From: an uncultured Bacilli bacterium
GTDB taxonomy: Bacteria > Bacillota_I > Bacilli_A > RF39 > UBA660
Length of the DNA: 64,000 nucleotides
Assembly (NCBI GenBank): GCA_934096715.1
Contig: CAKOMQ010000002.1
Location: 24,132-88,131, forward strand
Direction of reading: 5' to 3'
Position numbers and translations under genes: made by a program. The notes beneath the pieces were generated by a model. The model saw only the letters and a list, made by a program, of their open reading frames with translations. It had not been told where the DNA came from and searched no databases. Shown piece by piece: positions 1 through 64,000 of the stretch. Position 1 is the stretch's first letter. Every line of letters begins with the position of its first letter.

Positions 1-399
1 ATCTGAGTCTGAATTATCTGTAATTTCATTGGTTACTGTAGCTGTTACCTTATAATTATAAGTACAATCTAGTGCTTCATCTCCTTCTGGTAAACTTGCT
101 GTTGCTAATGTGTAATTTGGATTAGTAGTTAGTGCTAGTCCACTCTCGTTTTCATTAGCATAATAAGTCTTTCCTGCATTTGCTTGACTCATTAAATTTG
201 CATCTAAATTTAGATATAACTTAGATGTTTTTGTTTGCATTGTTGGATTTCCTAAGTTGTTTGCTTTACCTGTTACCTTAGCCCCTGTCTTATCACTAGT
301 TGCATTTATACTAAAGTATGCATATGTTCCACCAATTAATAGTAATAATGCAAAAGTGAATGCTACAACTATAAGTTGTTTTTTGTTCATGTTTTTCAT
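1..399 (-). CDS. Secreted or membrane-anchored protein, 5' part only (gene runs off the window). The N-terminal signal anchor MKNMNKKQLIVVAFTFALLLLIGGTYAYFS is paralogous to the N-terminus of the 761-aa protein in its in-frame (ON) form.
   Basis: Minus-strand ATG at 397-399 preceded by RBS AAAGGATAGG. Open frame to the window edge. Lys-rich n-region plus hydrophobic core. Confidence 0.6.
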   Translation of the reverse strand, partial: MKNMNKKQLIVVAFTFALLLLIGGTYAYFSINATSDKTGAKVTGKANNLGNPTMQTKTSKLYLNLDANLMSQANAGKTYYANENESGLALTTNPNYTLATASLPEGDEALDCTYNYKVTATVTNEITDNSDSD

Positions 400-478
400 A
401 ATAACCTATCCTTTTCTAAATAAAAAAGAGAAGTATTTTACTTCCCATAAACTTACATTCAGACTCATTTTTTCAACT

Positions 479-488
479 CCCCCCCCCC
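479..488 (-). repeat. Homopolymeric tract (C10 on + strand, G10 on the gene strand) about 80 nt upstream of the start of the 1..399 gene. It sits inside a ~40-bp block shared with position 35745.
   Basis: 10 consecutive C in a ~25% GC genome. Flanks (CTTCAGAATTGAGAAAAACCTACTG10) nearly identical to the 35745 locus. Confidence 0.85.
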
Positions 489-575
489 AGTAGGTTTTTC
501 TCAATTCTGAAGGGGAATTTTATAACTTATCAGTATAAACTTTTGGGTCATAAAATTCATGTTTTTTGTTGATTC

Positions 576-616
576 GCGAATTAAAATGTACGTTATAGTT
601 GCGAATTAAAATGTAC
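576..616. promoter_or_regulatory. 16-bp direct repeat GCGAATTAAAATGTAC, two copies (576-591 and 601-616, period 25 bp), upstream of the G-tract of the 1..399 gene.
   Basis: Exact 16/16 match read directly. GC-containing motif in AT-rich intergenic DNA. Confidence 0.5.
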
Positions 617-724
617 AAATTATATTTACATAATCAACAATTTCATCTCTTTTATTATCAAGATAATCATATCATTTTTTTAGTATATTGACAATACCAA
701 AAGTATTATTTTTAAAAAAGTTAA

Positions 725-2008
725 CTAATTTTCATATGGTTTAACTACCATAGTAGTTCTATTATCTATATCTATATATGATAAAAATTCTTTTATATCT
801 TGGTAAGTTATACTATTAAGAAGTTCTACTTTATTAGTAATAACTTTGCCAAAATTAATTAATTCATTTTGAAATATATCATTAACCATTTCTACATCTT
901 CAAAATTAAGTATTAAAGTAGCAATATTAGCTTTCTTAATTCTATTAAATGTAGATTCATCTATAGATAGATTATCTAAAGTATTATTAATCTTTTCTAA
1001 TACTAAATCTAAATAATTAGTATCTATAGTAATTATATATATTATTGAGTCATCCATCTTATCTACATTAACATGCATATTATTTATAAGTTCATTATCT
1101 AATAAATCATTCTTAACTACACTAGTAGATCCAAAATTAGCATTCATAAGTATCTTACCAAGTGTTAGTATTTTTATTAAATCCATTCCTTTATAATCAG
1201 ATATCTTACTCTTAATAGCAACCTTTATCTTTATACATTTAGAATTGCTTTCTATCTCATCATAGCTTTTAATTACTTTCTTAGGTTCTAATTCTTTAAT
1301 ACGTTTAGGTTCTAAATATTCAATAAAATCTTTCTTACTTTGATTATCTTTTATACTAGCAAGCATCTCATAAGGATTAAAATTACCAGTAATAACAAGA
1401 TTCATATTACTTGGATGATAATAAGCTTTATATACTAGTTCTATATCTTCTAAAGTAATCTTCTTTATATCTTCTTCCTTACCTGTTATTAAACTATAAT
1501 CTTCTTCTCTTTTAAAGATATTCTTAAGTACTCCATACATATTTAACATATAAGGATCATCTAATCCCATATTAGATTCACTTATTATAATACCCCTTTC
1601 TTTATTAACTAACTTTTTAGTAAAGTAAGGAGTTTCAACAAAATCTAATAACTTGTTAGTAGCGTCCACCGGATTACCTGTACCCATAACTAAATAATTA
1701 GTATAGTTAAATGTAGTAAAGGCATTCGTATCGCATCCCATTTTATTAAATACTTCGTGTGCTGTTAAATCATCACTTAAATTAAACTTAAGATGTTCAA
1801 TATAATGAGCAATTCCATAAGGTACTTTATAAGATTTATTACCTATTTTAAACTTCGTATTAATACTACCAAAATTAACAGATAATGTTGAATAAAACAT
1901 CTTTGAGTTATTATTAACCCACATTACAACATTAAGTCCATTATCAAGTTTAGCTGTATATATTTTCTCATTTAAAGTATTAATTTCTATCTCATTCATT
2001 TTTATCAC
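725..2008 (-). CDS. M16 (pitrilysin/insulinase) family zinc peptidase, catalytic subunit
   Basis: HxxEH zinc-binding motif (HYIEH) near the N-terminus. 427 aa. Confidence 0.8.
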   Translation of the reverse strand: MIKMNEIEINTLNEKIYTAKLDNGLNVVMWVNNNSKMFYSTLSVNFGSINTKFKIGNKSYKVPYGIAHYIEHLKFNLSDDLTAHEVFNKMGCDTNAFTTFNYTNYLVMGTGNPVDATNKLLDFVETPYFTKKLVNKERGIIISESNMGLDDPYMLNMYGVLKNIFKREEDYSLITGKEEDIKKITLEDIELVYKAYYHPSNMNLVITGNFNPYEMLASIKDNQSKKDFIEYLEPKRIKELEPKKVIKSYDEIESNSKCIKIKVAIKSKISDYKGMDLIKILTLGKILMNANFGSTSVVKNDLLDNELINNMHVNVDKMDDSIIYIITIDTNYLDLVLEKINNTLDNLSIDESTFNRIKKANIATLILNFEDVEMVNDIFQNELINFGKVITNKVELLNSITYQDIKEFLSYIDIDNRTTMVVKPYEN

Positions 2009-3266
2009 CTGGATTTAATACATAAGTAGTATTTAATTTTAAAGACTTAGCTACTTTAAACATATCATCTTTATTTAAAGACTTAAGTATTTCTAACTTC
2101 TCTTCATATAATGGAACATCACTTATATCATGAAAAAAATAATTATTTAAAATAGCTACATTTACATCTAATGTACTTTCTATATTCATCTTCATACCAT
2201 CTTTACACATATTAAATAAATCATCACTTATAAGTTTTCCTTTACATATATCTTTTATAGATTTAATAATAATCTTCTTAGCTAACTCTACATTACTCTT
2301 ATCTAAACTACATTCTATTGCTAATAAACCATCATATCTTAAATTCATACTACGAACAGAATAACATAAACTCTTTTCTTCTCTTATCTTTTGATATAGT
2401 ATACTATTTAAACCACTACTACAAAGAATACTATTAAATAATTGCATACAACTATTATTATACTTATTATCTTCTAATAAAACATTATATAGAAGTACTA
2501 AAGTACTTTGACCAAACTTATCTACTTCTACTATTTCTTGTGGTTTCTTTCTAACTATATTATTTACATTAATAGGTATCTTCTTATCTTTTATAACCCT
2601 GTTAACGAACCTTTTCTTTATTAAATCAACCATTCTTTCATTAACATTACCTATTATATAAATATCACATAAAAACTTATCAAATAAATCTTTATAAGCA
2701 GAATATAACTTTTCTGTTGTAATACTTTCTACTAATTCTTTAGTTCCAAGGATCTTTTTAGAAGTAATAGAAGATTCATCCATATACTTAAGAGCACTAA
2801 GTAAAGCTTTTCTATCAGGACTTTCCATAGTTAACTCTATATCTTCTATAGTTCTATTCTTTATAACAGATAAATCTTTATTATCAAATTCATTATTCTT
2901 AACTTTAGGTTTAAGTATAGTATCAAATATAAACTCAATAACATCAGATAAATAGTTTTCATCATTCTTAATATATACTGGATCTATAAACTCCCCTATA
3001 AAAGAAGTAACCATCATATTTCCTACTTTAGAATTAACTCCATACATAACTAATTTATATAATTCTTCTTTCCTAATATTCATACTCATTCTACTAGGAT
3101 AACTCTTAGATGTATCAGTCATTAAATCAGTTAATATACTATATAAAGGTAAACTTTCTTCTTTAGCAGTATCTCTAAATAATACTTCTATTCTTATAGT
3201 TTTAAACTTATCAGTTTTAATAGTATGTATATTATAAGAATTACAATTATATTTTTTATATTCCAC
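1992..3266 (-). CDS. M16 family peptidase-like protein, non-catalytic partner (no HxxEH)
   Basis: Overlapping and co-oriented with the catalytic M16 gene. Similar size, lacks the zinc motif. Confidence 0.65.
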   Translation of the reverse strand: MEYKKYNCNSYNIHTIKTDKFKTIRIEVLFRDTAKEESLPLYSILTDLMTDTSKSYPSRMSMNIRKEELYKLVMYGVNSKVGNMMVTSFIGEFIDPVYIKNDENYLSDVIEFIFDTILKPKVKNNEFDNKDLSVIKNRTIEDIELTMESPDRKALLSALKYMDESSITSKKILGTKELVESITTEKLYSAYKDLFDKFLCDIYIIGNVNERMVDLIKKRFVNRVIKDKKIPINVNNIVRKKPQEIVEVDKFGQSTLVLLYNVLLEDNKYNNSCMQLFNSILCSSGLNSILYQKIREEKSLCYSVRSMNLRYDGLLAIECSLDKSNVELAKKIIIKSIKDICKGKLISDDLFNMCKDGMKMNIESTLDVNVAILNNYFFHDISDVPLYEEKLEILKSLNKDDMFKVAKSLKLNTTYVLNPGDKNE

Positions 3267-3312
3267 TTATATTCCACCTACTCTCTATATAGTATATCTA
3301 AATAATCTAATA

Positions 3313-4452
3313 TTATAAATTATTTTCATATTGTTTATAAAAGAAATCATCAGTCATACCAGCTATATAATCTATAACTATTCTTTCATTACTATTATTC
3401 TTTCTATAATCTTCATCCATATTATTTAAATAACTCTTTATAATAGAAGATTCTATATTATTATCATTTAGATCTCTTAAATATCTATTAAATAGTGTCT
3501 TAAACATAAGTCTTACTAACTCAAGTTCATCAGTACTACAAGCAAAATCATATATATGTCTATAATTAAATTCTTTTAATTCTTTAATACTTTTATAAAT
3601 ATTATCACTTAATTTAATATAATCTTTACCTACACTATTCTTTAGAATATCCATAATAATAGTATTAACAATATCATTATTTTTAGTACCTAAATTTTCT
3701 TTAATACTTCTAGGAATATCATCTTTCTTAATAATTCCTAGTCTAATAGCGTCTTCAATATCTCTACCTAGATAAGCTATCATATCACTTATTCTAACTA
3801 CACAACCTTCTAAAGTCATTGGAACTAGTTTTTTTATTTGTTCTTTATCTTTATAACTATTTTCATATTCACTCAAAAATTCTTCTTTAGTTTTCTTTCT
3901 TGGTTTATACTCCCCTAATAAGAATTCTCCATTATGACACATAATACCATCAAGTACTTGTAAAGTAGCATTAATACCCCTACCATGATTTTCTATATTC
4001 ATAAGCACTCTAACACTTTCTATATTATGATTAAAATATCCACAACCACATTCAAGAGATATATCATTTAAAATATATTCTCCCCTATGACCATACGGAA
4101 CATGTCCAAGATCATGACCAAGTGCTATTGCTTCAATCAAGTCTTCATTTAACCCCAGTGCTCTACCTATAGTTCTAGCAATTTTACTAACAAACTGTAC
4201 ATGAGTCATTCTCTTTTGAATATGGTCATTATTCTTCTTAGTAAACACTTGTGTCTTATCCATATATCTTGAATAAGCATGAGTATAAATTATCTTATCA
4301 ATATCATGATAAAAAGGAGTTCTAATTCCATCATCTTCCTTATTAAATCTAATGGCTTCTTCATCTTTGCAAGCAAACTTACTTAAATATTCATTTTTAA
4401 TTTTCATATTATTTTCTATTACATCTGTTTTCATGTTTATATGATACCACAA
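3313..4452 (-). CDS. dgt: dGTP triphosphohydrolase-like HD-domain phosphohydrolase
   Basis: HD motif (ALGHDLGHVPYGH) and RTPF..D.DKIIYT N-terminal signature of the dGTPase family. Confidence 0.75.
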   Translation of the reverse strand: MWYHINMKTDVIENNMKIKNEYLSKFACKDEEAIRFNKEDDGIRTPFYHDIDKIIYTHAYSRYMDKTQVFTKKNNDHIQKRMTHVQFVSKIARTIGRALGLNEDLIEAIALGHDLGHVPYGHRGEYILNDISLECGCGYFNHNIESVRVLMNIENHGRGINATLQVLDGIMCHNGEFLLGEYKPRKKTKEEFLSEYENSYKDKEQIKKLVPMTLEGCVVRISDMIAYLGRDIEDAIRLGIIKKDDIPRSIKENLGTKNNDIVNTIIMDILKNSVGKDYIKLSDNIYKSIKELKEFNYRHIYDFACSTDELELVRLMFKTLFNRYLRDLNDNNIESSIIKSYLNNMDEDYRKNNSNERIVIDYIAGMTDDFFYKQYENNL

Positions 4453-4477
4453 ATATTAAAAGTCTCCAAGCGGAGAC

Positions 4478-5035
4478 TTATATAATACTTTTTAATTCTA
4501 CTTTAGTATTATCTATATAATATAAATAATTATCTTCTATTTTCAATACATCAGTCAAATTATTATAATTATCTTTAACATCTGTATACATTAAATTATA
4601 ATAACTATCATAATCAAATAACCCAATAGTATTATCTTCTTTTAATAAGACAATATATATATTATTATCTACTTCTATTTTATATAATTTCTTTATATCA
4701 CTACTAAGTTTTATCTTATATATCTTTTCTTTTTCATTAGGAGTTATATTTTCTAGAGTAGCATTATTATATAAACTAACTAATCTATCTTTTAAATTAT
4801 TACCTATATCTAATTTATTTATAGCTTCTTTATTAATAGGAACTATTAAACTAGTACCATCATTTAAAAGATATATACTTACATATTCTAAATTAATTTT
4901 ATCTTCTATAAGAATACTATTTTTAGGACTACTTTTATAGTCACTTACTTCCTTATAATATCTACTACCTAAAAAATATGCAATAAACAATAATATTACT
5001 ATAAGAAGAGTTACTAATAATCTTTTATCCTTCAT
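4478..5035 (-). CDS. Hypothetical membrane-anchored protein (N-terminal TM helix)
   Basis: ORF with hydrophobic N-terminus. Confidence 0.5.
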   Translation of the reverse strand: MKDKRLLVTLLIVILLFIAYFLGSRYYKEVSDYKSSPKNSILIEDKINLEYVSIYLLNDGTSLIVPINKEAINKLDIGNNLKDRLVSLYNNATLENITPNEKEKIYKIKLSSDIKKLYKIEVDNNIYIVLLKEDNTIGLFDYDSYYNLMYTDVKDNYNNLTDVLKIEDNYLYYIDNTKVELKSII

Positions 5036-5450
5036 ATTCTTCTAATGCTTTAATAATACTTTTATAAGGAAGTAATACACAATTCTTACGATTATTTTGT
5101 TTATACACTTCATTAAAACATATTCCTTCATTTAATATTTCTTCATTATAATCTTTTTCATTAATCATATTATCAAAATTATTTATATATTCACGTGCAC
5201 TTTTAATATCTTTACCCACTAAATTCTTAATCATAATAGAAGTACTAGCTGTAGACATAGCACATGCTTCCCCATTAAACTTAATATCTTTTATAATACC
5301 ATCTTCTATATCTATATAAATATCTAAATTATCTATACAATTAGGATTTCTAGTATTATATTTTTTATAACTATCACTTACTTCATCACTCTTATTAATT
5401 GGATTACTAAAATGTTCAAGTATTATTTCTCTTCTTAATTCACTATCCAT
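5025..5450 (-). CDS. sufU: SufU/IscU-like Fe-S cluster assembly scaffold / sulfurtransferase
   Basis: Conserved Cys residues (NPNCID..., GEACAMSTAS). Position next to sufS. Confidence 0.8.
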   Translation of the reverse strand: MDSELRREIILEHFSNPINKSDEVSDSYKKYNTRNPNCIDNLDIYIDIEDGIIKDIKFNGEACAMSTASTSIMIKNLVGKDIKSAREYINNFDNMINEKDYNEEILNEGICFNEVYKQNNRKNCVLLPYKSIIKALEEYEG

Positions 5451-6646
5451 TATAACATCTCTTTCATTATCTTATCTTTATCTTTTAATAAATCTACTAA
5501 CTCATCTATTTCACTTTTAGTATTATAGAAATACAAACTTACTCTTATTGAATTAGATACACCTAAGAAATTCTTAGTAAGTTTAGCACAATGATTACCT
5601 GCTCTTACACATATATGATATTTATTCAAATAATAACTTACATCTTCTGAAAATAATCCATCTACATTAAATGCTACAATAGCACTATCAGCTTCTAAAT
5701 TAAGTATATCAATATGTTTTATTTTAATTAATTTTTCTATTAAATAATTTCTTAATTCTTTCTCTCTATCAATAATATTATTTAAACCTATTTTATTTAT
5801 ATATTTTATACTTTCACCTAGTCCAATAACTCCCGCTACATTAGGTGTTCCCGCTTCTAATCTAGTAGGTAATCCTTTTAACTCTACTTCATTTATATTA
5901 TCAAAAGATTCATTCATTCCCCCACCTAAATTAACTGGTTCTAAATTATCCAATAGTTCATACTTACCATACAGTACTCCAACTCCTGTAGGTCCTAACA
6001 TCTTATGTCCTGAGAATGCTAAAAAGTCTACATCAGTATCTATTACATCTGTTTTTATATGTCCTATACTTTGAGCACCATCTACTACTACATAAATATC
6101 ATTTTCATGAGCATACTTAGTTATCTCTTTAATAGGTCTTATATCCCCAATAACATTTGTTATATGGGCAAGAGATATTACTTTAGTATTTGGTGTTACA
6201 ACACTTTTTAAGTTTTCAAGCGTTACATGATAATTCTCATCAAGTGGTATATACTTAATAACTGCTCCTTTAGTTCTAGCTAATCTAAACCAAGGTAATA
6301 CATTAGATGCATGTTCACTCTTAGTTATAACTATTTCATCTCCAGGTTCAATTAAATTACTAAAGAAACCATTAACTATCATATTAAGAGATTCAGTAGC
6401 ACCACTAGTAAATACTATTTCTTCTTTAAGTCTTGCATTAATATATTCTCTAACTAACTCTCTAGTATCTTCATATTCTTCGTTTACTTTATAAGATATA
6501 TCATAGTCTCCCCTATGAGCATTAGCACTATAATTAGAATAATAGTCTACTTGTTTATCTATAACACTAAAAGGTTTTAAAGTAGTCGCACCATTATCAA
6601 AATATATTATATCTTTTCTTAACATTGGAAAGTCTTCTCTATTCAT
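5450..6646 (-). CDS. sufS: Cysteine desulfurase (SufS, PLP-dependent)
   Basis: PLP-lysine motif SGHKMLGPTGVGVLYG. Class V aminotransferase fold. Confidence 0.9.
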   Translation of the reverse strand: MNREDFPMLRKDIIYFDNGATTLKPFSVIDKQVDYYSNYSANAHRGDYDISYKVNEEYEDTRELVREYINARLKEEIVFTSGATESLNMIVNGFFSNLIEPGDEIVITKSEHASNVLPWFRLARTKGAVIKYIPLDENYHVTLENLKSVVTPNTKVISLAHITNVIGDIRPIKEITKYAHENDIYVVVDGAQSIGHIKTDVIDTDVDFLAFSGHKMLGPTGVGVLYGKYELLDNLEPVNLGGGMNESFDNINEVELKGLPTRLEAGTPNVAGVIGLGESIKYINKIGLNNIIDREKELRNYLIEKLIKIKHIDILNLEADSAIVAFNVDGLFSEDVSYYLNKYHICVRAGNHCAKLTKNFLGVSNSIRVSLYFYNTKSEIDELVDLLKDKDKIMKEML

Positions 6647-6657
6647 TTTACACCTCC

Positions 6658-7314
6658 TTAATTATAAAATTCTTTTATATAATCATCCATATTACTTTTT
6701 ATAAATCCATTCATTACTAGTTCACTACTAAGTTTTTCACTTAATCCTTTACTCATTAAATAATTAACTTGTTCTGTGTCTACTCCGCTAATAGTGGCAC
6801 TATGATTTGCTTCCACTTCATTGCTATCACATACAATAATTGGATCTATTTCTATATATCCATGAGTTATTATTCCCTTAACAGATTCACTCAAATAATT
6901 ATCTTTACTACTTTTATTTATATTAGCCCTTACAACTATACTAGATAATCCATTATTAGATATATTCTTAATTAATATATCAGTCTTATTATTATCATCT
7001 TCTATATTATTTACTACTTCTAAATAATTATCTTCTTCATTTACATAAGAATAATTAAAATTAATACTTGAATTACTAGTTTGATTAATCTCAATATATT
7101 TTAATTTGCATACATTATAAATATAAATATCAAGTTTACTATTATCTTTCATATTTATAACTAAATTTTCTATATTTTGATTAACTATATATATAATAGA
7201 TTCTCCATATACATTTAAGAGTATTTTACTATCTTTAGTAGTTAAGTCATTTATACTATTATTAATATCAATATTACTATTTACTAATATTTTATTCACA
7301 TTCTTCATAATCAC
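6658..7314 (-). CDS. sufD: SufD-like Fe-S assembly protein (short, 218 aa)
   Basis: C-terminal SufB/D signature (...YLMSKGLSEKLSSELVMNGFI). Lies between sufC and sufS. Confidence 0.65.
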   Translation of the reverse strand: MIMKNVNKILVNSNIDINNSINDLTTKDSKILLNVYGESIIYIVNQNIENLVINMKDNSKLDIYIYNVCKLKYIEINQTSNSSINFNYSYVNEEDNYLEVVNNIEDDNNKTDILIKNISNNGLSSIVVRANINKSSKDNYLSESVKGIITHGYIEIDPIIVCDSNEVEANHSATISGVDTEQVNYLMSKGLSEKLSSELVMNGFIKSNMDDYIKEFYN

Positions 7315-7332
7315 TTACTTATTTAGCCTTAT

Positions 7333-8064
7333 CTAAATATTTTTAAATCCATTTTTTAATATATCTATAGCTAATTCTTTATCTCCAGATTTAACTATTT
7401 TTTTATTATTTAAAACATGTACATTAAACTCATCAAAATACTTAATTAATCTTTCTTCATGAGTAATAATTAATATCGAAGGTTTATATTCCACATAGTA
7501 TTCTTTAATATTATTCATAACTACTTTGACACTATCAACATCTAGTCCACTATCTATTTCATCTAAAATTATAAAACTAGGTTTAATAACCCACATATGC
7601 ATAAGCTCTATCTTTTTTCTTTCTCCCCCACTACAAGAAACATTTATATCTTTATGAATAAAACTTTTATCCAAATCAAGCTTTTTACAGATATTTTCTA
7701 ATTCTCTATTAAATTCAAATATATTAATATTTTCTTTATTCTTTTCGTTAAGAAGAGTTCTTAACATTAAAGCATTACTTACTCCTTCAACTTCAATTGG
7801 ATTTTGACTAACACTATAAATACCTGCTCTAGCTATATCAGTAATACTCTTACCTAGTAGTTCTTCTCCATTATATTTAATACTTCCCCTAACTTGATAA
7901 TCTTTATTACCAGTAATAACCTTAGTAATACTAGATTTTCCAGCTCCATTCGGACCCATTAAAACATGAATCTCTCCATCTAATATATCTAAATTAATAT
8001 CTTCTAATATATCTAAATTATCTACTTTAACAGATAAATTCTTTATACTTAACATAAAAACCAC
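7333..8064 (-). CDS. sufC: SufC Fe-S assembly ATPase
   Basis: Walker A GPNGAGKSS and ABC signature SGGERKK. Confidence 0.9.
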   Translation of the reverse strand: MVFMLSIKNLSVKVDNLDILEDINLDILDGEIHVLMGPNGAGKSSITKVITGNKDYQVRGSIKYNGEELLGKSITDIARAGIYSVSQNPIEVEGVSNALMLRTLLNEKNKENINIFEFNRELENICKKLDLDKSFIHKDINVSCSGGERKKIELMHMWVIKPSFIILDEIDSGLDVDSVKVVMNNIKEYYVEYKPSILIITHEERLIKYFDEFNVHVLNNKKIVKSGDKELAIDILKNGFKNI

Positions 8065-8189
8065 CTATCTAATTTTATCAAATTTTGTGTCTTTTGTCAT
8101 TAATAGTAAATAATTTATTTATTTTTAAAAAAATGGTTTATATTTCGGATATTTTATGATAAAATATAAACTATAAGGAGTTGATATAC

Positions 8190-9233
8190 ATGGATGGAAT
8201 TGGAAAGAATTTAAAAAGAATACGTCTTCTTAAAAATCTATCTTTAAAAGAAGCCGGTAATTTATTAAATATGAGTCCTACCGCTATTCAAAAGTACGAA
8301 AAGGGAGAAATTATACCCGACTCAAAAAAAACAATTGAATTTGCTAATGCTTATAAAGTAGACATAATAGACATTTTAAAAATATACAGCGCACCAAAAA
8401 TGAGTTTTAGTTCATTTAGAAAAAGAAAAAGATTAAGTGGTCAAAAATTAGAATTATTAGAAAGTCTAATTGAAAATGAAGTAAGTAAATATTTGGAAGT
8501 AATAGAATTAAACAACATTAATTATCACAAAGTATGTTTAAAAAAATATAATTGCAATTCATTATTAGATAGTGAAAATGCTGCTTTAGAATTTCGTAAA
8601 TACATTAATATTTCTCCTAAGCAACCTATATCTGATTTAATAAGCATTTTGGAAAATCTAGGAATATTAATTATTCAAATTAAAAATATAGACAATAAAT
8701 TTAACGACTTTGATGGATTAAGTGAAATAGTAAATAAAATACCCGTAATCGTTCTTTTAGATGATATCAAAGATGGCGCCAGACAAAGATTTACAATTGC
8801 TCATGAACTTGGACATTTAATTTTAAATATAGAAGATAACTCTTTAAATGAAGAAAAATTATGCGACCGATTTGCAAGTGCTCTTCTTATGCCAAAAGAC
8901 GCTGTTATAAATGAATTTGGAAATAATCGTAAGAACATTAATTTCTTTGAATTAATAGCGTTCAAAAAAGAATATAAAGTGAGTATTGCCGCTATTAACT
9001 ATAGACTTAAAGACTTAAATATCATATCTTCTTATTTATATAAAAATTTAAGTATTCTAATAAACAAGAAAATTGGTAAAACTGATCCAGATCCAATAAG
9101 TCCTGAAAAATCATATCAATTTAAAAAAATAATATACAAACTAGAAGCAGATGAAATAATATCAATAAATAAAGCTTGCGAATTAATGGGGGTCACATCT
9201 AATGAATACAGAGAAGAAAATTATAATAACTGA
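8190..9233 (+). CDS. XRE-family HTH domain fused to an ImmA/IrrE-type (COG2856-like) HExxH zinc metallopeptidase domain
   Basis: N-terminal HTH (LKNLSLKEAGNLLNMSPTAIQKYEKG) and C-terminal HEXXH (IAHELGHLILN). ATG 8190 with RBS AAGGAG 9 nt upstream (the ORF track used an upstream TTG). Confidence 0.75.
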   Translation: MDGIGKNLKRIRLLKNLSLKEAGNLLNMSPTAIQKYEKGEIIPDSKKTIEFANAYKVDIIDILKIYSAPKMSFSSFRKRKRLSGQKLELLESLIENEVSKYLEVIELNNINYHKVCLKKYNCNSLLDSENAALEFRKYINISPKQPISDLISILENLGILIIQIKNIDNKFNDFDGLSEIVNKIPVIVLLDDIKDGARQRFTIAHELGHLILNIEDNSLNEEKLCDRFASALLMPKDAVINEFGNNRKNINFFELIAFKKEYKVSIAAINYRLKDLNIISSYLYKNLSILINKKIGKTDPDPISPEKSYQFKKIIYKLEADEIISINKACELMGVTSNEYREENYNN

Positions 9234-9705
9234 TACCAATATTATAACTGATTTATATATTGCAGGTGTCTTAGAAGAATTTATTCTTTTAGATAATATT
9301 TACATTAGTGATATAGTAAAAACTAATGAAATAAACAACAAAACTTGTGATTTAAAATTAATAAGCAAATTCAAAACAGTAGAAGCAAATTCTATGGAAC
9401 TTTTGGAAGCAAGTTATTTATCTATCGTAGAAAAGAAATTATCTATATTTGATTTACTAAATTTTATTATATGTAGAGACAATAATTACATATTAGCAAC
9501 AGGAGACAATCGGTTAAAAGAATACTCAGAAAGTCATAATATAGAAGTAATTAGAACTTTAAAGATTATTAAAGATATGTATAATTCAAAAAATATCTCT
9601 AATAAAAAATCTATTGATGCTTGTAATAAATTAAAGGAATCAAGCAAAACAAGAATACCTATAAAAGAAATAGACAATTTGATTAATTATTTAAAAAAAT
9701 ATTAG
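9202..9705 (+). CDS. PIN-like nuclease domain protein (DUF4411-like), putative toxin or effector partner of the upstream HTH-peptidase
   Basis: N-terminal hhhDTNhhh motif (IIITDTNIITD) and downstream T.D motif (ILATGDNR). Start overlaps the end of the upstream gene by 32 nt. Confidence 0.6.
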   Translation: MNTEKKIIITDTNIITDLYIAGVLEEFILLDNIYISDIVKTNEINNKTCDLKLISKFKTVEANSMELLEASYLSIVEKKLSIFDLLNFIICRDNNYILATGDNRLKEYSESHNIEVIRTLKIIKDMYNSKNISNKKSIDACNKLKESSKTRIPIKEIDNLINYLKKY

Positions 9706-9733
9706 AAACTAAGTAATTGGGTTTCTAATATTT

Positions 9734-11413
9734 TTATCTTTCTAAATAGTCATTTAATTCTAATTTATTTGCTTTTATAACTAGTGATTTAACAGTGTTT
9801 CTAACACTTTGACCAATTGTTTTAATGTTACCACCTACTACTTTAGCAATCTCTTCATTTGACGATTTCTCATAACCTTCAAGTCCATAATACATATCTA
9901 TCATTATTCTTTTTCGCTCATCTAATGAATCTAAAAGTCTTGAAACATCTTGTTTCATTAGTTCTTTCATAACTTCGTCTTCAACACTCATGTCGTCATA
10001 TAAATCATATTCAATGGTAGAGTCAAATACTTCACTCTCCATACTAATTAAGGAACATAACCATATAACCTGAGAAGTATCTAGTTCTAAGAATTCTTTA
10101 ATATTAAGGATAAGTTCTAATCCATCATAATCCTTATAAAAAGCAAGAATAGTTCTAAATTTTTCTAACGTTTGATAATATAATTTAATTTCAGGAGTAA
10201 ATTCAATTTGAATGCCTTTACTAACAATATAATTTACGATAGTTTTAGTAACATTTTTATATATTAAACTATCTATTGCTAAACTATGATTATATCTATT
10301 ACCATATTTACGTATATCTTTAATAGTGTTAATTAAAGCAATATTACCTTCTTGTAATAAATCAGATGCAGGTATACCATTATTAGAATATAATTTTACT
10401 ATTTCCATAACTATACCTAATTTAGATGTAACTATTTTATTTAAAGCATCATCATTACCATTCTTATACTCCATTATAAGAGAATCAATTTCTTCATCAC
10501 TAGTTTTTTCTAGTTTACTTATTTCATCTTCATACACTATAAAATTATCATCAAGTATAACTTTTTGTGATTTAAAAGCATCTTCTACTCCTTTAAGATT
10601 TTTAATGCAATCTTTTACCATTTCCTCTTGCTTTTCTATGTTATCTTCATCTACACCCAAAGATGAGAATATCCTATAAAGATTTTTAAATTCTTCTTCT
10701 TTTTGCTTACCAATATATCCGTATAGTTGATTTTGTTTATAGACAAGTGGTACATTTCCATCTAGGTTATGCATATCATAATCTCTTTTAATTTTTTGAA
10801 ATTCTTTTTCTTTTTCTTCAACACTCATATTTCGATATTTTTTTTCTCCACCAATTTTATTAATAATATCATCTGCATAAAATATTGGATATAGATCACT
10901 TATCTGATCACTTATTTGTTCGTAACTAGAAAAGAACGTACTATTAAAATTATCACTTTTATTTTGAATATATTGAAAACGTCCATCTTTAGAATAATAG
11001 CATAAATATGGTTTAATAAAACTGTATTTTAAATATCCAAAATTTGTCAACTCGGTTATTTTCTCTTCTAAAAAATCTTTGCCTTTTCCAAAATGATAAT
11101 AATTATAAAAATTATAAACTGTGTTAACTAATTCATTTCCAATATAAAAATCAGCCTTTAAAAAATGACCATCAATTTGATTTAAATATTTTTTACTCCA
11201 CTCCGCATTTTCAGAAAAATACTTAAATAAAGCATTTGAATCTGCTACTTTAAAGCTTTTTTTAATAACATGTTGATTACCATCTAAAGTATTATAATCT
11301 AATCTATCACTTTCTTCTATTCTCTCTATTTCACTTTTTAACAATTTATCCATAGAAGAATCTAAATAATAAAATACTACATATTTACTTTTATCATTCG
11401 TTTTATCAGCCAT
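9734..11413 (-). CDS. Sigma-70 family RNA polymerase sigma factor homologue with a ~330-aa N-terminal extension of unknown function
   Basis: Regions 1.2-2 (DLLQEGNIALINTIKD..YGNRYNHSLAIDSLIYKNV) and 3-4 (RKRIMIDMYYGL...EEIAKVVGGNIKTIGQSVRNTVKSL) recognisable. N-terminal 330 aa has no match I recognise. Confidence 0.65.
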   Translation of the reverse strand: MADKTNDKSKYVVFYYLDSSMDKLLKSEIERIEESDRLDYNTLDGNQHVIKKSFKVADSNALFKYFSENAEWSKKYLNQIDGHFLKADFYIGNELVNTVYNFYNYYHFGKGKDFLEEKITELTNFGYLKYSFIKPYLCYYSKDGRFQYIQNKSDNFNSTFFSSYEQISDQISDLYPIFYADDIINKIGGEKKYRNMSVEEKEKEFQKIKRDYDMHNLDGNVPLVYKQNQLYGYIGKQKEEEFKNLYRIFSSLGVDEDNIEKQEEMVKDCIKNLKGVEDAFKSQKVILDDNFIVYEDEISKLEKTSDEEIDSLIMEYKNGNDDALNKIVTSKLGIVMEIVKLYSNNGIPASDLLQEGNIALINTIKDIRKYGNRYNHSLAIDSLIYKNVTKTIVNYIVSKGIQIEFTPEIKLYYQTLEKFRTILAFYKDYDGLELILNIKEFLELDTSQVIWLCSLISMESEVFDSTIEYDLYDDMSVEDEVMKELMKQDVSRLLDSLDERKRIMIDMYYGLEGYEKSSNEEIAKVVGGNIKTIGQSVRNTVKSLVIKANKLELNDYLER

Positions 11414-11514
11414 ACTATCAACTCACTCGCTATTATAAATATACCACGAATAAAGTATACCCGCAACCAAAAACATCCAGCAATAAACTGGATGTTTCAT
11501 TAGATTTAATAAAC

Positions 11515-12075
11515 TTATGCTCTTCCGCAATATTTACCATCTTTAGTAGATACTATTATTTTTTCTCCTTCATTTATAAATAAAGGAACTTTAATAACTT
11601 TACCTGTTTCAACAGTAGCATCTTTTTGAGCATTAGTAGCAGTGTTACCTTTAACAGCAGGTTCTGTACTAACTATAGTATATTCAATTTTTTCAGGTAA
11701 ATTAATACCAATAATTTCTCCTTCATAAAATTCTATTTGAATATCTAAACCTTCTTTAATATAGTCAGCATCACTACCAAGCACACTTTTAGGAACTTCT
11801 ATTTGTTCATAAGTTTCATTATTCATAAACACATAATTATCTCCACTCATATATAAATATTGAACATTTTGTTTATCTATATGAGCACGAGTAACCTTAA
11901 TATTAGTGTTATATGTATTTTCAACAATAGATCCAGTTCTTAAGTTTTTTAATTTAATTCTAACGAATGCAGGTCCTTTACCAGGTTTAACATGTTGGAA
12001 TTCTTGAATTAAACATAAGTTACCATCTATTATTATAGTCATTCCATTTTTAATATCATTAATATTAATATTCAT
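11515..12075 (-). CDS. efp: Elongation factor P
   Basis: Canonical N-terminus MNININDIKNGMTI...VKPGKGPAFVRIKLKNL. Confidence 0.9.
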   Translation of the reverse strand: MNININDIKNGMTIIIDGNLCLIQEFQHVKPGKGPAFVRIKLKNLRTGSIVENTYNTNIKVTRAHIDKQNVQYLYMSGDNYVFMNNETYEQIEVPKSVLGSDADYIKEGLDIQIEFYEGEIIGINLPEKIEYTIVSTEPAVKGNTATNAQKDATVETGKVIKVPLFINEGEKIIVSTKDGKYCGRA

Positions 12076-12095
12076 TTATTTCACCTTAATTCTTA

Positions 12096-12260
12096 TTATT
12101 TTTTTTCTTTTGATAAAACAGTTTTACGACATTTAGAGCAATATCTTTTTACTTCTAAACGTTCAGGATTATTTTTCTTATTCTTACTAACTGGACGTAA
12201 TTCATTTCCACATTCAGTACATCTCATAGTAACATAATTTCTATTTTCATTTTTTGCCAT
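12096..12260 (-). CDS. rpmG: 50S ribosomal protein L33
   Basis: Unlisted small ORF MAKNENRNYVTMRCTECGNELRPVSKNKKNNPERLEVKKYCSKCRKTV... with Cys4 zinc ribbon and RBS GAAGGAGGA. Exact 3' coordinate approximate. Confidence 0.8.
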   Translation of the reverse strand: MAKNENRNYVTMRCTECGNELRPVSKNKKNNPERLEVKRYCSKCRKTVLSKEKK

Positions 12261-12305
12261 ACTAAAATCCTCCTTCGCTAATTACTACCATATTATATCA
12301 AACTT

Positions 12306-14234
12306 TTACTTATTTTCAAAGTAAAAGTTTGATACTTCTTGAACAATTGGCCTAGTTATATACACTTTACTATACTCAAAGTCTTTTTTTACATAGATAT
12401 TTGGTATTATAACTATAATACTAAATTCAGGATTATCAATAGGAGCCAACCCTACAAAGTTAATAGATGTAGTAGCTGTATCCATGATACCATCATCATT
12501 TGTATCTATAAAAGTTTCACTAGTTCCAGTTTTACCCCCAGGATTATATTTACTACTTATATAACTTCTTGCTGTACCACTAGTAGTAGCCAAGTTCATG
12601 GCGCTTTTTAATCTATCACTATACTTATACTCTATGCTAACATGATCAATTACATTATATTTATTTTCAAGTATCACTTTATCTTTATTAACAATTTTTT
12701 TCATAAGCATAGGTTTTCTTCTCTCTCCATCACTTCCAAGTGTATTTACATAAGTAATTAAATTAATTGGTGTATAAGTATCATACTGACCAATAGAAAG
12801 ATTTAAAAGTAAATCTGAAGCATAATTATTCCCTATAATACCAGGTTTCTCATTAGGTAAATCAATACCTGTTTTAACTCCTAATCCATATTCCTTAAAA
12901 ACATTACGATACTTATCAAAATCATCTTTAGTAGTTTTCAATTTCATATTATATTTATAAGTATTTCCACTTACCTTTATAGCAGTCATAAATTGATAAT
13001 AATTACTACTCTTACTTATTGCACTCAAATCATTTATTCTACCTAGACTTTTATAACTACATTTAATTGGAATATGATCTAGTTTAATACATCCATCAGT
13101 CATCTTTGTATCAATATCAACTACACCATATTTATATCCAACACTCATACTAGCCATTTTTACTACACTTCCAACTGTATAAGACTTAGTTAATAAATTA
13201 GTATTCGCATTTACAAATTCTTCGTTATCAAGTACTTGTCCACTCATTGCTAGTATCTCTCCAGTTTTTGGATTACTTATAACACTATAACCTTCTTTTA
13301 AATAATTAGTATATTTATATTTTTTAGCTTTTAAAATATTTTCTTTAATAGATTCTTCTAATTTCTTCTGTAAATCAATATCTATTGATAAGTATAAATC
13401 ACTTCCACTACTACCTTCTTTAACTAAAGTTAATGTATTATCACTATTAACCTTATATATATCTTTTTCTCCTTTTAAGTATTCTTCATACTCTTTCTCT
13501 AAATAACTTATACCTACTAAATCACTTCTATTATAAGAGTTATCTAAATAATCATCTATATCTTCTTTAGGTATACTACCAACACTACCAAATATATCTC
13601 TTAAAGTATTACCAGAATTATATACTCTTTCCCATTTGAGTCCCCCGAAAATCCCCAAAATATTTTCTTCTAGTATGGTTGCATAATCAGTATCACTTAA
13701 ATTACTAACAATTTCTTTTGGTTCATAACTATATCCTTTATTCATTAAAAAGTATATACTACTAGCAAGTTTATCTTTATCACTATAATCATCAATTTCT
13801 TTCATAGGTACTCTAGAATACTTAAGTTTTTTTATTTCATCACTTGTTATTTTTCTTTTATCATATTTATCCCATTCTTCTTTAGTAATTAAATCATCTC
13901 CATTATTATGATTAATTAACCAAAACTTTTTAAAACTATCTTCATTTATTTCAACATTTATTATATTAGCAAGCTTATACGCTATATCTATTTCATCTTT
14001 AGTACTTATTTTAGATATCTTACTATAATAGATAGTTTTCTTTCCAATATTATCTACAAGCACTACACCATTTCGATCTAATATTCTTCCCCTAGGTGCT
14101 GAAGTTCCATTTACATATATTTCTGTCTTTTTAACTAATTCATTAAAATAATAATCATGATATTTAGTATTAATGACTACTATACGTACTCCGAATAATA
14201 AATAAATTGTTATTATAAATATTTTTTTCAACAT
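12306..14234 (-). CDS. Class B penicillin-binding protein (PBP2/FtsI-type transpeptidase)
   Basis: N-terminal TM, SxxK (SVVK) and KTG (KTGTS) motifs. Confidence 0.85.
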   Translation of the reverse strand: MLKKIFIITIYLLFGVRIVVINTKYHDYYFNELVKKTEIYVNGTSAPRGRILDRNGVVLVDNIGKKTIYYSKISKISTKDEIDIAYKLANIINVEINEDSFKKFWLINHNNGDDLITKEEWDKYDKRKITSDEIKKLKYSRVPMKEIDDYSDKDKLASSIYFLMNKGYSYEPKEIVSNLSDTDYATILEENILGIFGGLKWERVYNSGNTLRDIFGSVGSIPKEDIDDYLDNSYNRSDLVGISYLEKEYEEYLKGEKDIYKVNSDNTLTLVKEGSSGSDLYLSIDIDLQKKLEESIKENILKAKKYKYTNYLKEGYSVISNPKTGEILAMSGQVLDNEEFVNANTNLLTKSYTVGSVVKMASMSVGYKYGVVDIDTKMTDGCIKLDHIPIKCSYKSLGRINDLSAISKSSNYYQFMTAIKVSGNTYKYNMKLKTTKDDFDKYRNVFKEYGLGVKTGIDLPNEKPGIIGNNYASDLLLNLSIGQYDTYTPINLITYVNTLGSDGERRKPMLMKKIVNKDKVILENKYNVIDHVSIEYKYSDRLKSAMNLATTSGTARSYISSKYNPGGKTGTSETFIDTNDDGIMDTATTSINFVGLAPIDNPEFSIIVIIPNIYVKKDFEYSKVYITRPIVQEVSNFYFENK

Positions 14235-14298
14235 ATATATCCCTAAAATTAGTATTCAACTAAATCAAAAAAACATACAATATATTAGGTGATTAAAA

Positions 14299-14559
14299 AT
14301 GAGAAATATAATAAATAATTTTATGAATAAACTAAAACTTGAAGATATCAGTAATTTTGCTAGTAATAAAGGAATAACTCTAAGTGAAAATGAACTTGTA
14401 TTTACCTATGAATTTATTAAAAAAAATTGGGAATCCATTCTCGGAAACCCAAAACTATTTAATATAGATAGATATAAATCTAACTATACTCCAGATAACT
14501 TCATAAAAATCAAAAAAATTTATAAAGAATACTTACAGAAATATTCTAATTATTTATAA
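14299..14559 (+). CDS. Small hypothetical protein (86 aa)
   Basis: ORF only. Confidence 0.4.
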   Translation: MRNIINNFMNKLKLEDISNFASNKGITLSENELVFTYEFIKKNWESILGNPKLFNIDRYKSNYTPDNFIKIKKIYKEYLQKYSNYL

Positions 14560-15422
14560 TAATCAATTACTTTATTTTTTAAGTTCATATCAAATTCTTT
14601 ATTTAAAATTTCTTCTATCTCAAACTTATAAGGTGGATAATCTTCTATATAAGGTGTTTCTAGTATTTTAGGAACATCTTTTAATTTTTCATCATATAAA
14701 ACATCCATTATATTAGAAAAGCCAACATATCCAAACCCAATATTTTCATGCCTATCTTTATGACTACCAATTGGATTCTTACTATCATTAACATGAATAC
14801 AACCTAGTTTATCAAAGCCAATAAGTTTTTCAAATAAAAGAAAATACTCATCTATTTTATATCCAGCATCACTTATATGACATGTATCTATACATACACC
14901 AACTTTATCTTTTAAAACTACTCCATCAAGTATAGTTTTTATTTCTTCTACCCTACTTCCACATTCACTACCTTTACCAGCCATTGTTTCAATAAGCACT
15001 TTAATATTCATATCATTTTCTAATATACAATTTAATCCATCAATTATATTATTTATACCTACTTCTACTCCAAGTCCCATATGATTACCGGGATGAAGAA
15101 CCATATACTTAACACCTAAAGTTTCACATCTTCTTATTTCATTCTTTAAAAAACTAACAGAAAAATTCCAACTATCAGGTTTTAACTTATTACCTAAGTT
15201 AACTATATATGGAGCATGACATATAACATTATTTATATCTATCCCATTCTCTTCCATAAGTTTTCTAGCTTCCATATTTTCTTCTACTTTTATTTCACTT
15301 CTTCTAGTGTTATTAGGCGCTCCAGTATAAAACATAAATGTATTCGCATTATAACTAATTGCTTCTTTAACACTTCCTAATAATTGATCACTTTTAAAAC
15401 TAACATGACTTCCTAATATCAT
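14550..15422 (-). CDS. nfo: Endonuclease IV (AP endonuclease, TIM barrel)
   Basis: Conserved metal-binding His/Asp/Glu residues (HAPY, HPG, CIDTCH, ETMAGKG). Confidence 0.85.
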   Translation of the reverse strand: MILGSHVSFKSDQLLGSVKEAISYNANTFMFYTGAPNNTRRSEIKVEENMEARKLMEENGIDINNVICHAPYIVNLGNKLKPDSWNFSVSFLKNEIRRCETLGVKYMVLHPGNHMGLGVEVGINNIIDGLNCILENDMNIKVLIETMAGKGSECGSRVEEIKTILDGVVLKDKVGVCIDTCHISDAGYKIDEYFLLFEKLIGFDKLGCIHVNDSKNPIGSHKDRHENIGFGYVGFSNIMDVLYDEKLKDVPKILETPYIEDYPPYKFEIEEILNKEFDMNLKNKVIDYYK

Positions 15423-15961
15423 TTTACACCTTCATATTTCTTTAAATATTTATATTCTTTTAATACATCTAACATCTCATCTACTATTAAAGGATTTAAT
15501 TCATTATCTGAGATATGTTTTAATAGTAACTCTTCTAAATCATCTAAATTTACTTTTCTTACTTCAAAATTACCTTTTTCTTCCCATTCATCATACGCTA
15601 TATTTTCTATATTAACTTCCTTGTCCCATGGAATATCAAAATAATAAATAACATTTTCACGAGACTTTCCACTATTTCTATAATTCTTACTATAATGAAT
15701 TATCTTCATAAATGGATTTTTATATTCATCTTTACTTATCTCTATTCCAGTCTCTTCACGTATTTCACGAATTAACCCTTGAAATAAATCTTCGTCGGGG
15801 TTAATATGTCCTCCAATAAATTGATATGTATTAAAAGCATACCCTAAAAGTATTTCATTTTTATCATTAACCATTAATGCTTTAACACGTACCGCGGTAT
15901 CATATTCTTCATTATCTGTAACGCCATCTGTATTTATTATTATTTCTTTCATATACTTCAT
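15419..15961 (-). CDS. NUDIX hydrolase
   Basis: Nudix box GGHINPDEDLFQGLIREIREETGIEI. Confidence 0.8.
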   Translation of the reverse strand: MKYMKEIIINTDGVTDNEEYDTAVRVKALMVNDKNEILLGYAFNTYQFIGGHINPDEDLFQGLIREIREETGIEISKDEYKNPFMKIIHYSKNYRNSGKSRENVIYYFDIPWDKEVNIENIAYDEWEEKGNFEVRKVNLDDLEELLLKHISDNELNPLIVDEMLDVLKEYKYLKKYEGVK

Positions 15962-16001
15962 CCTTATCTAAAGATTATTTTACCAAATATACTTATCGTT
16001 G

Positions 16002-16424
16002 TCATCTTTTCCAAGAATTAAAACTCTCATATTCTTTTAATTCTTCTTCTCTTACAATCAAACTTAATTTATATTTAATATTATCTGGAATACTACCTAA
16101 CTTATTATTTAATTCTTTATACATTTTTTCTTTAATATATTGTTTTTCATCTTGTGATATATCCCAACAACTTATTTCTTCTATTCTTCTAAATATAAAT
16201 CCATAACATGTAATAAGTAACTCATCATTATATTCCTGATTATAATTATTAAGAATCTCATCTATTATTCTAAATACATCTAATATTCTATCATTATATT
16301 GATAATTCTTTCCAGATACACCTGATAAGTCTCTTCTATAAAAATAATCTGGATTAAACATTCTAAGTACTTTACTAACTATTGTATACATCACTGTTGT
16401 AAAAGACACATCTAAACCACCCAT
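16002..16424 (-). CDS. Hypothetical protein (140 aa)
   Basis: ORF only. Confidence 0.4.
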   Translation of the reverse strand: MGGLDVSFTTVMYTIVSKVLRMFNPDYFYRRDLSGVSGKNYQYNDRILDVFRIIDEILNNYNQEYNDELLITCYGFIFRRIEEISCWDISQDEKQYIKEKMYKELNNKLGSIPDNIKYKLSLIVREEELKEYESFNSWKR

Positions 16425-16439
16425 TAAAAATTATAACAT

Positions 16440-17345
16440 TTAAATAGAAAACTTATTGCTCGTTTCTAGGATAAATCGCATATCTTTATATTCTTCATGA
16501 GATATTGGTAAACCTAGATGAAGCTTTCTTACTAAATCATATCTATCATTTATATTAGCTAATAATTCATCACTATCTTGACTATAAAAGTCAAATTTTT
16601 TCCATACACTTATATGTTTCATTTCTTTTAAAAATATTTCTGTAGGACACTCTTCTTTTTTATAAGTTTCTTTATATCCACGTAACAAAGACTCTAAATA
16701 AGTAGTATCAATAAATTCAGATAAATTTGGAATAGAATTTCTTATCTCATCACAGATAAATGCTAGTATTTTATATGAATTAATATCAGCAAATCTTTCA
16801 CTTGGATCTACTTCATAGCATTTAGATAATAAGGTTTCATGTGATTCTTTATATATAAGAAATTGATTATACAACTCATCATCATTACATACTTTTCTCA
16901 TTAATTCGTAATCAGATGTTAACATCCATAATTTAAAAGAAACTCGTGATAACTTAGTTTCAATAGAATTATCAAACTCATCATTTACTTGCCTATATTG
17001 TAGTGCATGTTCAAGTTCATGCAAAATTACTTGAGTTACCAAAATATTTCTAAACATTATTTGCTCAAAATCTAAAAACAAGTCATCGTAACCACTCATA
17101 TCACCCATAAGTATACCAAGTGACTGATAATCAACTAAAATTGAATTAAGTGTTGCATCATATACTGCCAGAACAAGTCTAGAATCTTCTTTATTTAATT
17201 CATTAGTAAAATCAACTTGCTTTACAAATGAATGTAAATTTCTATTAATAACAACAATCTCTACTACTTTATCAATAAAATGTTGATCAGCAATTAATCC
17301 ATTACGAGAATAATTATATATAAGTTTTAATAATTCTAATTCCAT
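16440..17345 (-). CDS. Hypothetical protein with HExxH motif (HELEHALQ). Possible metallopeptidase-like fold.
   Basis: ORF. The single HExxH motif is weak evidence only. Confidence 0.4.
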   Translation of the reverse strand: MELELLKLIYNYSRNGLIADQHFIDKVVEIVVINRNLHSFVKQVDFTNELNKEDSRLVLAVYDATLNSILVDYQSLGILMGDMSGYDDLFLDFEQIMFRNILVTQVILHELEHALQYRQVNDEFDNSIETKLSRVSFKLWMLTSDYELMRKVCNDDELYNQFLIYKESHETLLSKCYEVDPSERFADINSYKILAFICDEIRNSIPNLSEFIDTTYLESLLRGYKETYKKEECPTEIFLKEMKHISVWKKFDFYSQDSDELLANINDRYDLVRKLHLGLPISHEEYKDMRFILETSNKFSI

Positions 17346-17506
17346 AATGTCTCCTTTTAAGTAAGAAAATCATATCACATTTTACACAAAGTGTCAAATT
17401 ATGTAAATACTCATAATACTAATTGCATATATTCCATTAAACAACTAATTTAAAAATATCAATAAAATTGTTGATATCATTATAATTTTTGTGTATACTT
17501 AATTTA

Positions 17507-17752
17507 GGTATAGCGAGCAAGTGTGTTTCACTTATACCATTAATGGTTATATGTTATCGACTAAAAAGTCGATGACTTTTTTGATTAGACCAAGATGAAT
17601 ATACAAAATGGCTAACCAAAAGGCTACTTTTAAGAGCCTATATTTCACTCTTAATTTCATCGCACCACTTTCCAGTACAGATTCAAAACTATTGTTCCAA
17701 AACCCCCTGATAGTTTGATGGTACAAGCCACAACACCTGCTCGCTTGGTTAT
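17507..17752 (+). ncRNA. Candidate structured non-coding RNA (~245 nt) whose 5' and 3' ends form a long imperfect closing helix. 6S-RNA-like architecture, identity unresolved.
   Basis: Near-consensus promoter TTGATA(17471)-17 nt-TATACT(17494). 5' AGCGAGCAAGTGTG pairs with 3' CACAACACCTGCTCGCT. Internal perfect hairpin ATCGACT-AAAA-AGTCGAT followed by U-run (17556-17582). No ORF on either strand. Confidence 0.4.
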
Positions 17753-17975
17753 ATATCCTAAATTAATATATAGTAAAAGTCAAGAAAAAAAGTTCGCCTT
17801 TTTTCGACAAAAATAATTAATTTATATTAATTTATGGCATATTTACCGAAAATTTTATTTTCAAAAAAGCATATATTTCTTCAAGTTTTTTTAGAAATTT
17901 ATGTAAAACTCTTGCAATTACAAGAATTTTCTTGTATAATTCTAATTGTCTTATACAAATAAGACAAGTGCCTAT

Positions 17976-18064
17976 GCCCAAGTGGCGGAATAGGTAGACG
18001 CACAGGACTTAAAATCCTGCGGGAGTTAAACCCCGTGCCGGTTCAAGTCCGGCCTTGGGCACCA
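17976..18064 (+). tRNA. tRNA-Leu (anticodon TAA), type II with long variable arm, CCA encoded
   Basis: Acceptor GCCCAAG/CTTGGGC. Anticodon loop CTTAAAA. Variable arm GCGGGAGTTAAACCCCGTGC. Confidence 0.85.
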
Positions 18065-18082
18065 AATTATAAATATAAGCAA

Positions 18083-18448
18083 TCAGTTTTGATTGCTTTT
18101 ATTTTTGTATTCATTCATTTTTTTATCTATCCACTTAGGGAGTTCTTCTTTTAAAGGAAGAAAACCACTTCTTGTTTCTTCCATTGTACCCCTATTAATA
18201 ATTGTTTTATAATTAATATTTTTTATAGATAATTTCATTTGTTTACTTTCTTTATTTATATCTAATATTTGTGCATATATTTCTTCATTATCTTTAACAT
18301 AGTCATTAACATCCTTTACAAAAGATGAAGATATTTCAGATATATGAATAAGTCCAGTATAGAGAGAATCTACACTAACAAATATTCCATATCTTTCTAT
18401 TCCAGTTACCCTAACCTTAACAATGTCACCAATTTTATATTCAATCAT
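18083..18448 (-). CDS. S1 RNA-binding domain protein (YabR/GSP13-like)
   Basis: S1 fold signature IGDIVKVRVTGIERYGIFV...GLIHISEIS. Confidence 0.75.
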   Translation of the reverse strand: MIEYKIGDIVKVRVTGIERYGIFVSVDSLYTGLIHISEISSSFVKDVNDYVKDNEEIYAQILDINKESKQMKLSIKNINYKTIINRGTMEETRSGFLPLKEELPKWIDKKMNEYKNKSNQN

Positions 18449-18529
18449 TTTTGCACCTGCTTCTCCTAGATTATAACATATAAAATTAATTATTGCATTT
18501 TTAATTACTTTTATCTTATAATAGTTTAT

Positions 18530-18763
18530 GTGATATATATGGAAGAAAAAATAATAGAATTAATTAATAGTATTAGACCATACCTTAATATGGATGGTGG
18601 TGACATAGAATATCTTAAATATGAAGATGGTTATGTCTATGTAAAACTTTTAGGAGCATGTACTAATTGCTTACTTCAAGACAATACAATAAACGATGGA
18701 TTAGTCGAAATGTTTAAAAATGAAATACCAGAAATTAAAGGAGTTATAAACGTACCGTTATAA
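18530..18763 (+). CDS. NifU-like (Nfu) Fe-S cluster carrier domain protein
   Basis: GGDIEYLKYEDGYVYVKLLGACTNC motif. Likely true start is ATG 18539. Confidence 0.75.
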   Translation: MIYMEEKIIELINSIRPYLNMDGGDIEYLKYEDGYVYVKLLGACTNCLLQDNTINDGLVEMFKNEIPEIKGVINVPL

Positions 18764-19681
18764 TTCTTTTTTTATTAACCAATCAATTTTATCCAAATTA
18801 ACATATTTAGTTATTTCATAATAAGCTTGTTTTAAAAATAATTCATACTTATCACATTTTTCAATTATAGGCATAAGTTTATCTTCACTTTCATTATCAT
18901 TCATAATATGTTCATAAATATCAAAATAATAAGATGGATATAGAAGTCTTGCATATAACATGTGATATTCATATATATTTAATCTACATATTTTTAAATA
19001 AGTAGATAACTCAATTAAAGCATCTTCTCCACTAAAGAAAATCACTTTAATATATTCTGATATATCTCTTACACTTAAATCAAATATAAAAGATAGTGGA
19101 TTTAAATAATTATTACTTAAATTAGGATAGAATATTCTTCTATGAGATAAGCAAATTTTAGCACCATATTCTTTATATAAAGATTCACATCTATTAACAT
19201 AGCTAATAGCGTTCTCAGCAAGACCTATATAATAACCTAAGGTATCTAATATAATCTTTTTATCTTTACCAAGTTTACTAACCTGTTCTTCTATATAATC
19301 AACTTTAGTACTCCATAAAGTTCCCCAGTTAAGTCTATATAACTTACTAGATTCATTATTTAAAGTTAATAAATTATTGAAATCATTTATTCTAACTATG
19401 TCATATTCTTCTTTAGGACTTATAACTTTTAATAAAATATAATTTATATCTCCTACTTTAGAAAGTGGAGAGTTAAATATATTAAAAATAATTTCATGTA
19501 CTAAGACATTTTTATACTTAAGTTCACTAATTACTTTTAGTAAATCATTTAATTCTTCTTCTGTACGATTATAATACGTAAATATATATTCAAAATTATT
19601 ATAAAAAAAAGAGTAATAATCTTGGTTATCATTAATATCATAAACATCTAAATTATAATAATAACTAATATACTCTTTCAT
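18758..19681 (-). CDS. Hypothetical protein (307 aa)
   Basis: ORF only. Confidence 0.4.
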   Translation of the reverse strand: MKEYISYYYNLDVYDINDNQDYYSFFYNNFEYIFTYYNRTEEELNDLLKVISELKYKNVLVHEIIFNIFNSPLSKVGDINYILLKVISPKEEYDIVRINDFNNLLTLNNESSKLYRLNWGTLWSTKVDYIEEQVSKLGKDKKIILDTLGYYIGLAENAISYVNRCESLYKEYGAKICLSHRRIFYPNLSNNYLNPLSFIFDLSVRDISEYIKVIFFSGEDALIELSTYLKICRLNIYEYHMLYARLLYPSYYFDIYEHIMNDNESEDKLMPIIEKCDKYELFLKQAYYEITKYVNLDKIDWLIKKEL

Positions 19682-19718
19682 ACTAAAGTATATAAAAAAA
19701 ATCAGATTTTATTCTGAT

Positions 19719-20756
19719 TTATTGATTAATATTTTTTTTAAATTGTTCCACTAATGCATCAAACATATTTGAACAAGCTTCTAAGAATGCATCTTTTTGA
19801 GCTTTTATCATTTCTTCATTTAATATACTTGATTGTTCCACTACTGGAGTATCAGTAACTACTTGTGTATCTTCTACTTGAGTTACTGGTTCAACTACAG
19901 GTGTTGGATCAACAACTGCTGGTGTAGGTTCTGCAACTGGTTCCATAGTAGGCATTGTAGGCATCTCAACTTGTGGAGTAGCCACAACTGGTTCTGGTGT
20001 TACCGGAGCCACTGGTTCAGTTATAACTGGTTCACTAACAGTAGGCATAACAGGCTCTACTACTGGTGTTTCTGGCATAACAGGTATTTGTGGACTAGCA
20101 GGTATTTCATTAACACTTGTATTAACTACTGGAGTTGGATTAACTATTTGATTCATATTTAAATCCATAGGCGCAACAACTTCAGGAGTTACACTAGGCA
20201 TAACAGGAGTTGCAGGCATTACTGGTTCAACTGCAGGTGCATCAATAACCGGTTCACTTACTGGTGTGATACTTGGCATAACAGGTTCTGCTTGTTTGGT
20301 TGTAGGTTCACTAGTAGGTACCACTACATCAGGCATAACACTAGTTTCTGTTGCAGTAGGTACTACTTCTTCAATAGGAGTTTCCATAGTTTGAGTACTT
20401 GCTACTTCTACTGGTTGATAAGCATTCTTTAAAGCATCAAAAGACGGAACAGGTAAAGTAAGTTGAGTATAATAAATATCATCAGCATTTATACTTTCAC
20501 CAACACTTATGTAATCTAATTTATTACCTGCGATAATTTGTTTTAAACTCTCTTTTACTTGAGTCCACTCATTTTGATCAGAAATTTTAGTTAACTTATT
20601 ACCTACTAATTTACAAACTAAAATAATAGGAAGTCCCATTGATCCATTCATTTCATTATCTAAGATTAAATAATTATTATCTCCACTTTTAAACGCATTT
20701 ATTAAAGGCTTCTCTAAACTAACTCCAGAAGCTAAATTAATTTTTATTTTACTCAT
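19719..20756 (-). CDS. Hypothetical protein with a ~100-aa N-terminal domain, a ~200-aa Pro/Val/Glu/Thr-rich low-complexity linker (PVMP/EPV repeats) and a short C-terminal amphipathic tail
   Basis: Compositionally biased imperfect repeats visible in protein and DNA (about 19830-20340). Confidence 0.5.
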   Translation of the reverse strand: MSKIKINLASGVSLEKPLINAFKSGDNNYLILDNEMNGSMGLPIILVCKLVGNKLTKISDQNEWTQVKESLKQIIAGNKLDYISVGESINADDIYYTQLTLPVPSFDALKNAYQPVEVASTQTMETPIEEVVPTATETSVMPDVVVPTSEPTTKQAEPVMPSITPVSEPVIDAPAVEPVMPATPVMPSVTPEVVAPMDLNMNQIVNPTPVVNTSVNEIPASPQIPVMPETPVVEPVMPTVSEPVITEPVAPVTPEPVVATPQVEMPTMPTMEPVAEPTPAVVDPTPVVEPVTQVEDTQVVTDTPVVEQSSILNEEMIKAQKDAFLEACSNMFDALVEQFKKNINQ

Positions 20757-20801
20757 ATTATCTATTCCCTTCTTATTCTACAAAAAATTATAACAAAATT
20801 A

Positions 20802-21083
20802 TTATTTATTTTCAAGTTTTTCTAATATAAAATATTTACACCCATAAGCACAATTATTTTTTATATAACTATCAACCTTATTATAATCATTAATCTCTTT
20901 ATAAAATTTATTATTCTTTTTATTAAAACCTTTTAATCTAAGCTTGTTATAAGCCCAATCACCAACAATGTAATCATAACAGTCAAAATAATCAGTCATC
21001 ATTTCTTCAAGCATACTTATATCTATAGTTTTATCTTCATCTTTTATTACTTTATATTTTTTATTTTTTATTTCTATTATCAT
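20802..21083 (-). CDS. YutD-like (DUF1027) small protein
   Basis: DYIVGDWAYNKLRLKGF motif resembling Bacillus YutD. Confidence 0.5.
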   Translation of the reverse strand: MIIEIKNKKYKVIKDEDKTIDISMLEEMMTDYFDCYDYIVGDWAYNKLRLKGFNKKNNKFYKEINDYNKVDSYIKNNCAYGCKYFILEKLENK

Positions 21084-21094
21084 TTTTCTTCCCC

Positions 21095-21916
21095 CTAAAC
21101 AATAACACTTACAAATATAGTTATAATCATTATTGTAGTAACAATCACACTCATAATAAGTAAGATATCTACATAACCATTACCAGTAGTTACTTTATTT
21201 CTTTCGTATAATAATTTCTTAATTTCATTATCTAATAAATACTTCTTATTCATCGTATTATCATCTATATTAAAATATGAATATATTTCTTTATTAACTT
21301 CTTTAACTTCATCATTATTCATTTTACTAATATCAGCTAATTTAAAGTTAAATAACTTATAAATATTTAAATCAAGTAATTCTTTATTTTCTTGCTTTAT
21401 TATAGGTACTGCTTTATTTATTTCTTCTTGATAATACTTAGCAACTTCATATATATCAACACTATTTAAATAATTAAAGGATTGTCTTAAAGGATCACTT
21501 GTAACGGGTGTATAAAGTAAATCAAAGAATTCTTTATAATCACTATCTACTAAGTTACCATCTTGTTTTTTTAAAACAAATAAATCTATCATTAATTTTT
21601 GTAATAATATAAAATAACTATTCTTACCCTTTCCTGTTTCTCCACTCTTTTCTATATTAGAATACATATCAAACATAAAAAACAAATTATCTACTTGATT
21701 ATCATTAGCACCATATTTTTTCAAATTATCTTTTATAGCCATTTCATTTAAAGAATAATAAGGATTTAAGATATCTAATTCTCCATAAATATTAACAAGC
21801 ATACGAACCATAACAACTAAAAATGAATTATATTCTTTACTCCATGGTTCACTTTTTTTTAATATATAAGTTTTTATTGCGTTATCAAATGGTTCATTTA
21901 TAAATGCACTTGTCAT
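21095..21916 (-). CDS. Hypothetical protein with C-terminal TM helix
   Basis: ORF. C-terminal hydrophobic stretch. Confidence 0.4.
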   Translation of the reverse strand: MTSAFINEPFDNAIKTYILKKSEPWSKEYNSFLVVMVRMLVNIYGELDILNPYYSLNEMAIKDNLKKYGANDNQVDNLFFMFDMYSNIEKSGETGKGKNSYFILLQKLMIDLFVLKKQDGNLVDSDYKEFFDLLYTPVTSDPLRQSFNYLNSVDIYEVAKYYQEEINKAVPIIKQENKELLDLNIYKLFNFKLADISKMNNDEVKEVNKEIYSYFNIDDNTMNKKYLLDNEIKKLLYERNKVTTGNGYVDILLIMSVIVTTIMIITIFVSVIV

Positions 21917-21964
21917 ATCTTCACCCTATTCTATATTACAATTATATCAGAAATATCCTTATTT

Positions 21965-22699
21965 TCAAGTATTCTTCTTTAAAATATTACTATTACTTTC
22001 TAGACCATTTGGATAAAATTCAGGTACTCTACCATTTACAACAATTGCATTAATTAAAATATCATAATCAATTGTATCAATCTTTTTAACTACAGGAGTA
22101 GTTATTTGTTCATTTATTTTAACAGTAACATATATTTCTAAAAGAGCATTATTAAATCCATACTCTGTAACTTTAGTTTTTATATTAGTAAGTAAAGATC
22201 CCGTAAAATGAAAATAAACAGGTATTTTAGGACCCCAACTAGCAATAAACATATTATCACTACCAAAAAATACAGGTACTAATAAGTATTGTCCATACTT
22301 ATCATGTTTTAAATAATAATCATCTACTTCTATATCTAATTTACCATTCTCAAATTCATTAATAGCACTCTTTAGTATTTCAGATATGTTAGTTAATAAT
22401 TTATAAGTATTCTCCATATCATAATCAACACTTATTATTTCATTATCACTATTTTTTACAACTTTAAATATATCTTTAGTACTATTTTTATTTATAACAT
22501 CATCCGTTATTAAATCTGAAAAAAACTGATAAGTAACCTTTTCTATTTTATGATGAGTAAGAGACAATAACTTTTGAGTATTCTTTTTACCATAATAATT
22601 AAATAATATAGTAGAAAATACACCTGAAGCCAAAAAAACAATTACTAACATCTTAGCAATTGTTTTTTTATTATATTTTTTACTCTTAAACTTTCTCAT
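21965..22699 (-). CDS. Membrane-anchored protein, possibly YunB-like sporulation protein
   Basis: N-terminal TM. Size and architecture similar to YunB. Weak. Confidence 0.35.
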   Translation of the reverse strand: MRKFKSKKYNKKTIAKMLVIVFLASGVFSTILFNYYGKKNTQKLLSLTHHKIEKVTYQFFSDLITDDVINKNSTKDIFKVVKNSDNEIISVDYDMENTYKLLTNISEILKSAINEFENGKLDIEVDDYYLKHDKYGQYLLVPVFFGSDNMFIASWGPKIPVYFHFTGSLLTNIKTKVTEYGFNNALLEIYVTVKINEQITTPVVKKIDTIDYDILINAIVVNGRVPEFYPNGLESNSNILKKNT

Positions 22700-22717
22700 A
22701 TAAAACTATATGAATAA

Positions 22718-23521
22718 TTAAAAGAAAATAGATTTAACTAACACATAAATTCCAAATATAAACGCTACTATTATAAGTCCAATTAATATCTTTATTGGTA
22801 AACTCATCTTATCATTTACATCTATAAAGTCATCACTTAATATTTCATTACTTGTCGTATAGAAAGATTTTTCTAATTCTTCGGCTGTTTCACTAACATC
22901 ACTAGTTTCATCAATAATTGCGTTATGATCGATTTCTTCTTCTATTTCCACATCTTCCTTCATAGCCCCTAGAACTTCTGTATCATCATCACCTTTTAAG
23001 TCAAGTAAATCAAAATCATCTTCGATCTTATTACTAGCGTTTTTCAATTGTTTTTCATTTAAAGCAATTGTATTTATAAGTTCTGCTAAATTATCTTCCG
23101 GAGTAGATACTTCTTCTTTCTCTTTATTAACATCTATATTTTTTAAAATATCATATTGAGTATCTCTTATCTTTTTTAATCTTTCTTCTTGATAATCTAC
23201 TGTCTTTTCTTCACGAGCTTTTTCTAATACTGCATTAATATCATATTCTTTAGTATCTTCTCTTTCTACTACTTCTTCTTCAACTTCTTCAATATTAATA
23301 CTTTTTCTTTTAGGAGTTTCATTATATTTAGTATCAAGAATTTTCTTTATTTTTTCTATATCAATTTCTGGTTTAGAATCACCTAGAACAGTTGCGTTAC
23401 TTTTAATACTATAATTTTCTAATTCACTTTTACTTATATCTTTATATAATTCTTGATTTCTAGTAGTTCTAGTTACCAAATTTTCCGGTTCTTCATAATA
23501 TTTATTCATTCTTGATCCCAT
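22718..23521 (-). CDS. Acidic (Glu/Asp-rich) protein with C-terminal TM anchor
   Basis: ORF. C-terminal LIGLIIVAFIFGIYVLV. Confidence 0.4.
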   Translation of the reverse strand: MGSRMNKYYEEPENLVTRTTRNQELYKDISKSELENYSIKSNATVLGDSKPEIDIEKIKKILDTKYNETPKRKSINIEEVEEEVVEREDTKEYDINAVLEKAREEKTVDYQEERLKKIRDTQYDILKNIDVNKEKEEVSTPEDNLAELINTIALNEKQLKNASNKIEDDFDLLDLKGDDDTEVLGAMKEDVEIEEEIDHNAIIDETSDVSETAEELEKSFYTTSNEILSDDFIDVNDKMSLPIKILIGLIIVAFIFGIYVLVKSIFF

Positions 23522-23643
23522 GTACTAACACCTCGTATATATCATATCATATTCTATTTTGAATTTAAAATACTTTTAACAAGTATTTACTTTATCTAGA
23601 CACATTCTAAATAATTTTATATAATCATAAGTAGGAGGAATGT

Positions 23644-23898
23644 ATGAAAAAATTATATGTAAATGAAGATGCTTGTATAGGTTGTGGAGCATGTGTATCA
23701 ATAGACCCTGAACATTTTGATTTTAATGATGAAGGTTTAAGCAACATTATAAGCAATGAAAATATTGAAAGTGAAGATGTAGTAAACGCTATCGAATCTT
23801 GCCCTACAAATGCTATTAAGTATGTAGAAAGCGAAAAAGAAGAATGTGAATGTGATAACTCATGTAGTGGATGTTCTTCTTGTGATTGTCACGAATAA
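23644..23898 (+). CDS. 4Fe-4S ferredoxin with a Cys-rich C-terminal tail (CECDNSCSGCSSCDCHE)
   Basis: CIGCGACxxxxP...CP ferredoxin motif. RBS GGAGGAA upstream of ATG. Confidence 0.7.
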   Translation: MKKLYVNEDACIGCGACVSIDPEHFDFNDEGLSNIISNENIESEDVVNAIESCPTNAIKYVESEKEECECDNSCSGCSSCDCHE

Positions 23899-23963
23899 AA
23901 AATAGTTTTAAAAGCAACTAACCCTAGTTGTTTTTTTGTTATTTAAAAAAGCAGCTAGTACAA

Positions 23964-24356
23964 CTAGTTGCCTTCATCATAATTCCAAATACCTAATTTT
24001 CCTTTACATTCTATTGGATTAATAATTTCAATATCATCTAAAATCCAAGCATAATTACCAACTTCAAATCTTCCACACACTAATTCATCTTCACCTACAC
24101 TTTTTATATATTCAGGTGTCATTTCTACAACATCTACTAAATTACACTTACAAATAATCTTTCCATAACTAGGGCTAATACCAGCATATAAATTCATAAG
24201 CTTCTTATTATTTAAAATATCTTTACTCATTTTACTAATACCAGCATGAATATATATTTCTCCCCTATAATTAGTTTTCCAAGTTCTAGTTTCTACTTTT
24301 TTAATACCATGAAGTATTAAAGAAGCATAAGGCTCTCTTATAGTTAATACTTTCAT
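23964..24356 (-). CDS. ASCH/PUA-like domain protein
   Basis: N-terminal MKVLTIREPYASLILHGIKKVETRTW pattern typical of the ASCH domain. Confidence 0.6.
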   Translation of the reverse strand: MKVLTIREPYASLILHGIKKVETRTWKTNYRGEIYIHAGISKMSKDILNNKKLMNLYAGISPSYGKIICKCNLVDVVEMTPEYIKSVGEDELVCGRFEVGNYAWILDDIEIINPIECKGKLGIWNYDEGN

Positions 24357-25021
24357 ATTTTCTTAATTAGTATATGAAAGTGGTATGATGAACATTCTTT
24401 ATTATTACTAATAAAATAATCTTGTATATGTCTTACATCTATTATTTCAAAATCTTTAAACAATTCTTTTATCAAACTATAATCTGCATAAAAATGTGGA
24501 ACTTTATATTCTGGTCCTTCTTCCATTTTAAGAAGAGTATTTTCATCTATTTTTGGCCAATCTTGTTTATATCCCCAAGTTTTCTTACTACATAAAGTAA
24601 TAAACGCTTCACCATCATGTTTTAATACTCTCTTAATTTCTTGAATAGCTTTCTTTACTCCATTAGTATCTGTATGAGATATAACATTATAACAAATAAT
24701 TGACTCGATAGATTCATCATCATAAGGTAAATCAAGCATATCCCCTATTTTAAAATCTATGTTATTTAAGTTTAATTCTTCTGCCCATTTTTTAGTTTCA
24801 CCTATTCCAGCTTCACTTATATCAAAAGAATAAACATAAAAATTATTAAGAGCAAACAAGATTGAGTGCCTTCCAACTCCACATCCTAAATCCAATATAT
24901 TCTTCTTATTTTGATTAATCCATCTATTTAATAAATAATAACTATCTATACTAGGTATTTTCCAAAAATTATCACTTACTATATTCCAATTCCATCCTTT
25001 TGACTCAGTCATTTTTTTCAA
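24353..25021 (-). CDS. Class I SAM-dependent methyltransferase
   Basis: Motif I ILDLGCGVGRHS. Confidence 0.75.
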   Translation of the reverse strand: MKKMTESKGWNWNIVSDNFWKIPSIDSYYLLNRWINQNKKNILDLGCGVGRHSILFALNNFYVYSFDISEAGIGETKKWAEELNLNNIDFKIGDMLDLPYDDESIESIICYNVISHTDTNGVKKAIQEIKRVLKHDGEAFITLCSKKTWGYKQDWPKIDENTLLKMEEGPEYKVPHFYADYSLIKELFKDFEIIDVRHIQDYFISNNKECSSYHFHILIKKI

Positions 25022-26366
25022 TAAAGCCTTTCAAATATTCATTAATTTCATCAATATATTTTTTTCTCATTACATCTAATATATTATTAGCAATACTCAC
25101 TGATACATCTCTTTCACTTTTATTAGTAGTATCAACAAACACAATATTAATATCATTATTACCTAAGTTATTCTTACATTCTAATAAAGATACATTATAT
25201 TCATTAACATTTTCTTCATTTAAGAATCTTCTTCTTTCTAAAGACAAATTATTATGATACTCCCTTTTTATGCTAGTAAGTGGATCAGTATAGGTAGCAA
25301 CCACTACATCAATATTATCTTTTATAATAGGTGTATATTTATCTAAGAATTCCTTATAATCTTTTTTCTTTATACCTTTCTTTTTATATAATCTATCCAT
25401 CCAAATAACCCTATCAAATAAACATCTATCTACAATCAAAATATCTTTATTATCTTTTAAATTCTTTTTTAAATCTTTTAATACATGTTCAGGAATTATT
25501 TTGTTGATTTCTTCTTTACTTAAATCTTTTATACTAGGATATAATTCATTCTTATAATAATCACTTGTTGTAAATTCTTCAATTATACCTATAGTATAGC
25601 CACCATTTTTAAAGAAATCTTTTAAACTATTTATAAGTGTTGTTTTACCTGTTCTAGGAGTCCCAGTAAATTCAATAACAAAAGTATTTAAATCAAAGTT
25701 ATTTTTAAGTTTCATTAACTCTTTCTTCTTATAATGAAGTTTTTTTAATTCCTTTAATTCGTCTCTTTTATCTTCAAATATAATATCTTCTAAATATTCA
25801 TCATAACTATTATTAAATATACTATCTATTAATTCTTTTAATCTAAGAAACATTGGATGAATATTTTCTTCATTATATATTAAACTTTCATAAATATTTT
25901 CATAATACCATTTTTGTTTATCATATCCCCTATTAAATGAAGAAAAATCATAATAATCTACTTTTCCAATGCATATTTGTAAATCTTCTAAGTTACTTAT
26001 TTTATCTGCTGCCACTATTGCTTTATGTCTAATATCTAATTCTTTTACTTCTTCAATAGTTCTTCTTTTTCTTTCTTCCCATTCTAAACTCTTATCTTTT
26101 TCGCTATCTCCAAGTACTAAAGATAATACATCATCTCCAAAAGATTCTTTAATATCATGACTATCAAAATCTGTATCTTCGATAACGTCATGTAAATATC
26201 CTGCAGCCACTACATTATCATCAAATCCATAAGATTCTAATATACCCGCAACATCTATTGGATGCACTATCATTGGTTTATCTTTATCACTTTTTCTTAA
26301 TTGCCCATAATGAGCTTTGATAGCAAATTCACGGGCTTGCTTCTTTATATTCATAACTAACACCAC
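25005..26366 (-). CDS. Fusion of an N-terminal RelA/SpoT-type HD [(p)ppGpp-hydrolase-like] domain with a C-terminal P-loop nucleoside/nucleotide-kinase-like domain
   Basis: HD signature FAIKAHYGQLRKSDKDKPMIVHPIDVAGIL...AAGYLHDVIEDT. P-loop FTGTPRTGKTTL plus DRCLFDR (dNK/TMPK-like). Confidence 0.65.
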   Translation of the reverse strand: MVLVMNIKKQAREFAIKAHYGQLRKSDKDKPMIVHPIDVAGILESYGFDDNVVAAGYLHDVIEDTDFDSHDIKESFGDDVLSLVLGDSEKDKSLEWEERKRRTIEEVKELDIRHKAIVAADKISNLEDLQICIGKVDYYDFSSFNRGYDKQKWYYENIYESLIYNEENIHPMFLRLKELIDSIFNNSYDEYLEDIIFEDKRDELKELKKLHYKKKELMKLKNNFDLNTFVIEFTGTPRTGKTTLINSLKDFFKNGGYTIGIIEEFTTSDYYKNELYPSIKDLSKEEINKIIPEHVLKDLKKNLKDNKDILIVDRCLFDRVIWMDRLYKKKGIKKKDYKEFLDKYTPIIKDNIDVVVATYTDPLTSIKREYHNNLSLERRRFLNEENVNEYNVSLLECKNNLGNNDINIVFVDTTNKSERDVSVSIANNILDVMRKKYIDEINEYLKGFIEKND

Positions 26367-26438
26367 CTTACAAATAGATTATATCATAATCACATTTTTT
26401 TAGATATTATTTTCATTAATTATATTTACTATGCAAAA

Positions 26439-26466
26439 AAGTTATTCCAGTACACTGGAATAACTT
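26439..26466. promoter_or_regulatory. Perfect 13-bp inverted repeat AAGTTATTCCAGT-AC-ACTGGAATAACTT, 70 nt upstream of the HD-kinase gene start. Candidate operator.
   Basis: Read directly. Arms are exact reverse complements. Confidence 0.5.
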
Positions 26467-26837
26467 TCAGACTGTTGACAAAAAAGCATGTTCAAAATAT
26501 TTTTAGTAATTACTAACACGAAAAAAAGGAACAGCGTTCCCTTTTCTCCCCATAACAAAATGGGCATTTCATTACATATTTATAATATCAGGTTTAATGA
26601 TCATTGTAAACATATTCGAAATTATTTTTTAAATTTTATTAATCAGCTTTTTAAAACAAAAACAAGTTAGACGCATCCAACTTGCTTAGGTGTAGTCCGA
26701 AGACATTCACCGCAATTCATATTTATGAATACACCATGATAATATTATTTGCAATATATGATTATTTACAAAATATAACATGTTTAATTGTTAATAGATA
26801 TGTTATAATTATGTAAAATAGATTGGAGATTATTAAC

Positions 26838-27413
26838 ATGTTTGTTAAAAATAAAATTATTGATGAAAATAAAATCAGAGAAACAATAGAGAGCAAAAAT
26901 CAAATAACAGAAGAATCATTAAGAAAAGATTGGCAAGATGTTCGTAAAATGAGCAAAGAAATCGATAATTTAAAAGCTGGAGATGATGATTTTAATTTTT
27001 ATGAAATGTATGAAATTACTTTTAGTGCTATTTTGCTTAGTTTAACTTTAGATGAATTAGAATACATAAATGAAAACAATTTGTTTGGATTTGATGAATA
27101 TAATATACTGGATTATAGATGTAAAATGAATCTAGAAAGAAAAATTAATTATTATAAACAAATTCTTTTTGACTTAACTAATTGTATGCAACAAGGAGAT
27201 TTAGGCAGTTATTTTAGTAAATGTGGAGATTTATTTCACATGAGTGCTGTAGGATTAGGGATCACAACTTTTTTAGGATTAAACAGAAACGATGCTGAAC
27301 TTACTCCAGAAGGAGAAAAATTAAAAACTTGTATAGAAAATATTAAACAATTACATAAGAATGAAATTAAACAAAAAATTGCAGCATCTAATTGTGGACA
27401 ATCTACAAGATAA
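26838..27413 (+). CDS. Hypothetical protein (about 191 aa)
   Basis: ATG 26838 with RBS TGGAG. Extended -10 TGTTATAAT upstream. Hairpin/T-run terminator downstream (about 27440-27500). Confidence 0.5.
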   Translation: MFVKNKIIDENKIRETIESKNQITEESLRKDWQDVRKMSKEIDNLKAGDDDFNFYEMYEITFSAILLSLTLDELEYINENNLFGFDEYNILDYRCKMNLERKINYYKQILFDLTNCMQQGDLGSYFSKCGDLFHMSAVGLGITTFLGLNRNDAELTPEGEKLKTCIENIKQLHKNEIKQKIAASNCGQSTR

Positions 27414-27555
27414 AAAAATATTATCATAATAAAAGCCATAACATATTTTACTCACTTACGAGTAAAAGAAAAAATAGGCTTTTATTTTTTTAATATCATA
27501 CAAATTTTGAATAGATATTTAAAAAACGAACCCTAATAGTTCGTCATTATCAATT

Positions 27556-27641
27556 TGGTACCTGTGGTCGGACTCGAACCGACATGGTTAAAAACCGCTG
27601 GATTTTGAGTCCAGTGCGTCTACCAATTCCGCCACACAGGC
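27556..27641 (-). tRNA. tRNA-Leu (anticodon CAA), type II, CCA encoded
   Basis: Reverse complement gives GCCTGTGTGGCGGAATTGGTAGACGC...CTCAAAA...long variable arm...TCGAGTCCGACCACAGGTACCA. Confidence 0.85.
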
Positions 27642-27672
27642 ATCACTACTTAATTATACCTTAATTTATCAA

Positions 27673-28500
27673 TTAAAACAAGATAAGTAGCTTGCCAAAT
27701 TTATCATATAAAGAAATTCTTTCGTTATCATACATAAATAATCTATATTTAGAATAACTTTCTAGTTTAACACCATTCTTTACCATCTTTAGTAATTCTA
27801 AATCACAGTTAATAACTTCAATATTCAAAACATCTTCTAAATCTAAGAGTTCATAATTACCACAATTTATATCTTCTAGAGTATAACTATTCTCTATAAA
27901 GAAGTTACCCTGTTTAGTACGTACTAAACTACTCATTGTACCTAAGACACCTAACTTATTACAAATATCCTTTATAAGACTTCTAATATAAGTACCTTTA
28001 CTAACAACACATCTAAACTTAATTTCATCATTCTTATACTCAATTAACTCTATTTCTTTTATATCTACTTCTCTTTTTGGAAGATCAACTTCTATATTAT
28101 TTCGAGCATATTCATATAATCTTTTGCCATTAACATGTATAGCACTATAAATTGGAACCTCTTGAATACTTTTACCTAGAAATGTCTTTATAGTGTCATC
28201 TATAAAAGAAGTTTCTAATACTTTAGGACACTCACTCTTTAATACATTACCAGTAATATCAATAGTGTCTGTTTCAATACCAAGTTTAATTGTAGCAACA
28301 TATTCTTTATATTCACTAGTAATTATATCAACTAACTTAGTATATTTATTAATACACACAACAAGTACACCAGTAGCAAGTGGATCTAAAGTACCAGTAT
28401 GTCCTATTCTTTTAGTGCCAAAAAGAGATGTCAATTTATTAACAACATCTCTACTTGTCATATTAATATCTTTATTTACTACTAAAATTCCATTTTTCAT
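27673..28500 (-). CDS. truB: tRNA pseudouridine(55) synthase
   Basis: GHTGTLDPLATGVL catalytic-Asp motif. Position in the nusA-infB-rbfA operon. Confidence 0.85.
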   Translation of the reverse strand: MKNGILVVNKDINMTSRDVVNKLTSLFGTKRIGHTGTLDPLATGVLVVCINKYTKLVDIITSEYKEYVATIKLGIETDTIDITGNVLKSECPKVLETSFIDDTIKTFLGKSIQEVPIYSAIHVNGKRLYEYARNNIEVDLPKREVDIKEIELIEYKNDEIKFRCVVSKGTYIRSLIKDICNKLGVLGTMSSLVRTKQGNFFIENSYTLEDINCGNYELLDLEDVLNIEVINCDLELLKMVKNGVKLESYSKYRLFMYDNERISLYDKFGKLLILF

Positions 28501-28501
28501 A

Positions 28502-29038
28502 CTACTTCTTTGTAATTAAGAAAGTTCTAGTCAAATTATATTGTCCATTACCTTCATCTAGTTCAACTTTAAATTCATTACTTGTTAAAATATTTTTTAA
28601 ATCTATTTCCTTATTGGGAATTTCTATATATACTTTTTTCTCATAAGTACTTTCTAAATATTTAACAAATTCATTATATAAATAATATTGTTCTTCTAAA
28701 GAATAGATACTTTTAAAGATAATATCTGGAACTAATAAATCTTCTCCTTTTATGTATACCCTAGAAACACCTAATAAAATATTATTACTAAATATTCCAA
28801 ATAGTAAACATTCCCCATTATCTATATCTTTTATTGCTTTATTAGACATTTGAAAATTCTTACTATCTCCTGCTAGAATATCATATTTTCTTACATCATC
28901 TTTCATATTACTTGCCATAACATCAGCAAGACCTAGTCCATATATCTCAATAAATTTATTATAATAAGCATCATATAGATCAAAATCTATTGTAGTTGCT
29001 TCTTGTAACCCTATTACTTTAAAATTAATATTTTCCAT
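28502..29038 (-). CDS. Hypothetical protein (178 aa) inserted between rbfA and truB
   Basis: ORF only. Tightly packed in the operon. Confidence 0.45.
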   Translation of the reverse strand: MENINFKVIGLQEATTIDFDLYDAYYNKFIEIYGLGLADVMASNMKDDVRKYDILAGDSKNFQMSNKAIKDIDNGECLLFGIFSNNILLGVSRVYIKGEDLLVPDIIFKSIYSLEEQYYLYNEFVKYLESTYEKKVYIEIPNKEIDLKNILTSNEFKVELDEGNGQYNLTRTFLITKK

Positions 29039-29041
29039 AAC

Positions 29042-29404
29042 CTACTCCTGATTTATTTTTTTTATTATTTTTTCAATATTATCAGCATATTCAATGGATG
29101 TATCATAAATAAACTTTAATTCTGGTATATTTCTTACATCTAATACCTTAGCTAATTCTTTTCTTAAGAAAGGTGCAGCTTCATTTACTTCACGCTCTAT
29201 ATCTTTATGTTCCATATTTAATAGTGAAGTAAAATAAACTTTAGCATAACTTAAATCTTTAGAAACTTTGGTATCTATAATAGTTATATTCTTAAGTAAT
29301 TCATCATTAGTATCTACAAGTAATATACTACTTAAATATTTATTTATATCTGATGCTATTCTTTCTACTTTATGACTAGGCATTTTTAACCTCGACAAGT
29401 TCAA
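29042..29404 (-). CDS. rbfA: Ribosome-binding factor A
   Basis: Size, position after infB, RbfA-like sequence. Confidence 0.8.
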   Translation of the reverse strand: MNLSRLKMPSHKVERIASDINKYLSSILLVDTNDELLKNITIIDTKVSKDLSYAKVYFTSLLNMEHKDIEREVNEAAPFLRKELAKVLDVRNIPELKFIYDTSIEYADNIEKIIKKINQE

Positions 29405-31475
29405 ATGCTTCTAATATATCTCCTTCTTTAATATCATTAAAGTTTTCTAGAGTAATACCACATTCAAAACCTTTTTTCATTTCTTTAACATGATCTTTAC
29501 CTTTTTGCAATGAAGATATTTTATCTTCTTGAATAACTATACCATCTCTTATAACTCTTACACTTGAGTTATTCTTAATTATTCCATCTACCACCATACA
29601 ACCTGCTATATTACCTATCTTAGAGAATTTAAATATCTTTCTAATTTCAGCACTACCAGATACTACTTCTTTAAATTCTGGATCTAACATACCATTAATA
29701 GCATCTTCCATTTCTTCAACTAACTTATAGATAATTGTATACAATCTTATATCGACATTATATTGTTTAGCAACTTCTTTAGTAATATTAGAAGGTACAA
29801 CATTAAAACCAATTATAATAGCATCACTTGCATTAGCTAACACTACATCACTTTCAGTAATAGTACCAATACCACTACGAATAACTTTTACTACTACATC
29901 TTTAATTCTAATTTTTTCAAGAGCATTCTTAACTGCTTCTTCACTACCCCTAACATCTGCTTTTAAAACAACATTAACTTCTTTAGTACCGCCTTCAATT
30001 TTCTTAAATAAGTCATCTAAAGACACAACATTCTTCTTATACTTAGATAATTCTTGTTTCTTTCTTTTCTCAGCAATACTTTTAGCTTCACTTTCAGTTT
30101 CAAATGCCATAAATTTATCTCCAGCACTTGGATTTTCAGAAATACCTGTTACTTCAACTGGTGTCGAAGGTCCAGCTTCAACAATAGGCATACCTAAGTC
30201 ATTCTTCATAGTTCTGATTTTACCAAAAGCAGTTCCTACTACAACAGGATCTCCTATTCTTAAAGTACCATTTTGAATTAAGAAACTAGCTACTCCACCA
30301 ACATTCTTATCTACTTTACTTTCGATAACAGCACCCATAGCATATCTATTTGGATTAGCTTTCAACTCACTCATTTCACTAATAGTTTCAATAGTTTCTA
30401 AAAGCAAATCAATACCTTCTCCAGTATGAGCAGAAATATTAATAAATGGAATATCTCCACCCCATGATTCAGGAGTTATATTTATTTCAGCCATTTCTGT
30501 ATATATTCTTTCAATATTAGCATCTGGCTTATCTATTTTATTAACAGCAACAATTATCGGAACACCAGCACTTTTCGCATGATCAACAGCTTCCTTAGTT
30601 TGTGGCATTACACCATCATCTGCTGCTACTATAATAATAACTATATCTGTAACACTAGCACCCCTAGCACGCATCTCTGTAAATGCAGCATGTCCTGGAG
30701 TATCAATAAAAGTTATCTTATTACCATTATGTTCTATTTGATAAGCACCTATATGTTGTGTAATTCCCCCAAATTCAGTATCTACTACTTTAGAATGTCT
30801 AATATAATCAAGAAGAGTTGTTTTACCATGATCTACATGTCCCATAATAGTTACTATAGGTGGTCTTTTAACTAGATCTTCTTCATTATCTATAACTTCA
30901 AATTCTTCAAAATTACTTACATCTTGAGTACTTTCTCTTTTAAGAGTTTTTCCATAATCTAAAACGACAATTTCAGCACTTTCATAATCAATTTGATCAT
31001 TTAAACCAGCCATTATACCTAATTCCATAAGCTTTTTAATTATGTCAGTACCTTTACAATTCAATTCTGTAGCTAATTCATTAACTGTCATATTATTCTT
31101 ATAAAGAGCAATATTTTCACTAGTTTTATTATTTGATTGTAATTTTTCTTTATGCTTATACATTTCTTTTTTCTTTAAAGCAAAATCACTTTGTTCTACA
31201 TTACTCTTTTGAACTTTAACTTTATTTTTAGAATTATTATCTTTAATATTCTTACTTTCCATTATTCCATAAGCTATATCTTCTAAGTTTTCATCTTCAT
31301 CATAACTCATATCTTCATCTGTACTTATTAAATTCAAAGTATTATCTAAAAATATAATATCATCATCTGTTAAAATATCATCACTACCTGTAGGACTTAA
31401 ACTTAATTCCTTACATTTTTTTAATACTTCTTGTATAGACAATCCAAGTTCATTAGCATACTCTTTTACTGTCAT
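29376..31475 (-). CDS. infB: Translation initiation factor IF-2
   Basis: G-domain motifs [21 protein letters not shown]. 699 aa. Confidence 0.95.
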
Positions 31476-31494
31476 TCTTTCACTCTCCTTTTCT

Positions 31495-31755
31495 TTATTT
31501 TATTATATCTAATAATTCATCATATATCTTATCTGGTACTTCTACTTCTAAATGTCTATCTAATATTTTACTCTTTCTCGCTTTATTTATTACATCTACA
31601 TCTTTTTTTAAATAAGCACCCCTACCATTTAACTTCCCAGATAAATCAATCTCTACATCACCACTAGTAGTTCTAACTACTCTAATCAAATCTTTCTTTT
31701 CACATTTTTCATGCGACACGACACATGTACGCATTGGTATTTTTCTCTGTTTCAT
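31495..31755 (-). CDS. ylxR: YlxR-like (DUF448) RNA-binding protein
   Basis: RTCVVS...GRGAY motif. Lies between nusA and infB. Confidence 0.8.
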   Translation of the reverse strand: MKQRKIPMRTCVVSHEKCEKKDLIRVVRTTSGDVEIDLSGKLNGRGAYLKKDVDVINKARKSKILDRHLEVEVPDKIYDELLDIIK

Positions 31756-31761
31756 AATATT

Positions 31762-32904
31762 TTATTTATTTCCTTCTTGATTTATTTGTGATAATGTTTT
31801 AATTTCAATTTTATATTTAGTTAATTTAGAAGCAAGTCTTATATTACTTCCTTTCTTACCTATAGCTAGACTTAAATTATCATCATCTACTATAGCTAAA
31901 GCTTCTTTCTTTTCTTCATCTAATATATTAACAATAACATTCTTAGCTGGAGCAAGTGCATTAGCTATATATTCTTTAGGATCTTCACTATATAAAATTA
32001 AATCTACTTTTTCTCCATTTAATTCTTTAAGAATACCTGCTATTCTTGAACCCCTTTCTCCAATACAAGATCCAATTGCATCTATTCTTTCATTCATACT
32101 ACCAACAGCCACTTTACTTCTAATACCTGCTTCACGAGCAACTCCATAAAGTACTATATCTCCTGATTGTAATTCTGGTATAAATGATTCAAATAATCTT
32201 TTAACAAATCCATAATGTTTTCTACTAAGTAAGATTACAGGTCCTTTATTATTAGTATCTACTTTAGTAACATATACTCTTATATTAGAACCCATTACTA
32301 TTTTTTCTCCAGGTATTATTTCGCTCTTAGGAAGTATTCCCCTAGTTCTACCTAAATCTATATAATAGTTTCTTTGATCTTCCATTGCTACTAAACCTAG
32401 CATTAATTCATATTCTTTATCACTAAATTCTTCAATAATGCTATTCTTTTCTGCTTCTCTTATTTTTTGAGTAACAACTTGTTTTGCAGTACCAGCCGCT
32501 ACACGACCAAAATCTTTTGGAGTAACTTCTTTTTCAATTGTATCTCCTACTTCACATAGTGGATCAATCTTACGAGCATCTTCTAAAAGTATTTGCGCAT
32601 CAAGATTAATTTCTGGTGCTACATCTACTTCATTACCTTCTTCATCTATAATAGTAGTTCCTTCATCAATTTCATCTACTACTACTAAATAAGAATATAC
32701 TTTGATTTCTCCTGTTTCACGATTAATATCCACTCTAACATTAGTTTTAGAATCAAAGTTCTTTTTATATGCAGTTTGCATAGCTAATTGCATTGCATCA
32801 AAAACAACATCTTCACTAATATTCTTTTCTTTAACTATATTATTAAGTGCTTTAATAAATGCTTTACTATCCATTTTATACATCCCTTTCTTTACTAATA
32901 ACAT
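31762..32904 (-). CDS. nusA: Transcription termination/antitermination factor NusA
   Basis: S1 and KH domains. Conserved position. Confidence 0.9.
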   Translation of the reverse strand: MLLVKKGMYKMDSKAFIKALNNIVKEKNISEDVVFDAMQLAMQTAYKKNFDSKTNVRVDINRETGEIKVYSYLVVVDEIDEGTTIIDEEGNEVDVAPEINLDAQILLEDARKIDPLCEVGDTIEKEVTPKDFGRVAAGTAKQVVTQKIREAEKNSIIEEFSDKEYELMLGLVAMEDQRNYYIDLGRTRGILPKSEIIPGEKIVMGSNIRVYVTKVDTNNKGPVILLSRKHYGFVKRLFESFIPELQSGDIVLYGVAREAGIRSKVAVGSMNERIDAIGSCIGERGSRIAGILKELNGEKVDLILYSEDPKEYIANALAPAKNVIVNILDEEKKEALAIVDDDNLSLAIGKKGSNIRLASKLTKYKIEIKTLSQINQEGNK

Positions 32905-33121
32905 CCATTATGTACGAATCATCACAAATATTATAATTATCAACTATTGGATTAATAATATTAGTCGCATCTACTATTTCATCTAGGTCAATACCACCTA
33001 CTTTATCAAGTACAATAGTTAAGAACTTATAGTTATTTTTATCTTCTATATAGATATCATCCACTATTAATTCTTTTTCCCCTAATATTTTAGATAATTC
33101 ACTTTTTAATTCATCAAGCAT
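32876..33121 (-). CDS. rimP: RimP-like ribosome maturation factor, N-terminal domain only (81 aa)
   Basis: DKVGGIDLDEIVDATNIINPIVD matches the RimP N-domain. Shorter than typical RimP. Confidence 0.55.
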   Translation of the reverse strand: MLDELKSELSKILGEKELIVDDIYIEDKNNYKFLTIVLDKVGGIDLDEIVDATNIINPIVDNYNICDDSYIMDVISKERDV

Positions 33122-33132
33122 ATAACCACTCC

Positions 33133-33166
33133 AAACTAATAATAAAAGTGGGATTTTCTGCCCACT
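33133..33166 (-). terminator. Rho-independent terminator for the 761-aa surface-protein gene
   Basis: Minus-strand hairpin AAGTGGGCAGAAAATCCCACTT followed by TTTTATTATT. Confidence 0.6.
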
Positions 33167-33310
33167 TAAATCTGTAACTTAATTATACCACACTTTTTCT
33201 TAATTACAAACAAAAAGTCCCATATTCATTATATGAGACTTATCTATATATAAAGACATCTACTACATAAGATAGATAGAAAGCAATAGCAGATGTTCTT
33301 TATACCAATA

Positions 33311-35596
33311 TTATTCTACCAAAATGTAGGGATTATCATAACTACCATTTCCAGATTTAACAATAACATCACTTGTTAAATAAAATACCGGACGAAAAGC
33401 AACATTGCTATTAGTGAAATCGACACTTTCTAAATTACCTGATGCATTAATTGCCCAAGAACTAAATCCACCAATATTATGATCAGCACCTAATACAATC
33501 ATAGTCCATTCTGTATTAATAATGTTTCCAGAATTTTTATAATCTGTATTAGAAGGTGATAACCAACTATTTACCAAAGAATTAGAATTAATTGGAGCTG
33601 TTAAGTCTGCTTCAGCAGAAAACACATAATCACTTGCATACATCAATCCTATTTTAGCTTGATATGTTTCATATGCAGTTGGAGAACATGGAATCGAGGC
33701 ACTAGCATTAGAATAACAATAATCAGAACCAATATTATTTTCAGTTAAATAAATACCAATCAAAGGAGATACGGTAAAATCGGGTCCACCACCCATGTTG
33801 CCATAAGTACTTACACTATTCCATGTCCAATTTTCTATTTTATTTAACCATATTGTATCTTGTAAATAACTAAATTTGGTGCTTGTAAGAAAATATTTTC
33901 CATTTAATCCTTGATAAATTTCACTATAATTAAACAAGGTATCTTCATCACTAGAATTGAATGAAATTGAACCTAACTGAGAAAATTTTATAAGTTTAAC
34001 ATGGTATGTTCCACTCGAATCAGGAAAAACTCCAATTACTCGATACAGATATTGCTGATAATTTGTCTTACATGTTGCTTGATCAGTTGTTCCGAAACAT
34101 ACAAAATTAGAAACCGAAGCATCTGCCCCAACAGCACGATACCCATCATTTATTCCCAATCCAGAGTTTTCTAACAAATTTAAATATTTACCGGAATTAA
34201 TTAAATAATCATTAAAATATTTTTCTGTCTCATATGAAATAGAAGAATGTATAATAAATCCAAGGTCATCAATAACATGTACATAATATAGACCATCCGA
34301 ATTCATAGTATAATTAATTGAATTAGATGTTATACTTTTCCATGAACATCCACTTATACTAAGTTTGTTATTAATACAATACTTTGTTAATGCTCCTTTT
34401 CCTTTTGTAAAATTAGCAGTTAAAACATTTTTATTTTTTGATAAAGATATTTTTAAAGACGACTCATCACTATTAGAACTATCAATTATTAAAAATGGAT
34501 TTTCTAAAGAACCATCTCCAATTCCACCAGCAACATTACTTTTTAAATAAAAGACAGGTCTAACACTTTCAGTATTAGTATAATAATTATATCCAATAGC
34601 ACCATCACTACGTACATCCCACGAATAATATTTGCTACTCCATAAATCATGATTTGCAATAGTCCATTCGTTATTACTATCATCATTATTGCCTAAATGA
34701 ATCCAACCTGTTTTTAATGTTATTTTACTAGGACCAGTTGACATAGACAATGCAGAAGAACCTAATGATAGTGCATAATCACTCATATATAGTAATCCAA
34801 TCTTTGCTACAGGATTTGTCCATGTTCCACCGCTACAATTAATTACAGTACTATTTATATTCATGCATAATTTATCAGAACCGTTTTTATGCATTTCATT
34901 CAAATACACGCCTTTTGGAGAACTACTAGTATATGAAGGATTACTTGATGTATTAATTCTAGTTTGAGTATTAACTGCACTCCATGTCCAATTCTCTATT
35001 TTATCACTCCACATAGCATTTTGCAGATAATTATAGGATGTATTTGTTAAAAAATAACTTCCATTTAAACCTTTATACAAATCACTATTTTCCCAGTTAG
35101 TTTTTGAATTTGTTGAATTCCACTCATATCTTCCTATAGATTTATATTTAATTAATTTAACATGGTTATCTCCATTTTCATCTGCAAACACTCCGATTAT
35201 TCTAAACATATATTTATCTTGTTTTGCTATACATTCCGATTTATCTGTTGTACCGAAACAAATAAAGTTATTTGGATTTGTCGATTCATCCACTGCACCA
35301 CTTCCAACATAACGATATCCATCGCCTACCAAATTACTTTGATACAATTCTCCCATGGTTATTAATTTATCACTAAGTAATTGCTCTTTATATTTATCAA
35401 AATATAAATAACACATACTTGTTTCTGATACTTTAACTGTAGCTTTCTTTTTATCTTGATCATATAAAAGAGAATCTTCTATTTGTTTACCATTTGAAGA
35501 CATACATCCTGATTTAGTTTGATTATAAAAATATTCATAACCAGGAAAAGTAGAATTAGTACTTTCTTGATAATTACCATTTGAATCTTCTATCAT
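33311..35596 (-). CDS. Large (761 aa as annotated) Asn/Ser/Thr-rich surface-protein body made of two homologous halves. It is currently separated from its signal-anchor coding segment (35667..35807) by a +1 frame offset at the G10 tract.
   Basis: Internal duplication (YRYVGSGAVDES..FICFGTTDKSEC..HVKLIKYKS..KIENWTWSAV versus YRAVGADASVSN..FVCFGTTDQATC..HVKLIKFSQ..KIENWTWNSV). Each half ends RPVFYL.S.V...G.GS..NP[FY]. ATG 35596 has no RBS and no signal peptide. Confidence 0.7.
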   Translation of the reverse strand: MIEDSNGNYQESTNSTFPGYEYFYNQTKSGCMSSNGKQIEDSLLYDQDKKKATVKVSETSMCYLYFDKYKEQLLSDKLITMGELYQSNLVGDGYRYVGSGAVDESTNPNNFICFGTTDKSECIAKQDKYMFRIIGVFADENGDNHVKLIKYKSIGRYEWNSTNSKTNWENSDLYKGLNGSYFLTNTSYNYLQNAMWSDKIENWTWSAVNTQTRINTSSNPSYTSSSPKGVYLNEMHKNGSDKLCMNINSTVINCSGGTWTNPVAKIGLLYMSDYALSLGSSALSMSTGPSKITLKTGWIHLGNNDDSNNEWTIANHDLWSSKYYSWDVRSDGAIGYNYYTNTESVRPVFYLKSNVAGGIGDGSLENPFLIIDSSNSDESSLKISLSKNKNVLTANFTKGKGALTKYCINNKLSISGCSWKSITSNSINYTMNSDGLYYVHVIDDLGFIIHSSISYETEKYFNDYLINSGKYLNLLENSGLGINDGYRAVGADASVSNFVCFGTTDQATCKTNYQQYLYRVIGVFPDSSGTYHVKLIKFSQLGSISFNSSDEDTLFNYSEIYQGLNGKYFLTSTKFSYLQDTIWLNKIENWTWNSVSTYGNMGGGPDFTVSPLIGIYLTENNIGSDYCYSNASASIPCSPTAYETYQAKIGLMYASDYVFSAEADLTAPINSNSLVNSWLSPSNTDYKNSGNIINTEWTMIVLGADHNIGGFSSWAINASGNLESVDFTNSNVAFRPVFYLTSDVIVKSGNGSYDNPYILVE

Positions 35597-35666
35597 AACA
35601 GCAAATAAATCACTACTAGATGTAGACGCACCAAAAATATATTTATCTAAATTTTTATTATTATAA

Positions 35667-35807
35667 GATATATAAGCACCAATTATTAATAATAATTCTA
35701 TTAAAGTAAGTGCAATAATTAAAGTTCTTTTGTGTTGTTTCTCGCCCCCCCCCCAGTAGGCTTTTTAGCTTCTGGAAGGTTGCTAATAAATTAGCATTTC
35801 TTTTCAT
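35667..35807 (-). CDS. 5' leader ORF (46 codons) of the surface-protein gene: MKRNANLLATFQKLKSLLGGG... With 10 G it terminates early. With 9 or 12 G it reads MKRNANLLATFQKLKSLLGGGEKQHKRTLIIALTLIELLLIIGAYISYNN... straight into the 761-aa frame.
   Basis: Manual translation of the minus strand. Upstream ATG (35807) to the ATG at 35596 is 211 nt, which is 1 mod 3. RBS-like GAAAGTGAG upstream. -35 TTGAAA, 17 nt, -10 TATCAT upstream. Confidence 0.65.
35745..35754 (-). repeat. Homopolymeric G10 tract (C10 on + strand) inside the 5' coding region of the surface-protein gene. Candidate slipped-strand phase-variation switch.
   Basis: 10 consecutive C/G in a ~25% GC genome. Reading-frame analysis as above. 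Flanks conserved with the 479-488 locus. Confidence 0.85.
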
Positions 35808-35848
35808 GATTTCGGGGTCTCACTTTCTATTTTTATCTAAAAAAATGA

Positions 35849-35866
35849 TACTACAAATGTGTAGTA
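35849..35866. promoter_or_regulatory. 7-bp inverted repeat TACTACA-N4-TGTAGTA in the spacer of the putative promoter (-35 TTGAAA, -10 TATCAT on the minus strand) of the surface-protein gene. Candidate operator.
   Basis: Read directly from sequence. Confidence 0.4.
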
Positions 35867-35869
35867 TTT

Positions 35870-36604
35870 TCAAGTAGATGTTGTTAACTTTTTTAAAAAA
35901 TCCTTGCTTTTTAAATATAACCCTGTATAGTCTTCATAATAACAAGATAAGAATCTATTAATTTGATCTACTAACTTAGAATCTATTTTTAATGTAGATA
36001 TACTTTTAATATCTACTAAATAATACATATTTAATAGTTTTATTATTCTTAAGTCTAATAATTCTTCTCCCCTATAACAATCTATACATACTAGACCACC
36101 ACGTTCTAAAGATAAAGTTACTATATTATTCTTTTTATTACATACATTACAACTTTCTAAGTTTAATCCAACTCCTAAATAATCTAAATATTTAACTTCT
36201 ATTATATTAGTAATTATTAAAGGATCTAAATTATCATCTATTTTAATTAAAGCATTAATTAAATCTTCATATATATTTATATCATTAGATTGTTTTAATA
36301 CTTGATAAGTAAGTTCTAATAAATAAGAAGCATAACTTATTTTTAATATATCATTCTTTATATTAACAAAAGGATTAATTATATCAACACTAGAAAGAAG
36401 AGAAAGTTTATTCTCTTTATAATAAATATTAAACATACCATATGTAAGTTTCATAGTAGATGCTCTTAACTTAGACTTCATACTTTTAGCACCCTTACAC
36501 ATAACTCCTATAACACCATGTTCTTTAGTTATTATATTTATTATCTTACTACTTTCTCCATATGGAGTTTCTTTTATTATTAATCCTTCTACTACTTCTA
36601 TCAT
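35870..36604 (-). CDS. recO: DNA repair protein RecO
   Basis: N-terminal OB-fold sequence MIEVVEGLIIKETPYGESSKII. Position after era. Confidence 0.8.
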   Translation of the reverse strand: MIEVVEGLIIKETPYGESSKIINIITKEHGVIGVMCKGAKSMKSKLRASTMKLTYGMFNIYYKENKLSLLSSVDIINPFVNIKNDILKISYASYLLELTYQVLKQSNDINIYEDLINALIKIDDNLDPLIITNIIEVKYLDYLGVGLNLESCNVCNKKNNIVTLSLERGGLVCIDCYRGEELLDLRIIKLLNMYYLVDIKSISTLKIDSKLVDQINRFLSCYYEDYTGLYLKSKDFLKKLTTST

Positions 36605-36737
36605 CTTTACTTCTTTTCTATCTTTTTATAATTTAAATAATCTTCTACTTTACCAGACTTTTTAAATATATTCCAAGCTTCTTTCTTATTCATTAAAATC
36701 ACCTTCCTAATAATATATTGTGAAGGTGATTTATTTT

Positions 36738-37619
36738 TTATTCATAATCAAAGAAACCTAATTCTTTTAAATACTTTTCTTTTTCTTTCCAATTTTCTAT
36801 TGTTTTAACATATAATTCTAGATACACTTTTTTATTAAACATTTCTTCTAAGTCTTCACGTGCTTTTATACCTACACTTTTTAACTTATCTCCATGTTTA
36901 CCTATAATCATACCTTTTATATTATTTCTATCCACTATAATATCAACAGATATATTAACTATATCTTTTTTATTTTCAATACTTACACAATGACAAGTAA
37001 TTGAATGGGGTATCTCTTCACTAGTAGAGTTAAGTAATTTTTCTCTAACTACTTCACTAACCATAAATTGACTAGAAGATGAAGTTACCATATTTTCATC
37101 ATAATACTTTATTTCATCTGTTAAGTATTTCTTTATAACTTCAATTAATCTATCTATATTATCATCTTTTAAAGCACTTACAGGTACTATTTCACTAAAT
37201 GGATAATCTTTATATTTATCTATAGCTTTAATTAACTTTTCACGTGATACTTTATCTATTTTATTCATAACAAGTATTACAGGAATGTCACTATTTTTTA
37301 ATGTCTCCATTAAATATTCATCGCCCCTACCAATACCTGCATCTACATCAACTACAAAAAGTATTGCATCAACATCTTTAGTTAACGCAAAAGCTTGCTT
37401 ATTTAATACCTTACCAAGTTTATTAATAGGCTTAGATATACCAGGAGTATCTACAAATACTATTTGACACTCAGGTTCATTATATATACCTTCAATTAAA
37501 TTACGAGTAGTACCAGCAACATTACTAGTTATAGCAATATGTGCATTAGTAACTCGATTAAGGATACTACTCTTACCTACATTAGGTCTACCCACTAAAC
37601 TTACAAAACCACTCTTCAT
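36738..37619 (-). CDS. era: GTPase Era
   Basis: G1 GRPNVGKSS, DTPG, NKID. C-terminal KH domain. Confidence 0.9.
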   Translation of the reverse strand: MKSGFVSLVGRPNVGKSSILNRVTNAHIAITSNVAGTTRNLIEGIYNEPECQIVFVDTPGISKPINKLGKVLNKQAFALTKDVDAILFVVDVDAGIGRGDEYLMETLKNSDIPVILVMNKIDKVSREKLIKAIDKYKDYPFSEIVPVSALKDDNIDRLIEVIKKYLTDEIKYYDENMVTSSSSQFMVSEVVREKLLNSTSEEIPHSITCHCVSIENKKDIVNISVDIIVDRNNIKGMIIGKHGDKLKSVGIKAREDLEEMFNKKVYLELYVKTIENWKEKEKYLKELGFFDYE

Positions 37620-37626
37620 AATTCAC

Positions 37627-38025
37627 CTATACAAATAGTCCTATTATATAAGGAGCAAATATTATAAAGTTAGCTAAAAGTGCAAGTATTGTCATAATAC
37701 CAGTCGCAGCACTTCCACAATCTTTAGCTACTTTAGCAAGTGGATGATATTCTTCAGTAACTAAATCAACTGTAGCTTCAATCGCTGTATTAATTAATTC
37801 AGTTATTGCAATTAACATTAAACTACCAAAAGATATAACCCACTCTACAAAGTCTATATCAAATATCATTCCAAATATAATTATAACAATTGCACCCAAT
37901 GCTTCAAGTAAAAAACTTGTTTCATTCATAAAACAAAACTTTAAACCATCTAAGGAATACTTACATTTATTTAGTACATTTCTAATCATACTAACTTTTA
38001 CTTTTTCTTGTCCATATACTTTCAT
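37627..38025 (-). CDS. dgkA: Diacylglycerol/undecaprenol kinase (DgkA family)
   Basis: Small 3-TM protein between ybeY and era, as in the Bacillus yqf operon. Confidence 0.65.
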   Translation of the reverse strand: MKVYGQEKVKVSMIRNVLNKCKYSLDGLKFCFMNETSFLLEALGAIVIIIFGMIFDIDFVEWVISFGSLMLIAITELINTAIEATVDLVTEEYHPLAKVAKDCGSAATGIMTILALLANFIIFAPYIIGLFV

Positions 38026-38443
38026 TTAACATCTTCTCCTGCAAATCAAACATTACTTTTTCATCTTTTTTATTCATATGGTCATAACCAAGTAAATGTA
38101 AGAGTCCATGTACTGTTAAGAAACCTAACTCCCTTGTTTCATTATGTCCATATTCTTTAGCTTGACTAATCATTCTAGGAATACATATATATATTTCTCC
38201 TAAAAATCTAAAATCTTTATAATCTACTCTATCATTATCTTCAAAAGCAAAACTTAATACATCCGTAACTTTATCTATATCACGATATTTTCTATTTAAA
38301 TCTCTTATTGTTTCTTCATCAACAAATACAATACTAAAAATAGACTTCTTTGCTTTCTCATGTTTTAAAGTTCTCTTTATTAACTTATTTAAAAACTTAT
38401 AGTTTTTATCATAACCATATACATTACTAATACTATATTGCAT
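37991..38443 (-). CDS. ybeY: Endoribonuclease YbeY (rRNA maturation)
   Basis: HGLLHLLGYDH zinc-binding motif. Confidence 0.85.
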   Translation of the reverse strand: MQYSISNVYGYDKNYKFLNKLIKRTLKHEKAKKSIFSIVFVDEETIRDLNRKYRDIDKVTDVLSFAFEDNDRVDYKDFRFLGEIYICIPRMISQAKEYGHNETRELGFLTVHGLLHLLGYDHMNKKDEKVMFDLQEKMLNESIWTRKSKS

Positions 38444-39056
38444 TAATCATCACTTCCCAATAACCCAAAAAATAAATTATCAATATAACAATAATAATTA
38501 TCCATATTATATTATAAAATAACGAACTTTTAAAGAAGTCAGGCAAATGTTTTTGCAATTTCTTAAACAATTTATATAAAATATATCCTAGAATTGTTCC
38601 TAAAACATTTAAAAATATATCATCAACATCAAAACTACGACCAATATTTAATTGAATAAATTCAACACTTGCACTAGTAACAATACTAGTTATAAGAATT
38701 GGCCAAATATTTTTAGACTTAATATAGTCACTTATTAAATAACCAAAAGGTATAAATATTAAGATATTACCAACAACATTCATCATAAACATCCTAGATC
38801 CAATATCATATCTTAATATTTCTGAAAATGGTACTAGATTCATTCCACCATTATGATTAATTTCTGTTGTAGTTAACAATTCAAATAATAACCATAAATA
38901 AATAATTGAAAATATTAACATACATTCTTTATATAAAACAAACTTTTCTTTATGATTTTGTAAATAAAAGAATCTTACTATACATATTGCAATTAAAAAT
39001 ACAAGTAACATAGGCCACGTATTATTAAGAACTCTCTCCAGTATCACTTTTATCAT
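38433..39056 (-). CDS. VanZ-like family membrane protein
   Basis: Multi-TM with VanZ-like NLVPF motif. Confidence 0.5.
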   Translation of the reverse strand: MIKVILERVLNNTWPMLLVFLIAICIVRFFYLQNHKEKFVLYKECMLIFSIIYLWLLFELLTTTEINHNGGMNLVPFSEILRYDIGSRMFMMNVVGNILIFIPFGYLISDYIKSKNIWPILITSIVTSASVEFIQLNIGRSFDVDDIFLNVLGTILGYILYKLFKKLQKHLPDFFKSSLFYNIIWIIIIVILIIYFLGYWEVMINAI

Positions 39057-40197
39057 TTATACTACCCTCTTCCACCGTTACAACTTTACCAATACTTTCT
39101 TTTGTAACAACAAAAACTTCTAATACCATTGTACTATCTTTTATAGTATTTTTCAAAACTTTTTTTTCAACTATAGATTCATCTTCTTTTAACTTTAATT
39201 TCATCTTCTCATTAACTAGTTTTAAACCTTCTTCTAAAGCTTCTTTTTCATTTAAAATCTTCTTCTTTAACTCTACTTCACTTTCTTTTACTAAATCAAT
39301 TTTAAAATCATTAAGTTCATAAATATTACTACTTTTTTCTTTATATTTCTTAAATCTACTTCTAAATATTTTATATTTATTATCATTAATAGTTACTCTT
39401 ATATTATATTTAGATTTTCCACTTTTTATATATTCTTTTCTTTCAAATGGTACACTTACATTTACTTTATACCAAACTTCTGCATAAACAGTTCCACTTG
39501 AGCACACCAAGTCTTTTACTTCTTCATTATTCTTAACAATACTACTAACTAATATATCTCCCCTGTATACATACTGATTTATTCTTGTAACTACTTCTCC
39601 TTTTTTAATATTAAAACTCACTATTTTTCCATCACTCTTAGCTACTATATTACATATATTCTTTTCACTTTTGCTTTCTTTCTTTACTTTTTTAGTAACT
39701 AATACAACCATATCAAAACCATCATACTTTATTTCTAACCATTCTAAAGTATTTTTGTTATTATTAAGTATCTTTTCAACAATCTTTTCTATTTCTTTAT
39801 GATTTTTCTTAAATCCAACTTTCCTAATACCAGTTTCATTTAAACTATTTAATATAGTATTCTTAATTTTTAAATCATTAGTCTTAACTACAATATTAAA
39901 ACTCATATTATTAACCACTATTAAAAGAATTATTGAAATAAACAAAGTAATAAAAAAAGATTTATTAGATTTAAATATATCTAAATACTTATAAATACCA
40001 GTATCTTTATATATAGATACTTTATAAGATATTAAATATTTCTTAAGTCTATTATAATTATTATAATCTATCTTTAAATATACATATTCTTTATCTTTCT
40101 TTAATTCTTCATAATAAATATCTGTATTATATAACTTATTTATTAATCTTAATTCATCTTGTGTATTTACCCTTACCCAAATATAATGTTTATTCAT
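39025..40197 (-). CDS. yqfD: Sporulation protein YqfD-like
   Basis: Size, N-terminal region, and position downstream of a yqfC-like gene. Confidence 0.6.
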   Translation of the reverse strand: MNKHYIWVRVNTQDELRLINKLYNTDIYYEELKKDKEYVYLKIDYNNYNRLKKYLISYKVSIYKDTGIYKYLDIFKSNKSFFITLFISIILLIVVNNMSFNIVVKTNDLKIKNTILNSLNETGIRKVGFKKNHKEIEKIVEKILNNNKNTLEWLEIKYDGFDMVVLVTKKVKKESKSEKNICNIVAKSDGKIVSFNIKKGEVVTRINQYVYRGDILVSSIVKNNEEVKDLVCSSGTVYAEVWYKVNVSVPFERKEYIKSGKSKYNIRVTINDNKYKIFRSRFKKYKEKSSNIYELNDFKIDLVKESEVELKKKILNEKEALEEGLKLVNEKMKLKLKEDESIVEKKVLKNTIKDSTMVLEVFVVTKESIGKVVTVEEGSINDKSDTGESS

Positions 40198-40447
40198 TAT
40201 TAATCTCCATACTTGTAATCATTCCTTTTATAACAAGTTCACTTTTATTCATCTTTTCTATATATAAATTAAGTCCTTTTATACTTAAATTAAATTCTAA
40301 AAATTCTAAATTAATAACTAACTTAGATATTTTATTTATCTTAACAAAATTAAATACATATAATGAGTTATTATAAAAAGTAATAAAATAATTCTTATCA
40401 TATAAAAAGTTTTTTAAGTATTCAGATAAATGCATATTTTTCACCAA
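40190..40447 (-). CDS. yqfC: YqfC-like small sporulation protein
   Basis: 85-aa ORF immediately upstream of the yqfD-like gene. Confidence 0.45.
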   Translation of the reverse strand: MVKNMHLSEYLKNFLYDKNYFITFYNNSLYVFNFVKINKISKLVINLEFLEFNLSIKGLNLYIEKMNKSELVIKGMITSMEINNE

Positions 40448-40481
40448 TAAATATTATGAAAACAGAAAGAAAAAAAGACTT

Positions 40482-40922
40482 TTAACTAAGTCTTTCACGT
40501 ATTAACTTACTTACAAGTGACATATCTGCATTCTTACCATTTAGTAATTTTTGTACTTCTTTCATAACCATACCCATATCTTTCATACTAGTAGGATTAA
40601 CACTTGTAAATGCTTGATCAAGTATCTTATTTATTTCTTCTTCACTAATTTCTTCAGGTAAATACTCATCTAAAATAGCAATTTCCTTTTCTAAATCTTC
40701 TACTTTATCAAGTTTATCATATTTTTTAAACTCACTTATTGAGTCATTTCTTTGTTTAACTTGCTTTTTAATTACTGATAATATTTCATCATCTGTTAAG
40801 TCATGTTTTTTATTTATACTTTCAAGTTGTAAAGCACTCTTTAACATACGTAACACGGATAATTTAAATTTATCAGCATCTTTCATAGCGTTCTTCAAAT
40901 CTTCATTAATCTTATTTATCAT
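40482..40922 (-). CDS. yqeY: GatB/YqeY domain protein
   Basis: Characteristic helical YqeY sequence (KDAMKAKDK..LSVLRML.SAL.). Confidence 0.75.
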   Translation of the reverse strand: MINKINEDLKNAMKDADKFKLSVLRMLKSALQLESINKKHDLTDDEILSVIKKQVKQRNDSISEFKKYDKLDKVEDLEKEIAILDEYLPEEISEEEINKILDQAFTSVNPTSMKDMGMVMKEVQKLLNGKNADMSLVSKLIRERLS

Positions 40923-40933
40923 AAATAATCTCC

Positions 40934-41119
40934 TTAATAACGATTCTTTTTACGAGCATTCTTAATGCCTTCTTCTTTCTTCATTCTTTTTTCAACTCCA
41001 GGTTTAATATGGAATTTTCTTTTCTTAAGTTCAGAAGGGACACCGCTACGAGCAACTTTAACTTTGAAATTTCTCAAAGCTTTATCAATATTACCGTCTT
41101 GTACAACTACCTTTGTCAT
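40934..41119 (-). CDS. rpsU: 30S ribosomal protein S21
   Basis: MTKVVVQDGNIDKALRNFKVKVARSGV...RKFHIKP. Own promoter TTGTCA-17-TATAAT and RBS GGGAGGA. Confidence 0.9.
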   Translation of the reverse strand: MTKVVVQDGNIDKALRNFKVKVARSGVPSELKKRKFHIKPGVEKRMKKEEGIKNARKKNRY

Positions 41120-41282
41120 TTTACTATCCTCCCTTCACTAATAAACTGTAAATATTATAACACCTTGTAAATCAAATGACAACAAAATAGTGTGAAAAAT
41201 TGTTGAAAAATCACGATATTTTCTAGCTTTTACTGTAAAGTAGAAAAAGAGAAGAAATAATTTCCTTCTCAAATTCTTCAAA

Positions 41283-41438
41283 TTAACAATAATTTTTAGA
41301 AAAAGCTCTTCTTAAGGCAGATCCAACTTGATAACCCATATCGTAAAAGAACTTTCCCACTCTTGCTAGTGCATTAACAAAAGTACCATTAATCGCACCA
41401 CCTACAATATTGTAACTTTCTTCATTACTAAGATACAC
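41283..41438 (-). CDS. Bacteriocin precursor peptide A with double-glycine leader: (V/fM)YLSNEESYNIVGG | AINGTFVNALARVGKFFYDMGYQVGSALRRAFSKNYC
   Basis: GTG start with RBS AAAGGAG 7 nt upstream. Leader ends in GG. 37-aa cationic mature peptide with GxxxG (GYQVG). Confidence 0.7.
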   Translation of the reverse strand: MYLSNEESYNIVGGAINGTFVNALARVGKFFYDMGYQVGSALRRAFSKNYC

Positions 41439-41452
41439 AAAATCACTCCTTT

Positions 41453-41596
41453 CTATCTTAACTTGCATGCTTTAGTATTAAAAAAACCACTGAATATTCC
41501 AAATATAAACACTACTACGCCATAGATGAACAAACCTACACTTGCCTTAAAAGCACCACCTACAACTAGCATGCTTTCTTCGTTTGTTAAATACAT
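41453..41596 (-). CDS. Bacteriocin precursor peptide B with double-glycine leader: MYLTNEESMLVVGG | AFKASVGLFIYGVVVFIFGIFSGFFNTKACKLK
   Basis: Small ORF not listed in the ORF track, translated manually. ATG 41596 with RBS AAAGGAGGGAAC. Leader nearly identical to peptide A. Hydrophobic mature peptide with GxxxG motifs. Confidence 0.7.
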   Translation of the reverse strand: MYLTNEESMLVVGGAFKASVGLFIYGVVVFIFGIFSGFFNTKACKLR

Positions 41597-41756
41597 TTAG
41601 TTCCCTCCTTTTATACTTCTTGTTTCTTTAATAAGTCAGAGAATTACTAACAGATTATCAAAATAATTACATTTATAATTAATAAAATTATTATTAGAAT
41701 AGTAAAAATTATATTTGGTTTAAGATTAATTAAGTAATCATAATTCAACTTATATT

Positions 41757-43808
41757 TCATATACTTATCACCTTATTAAATAGATCTTCTTGACTCTTAT
41801 GAGATATATAAATAATAGTCCTATCATGAAAACTATCTAATATATTTTTTATAATCTTTCTTTCTAAGTCATTATCAACTTCGCTTAAAGCTTCATCAAT
41901 AATTAATATATTAGATTTTTTTAATAATCCCCTAGCCAAAATAATCCTTTGCTTTTCTCCACCACTTAAGTTTTTCGTATTATTATCTACTAAAGAATGA
42001 AATCTCATACCTTTCTTACTAACAATACTCTCAAGTTCACATATTTTAGAAATTCTCAAAAATTCATCTTCACTTACATCTCTATCCATAATAATATTAT
42101 CTTTTATTGTACCCCTAATCAATTTTTCAGATTGATTAATATATAGAATACTATTTCTTATATCACTTAATTCATAATCTAGTAAATTATAATCTCCTAC
42201 TAATATTGTTCCTTTACTAGGAGTAATATTCCTATAAAGTAAATTACATATTGTACTCTTTCCAGTACCACTCTTACCTTTTAGAAATACTTTATCTTGC
42301 TTATTTATCTTAAAAGATAAATCTTTAAGTACATAGTTATAATCATCAAATGTATAAGAAACATCACTCAATGTAATATCTCCATCAATTAATTTATAAA
42401 TTCTTTTAATATCTTCTTCTTTAATAGTTAAGAATTCACTTATCTTAGATATAATAACTTTTATATAATTATACTCTGGTAATATATCTATAATATTTTT
42501 AATTGGACTAATAGTATAACTTACTAAGAAATTATATGTTATTAAATCAACCAAAGTAAACTCATTATAATAAATTAATATGAAACCTAAAGAATTAATT
42601 ATAAAGAAACCTACATCCAATATTAATTCTTTAAAGAAATTAACACCATTAAAGAAAGAATTAATCTTAAAAGTATCATATAAATAATTAGAAATACTAG
42701 CTTCCATTTTAGTTAAAACATTGTCACTAATATTTAAATTCTTAACACTATCAAATGAATCTATATTCTCAGTAACTACGGAATTAACCCAAGTGTTTAA
42801 ACTAATATTATTATTTATTTTATAGTAAATCTTCTTATTAAAGAGAATACCTAATAATATATATAATAATAAACATCCAATTAATATAAATGATAACTTA
42901 TAATTAATAACTATTAGTATTATTAAAGAAACTACTCCTAAAAATAAATCTAAGAAAAGATTTAAAGACACATTAGAAATAATATTCTTAATAGATTCTA
43001 AGTCATTAACTCTTGTCATAATCTCTGCTGTTGATCTACTTTTAATTATTTTTGAAGGAAGATAAAATATATGTCTTAAGAAGGTATTATAAAGATAACT
43101 ATCTATTCTTAAATCTAAATAATTCTTATAGTATTTCTTAGTATAATCTACTAATATCTTCATAATAGTAAATATTAAAAATACAATAATTATTTTAGTT
43201 AAACTAGTTATATTATCTAAATAATTAAGAGATATTTTAAAATAATAACTTAATAGAATTGTAAGAAGAGAAAATAGAATACTTAGTATTATTAACTTTA
43301 TAACAATATATTTCTCCTTTCCAATAATACTAGTAAATAAACTTCCCATCGATATTTTTTCTTCTTTAATTATATTTTTGTCTCGTGGGTGGACTTCAAT
43401 TAAAACATTCATAAATATCTTCGAAAATTCATCCTTATCCATTACTTTCTTACCTACTCCAGGATCCATTAAAACAACTTTCTTATCGTTAATAGAATAT
43501 ATAACAACAAAATGTAATATATTATTATTAAGTTTAACATGAGCAATTACAGGATAATTAATATTTTTAACATCTTCAAAATTTTCATATTTTTTTGAGC
43601 TAGCATCAAAACCATATTTTTGAAAACAATTAACAATATTAAACGCTGTTACTCCTTCTAGAGTAGTATTAGTATCTTCTCTTAACTTTTCAATACTAAC
43701 ATAACCACCATAGTATTTAATAATTGACTGCATACAAGCTACTCCGCAATCTTTTAAATCTTGTTGGAGCACAATAACTTTCTTTTGCATATTTTTTTCT
43801 CCCTTCAC
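41757..43808 (-). CDS. Bacteriocin-processing ABC transporter with N-terminal C39 peptidase domain (SunT/LagD/ComA type), then TMD and NBD
   Basis: C39 catalytic Cys (QQDLKDCGVACMQSI) and His (HFVVIYS). Walker A GKSGTGKST. ABC signature LSGGEKQRIILAR. Confidence 0.85.
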   Translation of the reverse strand: MKGEKNMQKKVIVLQQDLKDCGVACMQSIIKYYGGYVSIEKLREDTNTTLEGVTAFNIVNCFQKYGFDASSKKYENFEDVKNINYPVIAHVKLNNNILHFVVIYSINDKKVVLMDPGVGKKVMDKDEFSKIFMNVLIEVHPRDKNIIKEEKISMGSLFTSIIGKEKYIVIKLIILSILFSLLTILLSYYFKISLNYLDNITSLTKIIIVFLIFTIMKILVDYTKKYYKNYLDLRIDSYLYNTFLRHIFYLPSKIIKSRSTAEIMTRVNDLESIKNIISNVSLNLFLDLFLGVVSLIILIVINYKLSFILIGCLLLYILLGILFNKKIYYKINNNISLNTWVNSVVTENIDSFDSVKNLNISDNVLTKMEASISNYLYDTFKINSFFNGVNFFKELILDVGFFIINSLGFILIYYNEFTLVDLITYNFLVSYTISPIKNIIDILPEYNYIKVIISKISEFLTIKEEDIKRIYKLIDGDITLSDVSYTFDDYNYVLKDLSFKINKQDKVFLKGKSGTGKSTICNLLYRNITPSKGTILVGDYNLLDYELSDIRNSILYINQSEKLIRGTIKDNIIMDRDVSEDEFLRISKICELESIVSKKGMRFHSLVDNNTKNLSGGEKQRIILARGLLKKSNILIIDEALSEVDNDLERKIIKNILDSFHDRTIIYISHKSQEDLFNKVISI

Positions 43809-43942
43809 TTATCATTTACGCGTTTTTTTGTCGATTTCCTTTTTATTTTAAAAAGTTGTTGAAACTTCGACAAAAGAGTCTGTTTTTCGACAAGAATAAA
43901 ACAAATAAATTAGTCATATATTTAACCATAAGGAGATGGATT

Positions 43943-44437
43943 ATGGTAAATAAACAAAATTTATGGTTTGTCACATTATTTTCTTTAATACTTGTACTAG
44001 GTATTTATTATGTAAGCATTGATGATGACGTTATTAAAAGCTTACAAACTACTGGAACAACTACAAATAGTAAAGAAGTTATAAACATCGAACCAAGTGA
44101 AGAATTAGTTAGTTTAGAAGTTGAAGACGATGAAGAAAAACAAGCTCTTATGGAAGAATATCAAAAAACTCTTCTAGATACGAGTGCCACTAACGAAGAA
44201 AAAAATATTGCTTACGAAAAGATGCAAGACTTAAATACATCTATTGGCATGGAAGAAAAACTTAAGAAAAAAATTAAAGATAATTTTAAATTAAATTCTT
44301 TCGTTAAAATAAAAGAAAAAAACATAAGTATAATTATTTCTTCTAAAGATCATACTAAAGAAAACGCCAATAATATTATTAGAAGCGTTCAAGAAGAATT
44401 TAATGAAAGTATGTATATAACTGTTAAATATCAATAA
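43943..44437 (+). CDS. spoIIIAH: Stage III sporulation protein AH-like (SpoIIIAH)
   Basis: MVNKQNLWFVTLFSLILVLGIYYV N-terminus and C-terminal ..AYEKMQDLN..EEKL...NISIIISSKDHTKENANNIIRSVQEEF closely parallel B. subtilis SpoIIIAH. RBS AAGGAG. Confidence 0.65.
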   Translation: MVNKQNLWFVTLFSLILVLGIYYVSIDDDVIKSLQTTGTTTNSKEVINIEPSEELVSLEVEDDEEKQALMEEYQKTLLDTSATNEEKNIAYEKMQDLNTSIGMEEKLKKKIKDNFKLNSFVKIKEKNISIIISSKDHTKENANNIIRSVQEEFNESMYITVKYQ

Positions 44438-44501
44438 ATGTCCAAATACATACACAATTAATATTTCTTGAATTTTATTAAATTATAATGAAATTACGGA
44501 T

Positions 44502-44957
44502 GTGATTTGGATGGAAAGAATAAAGAATTTAAGAGAAGAAAAAGACCTAGCTCAAAAAGACTTAGCAAATATTCTAGGTATAGATAGATCAACTTACTCA
44601 TCATATGAAATAGGAAGAGACACTATACCTTTGAAACACTTAAATACTTTATGCAATTATTTTGATATTTCAATTGATTATGCAATGGGTCTTACAAAAA
44701 CTACAAAGTATAAAAATAGTTCTGATGAAATTAATATGAAAAAAGTAAGTGAAAGATTAAAAAATATTCGTAAAGAAAATAATCTTACTCAAGCACATAT
44801 AAGTGAAATACTGAATACTTCTAGAAGTACATGGACTGGTTATGAAGGAAAGAAATTCTTAATATCTACTCTACTTTTATATGAAGTATCTAGAAGATAT
44901 AACTATTCTATGGATTATATTCTAGGTAAAATAGATAAACCTTCTAAACTAAAGTAA
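44502..44957 (+). CDS. Transcriptional regulator with two tandem XRE-type HTH domains
   Basis: Two HTH units (LAQKDLANILGIDRSTYSSYE and LTQAHISEILNTSRSTWTGYE). Probable start ATG 44511. Confidence 0.7.
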   Translation: MIWMERIKNLREEKDLAQKDLANILGIDRSTYSSYEIGRDTIPLKHLNTLCNYFDISIDYAMGLTKTTKYKNSSDEINMKKVSERLKNIRKENNLTQAHISEILNTSRSTWTGYEGKKFLISTLLLYEVSRRYNYSMDYILGKIDKPSKLK

Positions 44958-45013
44958 ACACAAAAACTCTCTAATATTCATAAAATACTATGAGTATTAG
45001 GGGGAATATAATT

Positions 45014-45217
45014 GTGAAAAGTATATTAACGTCACGAGAACTTGAAGTATTTAAATTACTAGTTTTAAATAAATCAACTAAAGAAATAGCCGATTCTCTA
45101 AATATTAGTGAAAAAACAGTAAGAAATCATATATCAAATACAATGCAAAAATTAGGAGTAAAAGGTCGTGCTCAAGCTGTAGTTGAATTATTAAAATTAG
45201 GAGAAATTACTTTATAA
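45014..45217 (+). CDS. gerE: LuxR-family sporulation transcription factor GerE
   Basis: LTSRELEVFKLLVLNKSTKEIADSLNISEKTVRNHISNTMQKLGVKGRAQAVVELLKLGE nearly colinear with B. subtilis GerE. GTG start with RBS AGGGGGA. Confidence 0.8.
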   Translation: MKSILTSRELEVFKLLVLNKSTKEIADSLNISEKTVRNHISNTMQKLGVKGRAQAVVELLKLGEITL

Positions 45218-45224
45218 AAATTTT

Positions 45225-45252
45225 TAGTCCTATCTAGGACTATTTTTATTTT
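45225..45252 (+). terminator. Rho-independent terminator after gerE
   Basis: TAGTCCTA-TC-TAGGACTA hairpin plus T-run. Confidence 0.7.
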
Positions 45253-45272
45253 AATTAAATATACTTTATTAG

Positions 45273-46211
45273 GTGATTTCAATGCTTAAAAAAATAGCAT
45301 ATAAAAAGTTTGTTATTGCAACTATTTCTCTTCTAATTATTTCCGTTGTTTATTTCTATAACAACGATAGTTATGAATACACTACTACCTTAAGCTATAT
45401 AAATGAAGATACTCAACCTATCTATTTACTTGATAATAACAAATATGTAGCAAGATATAAAATAGTTAAAAAAACAGATAATCAAGAAGAATTAATCAAA
45501 TATATAATAAATAATCTAACTATTAATAAAAAGAATTCTTATTTTTTACCAACCGGTTTTAATAGTATAATTCCTGAAAATACTAAACTTCTTTCCTATT
45601 CAATTGAAGATGGTCTATTAAAATTAAACTTTTCTAAAGAATTCTTAAATATTGATAGTACCATGGAAGAAAAGTTAATTGAGTCTATAGTTTATTCTAT
45701 GTTAGAAATTAAAGGTATAAATAAAATAATGATTTTCGTTGACAGTGTAAAACTAGATAAACTTCCTAATAGTGGTAAAAGACTACCTAATATACTTGAT
45801 AAAAATATTGGTATAAATAAGTCATTTAGTATTAACAGTATCAAAGATACTAATAAAACCACAGTTTACTACATAAGTAAAATAAATGATAATTACTACT
45901 ATGTTCCTGTTACAAGTATAGGAAATAATGAAAAAGAAAAAGTAGAAGTAATAATTGAAAAACTAAAGGTAAGTCCTTCTTATAATACAAATCTTATGAG
46001 TTTTCTAAAAAGTAACGCTGAACTTCTTAACTATGAAATACTAGAAAATTCTGTATCTTTATCATTTAATAATCATATATTTAGTTTAAATGAAAATAAA
46101 ATAGACGAAGAAGTAAAATACTCTATCGCCTTATCTATACGAGACAGTTATAATATAAGTCAAACTATTTTCTATGTTGATGAAGTACTAGTTGATGCTT
46201 TAAATATATAA
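45273..46211 (+). CDS. gerM: GerM-like germination protein (two GerMN-like domains, N-terminal membrane anchor)
   Basis: N-terminal TM, duplicated ~130-aa domain architecture, sporulation gene context. Moderate. Confidence 0.5.
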   Translation: MISMLKKIAYKKFVIATISLLIISVVYFYNNDSYEYTTTLSYINEDTQPIYLLDNNKYVARYKIVKKTDNQEELIKYIINNLTINKKNSYFLPTGFNSIIPENTKLLSYSIEDGLLKLNFSKEFLNIDSTMEEKLIESIVYSMLEIKGINKIMIFVDSVKLDKLPNSGKRLPNILDKNIGINKSFSINSIKDTNKTTVYYISKINDNYYYVPVTSIGNNEKEKVEVIIEKLKVSPSYNTNLMSFLKSNAELLNYEILENSVSLSFNNHIFSLNENKIDEEVKYSIALSIRDSYNISQTIFYVDEVLVDALNI

Positions 46212-46576
46212 AACTTTTGAACAAAATAATTAATAAAGAAGATTATCAAATCTACTACTACTTTTATAAATGTTGGATAAACATTAATTAAGTTGAATAT
46301 AATATGTACTAAAAGTGTTGAAATAAACATTTGAATAATTACTAAGAAATAATAAGAAATAAATGATTTAAGTTTGTTTTCTGTAGAATTAAAGACAAAT
46401 TTTCTATTGATCATAAAATTATATAAAGAAGATACTATTCTAGCTAAAATACTAGCATAAGTATCTTTTTTTATTAACTCAAAAAAAACTGTAAATAAAC
46501 CTAAATCTATAATACATGAACTTCCACTTGAAAATATATATTTTAAAAATGTTTTATATTTATTAATAAACTTCAT
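46172..46576 (-). CDS. GtrA-family membrane protein
   Basis: 4-TM ~130 aa with GtrA-like N-terminus. Confidence 0.6.
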   Translation of the reverse strand: MKFINKYKTFLKYIFSSGSSCIIDLGLFTVFFELIKKDTYASILARIVSSLYNFMINRKFVFNSTENKLKSFISYYFLVIIQMFISTLLVHIIFNLINVYPTFIKVVVDLIIFFINYFVQKFYIFKASTSTSST

Positions 46577-46678
46577 TTTATACTTCCTTTATCCATTTTA
46601 TTTTAACACACTAATTCACAAAAATATATTGAAAATTAATATTTTTTGTTGTATAATCTATTTACAGATGTGAGTTAT

Positions 46679-46755
46679 GTCTCCGTAGCTCAGCTGGATA
46701 GAGCATACGCCTTCTAAGCGTACGGTCGCGCGTTCGAATCGCGCCGGGGACACCA
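46679..46755 (+). tRNA. tRNA-Arg (anticodon TCT)
   Basis: GTCTCCGTAGCTCAGCTGGATAGAGC...CTTCTAA...TTCGAATC...CGGGGACACCA. Promoter TTGAAA-17-TATAAT upstream. Terminator ACGACTAGCAATTAGTCGTTTTTTT downstream (46768-46792). Confidence 0.9.
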
Positions 46756-46859
46756 CTTTTAAAAAATACGACTAGCAATTAGTCGTTTTTTTATGCTCTA
46801 TCCAGCATTATAAAATAAAAACTTACAAACAATTAAGCCTGTAAGTTATCATTTCAACA

Positions 46860-46932
46860 TGGGGCGGTATAAGGGAATCGAACCCTTGCATACTGGAGCC
46901 ACAATCCAGCGTGTTAACCACTTCACCAATAC
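46860..46932 (-). tRNA. tRNA-His (anticodon GTG) with encoded G-1 and CCA
   Basis: Reverse complement: G-1 + GCGGTAT...CTGGA-TTGTGGC-TCCAG...ATACCGC-C-CCA. Confidence 0.85.
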
Positions 46933-46983
46933 CGCCATGAGCAAGTTAATTATAACTAATTTTTACATAAAATGCAAGTCTAA

Positions 46984-47904
46984 CTAGCCCATGTCGTTTA
47001 AATTAACATTTTCTTCATAAATTAAGTCTTTAAATACTTCTTTAAATCTCTCTATTTCTTTAACCTTTACATCATCATAAACACTTTTACAATTGCATAT
47101 AGCCTTATAAAAATCCTTAGTAGTTACAACATGTTTATTATCATAAAGTGCATAAGTAAGTGCATTTGCTACAATTGTTAAACATATATCAGGATATCTA
47201 GAAGCTACTTCATAAACTCTTTTATATTCATCAGTCATATCTACTATAAATTGCATAAACTTTTCAATTTGATATGGATGATAATTACACTTAACTCCAA
47301 TTTGTTGTTCAAGTTTAGGAAGTGTACCCATAAGAATTTTAACAGTAGTTGGTTTATCTGCTTCCGCAACATCTATTTTTTGAAATCTACGTAAAAAAGC
47401 ACGATCTCTTAATATATATGTTTCATATTCTTCAGTAGTAGTTGCTCCAATCATTTTAATAAGTCCCCTATCCAAACTTGGTTTTAATAAGTTAGCTAAG
47501 TCAGCACCACCATTTTTATTAACAAGTAAATGTGTTTCATCTATAAATAGAATTGTTTTAGTTAAATTACTAATTTCACTTACCAAAACATCTAGTTTAC
47601 TTCTTACCTCTCCTTCACTAGTTTCTACTCCTAATAAAGAAGCAACATTTATTTTAATAATCTTCCATCCTTTAAGAGCATCTGGTACATTATTATTTTG
47701 AATTCTATAAGCAAGTCCTTCAACTATGGCAGTTTTACCTATACCAGGTTTACCAACTAATAAAGCACTCTTTTCTGGAGTTAAAAGAGTTAATATACAT
47801 TCTTTAATTTCTCTATCTCTACATATTGCAGGATCTGTAATATATTTTTTTTGAGTCATATCAACTCCATAAACATCAATCATAGATAAGAATTCATTGT
47901 CCAT
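46984..47904 (-). CDS. Stand-alone ClpA/B/C D1-like AAA+ ATPase domain protein (306 aa)
   Basis: Walker [29 protein letters not shown]. Walker B ILFIDETH. Arginine finger region [12 protein letters not shown]. Confidence 0.7.
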
Positions 47905-48000
47905 TTAAATCACCATAGTTTCTATCAAGAATTATACTATACTTGACAAATTTTCTCAATAGATATATAATAATTGAACCTTAAGGGGGGTAAAATAAAA

Positions 48001-48912
48001 ATGAAAGTTGAAAAAATTTGTGGTAATTGTGAAAAGATTAACATGAAAAGAAAAAAAACTAATTTTTATGGTATTCCAACATATGAGTGTATTCAAGATT
48101 GTAAATACCATAAATTAGACGAATCTGGTTGTAGAGATCATAGATTTGCCAAAGCAGGATGGACAAGAACTGGATTTTGGATTATAACTGCAGTTGCAAA
48201 AATATTAGAATTAGATTCTGATAGTAAAGATATAAAAATGCTTTTTGACCTACTATTTGAATATCGTACTACTGGCGATAATAATAAAGATACATTATTG
48301 GATGATTATGATCAAAGTGGTAGATTAGTAGCAGAAAATCTATTAAAAGCAGAAAATAAAGAAGAATATGCAACTCAAATTTATAATTTTTACTTTATTC
48401 CTATCATATTATTAATTAGTGATAATAAAAAGGAAGAAGCATTAAAAGAATTCTTTAGAATGGCTGAAGAATTAAAAGAAACATTTAACATAAAAAGTAA
48501 TGTTAATTTAATAAAGGAAGGAGAAAATATTACAATGGGAAATAATGAATTACTTAAAATAAATTCTATACTAGATATTGATAACACTGAAGATTTTAAT
48601 ATTTTATTCAACTATATTAAAAATAGCACTGATGATATTAAAGCATTATATGTTGAAATATGTGATGCCTTAAAAGGTTTATTAGATAATCAAACAACAG
48701 AAGAAAATAAAGTAGCTATACTAAGAAAATATTATAATAGTTCAATTATAATAGCTATTCAAGATGCTAAAAATCCTAAAAGTGATCATTCATCAATCAA
48801 AAACATATTAGGTACAATGCTATTAAGAATTAATTGTGAATTCAATAGTTATCGTACACCTGATGTTACTCGTAAAAGAGTACCACTAGATATAAAAGCA
48901 AGTTCACGTTAA
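48001..48912 (+). CDS. Hypothetical protein with Cys-rich N-terminus (CGNCEK...ECIQDCKYH...GCRDH)
   Basis: Perfect consensus promoter TTGACA-17-TATAAT (47944-47972). RBS AAGGGGGG. ATG 48001. Confidence 0.5.
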   Translation: MKVEKICGNCEKINMKRKKTNFYGIPTYECIQDCKYHKLDESGCRDHRFAKAGWTRTGFWIITAVAKILELDSDSKDIKMLFDLLFEYRTTGDNNKDTLLDDYDQSGRLVAENLLKAENKEEYATQIYNFYFIPIILLISDNKKEEALKEFFRMAEELKETFNIKSNVNLIKEGENITMGNNELLKINSILDIDNTEDFNILFNYIKNSTDDIKALYVEICDALKGLLDNQTTEENKVAILRKYYNSSIIIAIQDAKNPKSDHSSIKNILGTMLLRINCEFNSYRTPDVTRKRVPLDIKASSR

Positions 48913-48967
48913 TGTGAACTTTTTTAGTGCAATAAAAAACTTCGTCAAAACGAAGTAAATAACTAAA

Positions 48968-49043
48968 TGGCGCCCAATGTAGGACTCGAACCTACGACCT
49001 AACGGTTAACAGCCGTGCGCTCTACCGACTGAGCTAATTGGGC
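48968..49043 (-). tRNA. tRNA-Asn (anticodon GTT)
   Basis: Reverse complement: GCCCAATTAGCTCAGTCGGTAGAGC...CTGTTAA...GGTTCGAGTCC...TTGGGCGCCA. Confidence 0.9.
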
Positions 49044-49099
49044 ATTGCTATTTAATTATAGTAAAAGTTTATGAAAATGTCAATCGGTTTAATACTAAT

Positions 49100-49543
49100 T
49101 TATAAAAATTTTTTAAGATTTTCAATGTTTTTTTCTTCTAATTCCAATAATTTGTTAGCTAAATCATTTATTTTATCATTAGATACATCAAAATTATTAA
49201 TCTTTTCTTGTATAGCTATAATTCCTTTATTAGTTCCTTCCATCATAAGCTTAGCTAAAATACTTATTGAATTTTCTTTTTTAGATTTCATTTTAACCAT
49301 TAGATTGCTAGTTATTTTTGATAATTCTTTGTTTTCTTTAGGTTCATATCCTTCATTAATAATCATTTCTCTAGTTTCATTTAAGATAGCCTTATAATCT
49401 TCTCTTTGTTCATGAAGTAACTCAATAAAATCTTCGTCACTAACATTCTCTAGAACATCATCAATACCAATTAAACCCATCTCAGCATTTTGATAAATAA
49501 AATTTAAGTATTCAATTTCTTTCTTCATATAAAAATCACCCAT
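49100..49543 (-). CDS. Hypothetical protein (147 aa, helical/acidic)
   Basis: ORF only. Confidence 0.4.
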   Translation of the reverse strand: MGDFYMKKEIEYLNFIYQNAEMGLIGIDDVLENVSDEDFIELLHEQREDYKAILNETREMIINEGYEPKENKELSKITSNLMVKMKSKKENSISILAKLMMEGTNKGIIAIQEKINNFDVSNDKINDLANKLLELEEKNIENLKKFL

Positions 49544-49569
49544 ACTTATTATGGATGATTTTTTTAAAG

Positions 49570-51216
49570 TTATACTTCTTGTACAACCGCTATAATCATT
49601 GGTTTACATTCAGTTTCTTGATATAAATATTTACTTAATTCTTCTCGAATTTCTATTTTTATTTTATTGTAATCAACATATTTAGGTGTTATATTTCTAA
49701 CAATAATCTTTTCACATAGATCTTTTATTTCATTTATTAAATCTTTAGAATCTTTAACATATATAAATCCACGAGTTGTTACTTCCGGTCCTACTAACAA
49801 TACCTTATCTTTCTTAGATATAGTAGCACTAATTAAGACAATACCATTTTCACTCAACATCTCTCTATCTTTAATAACTACTTCTCCGATATCATCATTT
49901 AATTCTCCATCAATTAGAATATCATTTACTTTAATATGTTCAAGCTTTTCTTGTAATACTCCATTTTCAAACGTTACAACATCGCCATTTTGTTTTAGAA
50001 TAATCTTATCAGCATCTATACCTAATCTACTCGCTAAATTAGCATTATTTACCATATATCTATATTCACCTTTAACTGGCATATAATGTTTAGGATTCAT
50101 AAGTTTTATCATAATCATTAAGTCTTCACTAGAAGCATGATGAGATATTATCTTATCTTTTGGAATATTTACTATATTACAACCAAATATTGATAAATCA
50201 TTTTCTAATTTTACTAAAGTTTTTTCATTATTATCATATCTAGGTTCGGCAAAAACTAAAGTATCACTTGGTTTTAGTTCAATAAATTTATCATACCCAT
50301 GAAGTATCTTACTAATATTTGCATACGGATTAGTCTTTTCATCACTAACAAGTAATATAGCGTTATCATCATTAATATTAGATAAATCTCCAATAATACC
50401 TTCTTCTACTTCTAAATATCTTTCTTTAATAGCAAAGTTAACAACATTTTGTAATTTTTTACCCATTATTATAATCTTACGATGTGTATTTCTAGCAGCA
50501 TTAAATATATCATTAATAGTATATAAATGATATGGTAACACTGAAAATATCAATCTCTTTTCATTATGTTTAATAACATCTTTAAAGAAGTCTTCAAAAC
50601 GATGATTAGGAGATGTATAACCTTTTCTTTCTGAAAAAGAAGACTCACATAATAAACAAAGAACTCCTTGCTTACCTACGTAAGCTATCTTACCTAAATC
50701 CATATCATATACACCAAGCATTGCTGGATCTATTATAAAATCACCTGTATAACATATCGCACCATCTTTAGTATATAAAACATACATAACTGAATCAGGT
50801 ACACTATGAGATACACTTATTGGAAATACACTCAAACCATCTTTAAAATTAATCTTTTTATGTGGTTTAATTTCAATTATATTATCTTTTTTTAATCCAT
50901 CTTCTTCTAAAATGAACTTCGTAAACTTAGTAGCATATACTTTAACTCCTGGTAAATCATCAATTAAATCTTTTATTGCACCCATATTTTCACCATGACC
51001 ATGGGTTACAAAAATACCTTTAATTTTATTTTTATTCTTTACTAAGTAACTAAAATCAGGCATTATATAGTCTATTCCTAGAAGATTAGAACTAGCATAT
51101 TTAATACCACAATCAAAGACAAATATATTATCATCAACATTTACAATATAACAATTCTTTCCATTTTCGTTTAGTCCACCCAAACCAAAAATACTTATTT
51201 TACTCAATTTAATCAC
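49570..51216 (-). CDS. rnj: Ribonuclease J (metallo-beta-lactamase/beta-CASP)
   Basis: HGHGENMGA metal-binding motif. 548 aa. Confidence 0.85.
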   Translation of the reverse strand: MIKLSKISIFGLGGLNENGKNCYIVNVDDNIFVFDCGIKYASSNLLGIDYIMPDFSYLVKNKNKIKGIFVTHGHGENMGAIKDLIDDLPGVKVYATKFTKFILEEDGLKKDNIIEIKPHKKINFKDGLSVFPISVSHSVPDSVMYVLYTKDGAICYTGDFIIDPAMLGVYDMDLGKIAYVGKQGVLCLLCESSFSERKGYTSPNHRFEDFFKDVIKHNEKRLIFSVLPYHLYTINDIFNAARNTHRKIIIMGKKLQNVVNFAIKERYLEVEEGIIGDLSNINDDNAILLVSDEKTNPYANISKILHGYDKFIELKPSDTLVFAEPRYDNNEKTLVKLENDLSIFGCNIVNIPKDKIISHHASSEDLMIMIKLMNPKHYMPVKGEYRYMVNNANLASRLGIDADKIILKQNGDVVTFENGVLQEKLEHIKVNDILIDGELNDDIGEVVIKDREMLSENGIVLISATISKKDKVLLVGPEVTTRGFIYVKDSKDLINEIKDLCEKIIVRNITPKYVDYNKIKIEIREELSKYLYQETECKPMIIAVVQEV

Positions 51217-51333
51217 TCTTTCTTTTATTTAAAGTTTTTTTGCTCTCAATAAGTATACCATTTTTTTACTAATTTATCAAATTTAATCGCAGAAAAAAAT
51301 TGAAACCTAAGTTTCAATCTTAAAAATTATTTA

Positions 51334-52134
51334 TTAATGTCTACTACTACTTTCGTTACCACTTTCAAATTCTTGTTGATTTAGATATTCAATATACTTT
51401 CTATGTTTAGAATAATGAAATTCACTCAAATATACACGTTCACTTTCATAAATCATACCATGATCTGTTGCATATTCAGAAATAGGCTTAATTATTTTAT
51501 ATGTGGCAAGTCTTTTTAAAGTTTTTTTACTTGCAACACTACCTAACCATTTATCATAATCATCCATATAATCTAAAAAACTACGTACATCTAAATCCAT
51601 TTTTTCAGGTGGAGTCATATATTTATATTCAGGATTAGGATATTCATCAAAACATCCACAATACTTTATTAAAAAGTCATATGGTTTTATATATGCTACA
51701 TTTTTTGGAACATCTTGCATTTTAAATTCTTTAGCTAATTCCAATAACTTTTGTTGACCTTCTTTTCCTACAAAATCTACACAAAAAGTAAGACAACCTG
51801 AATGATATCTATACTTTCTTACACCATCACCAGATAAATTGAAAAAGATTTCTCTATTTTCATCAGACAGGCAATCTTCAACAACTTCTATCCAGCACTC
51901 ACCTTCATTAACATGGTCACTTACCATAAATGTATAGATATTTTTACTCCATAATTCCTTGCAAGCTGGTATACATTCTTCTATTATGAATCTAGTTGGA
52001 TCATTTTCTACTTGTTCTTGTGGACATTGCGGTACTTCATTATAGTTTTCATTCATTGGCAAAAATCCTTTTTCTTGTACTTCTTTATTCTTTTTTTGAA
52101 ATACACTTATATTTATTTCTTCTATTTGTTTCAT
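51334..52134 (-). CDS. Hypothetical Cys-rich protein (266 aa)
   Basis: ORF only. Confidence 0.4.
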   Translation of the reverse strand: MKQIEEINISVFQKKNKEVQEKGFLPMNENYNEVPQCPQEQVENDPTRFIIEECIPACKELWSKNIYTFMVSDHVNEGECWIEVVEDCLSDENREIFFNLSGDGVRKYRYHSGCLTFCVDFVGKEGQQKLLELAKEFKMQDVPKNVAYIKPYDFLIKYCGCFDEYPNPEYKYMTPPEKMDLDVRSFLDYMDDYDKWLGSVASKKTLKRLATYKIIKPISEYATDHGMIYESERVYLSEFHYSKHRKYIEYLNQQEFESGNESSSRH

Positions 52135-52215
52135 AATTTCCCCCTAACATTTTTTTCGCCTATCCTACCACTACTATAACCATTTGTCAATTATTATGAA
52201 TAGAAAAAAAGAGAG

Positions 52216-52986
52216 TCACTCTCTTTCTTCACTAATTAATGTAGTTAAATTAACTATCTTTAGATTCTTATAGTATATCTGTTTTAATATCAATTTATAT
52301 TCATTTAGGGATACATTATTATCAATATAAATAATATCTCCCGAATTAATTAACTTTATTGATTCACCAACATTATTCTTAGTAATTTTAATAGAAGGTT
52401 CAATTAAATACTTATTATAAGACTTGCATAACTCCAGTAGATTATCATTTATTACGCATATCCTACTTTGACTTTTCATCTTCCTTTCTAAATCTTTATA
52501 ATTATTATAGTCATTATTTATTTGTTCATAACTACTAGAATTATCAAAAGTACTCATATTTACAAGTCTACTAAACAAAATATTAATTCTACTAGAATAA
52601 TCAATTAATATATTATTATCTTCTAGTATTATAGATACTGCATTTTTTAAACTATTACCTTTGCTTATAATTTTATCTTTATTATTATTGATACTTATAC
52701 TAGGTTTTACTTCATTATATAAAAGATAATCACTACTAAATACTTCTAATTCTTTCATATTATTATAACTTTCAAAAACATTTACATCCATACCATTAAG
52801 CCCTGGTATAATATAATCATCTTTAATCTCAGCATTAACACTTTTAATATAATAATTGTCCTTATTACTTTTAATTTCATAAAATAATTGATTATTGGAA
52901 ATTAACAAATCATTAATTTTTTCTGTATACAAAATACTAATAACTAATATTAAAGATATACCAAAATATTTAAAATAATTATTCAT
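52216..52986 (-). CDS. Hypothetical secreted/membrane-anchored protein
   Basis: N-terminal hydrophobic segment. Confidence 0.4.
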   Translation of the reverse strand: MNNYFKYFGISLILVISILYTEKINDLLISNNQLFYEIKSNKDNYYIKSVNAEIKDDYIIPGLNGMDVNVFESYNNMKELEVFSSDYLLYNEVKPSISINNNKDKIISKGNSLKNAVSIILEDNNILIDYSSRINILFSRLVNMSTFDNSSSYEQINNDYNNYKDLERKMKSQSRICVINDNLLELCKSYNKYLIEPSIKITKNNVGESIKLINSGDIIYIDNNVSLNEYKLILKQIYYKNLKIVNLTTLISEERE

Positions 52987-53047
52987 TTTTCACCTACATT
53001 AAAATATATGATTAATATAAATTATTTTTCCTAACTTCCTAACGTTG

Positions 53048-53392
53048 TCACGCTTCCTTCTCTTCAGTCTTTTTAGAACTACTAGATAAAAATGTTACTT
53101 TTTCTGCAATAACTTCTGTTACATATCGTACAACATTATTCTCATCTTCGTATTTACTAGATTGAAGTCTACCTTTTATGCCAATTACATCCCCTGAATG
53201 GCAATATTCACAGGTACAAGCCGCTACATTGTTCCACATAGTACATTTTATAAAATCAGTTTCGTATACACCTTCTGCATTTTTAAAGTTACGATTAACT
53301 GCTAAAAGAAGCCAAGTAAATATCTTACCATCTTTTACTTCACTCTTTTGTGGATCACTTGCAAGTCGACCAACCAAAACCACGTTATTCAT
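53048..53392 (-). CDS. ssb: Single-stranded DNA-binding protein (short, lacks acidic C-terminal tip)
   Basis: OB-fold N-terminus MNNVVLVGRLASDPQ.... Confidence 0.65.
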   Translation of the reverse strand: MNNVVLVGRLASDPQKSEVKDGKIFTWLLLAVNRNFKNAEGVYETDFIKCTMWNNVAACTCEYCHSGDVIGIKGRLQSSKYEDENNVVRYVTEVIAEKVTFLSSSSKKTEEKEA

Positions 53393-53532
53393 TGATGCCT
53401 CCTTTCATAAAGAAATTAACACATCTAATATAATAATACAAATTACCAATTTCATATAAATTTGCCAAAAAAATAAACCAAATTCTTAATATTTTTGGTT
53501 TATTTAGTCTATATTATTTAATTTTTGTAAAA

Positions 53533-54828
53533 TCAACTTTCTTTTAATAATCTATTAATTTCAACAGCATATTCCATTGGAAGTTCATTTTTAAAATCAC
53601 TTATAAATCCAGTTACAATAAGTTCCTTACTAACTTCTTCACTTAATCCCTTGCTCATCAAATAATTAAGTTTCTCTTCACTAACTTTAGATATAGTAGC
53701 TTCATGTTCAATATAACTAGAATTATTGCCTACAATATTTTTAGGATACGTATCACTCTTAGACATTTCATCTAATATCAAAGTATCACATTTAACAAAT
53801 GCTTGTGAGTTAATAGCATCCTTGCTTATCTTAACTAATCCCCTATAACTAGCATTTCCACCACTTTCACTTATACTTTTACTTATTATAGTACTCTTAG
53901 TATTCTTACCTAGATGTATCATTTTAGCACCAGCATCCAACACTTGCATATCTTTTGCATAGGCAATTGACATACTTTTAGCACTTCCACCGTCACCCTT
54001 TAATATAGAGCTAGGATATTTCATTGTAACACATGAACCGATATTACCATCAATCCATTCCATATGTCCACCTTCATCAACAACACTTCTTTTAGTAACT
54101 AAATTATATACATCTTTACTCCAATTTTGAATGGTAGAATATCGCATTTTTGCATTCTTACCAACAAATATTTCAACTACTCCAGCATGCAGTGAACTAC
54201 TAGAATAACTTTTTGCCGTACATCCTTCAATATATTCAAGTTCACTAAAATCATCTACAATTATAATAGTTCTTTCAAATTGTCCTAAAGACTCACTATC
54301 TATTCTAAAATAACTTTGAAGTGGCCTATCCAGCTTAGTATGTGGTGGAATATATATAAAAGATCCCCCACTCCATAAAGCTCCATTTAAAGCAGTATAT
54401 TTATTTTCTTTATAATCAACTAATGTATTAAAATATTTCTTAAATAATTCTGGATACTTCTTTAATGCATCATCAGTTGAAGTAAATATTATATCTTTAT
54501 CAGTTTTTGTACTATGATACACTACTTCACTTTCATATTGATTAGTAACACCATCTAAGTACTCTTCTTCAGCTTTTATAACGCCAAGCTTACAAAAAGT
54601 ATTCTTAACTTCATTATCTACTTTATTCCAATCATCTTCTAAAGAATTATTATTATCTTTGTAATAATTAATATTATCAAAATCAATATTAATCTCAGGT
54701 CCAAAATTTGGTTCATCCATCTTTTCATACTCTCTAAATGATTGCAACCTAAAATTAAGCATAAATTCTGGTTCATGCTTTTTTTCAGAGATATATTTAA
54801 TTAAACTTTCATCTAACTTCATTTTCAT
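53533..54828 (-). CDS. sufB: Fe-S cluster assembly protein SufB
   Basis: C-terminal SufB signature ...LNYLMSKGLSEEVSKELIVTGF. 431 aa. Confidence 0.85.
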   Translation of the reverse strand: MKMKLDESLIKYISEKKHEPEFMLNFRLQSFREYEKMDEPNFGPEINIDFDNINYYKDNNNSLEDDWNKVDNEVKNTFCKLGVIKAEEEYLDGVTNQYESEVVYHSTKTDKDIIFTSTDDALKKYPELFKKYFNTLVDYKENKYTALNGALWSGGSFIYIPPHTKLDRPLQSYFRIDSESLGQFERTIIIVDDFSELEYIEGCTAKSYSSSSLHAGVVEIFVGKNAKMRYSTIQNWSKDVYNLVTKRSVVDEGGHMEWIDGNIGSCVTMKYPSSILKGDGGSAKSMSIAYAKDMQVLDAGAKMIHLGKNTKSTIISKSISESGGNASYRGLVKISKDAINSQAFVKCDTLILDEMSKSDTYPKNIVGNNSSYIEHEATISKVSEEKLNYLMSKGLSEEVSKELIVTGFISDFKNELPMEYAVEINRLLKES

Positions 54829-54917
54829 AACTTATATAATACAATAAATTTAGTTTAAAAACAATTGTCTTATTATATTTTTTTTGTTAAAATAATTATA
54901 GAATAGGAAGAATATGT

Positions 54918-55583
54918 ATGACTAATGAAGAATTTATAACAACTAAAAAAAGTCTTTATGAATCATTAAGAGATATTAATGTCTTAAATAATCATTTAGT
55001 ATATCAAAATTATTCTGTTCCTTTAGATAATTTAAGTATAGAAAAAATCTTCAGATTCTGCCCAGGATTATTTAATCTAGAACCAGCAGATATCATAAAA
55101 GTTATATATACATGTAAACTATTATCTAAAAATGAGCTCACAGAAATAGAAATAAATTACTTAACTAATTATACAAAAAGCTATCTAAATTTAAAAAAAC
55201 ATATACTTAATAATATAGAATATATTGTAAATGGTAATCCCATTAGTTTAGAAACACTAGAAAGAGATATCAAAGGCTTCGAATTACCAATATTATTTAG
55301 TGATGATGATGCTTTTAAAAATAGTATTGGCGCTAGTATCATTAGAAAAGAACTAGATGTTTATTATAACAGTATAGATAATGGTGGTATGGAAAAAGAC
55401 TTACAAAGAGTTAGAAAGAAGAATGGTATCTCATCAAGCGATCCATCTTTAGATAGGAACTATCTAGAATATCAAGAATTTCATGATAAATTAAATAGTT
55501 ATCAAAATGCAGGATTTGTTACAATATTCTTAATTGGATTTATAATAGTAACTACCCTAATCTTATTAATGATGATAAAATAG
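54918..55583 (+). CDS. Hypothetical protein with C-terminal TM anchor
   Basis: ORF only. Confidence 0.4.
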   Translation: MTNEEFITTKKSLYESLRDINVLNNHLVYQNYSVPLDNLSIEKIFRFCPGLFNLEPADIIKVIYTCKLLSKNELTEIEINYLTNYTKSYLNLKKHILNNIEYIVNGNPISLETLERDIKGFELPILFSDDDAFKNSIGASIIRKELDVYYNSIDNGGMEKDLQRVRKKNGISSSDPSLDRNYLEYQEFHDKLNSYQNAGFVTIFLIGFIIVTTLILLMMIK

Positions 55584-55590
55584 AGACTAA

Positions 55591-55851
55591 TTATTTAGCC
55601 TCTATTATTAATTTAATGGCAGTTTTTTGCTCTCCATTAATTACTATATCATTAAAAGCTGGAATGACAACCAAATTATCCCCTGTTGGCGCTACAAAAC
55701 CACGACATATTGCTACTGCTTTAATCGCCTGATTTAAACTACCTGCTCCAATTGTTTGAATTTCAACACATTTTTTCTCTCGATAAATATTAGCAATTGC
55801 ACCAGCAACTTTACTAGGATTAGACTTACTCGATACTTTTAATATTTCCAT
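55591..55851 (-). CDS. spoVS: Stage V sporulation protein S
   Basis: MEILKVSSKSNPSKVAGAIA...QTIGAGSLNQAIKAVAICRGFVAP...AIKLIIE is near-colinear with SpoVS. Confidence 0.85.
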   Translation of the reverse strand: MEILKVSSKSNPSKVAGAIANIYREKKCVEIQTIGAGSLNQAIKAVAICRGFVAPTGDNLVVIPAFNDIVINGEQKTAIKLIIEAK

Positions 55852-55955
55852 TTTTATTATTCCTTTCTTTCTATTTAATTATATTAGATTATTTTATATT
55901 TAGAACTTCATTTTACAGACTTAAAAAAACATGATATTATTAAAGTGGTGATAAC

Positions 55956-56645
55956 ATGAATAATAAGGGATTCACATTAGTAGAAATAATTGCCGTTATA
56001 GCAATACTTGGAATAATTATGAGCTTATCAATAAGCAGTTATGTAAATTATTCAGATAAATTAGAAGAAAAAAATAAAGAAAACAGTATCTCTATTATTA
56101 AAATGAAAGCCAAAGATTATTATAATTCCACTGGTAAAAATATATTCTTTGTTAAAGAGTTACTAACAAGTGAATATCTAAAACCTAATCAAGGAAATAA
56201 TTACTTAATTAATAAAGAAGACTACGTATGTCACATTGTATCAATTGAAACAAGTATTGATGAGAATAACAAAGTAAATGTTACCGCAATTGTTGATGAA
56301 ACAGATTATAGTTTAGAAAATAATGATGAACAAGGATATATTAATTGCGATGAATCTAAATTAGAAGAAAAATTCTCATTATCTATAAAAGAAAGCACTA
56401 TAACTGCTAACATACCAAAAAAATCTAGTGTAACAATTATGACAAACTTAGGAGATTATACTCACCAAGAAAATAACACCGATACAAATAAACAAATAAC
56501 TTTAAATATTAAGAATATAGAAAACATTCCAAGTACAGAAGATAATCACTTTTTAGTAGTAGCACAAGCTACCTTAGTTGATGAAAATAATAAAATAACA
56601 ACCAAAAAAATAAGTATAAAGGCTAAAGAATTAAAGGCAAATTAA
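55956..56645 (+). CDS. Type IV pilin/pseudopilin-like protein with class III (prepilin peptidase) signal
   Basis: N-terminus MNNKG|FTLVEIIAVIAILGII (G-F-T-L-x-E motif). Confidence 0.7.
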   Translation: MNNKGFTLVEIIAVIAILGIIMSLSISSYVNYSDKLEEKNKENSISIIKMKAKDYYNSTGKNIFFVKELLTSEYLKPNQGNNYLINKEDYVCHIVSIETSIDENNKVNVTAIVDETDYSLENNDEQGYINCDESKLEEKFSLSIKESTITANIPKKSSVTIMTNLGDYTHQENNTDTNKQITLNIKNIENIPSTEDNHFLVVAQATLVDENNKITTKKISIKAKELKAN

Positions 56646-56649
56646 AACT

Positions 56650-57360
56650 CTATTTAAATGAATATAGAGTTTTTATTTCTTTAAGTGACAACTCTCTATA
56701 GTCACCACTTTTTAAGTCTCCTAAAGTTAAGAAAGCATAACCTTCTCTTTTAAGTTTAATTACATCATAATTTAGTGTTTCAAATAATCTTCTTATAATA
56801 TGATTTCTTCCTTCATGAATAGTTATTTCTACAATAGAAGTATTATTTTTCTTATCTAAACTTCTAAGTTTTATAAAGTCTACTTCTACTACTCTTCCAT
56901 CTATTTTTATACCTTTTTTTATTCTAATACTATCTTCTTTACTAAGTATTTTATTTAACTTAGCTATATAAGTTTTCTTAATATTATTTTTAGGATGCAT
57001 TAATATATTAGCTAGTTCTCCATCATTAGTTAAAAGTATTAAACCAGTCGTATCATAATCTAATCTTCCAATAGGATATATTCTTTCATTAGTCTTAATT
57101 AAGTCTACAACAGTTTTTCTATTTTTATCATCACTTACAGTAGATACAACTTCTCTTGGTTTATTTAAAACATATACTCTTTTAGCTACTTCCTTATTTA
57201 TACTAATATCGTCTATTGTAATAATATCACTTCTACTAGCTTTATCACCTAAACTAACAACTTCTCCATTAACTTTAACTCTACCATCAATTATTAGTTC
57301 TTCTGCTTTTCTTCTCGAAGTATATCCATATTCTGCAATTAATTTTTGAATTCGCTCCAT
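56650..57360 (-). CDS. rluB: RsuA/RluB-family rRNA pseudouridine synthase with S4 domain
   Basis: N-terminal S4 domain. Catalytic core motif (IGRLDYDTTGLILLTND). Confidence 0.8.
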   Translation of the reverse strand: MERIQKLIAEYGYTSRRKAEELIIDGRVKVNGEVVSLGDKASRSDIITIDDISINKEVAKRVYVLNKPREVVSTVSDDKNRKTVVDLIKTNERIYPIGRLDYDTTGLILLTNDGELANILMHPKNNIKKTYIAKLNKILSKEDSIRIKKGIKIDGRVVEVDFIKLRSLDKKNNTSIVEITIHEGRNHIIRRLFETLNYDVIKLKREGYAFLTLGDLKSGDYRELSLKEIKTLYSFK

Positions 57361-57420
57361 CTAAATCACATCCGAGACAATTATATCATGCTTCAAACAA
57401 AATAAAAAGGTAGATTATAA

Positions 57421-58026
57421 TTATCTACCCATTTCTTGTTCTTTACGGCCAAAAGTATTTTCTGCAAAAGAATAACAAGCATTAAGGATTTCATCTTGAC
57501 TATATCCACGTTTTAGTAAAGTATCCATATATAACTTCTTTAATACTTCAAGTTGTTCTTCAACTGACTTAGTTTCAATATCATCTGGTAACTCAACATG
57601 TTCTCCAAAAATATCTGCATAAAATGTATAAGTGGTAGAAAGACTATCATCATAGCGTTTTGTTGTTTCTTTTATAAAATCTCCCATTATACATCCTGGA
57701 CGATTATTAAGTCTGTCATTAACAATCTTATAATCATCTTCACTAGCAACTTCAGGAATATCTAATTCAGATGTATATCCTTCAGATATTTTTAAGAATT
57801 TATTAAAAGTATCCGCTCTAAGCTTATTTTCGGCAACAAATAATTGATCAAGTTTTAAATCTTCTTTTTGCTCTTCAGTAAGATTATCAAAGTCAATTGT
57901 AGAAATTCCATTTTCATCTACAATTTGTGGATAAGTTGGATTAAATCCAGTATCATAAACATCCTTTCTTTTTAAATATTCATTTTGCAATAATGACATT
58001 AAGTCTTGTGGCTTATTATTTTTCAT
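57421..58026 (-). CDS. Hypothetical acidic cytoplasmic protein (201 aa)
   Basis: ORF. RBS AAAGGAGATG. Confidence 0.45.
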   Translation of the reverse strand: MKNNKPQDLMSLLQNEYLKRKDVYDTGFNPTYPQIVDENGISTIDFDNLTEEQKEDLKLDQLFVAENKLRADTFNKFLKISEGYTSELDIPEVASEDDYKIVNDRLNNRPGCIMGDFIKETTKRYDDSLSTTYTFYADIFGEHVELPDDIETKSVEEQLEVLKKLYMDTLLKRGYSQDEILNACYSFAENTFGRKEQEMGR

Positions 58027-58052
58027 AATTCACATCTCCTTTACACCTTCAT

Positions 58053-58076
58053 TATATATATATATATATATATATA
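58053..58076. repeat. Perfect (TA)12 dinucleotide repeat forming the 17-bp spacer of a TTGTAT/TATAAT promoter for the 57421..58026 gene (minus strand)
   Basis: 24 nt of uninterrupted TA. On the minus strand: CTCTTG-(TA)12-ATGAAGG, giving -35 TTGTAT, 17 nt, -10 TATAAT. Confidence 0.8.
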
Positions 58077-58121
58077 CAAGAGTTAATTAATTATAAGGTG
58101 TAAAAATGTGTAAATATACAT

Positions 58122-58643
58122 TTATCCAAAGAATACATAAGTAATTGTAAATGCCATAATAATTCCAACTAAATCTGCAAATAATCCTACTGATAGAGAA
58201 TGCCCTATTTTAGATATTTTAACACTTCCAAAATAAAGTGCTAAAACATAAATCGTTGTATCAGTACATCCTTGTAATACACTAGCAAGTCTTCCTGCAT
58301 AACTATCAGGACCAACATTCTGAAAAATATCATTCATAATAGCTAATGATGCTGTACCAGAAATAGGCCTTAATAAAGCCATAGGAATTATATCTAAAGG
58401 TATATTTAATTTAACAAATAAAGGATTTAAAAATGATAATAAAAAGGTAAGTACATTACTATCTAAAAAGATGTTTATCGCAAATACCATCGCAATAACT
58501 GCAGGAAATATACTAAAAGTAGTCATTAATCCTTCTTTAGCACCTTCTAAAAAAGTATCATAAAGATTAACTTCTTTCTTAAATCCATAAAGAATTATAC
58601 CAAGAACAAATATAGGTATTATTACTAAAGATATTATATTCAT
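58122..58643 (-). CDS. spmB: Spore maturation protein B
   Basis: Membrane protein. Conserved dacB-spmA-spmB order. Confidence 0.75.
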   Translation of the reverse strand: MNIISLVIIPIFVLGIILYGFKKEVNLYDTFLEGAKEGLMTTFSIFPAVIAMVFAINIFLDSNVLTFLLSFLNPLFVKLNIPLDIIPMALLRPISGTASLAIMNDIFQNVGPDSYAGRLASVLQGCTDTTIYVLALYFGSVKISKIGHSLSVGLFADLVGIIMAFTITYVFFG

Positions 58644-59221
58644 AATTTTTTTCTCTTTCTAATAATATAATCAAGAGTTACACCAGCTATACATGAACAA
58701 GTTGTTGCAATAATTGCTGGAAGTATTATCTCCGAAGGATTCATTGAATTATAAGTAGTTCTAAGAGCTAATATAGTTGTTGGAATAATAGTAACACCAG
58801 CTGTATTTAAAACTAAAAAAGTAATCATTGGAGTCGACGCTGTATCTTTTTTATCATTAATCTTTTGAAGTTCATTAATTGCTTTTAACCCTGCTGGAGT
58901 TGCTGCGGAACCTAAACCCATCATATTAGCAGCTATATTACTAGCAATATAGCCAAGAGCTTTATTATCTTTAGGAACACTTGGAAATAATCTACTTAAA
59001 AGTGGTTTTAAAAGATGAGCAAACTTGTCTAATAACCCACTCTTTTCAGCAATTTTAAGAATACCTGTCCATAAAACAATAATAGGTAGAAGTTCTAATA
59101 TTAAGTCAAGTGCATCATTTGCATTCGTTAAGATACTATTATTTATAACTTCAATATTACCGGATAGCAGCGAATAAATTATACCTGATGCAATTAAAAA
59201 TAACCAAATATAACTAACCAT
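58640..59221 (-). CDS. spmA: Spore maturation protein A
   Basis: MVSYIWLFLIASGIIYSLLSGNIE... resembles SpmA. Translationally coupled to spmB. Confidence 0.75.
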   Translation of the reverse strand: MVSYIWLFLIASGIIYSLLSGNIEVINNSILTNANDALDLILELLPIIVLWTGILKIAEKSGLLDKFAHLLKPLLSRLFPSVPKDNKALGYIASNIAANMMGLGSAATPAGLKAINELQKINDKKDTASTPMITFLVLNTAGVTIIPTTILALRTTYNSMNPSEIILPAIIATTCSCIAGVTLDYIIRKRKKL

Positions 59222-60267
59222 TATTTTCTCCCTTTAAATTTATCTACATATTTTTTTATATATATAGGTTCTTTATGATATAAATTATCTTTTAAATATA
59301 TATTTGCATATCCAACAATATCATCATTATTAAAATGTTTATATTTAATAAGTTCTATTTTAATTAAAACATCTTTTCTTTCACTTTTTTTAAGAGTCAT
59401 ATTATAATCATTTTTAATATATAATTTATATTTCTTATAATACTTTTCTTTTTTTATTTTAAATCTATCTTTATCTAATATATTAAAACTTTTATATTCA
59501 CTAAATACTTTTTTATAAAGAGTAATATGATCACTAAAATCATCTGGATCATTAAGAGTAACTACCACTACATTAATATTATTCTTACTACCAGTAGTTA
59601 CTAAAGTTCTTCTTGCTTTCTTTGTAAATCCAGTTTTACCACCAGTTACAAAATCATATTTTAATAGTTTATTTTTATTATGCCAAACATAAGTCATCAT
59701 ACTGGTTTCACATTTATATTTTTTTGTTTTAAATATACTTCTAAAAGTAGGATTTTTAATAGCATAACTCGTAAGTAAAGCCATATCATAACTACTTGAT
59801 TTATTACCGTTACCAAATTTATCTTCAAGACCATGTGGATTAATAAATACCGTGTTGGTCATTTTCAAGTTATTAGCATATTCATTCATCATATATACAA
59901 AGTTATCTACTCCACCACCAACATACTCGGCAATCATTAATGCTGCATCATTTCCACTTCTTAACATAAGTCCATATAGTAAATCTTTTAATTTTATTTC
60001 TTCTCCTACTTTAATATATATTCCACTACCAAAAGATTCTTTTACTTTATCAGTTACTTTAACTGTATCTTCTATATTAGCATTTTCTATCGCTACAATA
60101 GCGGTCATTATCTTAGTAATACTTGCAATTAATCTAGAATCATTTTGATTATATCCACTAAGTACTCTTAAATTATCAGTATCCATTACAACCATACTAC
60201 TTGCACTTATAGAGAATACATTTAATGGAAGTATTAATAAACTTACTACAAATAATATCTTTTTCAT
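59221..60267 (-). CDS. dacB: D-alanyl-D-alanine carboxypeptidase (sporulation-type DacB)
   Basis: SxxK (SITK), SGN (RSGNDA), KTG (KTGFT) motifs. Signal peptide. Confidence 0.85.
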   Translation of the reverse strand: MKKILFVVSLLILPLNVFSISASSMVVMDTDNLRVLSGYNQNDSRLIASITKIMTAIVAIENANIEDTVKVTDKVKESFGSGIYIKVGEEIKLKDLLYGLMLRSGNDAALMIAEYVGGGVDNFVYMMNEYANNLKMTNTVFINPHGLEDKFGNGNKSSSYDMALLTSYAIKNPTFRSIFKTKKYKCETSMMTYVWHNKNKLLKYDFVTGGKTGFTKKARRTLVTTGSKNNINVVVVTLNDPDDFSDHITLYKKVFSEYKSFNILDKDRFKIKKEKYYKKYKLYIKNDYNMTLKKSERKDVLIKIELIKYKHFNNDDIVGYANIYLKDNLYHKEPIYIKKYVDKFKGRK

Positions 60268-60318
60268 AATCCACCTATAAGAATATATGAAAAAAATGAC
60301 TCACTTAGAAGTCATTAA

Positions 60319-62127
60319 TTATATATATTTATTTATTACTTTCATTAAATCATTTATTTTAACTGGTTTAGCTATATAATCATCAAATCCTTTTCTTAAA
60401 TAATTCTTTCTATCTCCACTTTTAGCATTAGCAGTAAGTACAATTATTGGTTTATTATAATTATAATTATCTTTAAGTACTTTCATTGCCTCTGTACCAC
60501 TCATCTCAGGCATCATATCATCCATTAAAATCAAATCATAATCTCCTGTAACAGCCATGTCTATTCCATTTTTAGCATTTAAACAAGTATCAACATCATA
60601 GTTTTTTCTTTCAAGTAGTCTTCTTTCTACTTTTAAATTAATCTCATTATCATCAATAATTAAGATCTTTTGCCCACTTGCATTAACTATTTCTCTTTCT
60701 TCTTTTACTTCTTCCTTATTTAAATCTAATCTTTCGTATTTCTCAGTTAAATAAACGGTAAAGATACTACCTACATTTAACTTACTTTGAACAGTTATTT
60801 TACCACCCATCATTTCAACTAACTTTTTAGTAATTGCTAAACCTAGTCCAGTACCTTCAATTGTTGAGTTAACATGTTCACTATCTCTAGTAAACTTATC
60901 AAATAATTTATCAATCATTTCATCTTTAATACCTACTCCAGTATCTTCAACTTTAATTATAATCTTACAATTTTTATAATCATTAATAGAATTAACTGAT
61001 ACAACTATCTTGCCTTCTTGAGTATATTTACAAGCATTAGATAATAAATTAGATACAATTTCTTTTAACTTACTTTTATCACCATAAAGTACTTCAGGTA
61101 GATCACTTCCATAATTAATAATTAAATCTACTGGTTTATCTTTTAATTTTATTTTAATTATATTAGCAACTTCTTCAATAGATGATCTAATATTATAGTT
61201 CTTTCTAGTAATATCTACTGTACCAGATTCTATTTTAGATATACTTAATATACCTGTTACAATATCTAATAAATTAGTAGATGCATAAGATAAATCATCT
61301 AGTATTTCCATACCACTTTTACTAAGTTTTTCATCTTGTAATAAAGATATAGATCCAATAACTGCATTAAGGGGTGTTCTAATTTCATGAGACATACTAG
61401 ATAAGAATTCTGATTTAGCACTATTAGCTTTCTCTGCTTGATTCTTAGCATATTCTAATTTTCTTATTAATTCTATATCAGGATTTTCAATTGTAAAGTA
61501 CATTATAAAAAGTACAATTGAATGAACTATTGGAGATATTATTACTTCTGAAAAATAATTATCTATTATTATAGACACTATTGAGCCAAGAAAAAAAGCC
61601 ATTAAAGGAATATACTTCTTTGGCTCTACCTTCTTAATATTAAATAACATTATAAATAACGAATAGATAATTAATGCCATGTAGTAATAGAAGACAAAAT
61701 CTACGCTTATTCCACTAGTATAATTATCAATAATATTAATCGGTAACACAAGTACTATTCCAGTTGTTATAAGTGCTAAAACTATATAAATATTAGCAAA
61801 TATATCTTTAACATCATTACTAGATATATAATGTATATAATAAGTAATTAATATTGAAAACCAGATTGTATAAATTAAGTTAAATTTACCTAAAGATACT
61901 AATATTAGAGAATTTTTAGACAAATAAAAACACAATATATTAAAGATTAAAAGAGAAAAAAGACCTACTAAATTAATTAGTAGTAAACTTGAATATATTT
62001 TAATTTCTTTATTAGATATATGTTTTTGTTTGAAGTATACAATAGATAATACTCCCATATATATTAAACTTATTAATACCATAACCAATGTCATTTTTAT
62101 AATCACCTTACTAATTTTATCAATCAT
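60319..62127 (-). CDS. Hybrid sensor histidine kinase: multi-TM N-terminal sensor, HisKA, HATPase_c and C-terminal receiver domain
   Basis: H-box SHEIRTPLNAV, G-boxes, receiver with conserved DD...D...K pattern (ILIIDDNEIN...ILMDDMMP). Confidence 0.8.
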   Translation of the reverse strand: MIDKISKVIIKMTLVMVLISLIYMGVLSIVYFKQKHISNKEIKIYSSLLLINLVGLFSLLIFNILCFYLSKNSLILVSLGKFNLIYTIWFSILITYYIHYISSNDVKDIFANIYIVLALITTGIVLVLPINIIDNYTSGISVDFVFYYYMALIIYSLFIMLFNIKKVEPKKYIPLMAFFLGSIVSIIIDNYFSEVIISPIVHSIVLFIMYFTIENPDIELIRKLEYAKNQAEKANSAKSEFLSSMSHEIRTPLNAVIGSISLLQDEKLSKSGMEILDDLSYASTNLLDIVTGILSISKIESGTVDITRKNYNIRSSIEEVANIIKIKLKDKPVDLIINYGSDLPEVLYGDKSKLKEIVSNLLSNACKYTQEGKIVVSVNSINDYKNCKIIIKVEDTGVGIKDEMIDKLFDKFTRDSEHVNSTIEGTGLGLAITKKLVEMMGGKITVQSKLNVGSIFTVYLTEKYERLDLNKEEVKEEREIVNASGQKILIIDDNEINLKVERRLLERKNYDVDTCLNAKNGIDMAVTGDYDLILMDDMMPEMSGTEAMKVLKDNYNYNKPIIVLTANAKSGDRKNYLRKGFDDYIAKPVKINDLMKVINKYI

Positions 62128-62188
62128 ACTTATATAAGTAAATAATAAACTCTTATAAAAATGAAAAGTTATGTAAAGAAAAACTTAA

Positions 62189-63184
62189 CTATCTAGTTAA
62201 GCCCATTAAGTTCTTCATATGTTCATATTTTTCTTTAGCAAGTTTATTAGTTAAATCTCTACCATTATCAAGTATTCTTTCTAATTCTTCACTATAAAGA
62301 ATTTCATTATACTTACTTTGAATATTTTCTAGTTCACTACAAACTTTATCAGCAACATACTTTTTAAATTCTCCATAATTCTTACCTACAAACTCGTTTT
62401 CAATATCACTAATACTTTTTCCAGTAATAGAAGACACTATGTTAAGTAAATTACTTATACCAGGTTTATTTGCTTCATCAAATACTACCTTCATATCACT
62501 ATCAGTAGTGGCACCCATTATCTTCTTTCTAACATCATCTATATTATCAAATAAAGATATTACACCATTTGGATTTTCTTCACTCTTACTCATCTTTTTA
62601 TTAGGATTTTTTAAATCCATAATTTTAACTCCACTCTTAGTTATATAAGCTTCTGGTAATTTAAAAGTGGAACCAAACTTCTTATTAAAACGATCTGCTA
62701 TATCACGTGCTATTTCTACATGTTGTTGTTGATCTATTCCAACTGGTACTAAATCAGTATCACAATATAAAATATCACTAGCCATAAGAATTGGATATGT
62801 TAAAAGACCTACTGAAAAATTTTCATTTTGTTTAGATTTTTCCTTAAATTGAATCATTCTAGAAGCTTCTCCATAATAAGTTACACATTCTAGTAACCAT
62901 GAAATTGAAGGAATATAATTATTTTCAGATTGTATATAAATAGTAGTTTTACTAGTATCAATACCACATGCTAAATACATTGCTACAAACTTTCTAATTC
63001 TTTCATGTAATTCTTTTGGATCTTGCATTACAGTTAAAGCATGCAAATCAGCAACAAATAAAAATAATTCATTATTATTATCTTTTGATAACTCAACCAT
63101 TGGTTTAATTGCCCCAATCAAATTACCTAAAGTTAAATCTCCTGTTGGTTTTAAACCAGTTAATATTCTTTTCACTATTAACAT
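62189..63184 (-). CDS. trpS: Tryptophan--tRNA ligase
   Basis: KMSKS motif. Class I HIGH-like N-terminus (TGDLTLGNLIGA). Confidence 0.9.
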   Translation of the reverse strand: MLIVKRILTGLKPTGDLTLGNLIGAIKPMVELSKDNNNELFLFVADLHALTVMQDPKELHERIRKFVAMYLACGIDTSKTTIYIQSENNYIPSISWLLECVTYYGEASRMIQFKEKSKQNENFSVGLLTYPILMASDILYCDTDLVPVGIDQQQHVEIARDIADRFNKKFGSTFKLPEAYITKSGVKIMDLKNPNKKMSKSEENPNGVISLFDNIDDVRKKIMGATTDSDMKVVFDEANKPGISNLLNIVSSITGKSISDIENEFVGKNYGEFKKYVADKVCSELENIQSKYNEILYSEELERILDNGRDLTNKLAKEKYEHMKNLMGLTR

Positions 63185-63269
63185 CTCCTTAAATATATAG
63201 ATAATTATAAAACAATATGCTCATAATTTCAAATAAATGATGCATAATATATTTAGAAAGGATTAGATT

Positions 63270-63506
63270 ATGGAATTAAATTTTAAAAAAGTACCGGATA
63301 TTCTAACAAATAAAGATATGGATTATTTAAAAGATATGTTTACTTGGAATAGACTTGGTTACTTAATATGTGATGAATCAATTAATAATACTCTAGTTAA
63401 AGATATTAGTGATTTATTAAAAGAAGTCAAAAATAGTTTTTATGACAATATGAATGTTATTTTAGACTTAATTAAAGAAATGGAAGGTAATAATGAAGGA
63501 AATTAG
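63270..63506 (+). CDS. Small hypothetical protein (78 aa)
   Basis: ORF only. Confidence 0.35.
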   Translation: MELNFKKVPDILTNKDMDYLKDMFTWNRLGYLICDESINNTLVKDISDLLKEVKNSFYDNMNVILDLIKEMEGNNEGN

Positions 63507-63801
63507 TAATCCAGAGTATCAAGATAATAACAAAGATACTTTAAGTGAAAAAGATAATTTAAATATAGTGTTGTCTTATTTAAAAGATATAACTAAAAAT
63601 TATTTACTAGCATCTACTGAGCTTAGTAATGATACTTTATATAAACCTATTATTAAGGCTACAGTTGAACTTTCTAACCTACAAAGAAAAGTATATGAAA
63701 AAGCATTCAAATATGGCTGGTATAAGCTAGAAACAGTAAATAACACTAAAATAAATAAATTATATAATACTTTATCTAAAGAAATAGATAATCTAAATTA
63801 A
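63493..63801 (+). CDS. Small hypothetical protein (102 aa), overlaps the upstream ORF
   Basis: ORF only. Confidence 0.35.
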   Translation: MKEISNPEYQDNNKDTLSEKDNLNIVLSYLKDITKNYLLASTELSNDTLYKPIIKATVELSNLQRKVYEKAFKYGWYKLETVNNTKINKLYNTLSKEIDNLN

Positions 63802-63802
63802 A

Positions 63803-63833
63803 AATACACATCAATTTGATGTGTATTCTTTTA
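63803..63833. terminator. Bidirectional hairpin terminator between convergent genes
   Basis: AAATACACATCAA-TT-TGATGTGTATT perfect 11-bp stem flanked by A/T runs. Confidence 0.6.
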
Positions 63834-64000
63834 ATATTTTAAATCTTCTAGTATTTCATTAACACTTTTTTCATAATCAACTGTAGTACTAACATATATT
63901 AAAGTATCTTTAACACGAGATATTACAATATACTCATTATCTGATTTACAAATATACTTTGATAAAACAGAACTTTTAGACTCAGTATCTTTTGAATCAC
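63831..64000 (-). CDS. Hypothetical protein, 3' part only (gene runs off the window)
   Basis: Open minus-strand frame ending ...VNEILEDLKY* at 63831. Confidence 0.4.
   Translation of the reverse strand, partial: DSKDTESKSSVLSKYICKSDNEYIVISRVKDTLIYVSTTVDYEKSVNEILEDLKY

Follow-up and report, generated by a model that had tools for sequence, protein, structure and literature searches.

Introduction

Genes that are switched by simple sequence repeats (SSRs) mostly encode surface proteins or restriction-modification systems, and, to our knowledge, SSR-driven phase variation has been documented almost wholly in cultured pathogens. Two of the described systems rely on TA repeats. [quoted passage not shown] The hifA/hifB genes of Haemophilus influenzae have a (TA)9-11 tract in their promoter (van Ham et al., 1993, as cited in PMC2651432 and PMC3899988). 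Homopolymeric spacer switches have been described as well, including the poly-G of porA in N. meningitidis and the poly-A of vlp in Mycoplasma hyorhinis (PMC3899988, PMC10502178). In hmw1A of H. influenzae, the repeats are heptamers located in the 5'-UTR, which is processed by RNase III (PMC12721329).

Here we analyzed a TA tract situated immediately 5' of a 201-aa orphan gene (orf201) in an uncultured human-gut bacterium. The whole stretch of DNA that was analyzed, hereafter the window, is 64 kb long and has a G+C content of about 25%. We propose that the tract, (TA)n, lies within the core sigma-A promoter of orf201 and serves there as a slipped-strand contingency element, a reading that the sequence comparisons below make fairly probable, though with considerable room for doubt.

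Results

The TA tract forms the spacer of a promoter-like sequence

The features of the region are as follows, in order of transcription, all of them on the minus strand.

60319-62127, minus strand: hybrid histidine kinase gene
59221-60267, minus strand: dacB
58640-59221, minus strand: spmA
58122-58643, minus strand: spmB, upstream of orf201, in the dacB-spmA-spmB cluster
58104-58095, minus strand: upstream arm of an inverted repeat, TTTACACCTT (10 bp; from a fold with z = -4.5)
58079-58074, minus strand: proposed -35, TTGTAT (TTG is fixed flank, TAT is the first 3 nt of the tract)
58053-58076, minus strand: (TA)12 tract, candidate hypermutable element (TRF; sequence; length polymorphism among contigs)
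58073-58057, minus strand: 17-nt spacer, all of it repeat (from the sequence)
58056-58051, minus strand: proposed -10, TATAAT (the last TATA of the tract plus a fixed AT)
58049-58040, minus strand: downstream arm of the inverted repeat, AAGGTGTAAA, overlapping the 5' part of the Shine-Dalgarno sequence (same fold, z = -4.5)
58044, minus strand: predicted transcription start, G (usual -10 to +1 distance, 7 nt past the -10)
58042-58036, minus strand: Shine-Dalgarno (SD) sequence AAAGGAG, 9 nt 5' of the ATG (from the sequence)
58026, minus strand: ATG of orf201 (from the sequence)
57421-58026, minus strand: orf201 (201-aa orphan)
57430-57398, minus strand: terminator-like hairpin GGGTAGAT-N7-ATCTACC followed by TTTTTATTTT (T-run), overlapping the orf201 stop codon
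56650-57360, minus strand: rluB (S4 and PseudoU_synth_2), downstream, probably a separate transcript

Tandem Repeats Finder (TRF) identified a perfect (TA)12 at 58053-58076 (period 2, 12.0 copies, 100% matches). The tract is located in the 95-nt gap between spmB and orf201, the minus strand of which reads ...TTTACACCTTATAATTAATTAACTCTTG(TA)12ATGAAGGTGTAAAGGAGATGTGAATTATG, with CTCTTG immediately before the repeat. A previous reading of the same DNA, made from the sequence only (hereafter the sequence-only reading), had described the arrangement as TTGTAT-N17-TATAAT with (TA)12 as the spacer, and this description is exact, with the coordinates and TRF in agreement. Of the promoter-like sequence, which ends 24 nt before the ATG of orf201, the tract makes up 3 nt of the -35, the entire 17-nt spacer and 4 nt of the -10.

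A chance origin does not explain the tract. Under a first-order Markov model of the window, 6e-6 runs of at least 12 TA units are expected per 64 kb, and the second-longest TA or AT run in the window has 5 units, with (TA)5 tracts located at 7186 and 59257. Furthermore, about 96 kb of sequence from twelve related low-GC genomes contained one (TA)6 and no longer run.

Another TATAAT, at 58095-58090 upstream of the tract, was considered as a -10 and rejected (TTTACA, its sole -35-like partner, is separated from it by 13 bp, and the site is missing from the promoter scan). Inspection by eye revealed no convincing match to promoters of sporulation sigma factors near the tract. Elsewhere in the window, a G10 tract is present at 35745-35754, out of frame at the 5' end of the gene for a large membrane protein.

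The 12-unit form agrees with the promoter form of the host

TTGTAT matches the TTGACA consensus at 3 of 6 positions, and the site is therefore omitted from a generic promoter scan with a threshold of 4 of 6. The scan is of little use either way, because shuffled sequence yields as many sites as the real one (30 promoter-like sites in the surrounding 4 kb, compared with 31 expected). We therefore turn to the promoters of the host itself. In the window, TTG-N20-TATAAT was observed 13 times, while 5.3 occurrences are expected, and a count of 13 was reached in 1 of 100 shuffles. Eleven of the 13 sites are intergenic. Five of the 13 are located 40-64 nt 5' of the five tRNA genes of the window, so that every tRNA gene is covered; the -35 hexamers of these five sites are TTGACA, TTGAAA, TTGCAT, TTGCAA and TTGTTT, each of them followed by N17 and TATAAT. 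An Rfam search of the window returned tRNAs only. Four intergenic sites, the (TA)12 site among them, are situated 20-31 nt ahead of a start codon, and a very short leader like the one predicted for orf201 would thus be normal for this genome.

When spacers of 11-23 bp between TTG and TATAAT were counted, enrichment was found at 17 bp only (13 sites vs about 5.3 simulated), and spacers of 15 and 21 bp were represented by one site each (about 5.4 expected). TTGNNN-N17-TATAAT thus appears to be the organism's own promoter form. Since only the 17-bp spacing is enriched, the 12-unit site would belong to the promoter class of the host, and a site of 11 or 14 units would not. Judging from the tRNA promoters of the host, the objection that TTGTAT matches the consensus weakly is largely removed.

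Tract length varies within the species

Metagenome and MAG contigs, among them the NCBI MAG GCA_977040245.1, were found to encode the exact orf201 protein or close variants of it. The contigs were assigned to one species because their flanks are 93-100% identical to the window. Samples in which the locus is present include ERR11565287, ERR7747394, ERR13302734, SRR29133601 and the runs underlying ERZ28615127 and ERZ28615552. The tract was readable in 19 loci including the window, and as these are contig consensus sequences, each provides one length. Uninterrupted TA units numbered 9, 11, 12 or 14 among the 19 loci, with 10 in one G>A variant, and the total spacer measured 17 bp in nine of them, 15 bp in another nine and 21 bp in the remaining one.

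12 units, 17-bp spacer: window, L001, L004, L005, L006, L016
11 units, 15-bp spacer: L002, L003, L007, L008, L009, L010, L012
14 units, 21-bp spacer: L018, whose contig starts within TTG
Allele 2 with a CTTGTA duplication and 9 units (or the G>A variant with 10), 17 bp from TTGTAC: L013, L014, L015
Allele 2, 15-bp spacer: L019
Allele 2, 15 or 21 bp depending on the choice of TTG: L011, counted as 15 from the tract-adjacent TTG

Variation in TA number between strains had been predicted by the sequence-only reading, which had named an invariant repeat beforehand as the outcome speaking against it; the repeat is not invariant among the 19 loci, and its number differs even between contigs that are otherwise identical. 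Compared with the 12-unit window, two loci with 11 units showed no other difference (0/1160 positions for L009 and 0/824 for L010), while L016, which has 12 units, differs from the window at 9 positions and from the 14-unit L018 at 3. Changes in tract length are recurrent and outpace point mutation. The window-like haplotype carries 12 units in 6 of 6 independent assemblies, so the rate of switching is not extreme.

Allele 2 is distinguished by the duplication of CTTGTA at the edge of the tract. The 6-bp duplication is offset by three fewer TA units, by which the 17-bp distance is restored, and the combination of duplication and 9 units appears from its sequence to be a second route to the 17-bp spacing. 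Contigs ended at or beside the tract in 4 of 20 cases (L014, L015, L017 and L018), which is compatible with heterogeneity of the populations and also with low coverage. A search of the JGI metagenomes with the exact flanks and a variable gap between them gave zero matches.

A distant homologue carries the same arrangement

In an exhaustive HMMER search covering 1.8 billion representative proteins, the orf201 product had only two relatives, the second allele and a protein of 188 aa (P0009, 32-35% identical). The P0009 gene is preceded by a gene for RmuC or a zeta toxin and followed by a convergent Mur ligase gene. Its host is probably another, more prevalent species, as the two sample lists have only two samples in common. 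The coding DNA of P0009 is barely alignable to the window (dS 0.79). Its upstream region reads CTTGATTT(TA)nATGAAARTATAAGGGAGGAATATTTTTATG, which contains the promoter-like module TTGATT-(TA)n-TATAAT-GAARGTRTAAGGGAGG-ATG. The distance from the -10 to the ATG is 25 nt in this module, compared with 24 nt at orf201, the SD is conserved as TAARGGAG, and the predicted initial transcribed region is similar to that of orf201. The TTG beside the tract is retained in both alleles of orf201 and in the P0009 module, and TATAAT is invariant in 50 of 50 loci with a readable tract (both modules).

The P0009 tract has 6-12 units across 31 contigs, and its length varies between contigs identical over 2000 nt. 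Its spacer is 17 bp in 3 of the 31 contigs, with a mode of 15 bp and many spacers of 11-13 bp, a distribution that could reflect either mostly OFF populations or neutral drift. In L083, which has a 17-bp spacer, the generic scan lists TTGATT-N17-TATAAT at 10/12. In L097 and L102 the tract is interrupted by TG and its total length makes exactly a 17-bp spacer, which may represent a locked-ON form. Besides this interruption and the edge duplication of allele 2, the tract is uninterrupted in all loci read.

A mini-ORF (ATG-NNN-NNN-TAA) right after the tract is also kept in both modules. It was treated as a coincidence: the ATG consists of the last bases of the -10 and the one that follows, the TAA coincides with the first bases of the SD, and the mini-ORF lacks a separate SD.

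The tract might be a neutral hypermutable microsatellite in AT-rich intergenic DNA, which drifts in length without effect on expression and resembles a promoter incidentally. The length distributions of both modules do fit stepwise drift, and promoter-like hexamers are common in DNA of 25% GC, as the 4-kb scan illustrates. We nevertheless consider neutral drift unlikely. Long TA runs are otherwise absent from the 64-kb window and from the approximately 96 kb of related sequence, and yet an uninterrupted tract between TTG and TATAAT occupies the same position, 24-25 nt 5' of the ATG, in modules whose coding DNA is almost unalignable. In addition, the 17-bp form is the specifically enriched promoter class, and the 6-bp duplication of allele 2 is matched by a loss of TA units that restores it.

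The arrangement of TTG, tract, TATAAT and SD is what both modules conserve, at the level of DNA. It can be argued that selection maintains the tract, because long TA runs are very rare and yet a tract that has been inherited without interruption, and that still varies, is found at the same promoter position in such distant homologues. This conserved module is the strongest evidence for a function of the tract.

RNA structure around the tract is not conserved

If function is granted, the tract might still act at another level. It may be transcribed, as part of the spmB-orf201 intercistronic region or of a longer 5'UTR, and act on RNA if at all, its length tuning expression; the (UA)n hairpin, which in this allele is joined by a 10-bp outer stem on the SD, would then set mRNA stability or translation. 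No terminator-like site was found between spmB and orf201, so read-through could express orf201 at any tract length. The (UA)12 hairpin is enclosed in a 10-bp stem, in which AAGGUGUAAA(G) from the SD region is paired (-24.5 kcal/mol, z = -4.5). Furthermore, the P0009 module has an upstream candidate promoter, TTGAAA-N17/18-TACAAT, which would put its tract in the 5'UTR, and hmw1A provides a precedent for a transcribed SSR hairpin cut by RNase III (PMC12721329).

Comparison of the alleles and modules argues against this reading, to which we give a low probability. The 10-bp inverted repeat bracketing the tract is weaker in allele 2, where the fold is not unusual (z = -0.97 and -0.29), and is missing from the P0009 module (z from -1.1 to +2.0), and the only change in the downstream arm, G to A in allele 2, disrupts a pair and does not compensate. 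A conserved RNA structure around the tract was therefore rejected, the flanking stem being specific to allele 1, and the inverted repeat is probably not essential. The scan lists zero promoter candidates upstream of the tract in the window, and the element shared by the modules is the DNA-level series described above. According to the folding model, the stem of allele 1 could reduce translation of read-through transcripts.

The putatively controlled gene and its neighborhood

The product of orf201 is, as the sequence-only reading had held, a 201-aa acidic protein. Its pI is 4.48, and it has no Pfam match. Searches of NCBIfam, PHROGs and PADLOC likewise gave zero matches, and the protein was not found in phage collections. 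Its N-terminus, MKNNKPQDLMSLLQNEYLKRKD, contains neither a hydrophobic signal nor a lipobox cysteine, and the product is not a surface protein. As a counterpoint to the switch reading, an SSR here precedes a gene whose product is acidic and has no signal peptide. AlphaFold2 predicts a compact alpha/beta fold with confidence (pLDDT 86, pTM 0.80), for which no similar fold was found in PDB and BFVD. The two alleles of orf201 share 69-75% protein identity (dS 0.38), while their flanks have 98-100% nucleotide identity. Between the alleles, orf201 is under purifying but relaxed selection (dN/dS 0.44).

When RluB was used as a query against GTDB, the species itself was not recovered; the best match was 61% identical, and the best matches came from MAGs labelled Bacilli bacterium and Clostridium sp. 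CAG:628. Neither orf201 nor the TA tract was present in any of the twelve closest reference loci. The relatives have dacB-spmA-spmB-rluB without orf201, and two of them carry unrelated accessory genes at the spmB-rluB junction. Because rluB in the relatives follows either spmB directly or unrelated genes, orf201 is an insertion at a variable junction. Control of rluB by the tract, which had also been suggested, is unlikely, as the terminator-like hairpin and T-run overlap the stop codon of orf201, and the hairpin probably ends the transcript before rluB.

That the tract is instead a recombination or insertion hotspot at the edge of an accessory cassette, with orf201 inserted between spmB and rluB, is very improbable: the orf201-free relatives, the unrelated genes at the same junction in two of them and the far greater divergence of the orf201 alleles than of their flanks would all suit it, but the divergent segment begins within the gene, away from the tract (the alleles hardly differ in the intergenic region), the variable upstream context of P0009 (RmuC or zeta toxin) joins about 100 nt 5' of its tract, and no transposase, integrase or direct repeats were seen.

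Discussion

Our preferred reading is that the tract is a promoter-spacer switch of orf201. Under this model, replication slippage would add or remove TA units and so shift the distance between -35 and -10 by 2 bp per unit. With 12 units, the promoter would take the form TTGTAT-N17-TATAAT, the standard form of the host, and would be ON, while the forms with 11 units (15 bp) and 14 units (21 bp) would be weak or OFF. A start about 7 nt past the -10 would give an 18-nt leader holding the SD, and an end at the hairpin on the stop codon of orf201 would limit the switch to this gene. A tract of slippage length and polymorphism in repeat number, both typical of contingency loci, were found, and the position between -35 and -10 is assigned by sequence only. 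Promoter activity, the dependence of expression on n and frequent, reversible switching within a clone are what we infer.

More tentatively, orf201 and its homologue may belong to a small family of accessory genes that can be switched and that carry their TA-tract promoter along with them; a conflict-related function (phage defence, immunity or anti-defence) would be fitting. The variable junctions, the deeply diverged alleles and the confident fold without detectable relative point in this direction, although we would give the idea only a low probability. If it is true, then together with the G10 tract it would give an uncultured, non-pathogenic gut bacterium of the Bacilli a set of SSR-switched genes at several loci.

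The locus represents a well-supported switch candidate in an uncultured human-gut commensal, at a gene that does not encode a surface antigen, and its length polymorphism is already visible in public metagenomes. If the switch is real, scans for phase variation in commensals should cover TA tracts besides invertible promoters.

Among the known systems, hmw1A resembles orf201 in having an intergenic SSR of variable length, which in hmw1A alters expression. However, the hmw1A repeats are transcribed and form a long conserved hairpin, whereas the (UA)n self-hairpin is the one structure that all variants at orf201 and in the P0009 module share, and the flanking stem is not conserved. In porA and vlp, as at orf201, a simple repeat occupies the spacer between -35 and -10, and slippage there sets promoter strength. 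Their step is 1 bp, by which graded levels become possible, while a TA repeat reaches every other length (15, 17, 19 and so on).

The sequence-only reading had equated the locus with hifA/hifB. The spacer mechanism holds for this comparison, with a TA tract between -35 and -10 that changes in steps of 2 bp per unit and, in hif, alters initiation; bidirectionality does not. The hif promoter is bidirectional and serves divergent fimbrial genes of a Gram-negative pathogen, whereas the arrangement at orf201 is unidirectional: spmB, orf201 and rluB share the minus strand, no plus-strand gene is positioned for divergent transcription, and the tract precedes one gene, whose product lacks a signal peptide and is not an adhesin.

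The poly-TA spacer switch of Vmm/Vmc is a closer precedent than hif. In both Vmm/Vmc and orf201, (TA)n of about 10-16 units is located in the promoter region just 5' of a single gene, the hosts are very AT-rich, low-GC members of the Bacilli/Mollicutes branch, and several genes per lineage can bear such a tract. A poly-TA tract of at least about 10 units is thus present in the promoter here, but the product is not a surface lipoprotein like those of Vmm/Vmc; it is acidic and has no signal peptide or lipobox. The hosts differ too, ours being uncultured, living in the human gut and having sporulation genes near the locus (dacB, spmA, spmB and spoVS), and Vmm switching has been shown experimentally, while that of orf201 is predicted from sequence. 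Most likely, the type of mechanism is already known, and what is notable here is the host together with the unusual cargo.

Promoters of tRNA and protein genes

The motif TTGNNN-N17-TATAAT was identified upstream of all tRNA genes in the window (5/5), at the following sites:
17912-17940, before a tRNA gene
27653-27681, before a tRNA gene
46629-46657, before a tRNA gene
46949-46977, before a tRNA gene
49055-49083, before a tRNA gene
The same motif was found ahead of several protein genes, just 20-31 nt from the start codon. These sites point to an organism whose promoters keep strictly to a 17-bp spacing and whose leaders are very short.

Variation around the 201-aa gene

The 201-aa gene (57421-58026) was found as two deeply diverged alleles, which share 69-75% protein identity, show a dS of 0.38 and differ by indels, and the flanks of both are 98-100% identical. 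The second allele was read in five same-species metagenome or MAG contigs (L011, L013-L015 and L019). The edge of the divergent segment falls within the gene and not at the TA tract. Such divergence between near-identical flanks is suggestive of balanced polymorphism or of an imported segment.

In two related genomes, other genes were detected at the spmB-rluB junction:
L023 2668-3990, gene for a 440-aa ATPase-like protein
L024 2985-3932, gene for a 315-aa protein
In further relatives the junction is empty of any gene. Accessory genes have a hotspot at this junction.

Strains also differ in the gene that lies upstream of dacB (window 60319-62127 compared with positions 1-700 of L002, L003, L011 and L012), and nucleotide identity falls to about 55% there. 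In the window and the same-species contigs L001 and L004 it encodes a hybrid histidine kinase/response regulator of about 600 aa, whereas in L002, L003, L011 and L012 it encodes a Peptidase_S51 protein of 238 aa. Within the sporulation cluster, spmB is broken into two ORFs of 77 and 111 aa in one sample (L005 1564-2086), and a 94-aa fragment of spmA was called in another (L013 2103-2387). Frameshifts or pseudogenes in some strains may account for these cases, or else errors of assembly.

For the homologous TA-tract module, comparison of L076-L082 (positions 1-1378) with L075, L083 and L086-L105 revealed two alternative upstream neighbourhoods in a single species, one with a Zeta_toxin protein and a 105-aa ORF, the other with a VTT-domain protein and RmuC.

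C10 runs in the window

Two C10 runs with similar flanks were identified, together with two ORFs at the second run:
479-488, C10 run, minus-strand flank CCTACTGGGGGGGGGG, preceded by AAAARC
35745-35754, C10 run, G10 on the coding (minus) strand
35661-35807, minus strand, 48-aa ORF beginning MKRNANLLATFQKLKSLLGGG
33311-35596, minus strand, 761-aa ORF
The host genome has 25% GC and is without any A or T run of at least 9. The run at 479-488, with an M16 peptidase gene upstream and no Rfam match, lies ~85 nt upstream of an ORF with a signal-like N-terminal peptide (MKNMNKKQLIVVAFTFALLLLIGG), with a terminator-like hairpin in between.

The run at 35745-35754 occupies the 5' part of a gene. The G10 length leads to the early stop of the 48-aa ORF, and G9 or G12 would keep the frame open across a hydrophobic segment and join it to the 761-aa ORF, which had no Pfam match. 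It has the appearance of either a classic phase-variable tract of the frameshift type or a homopolymer assembly error.
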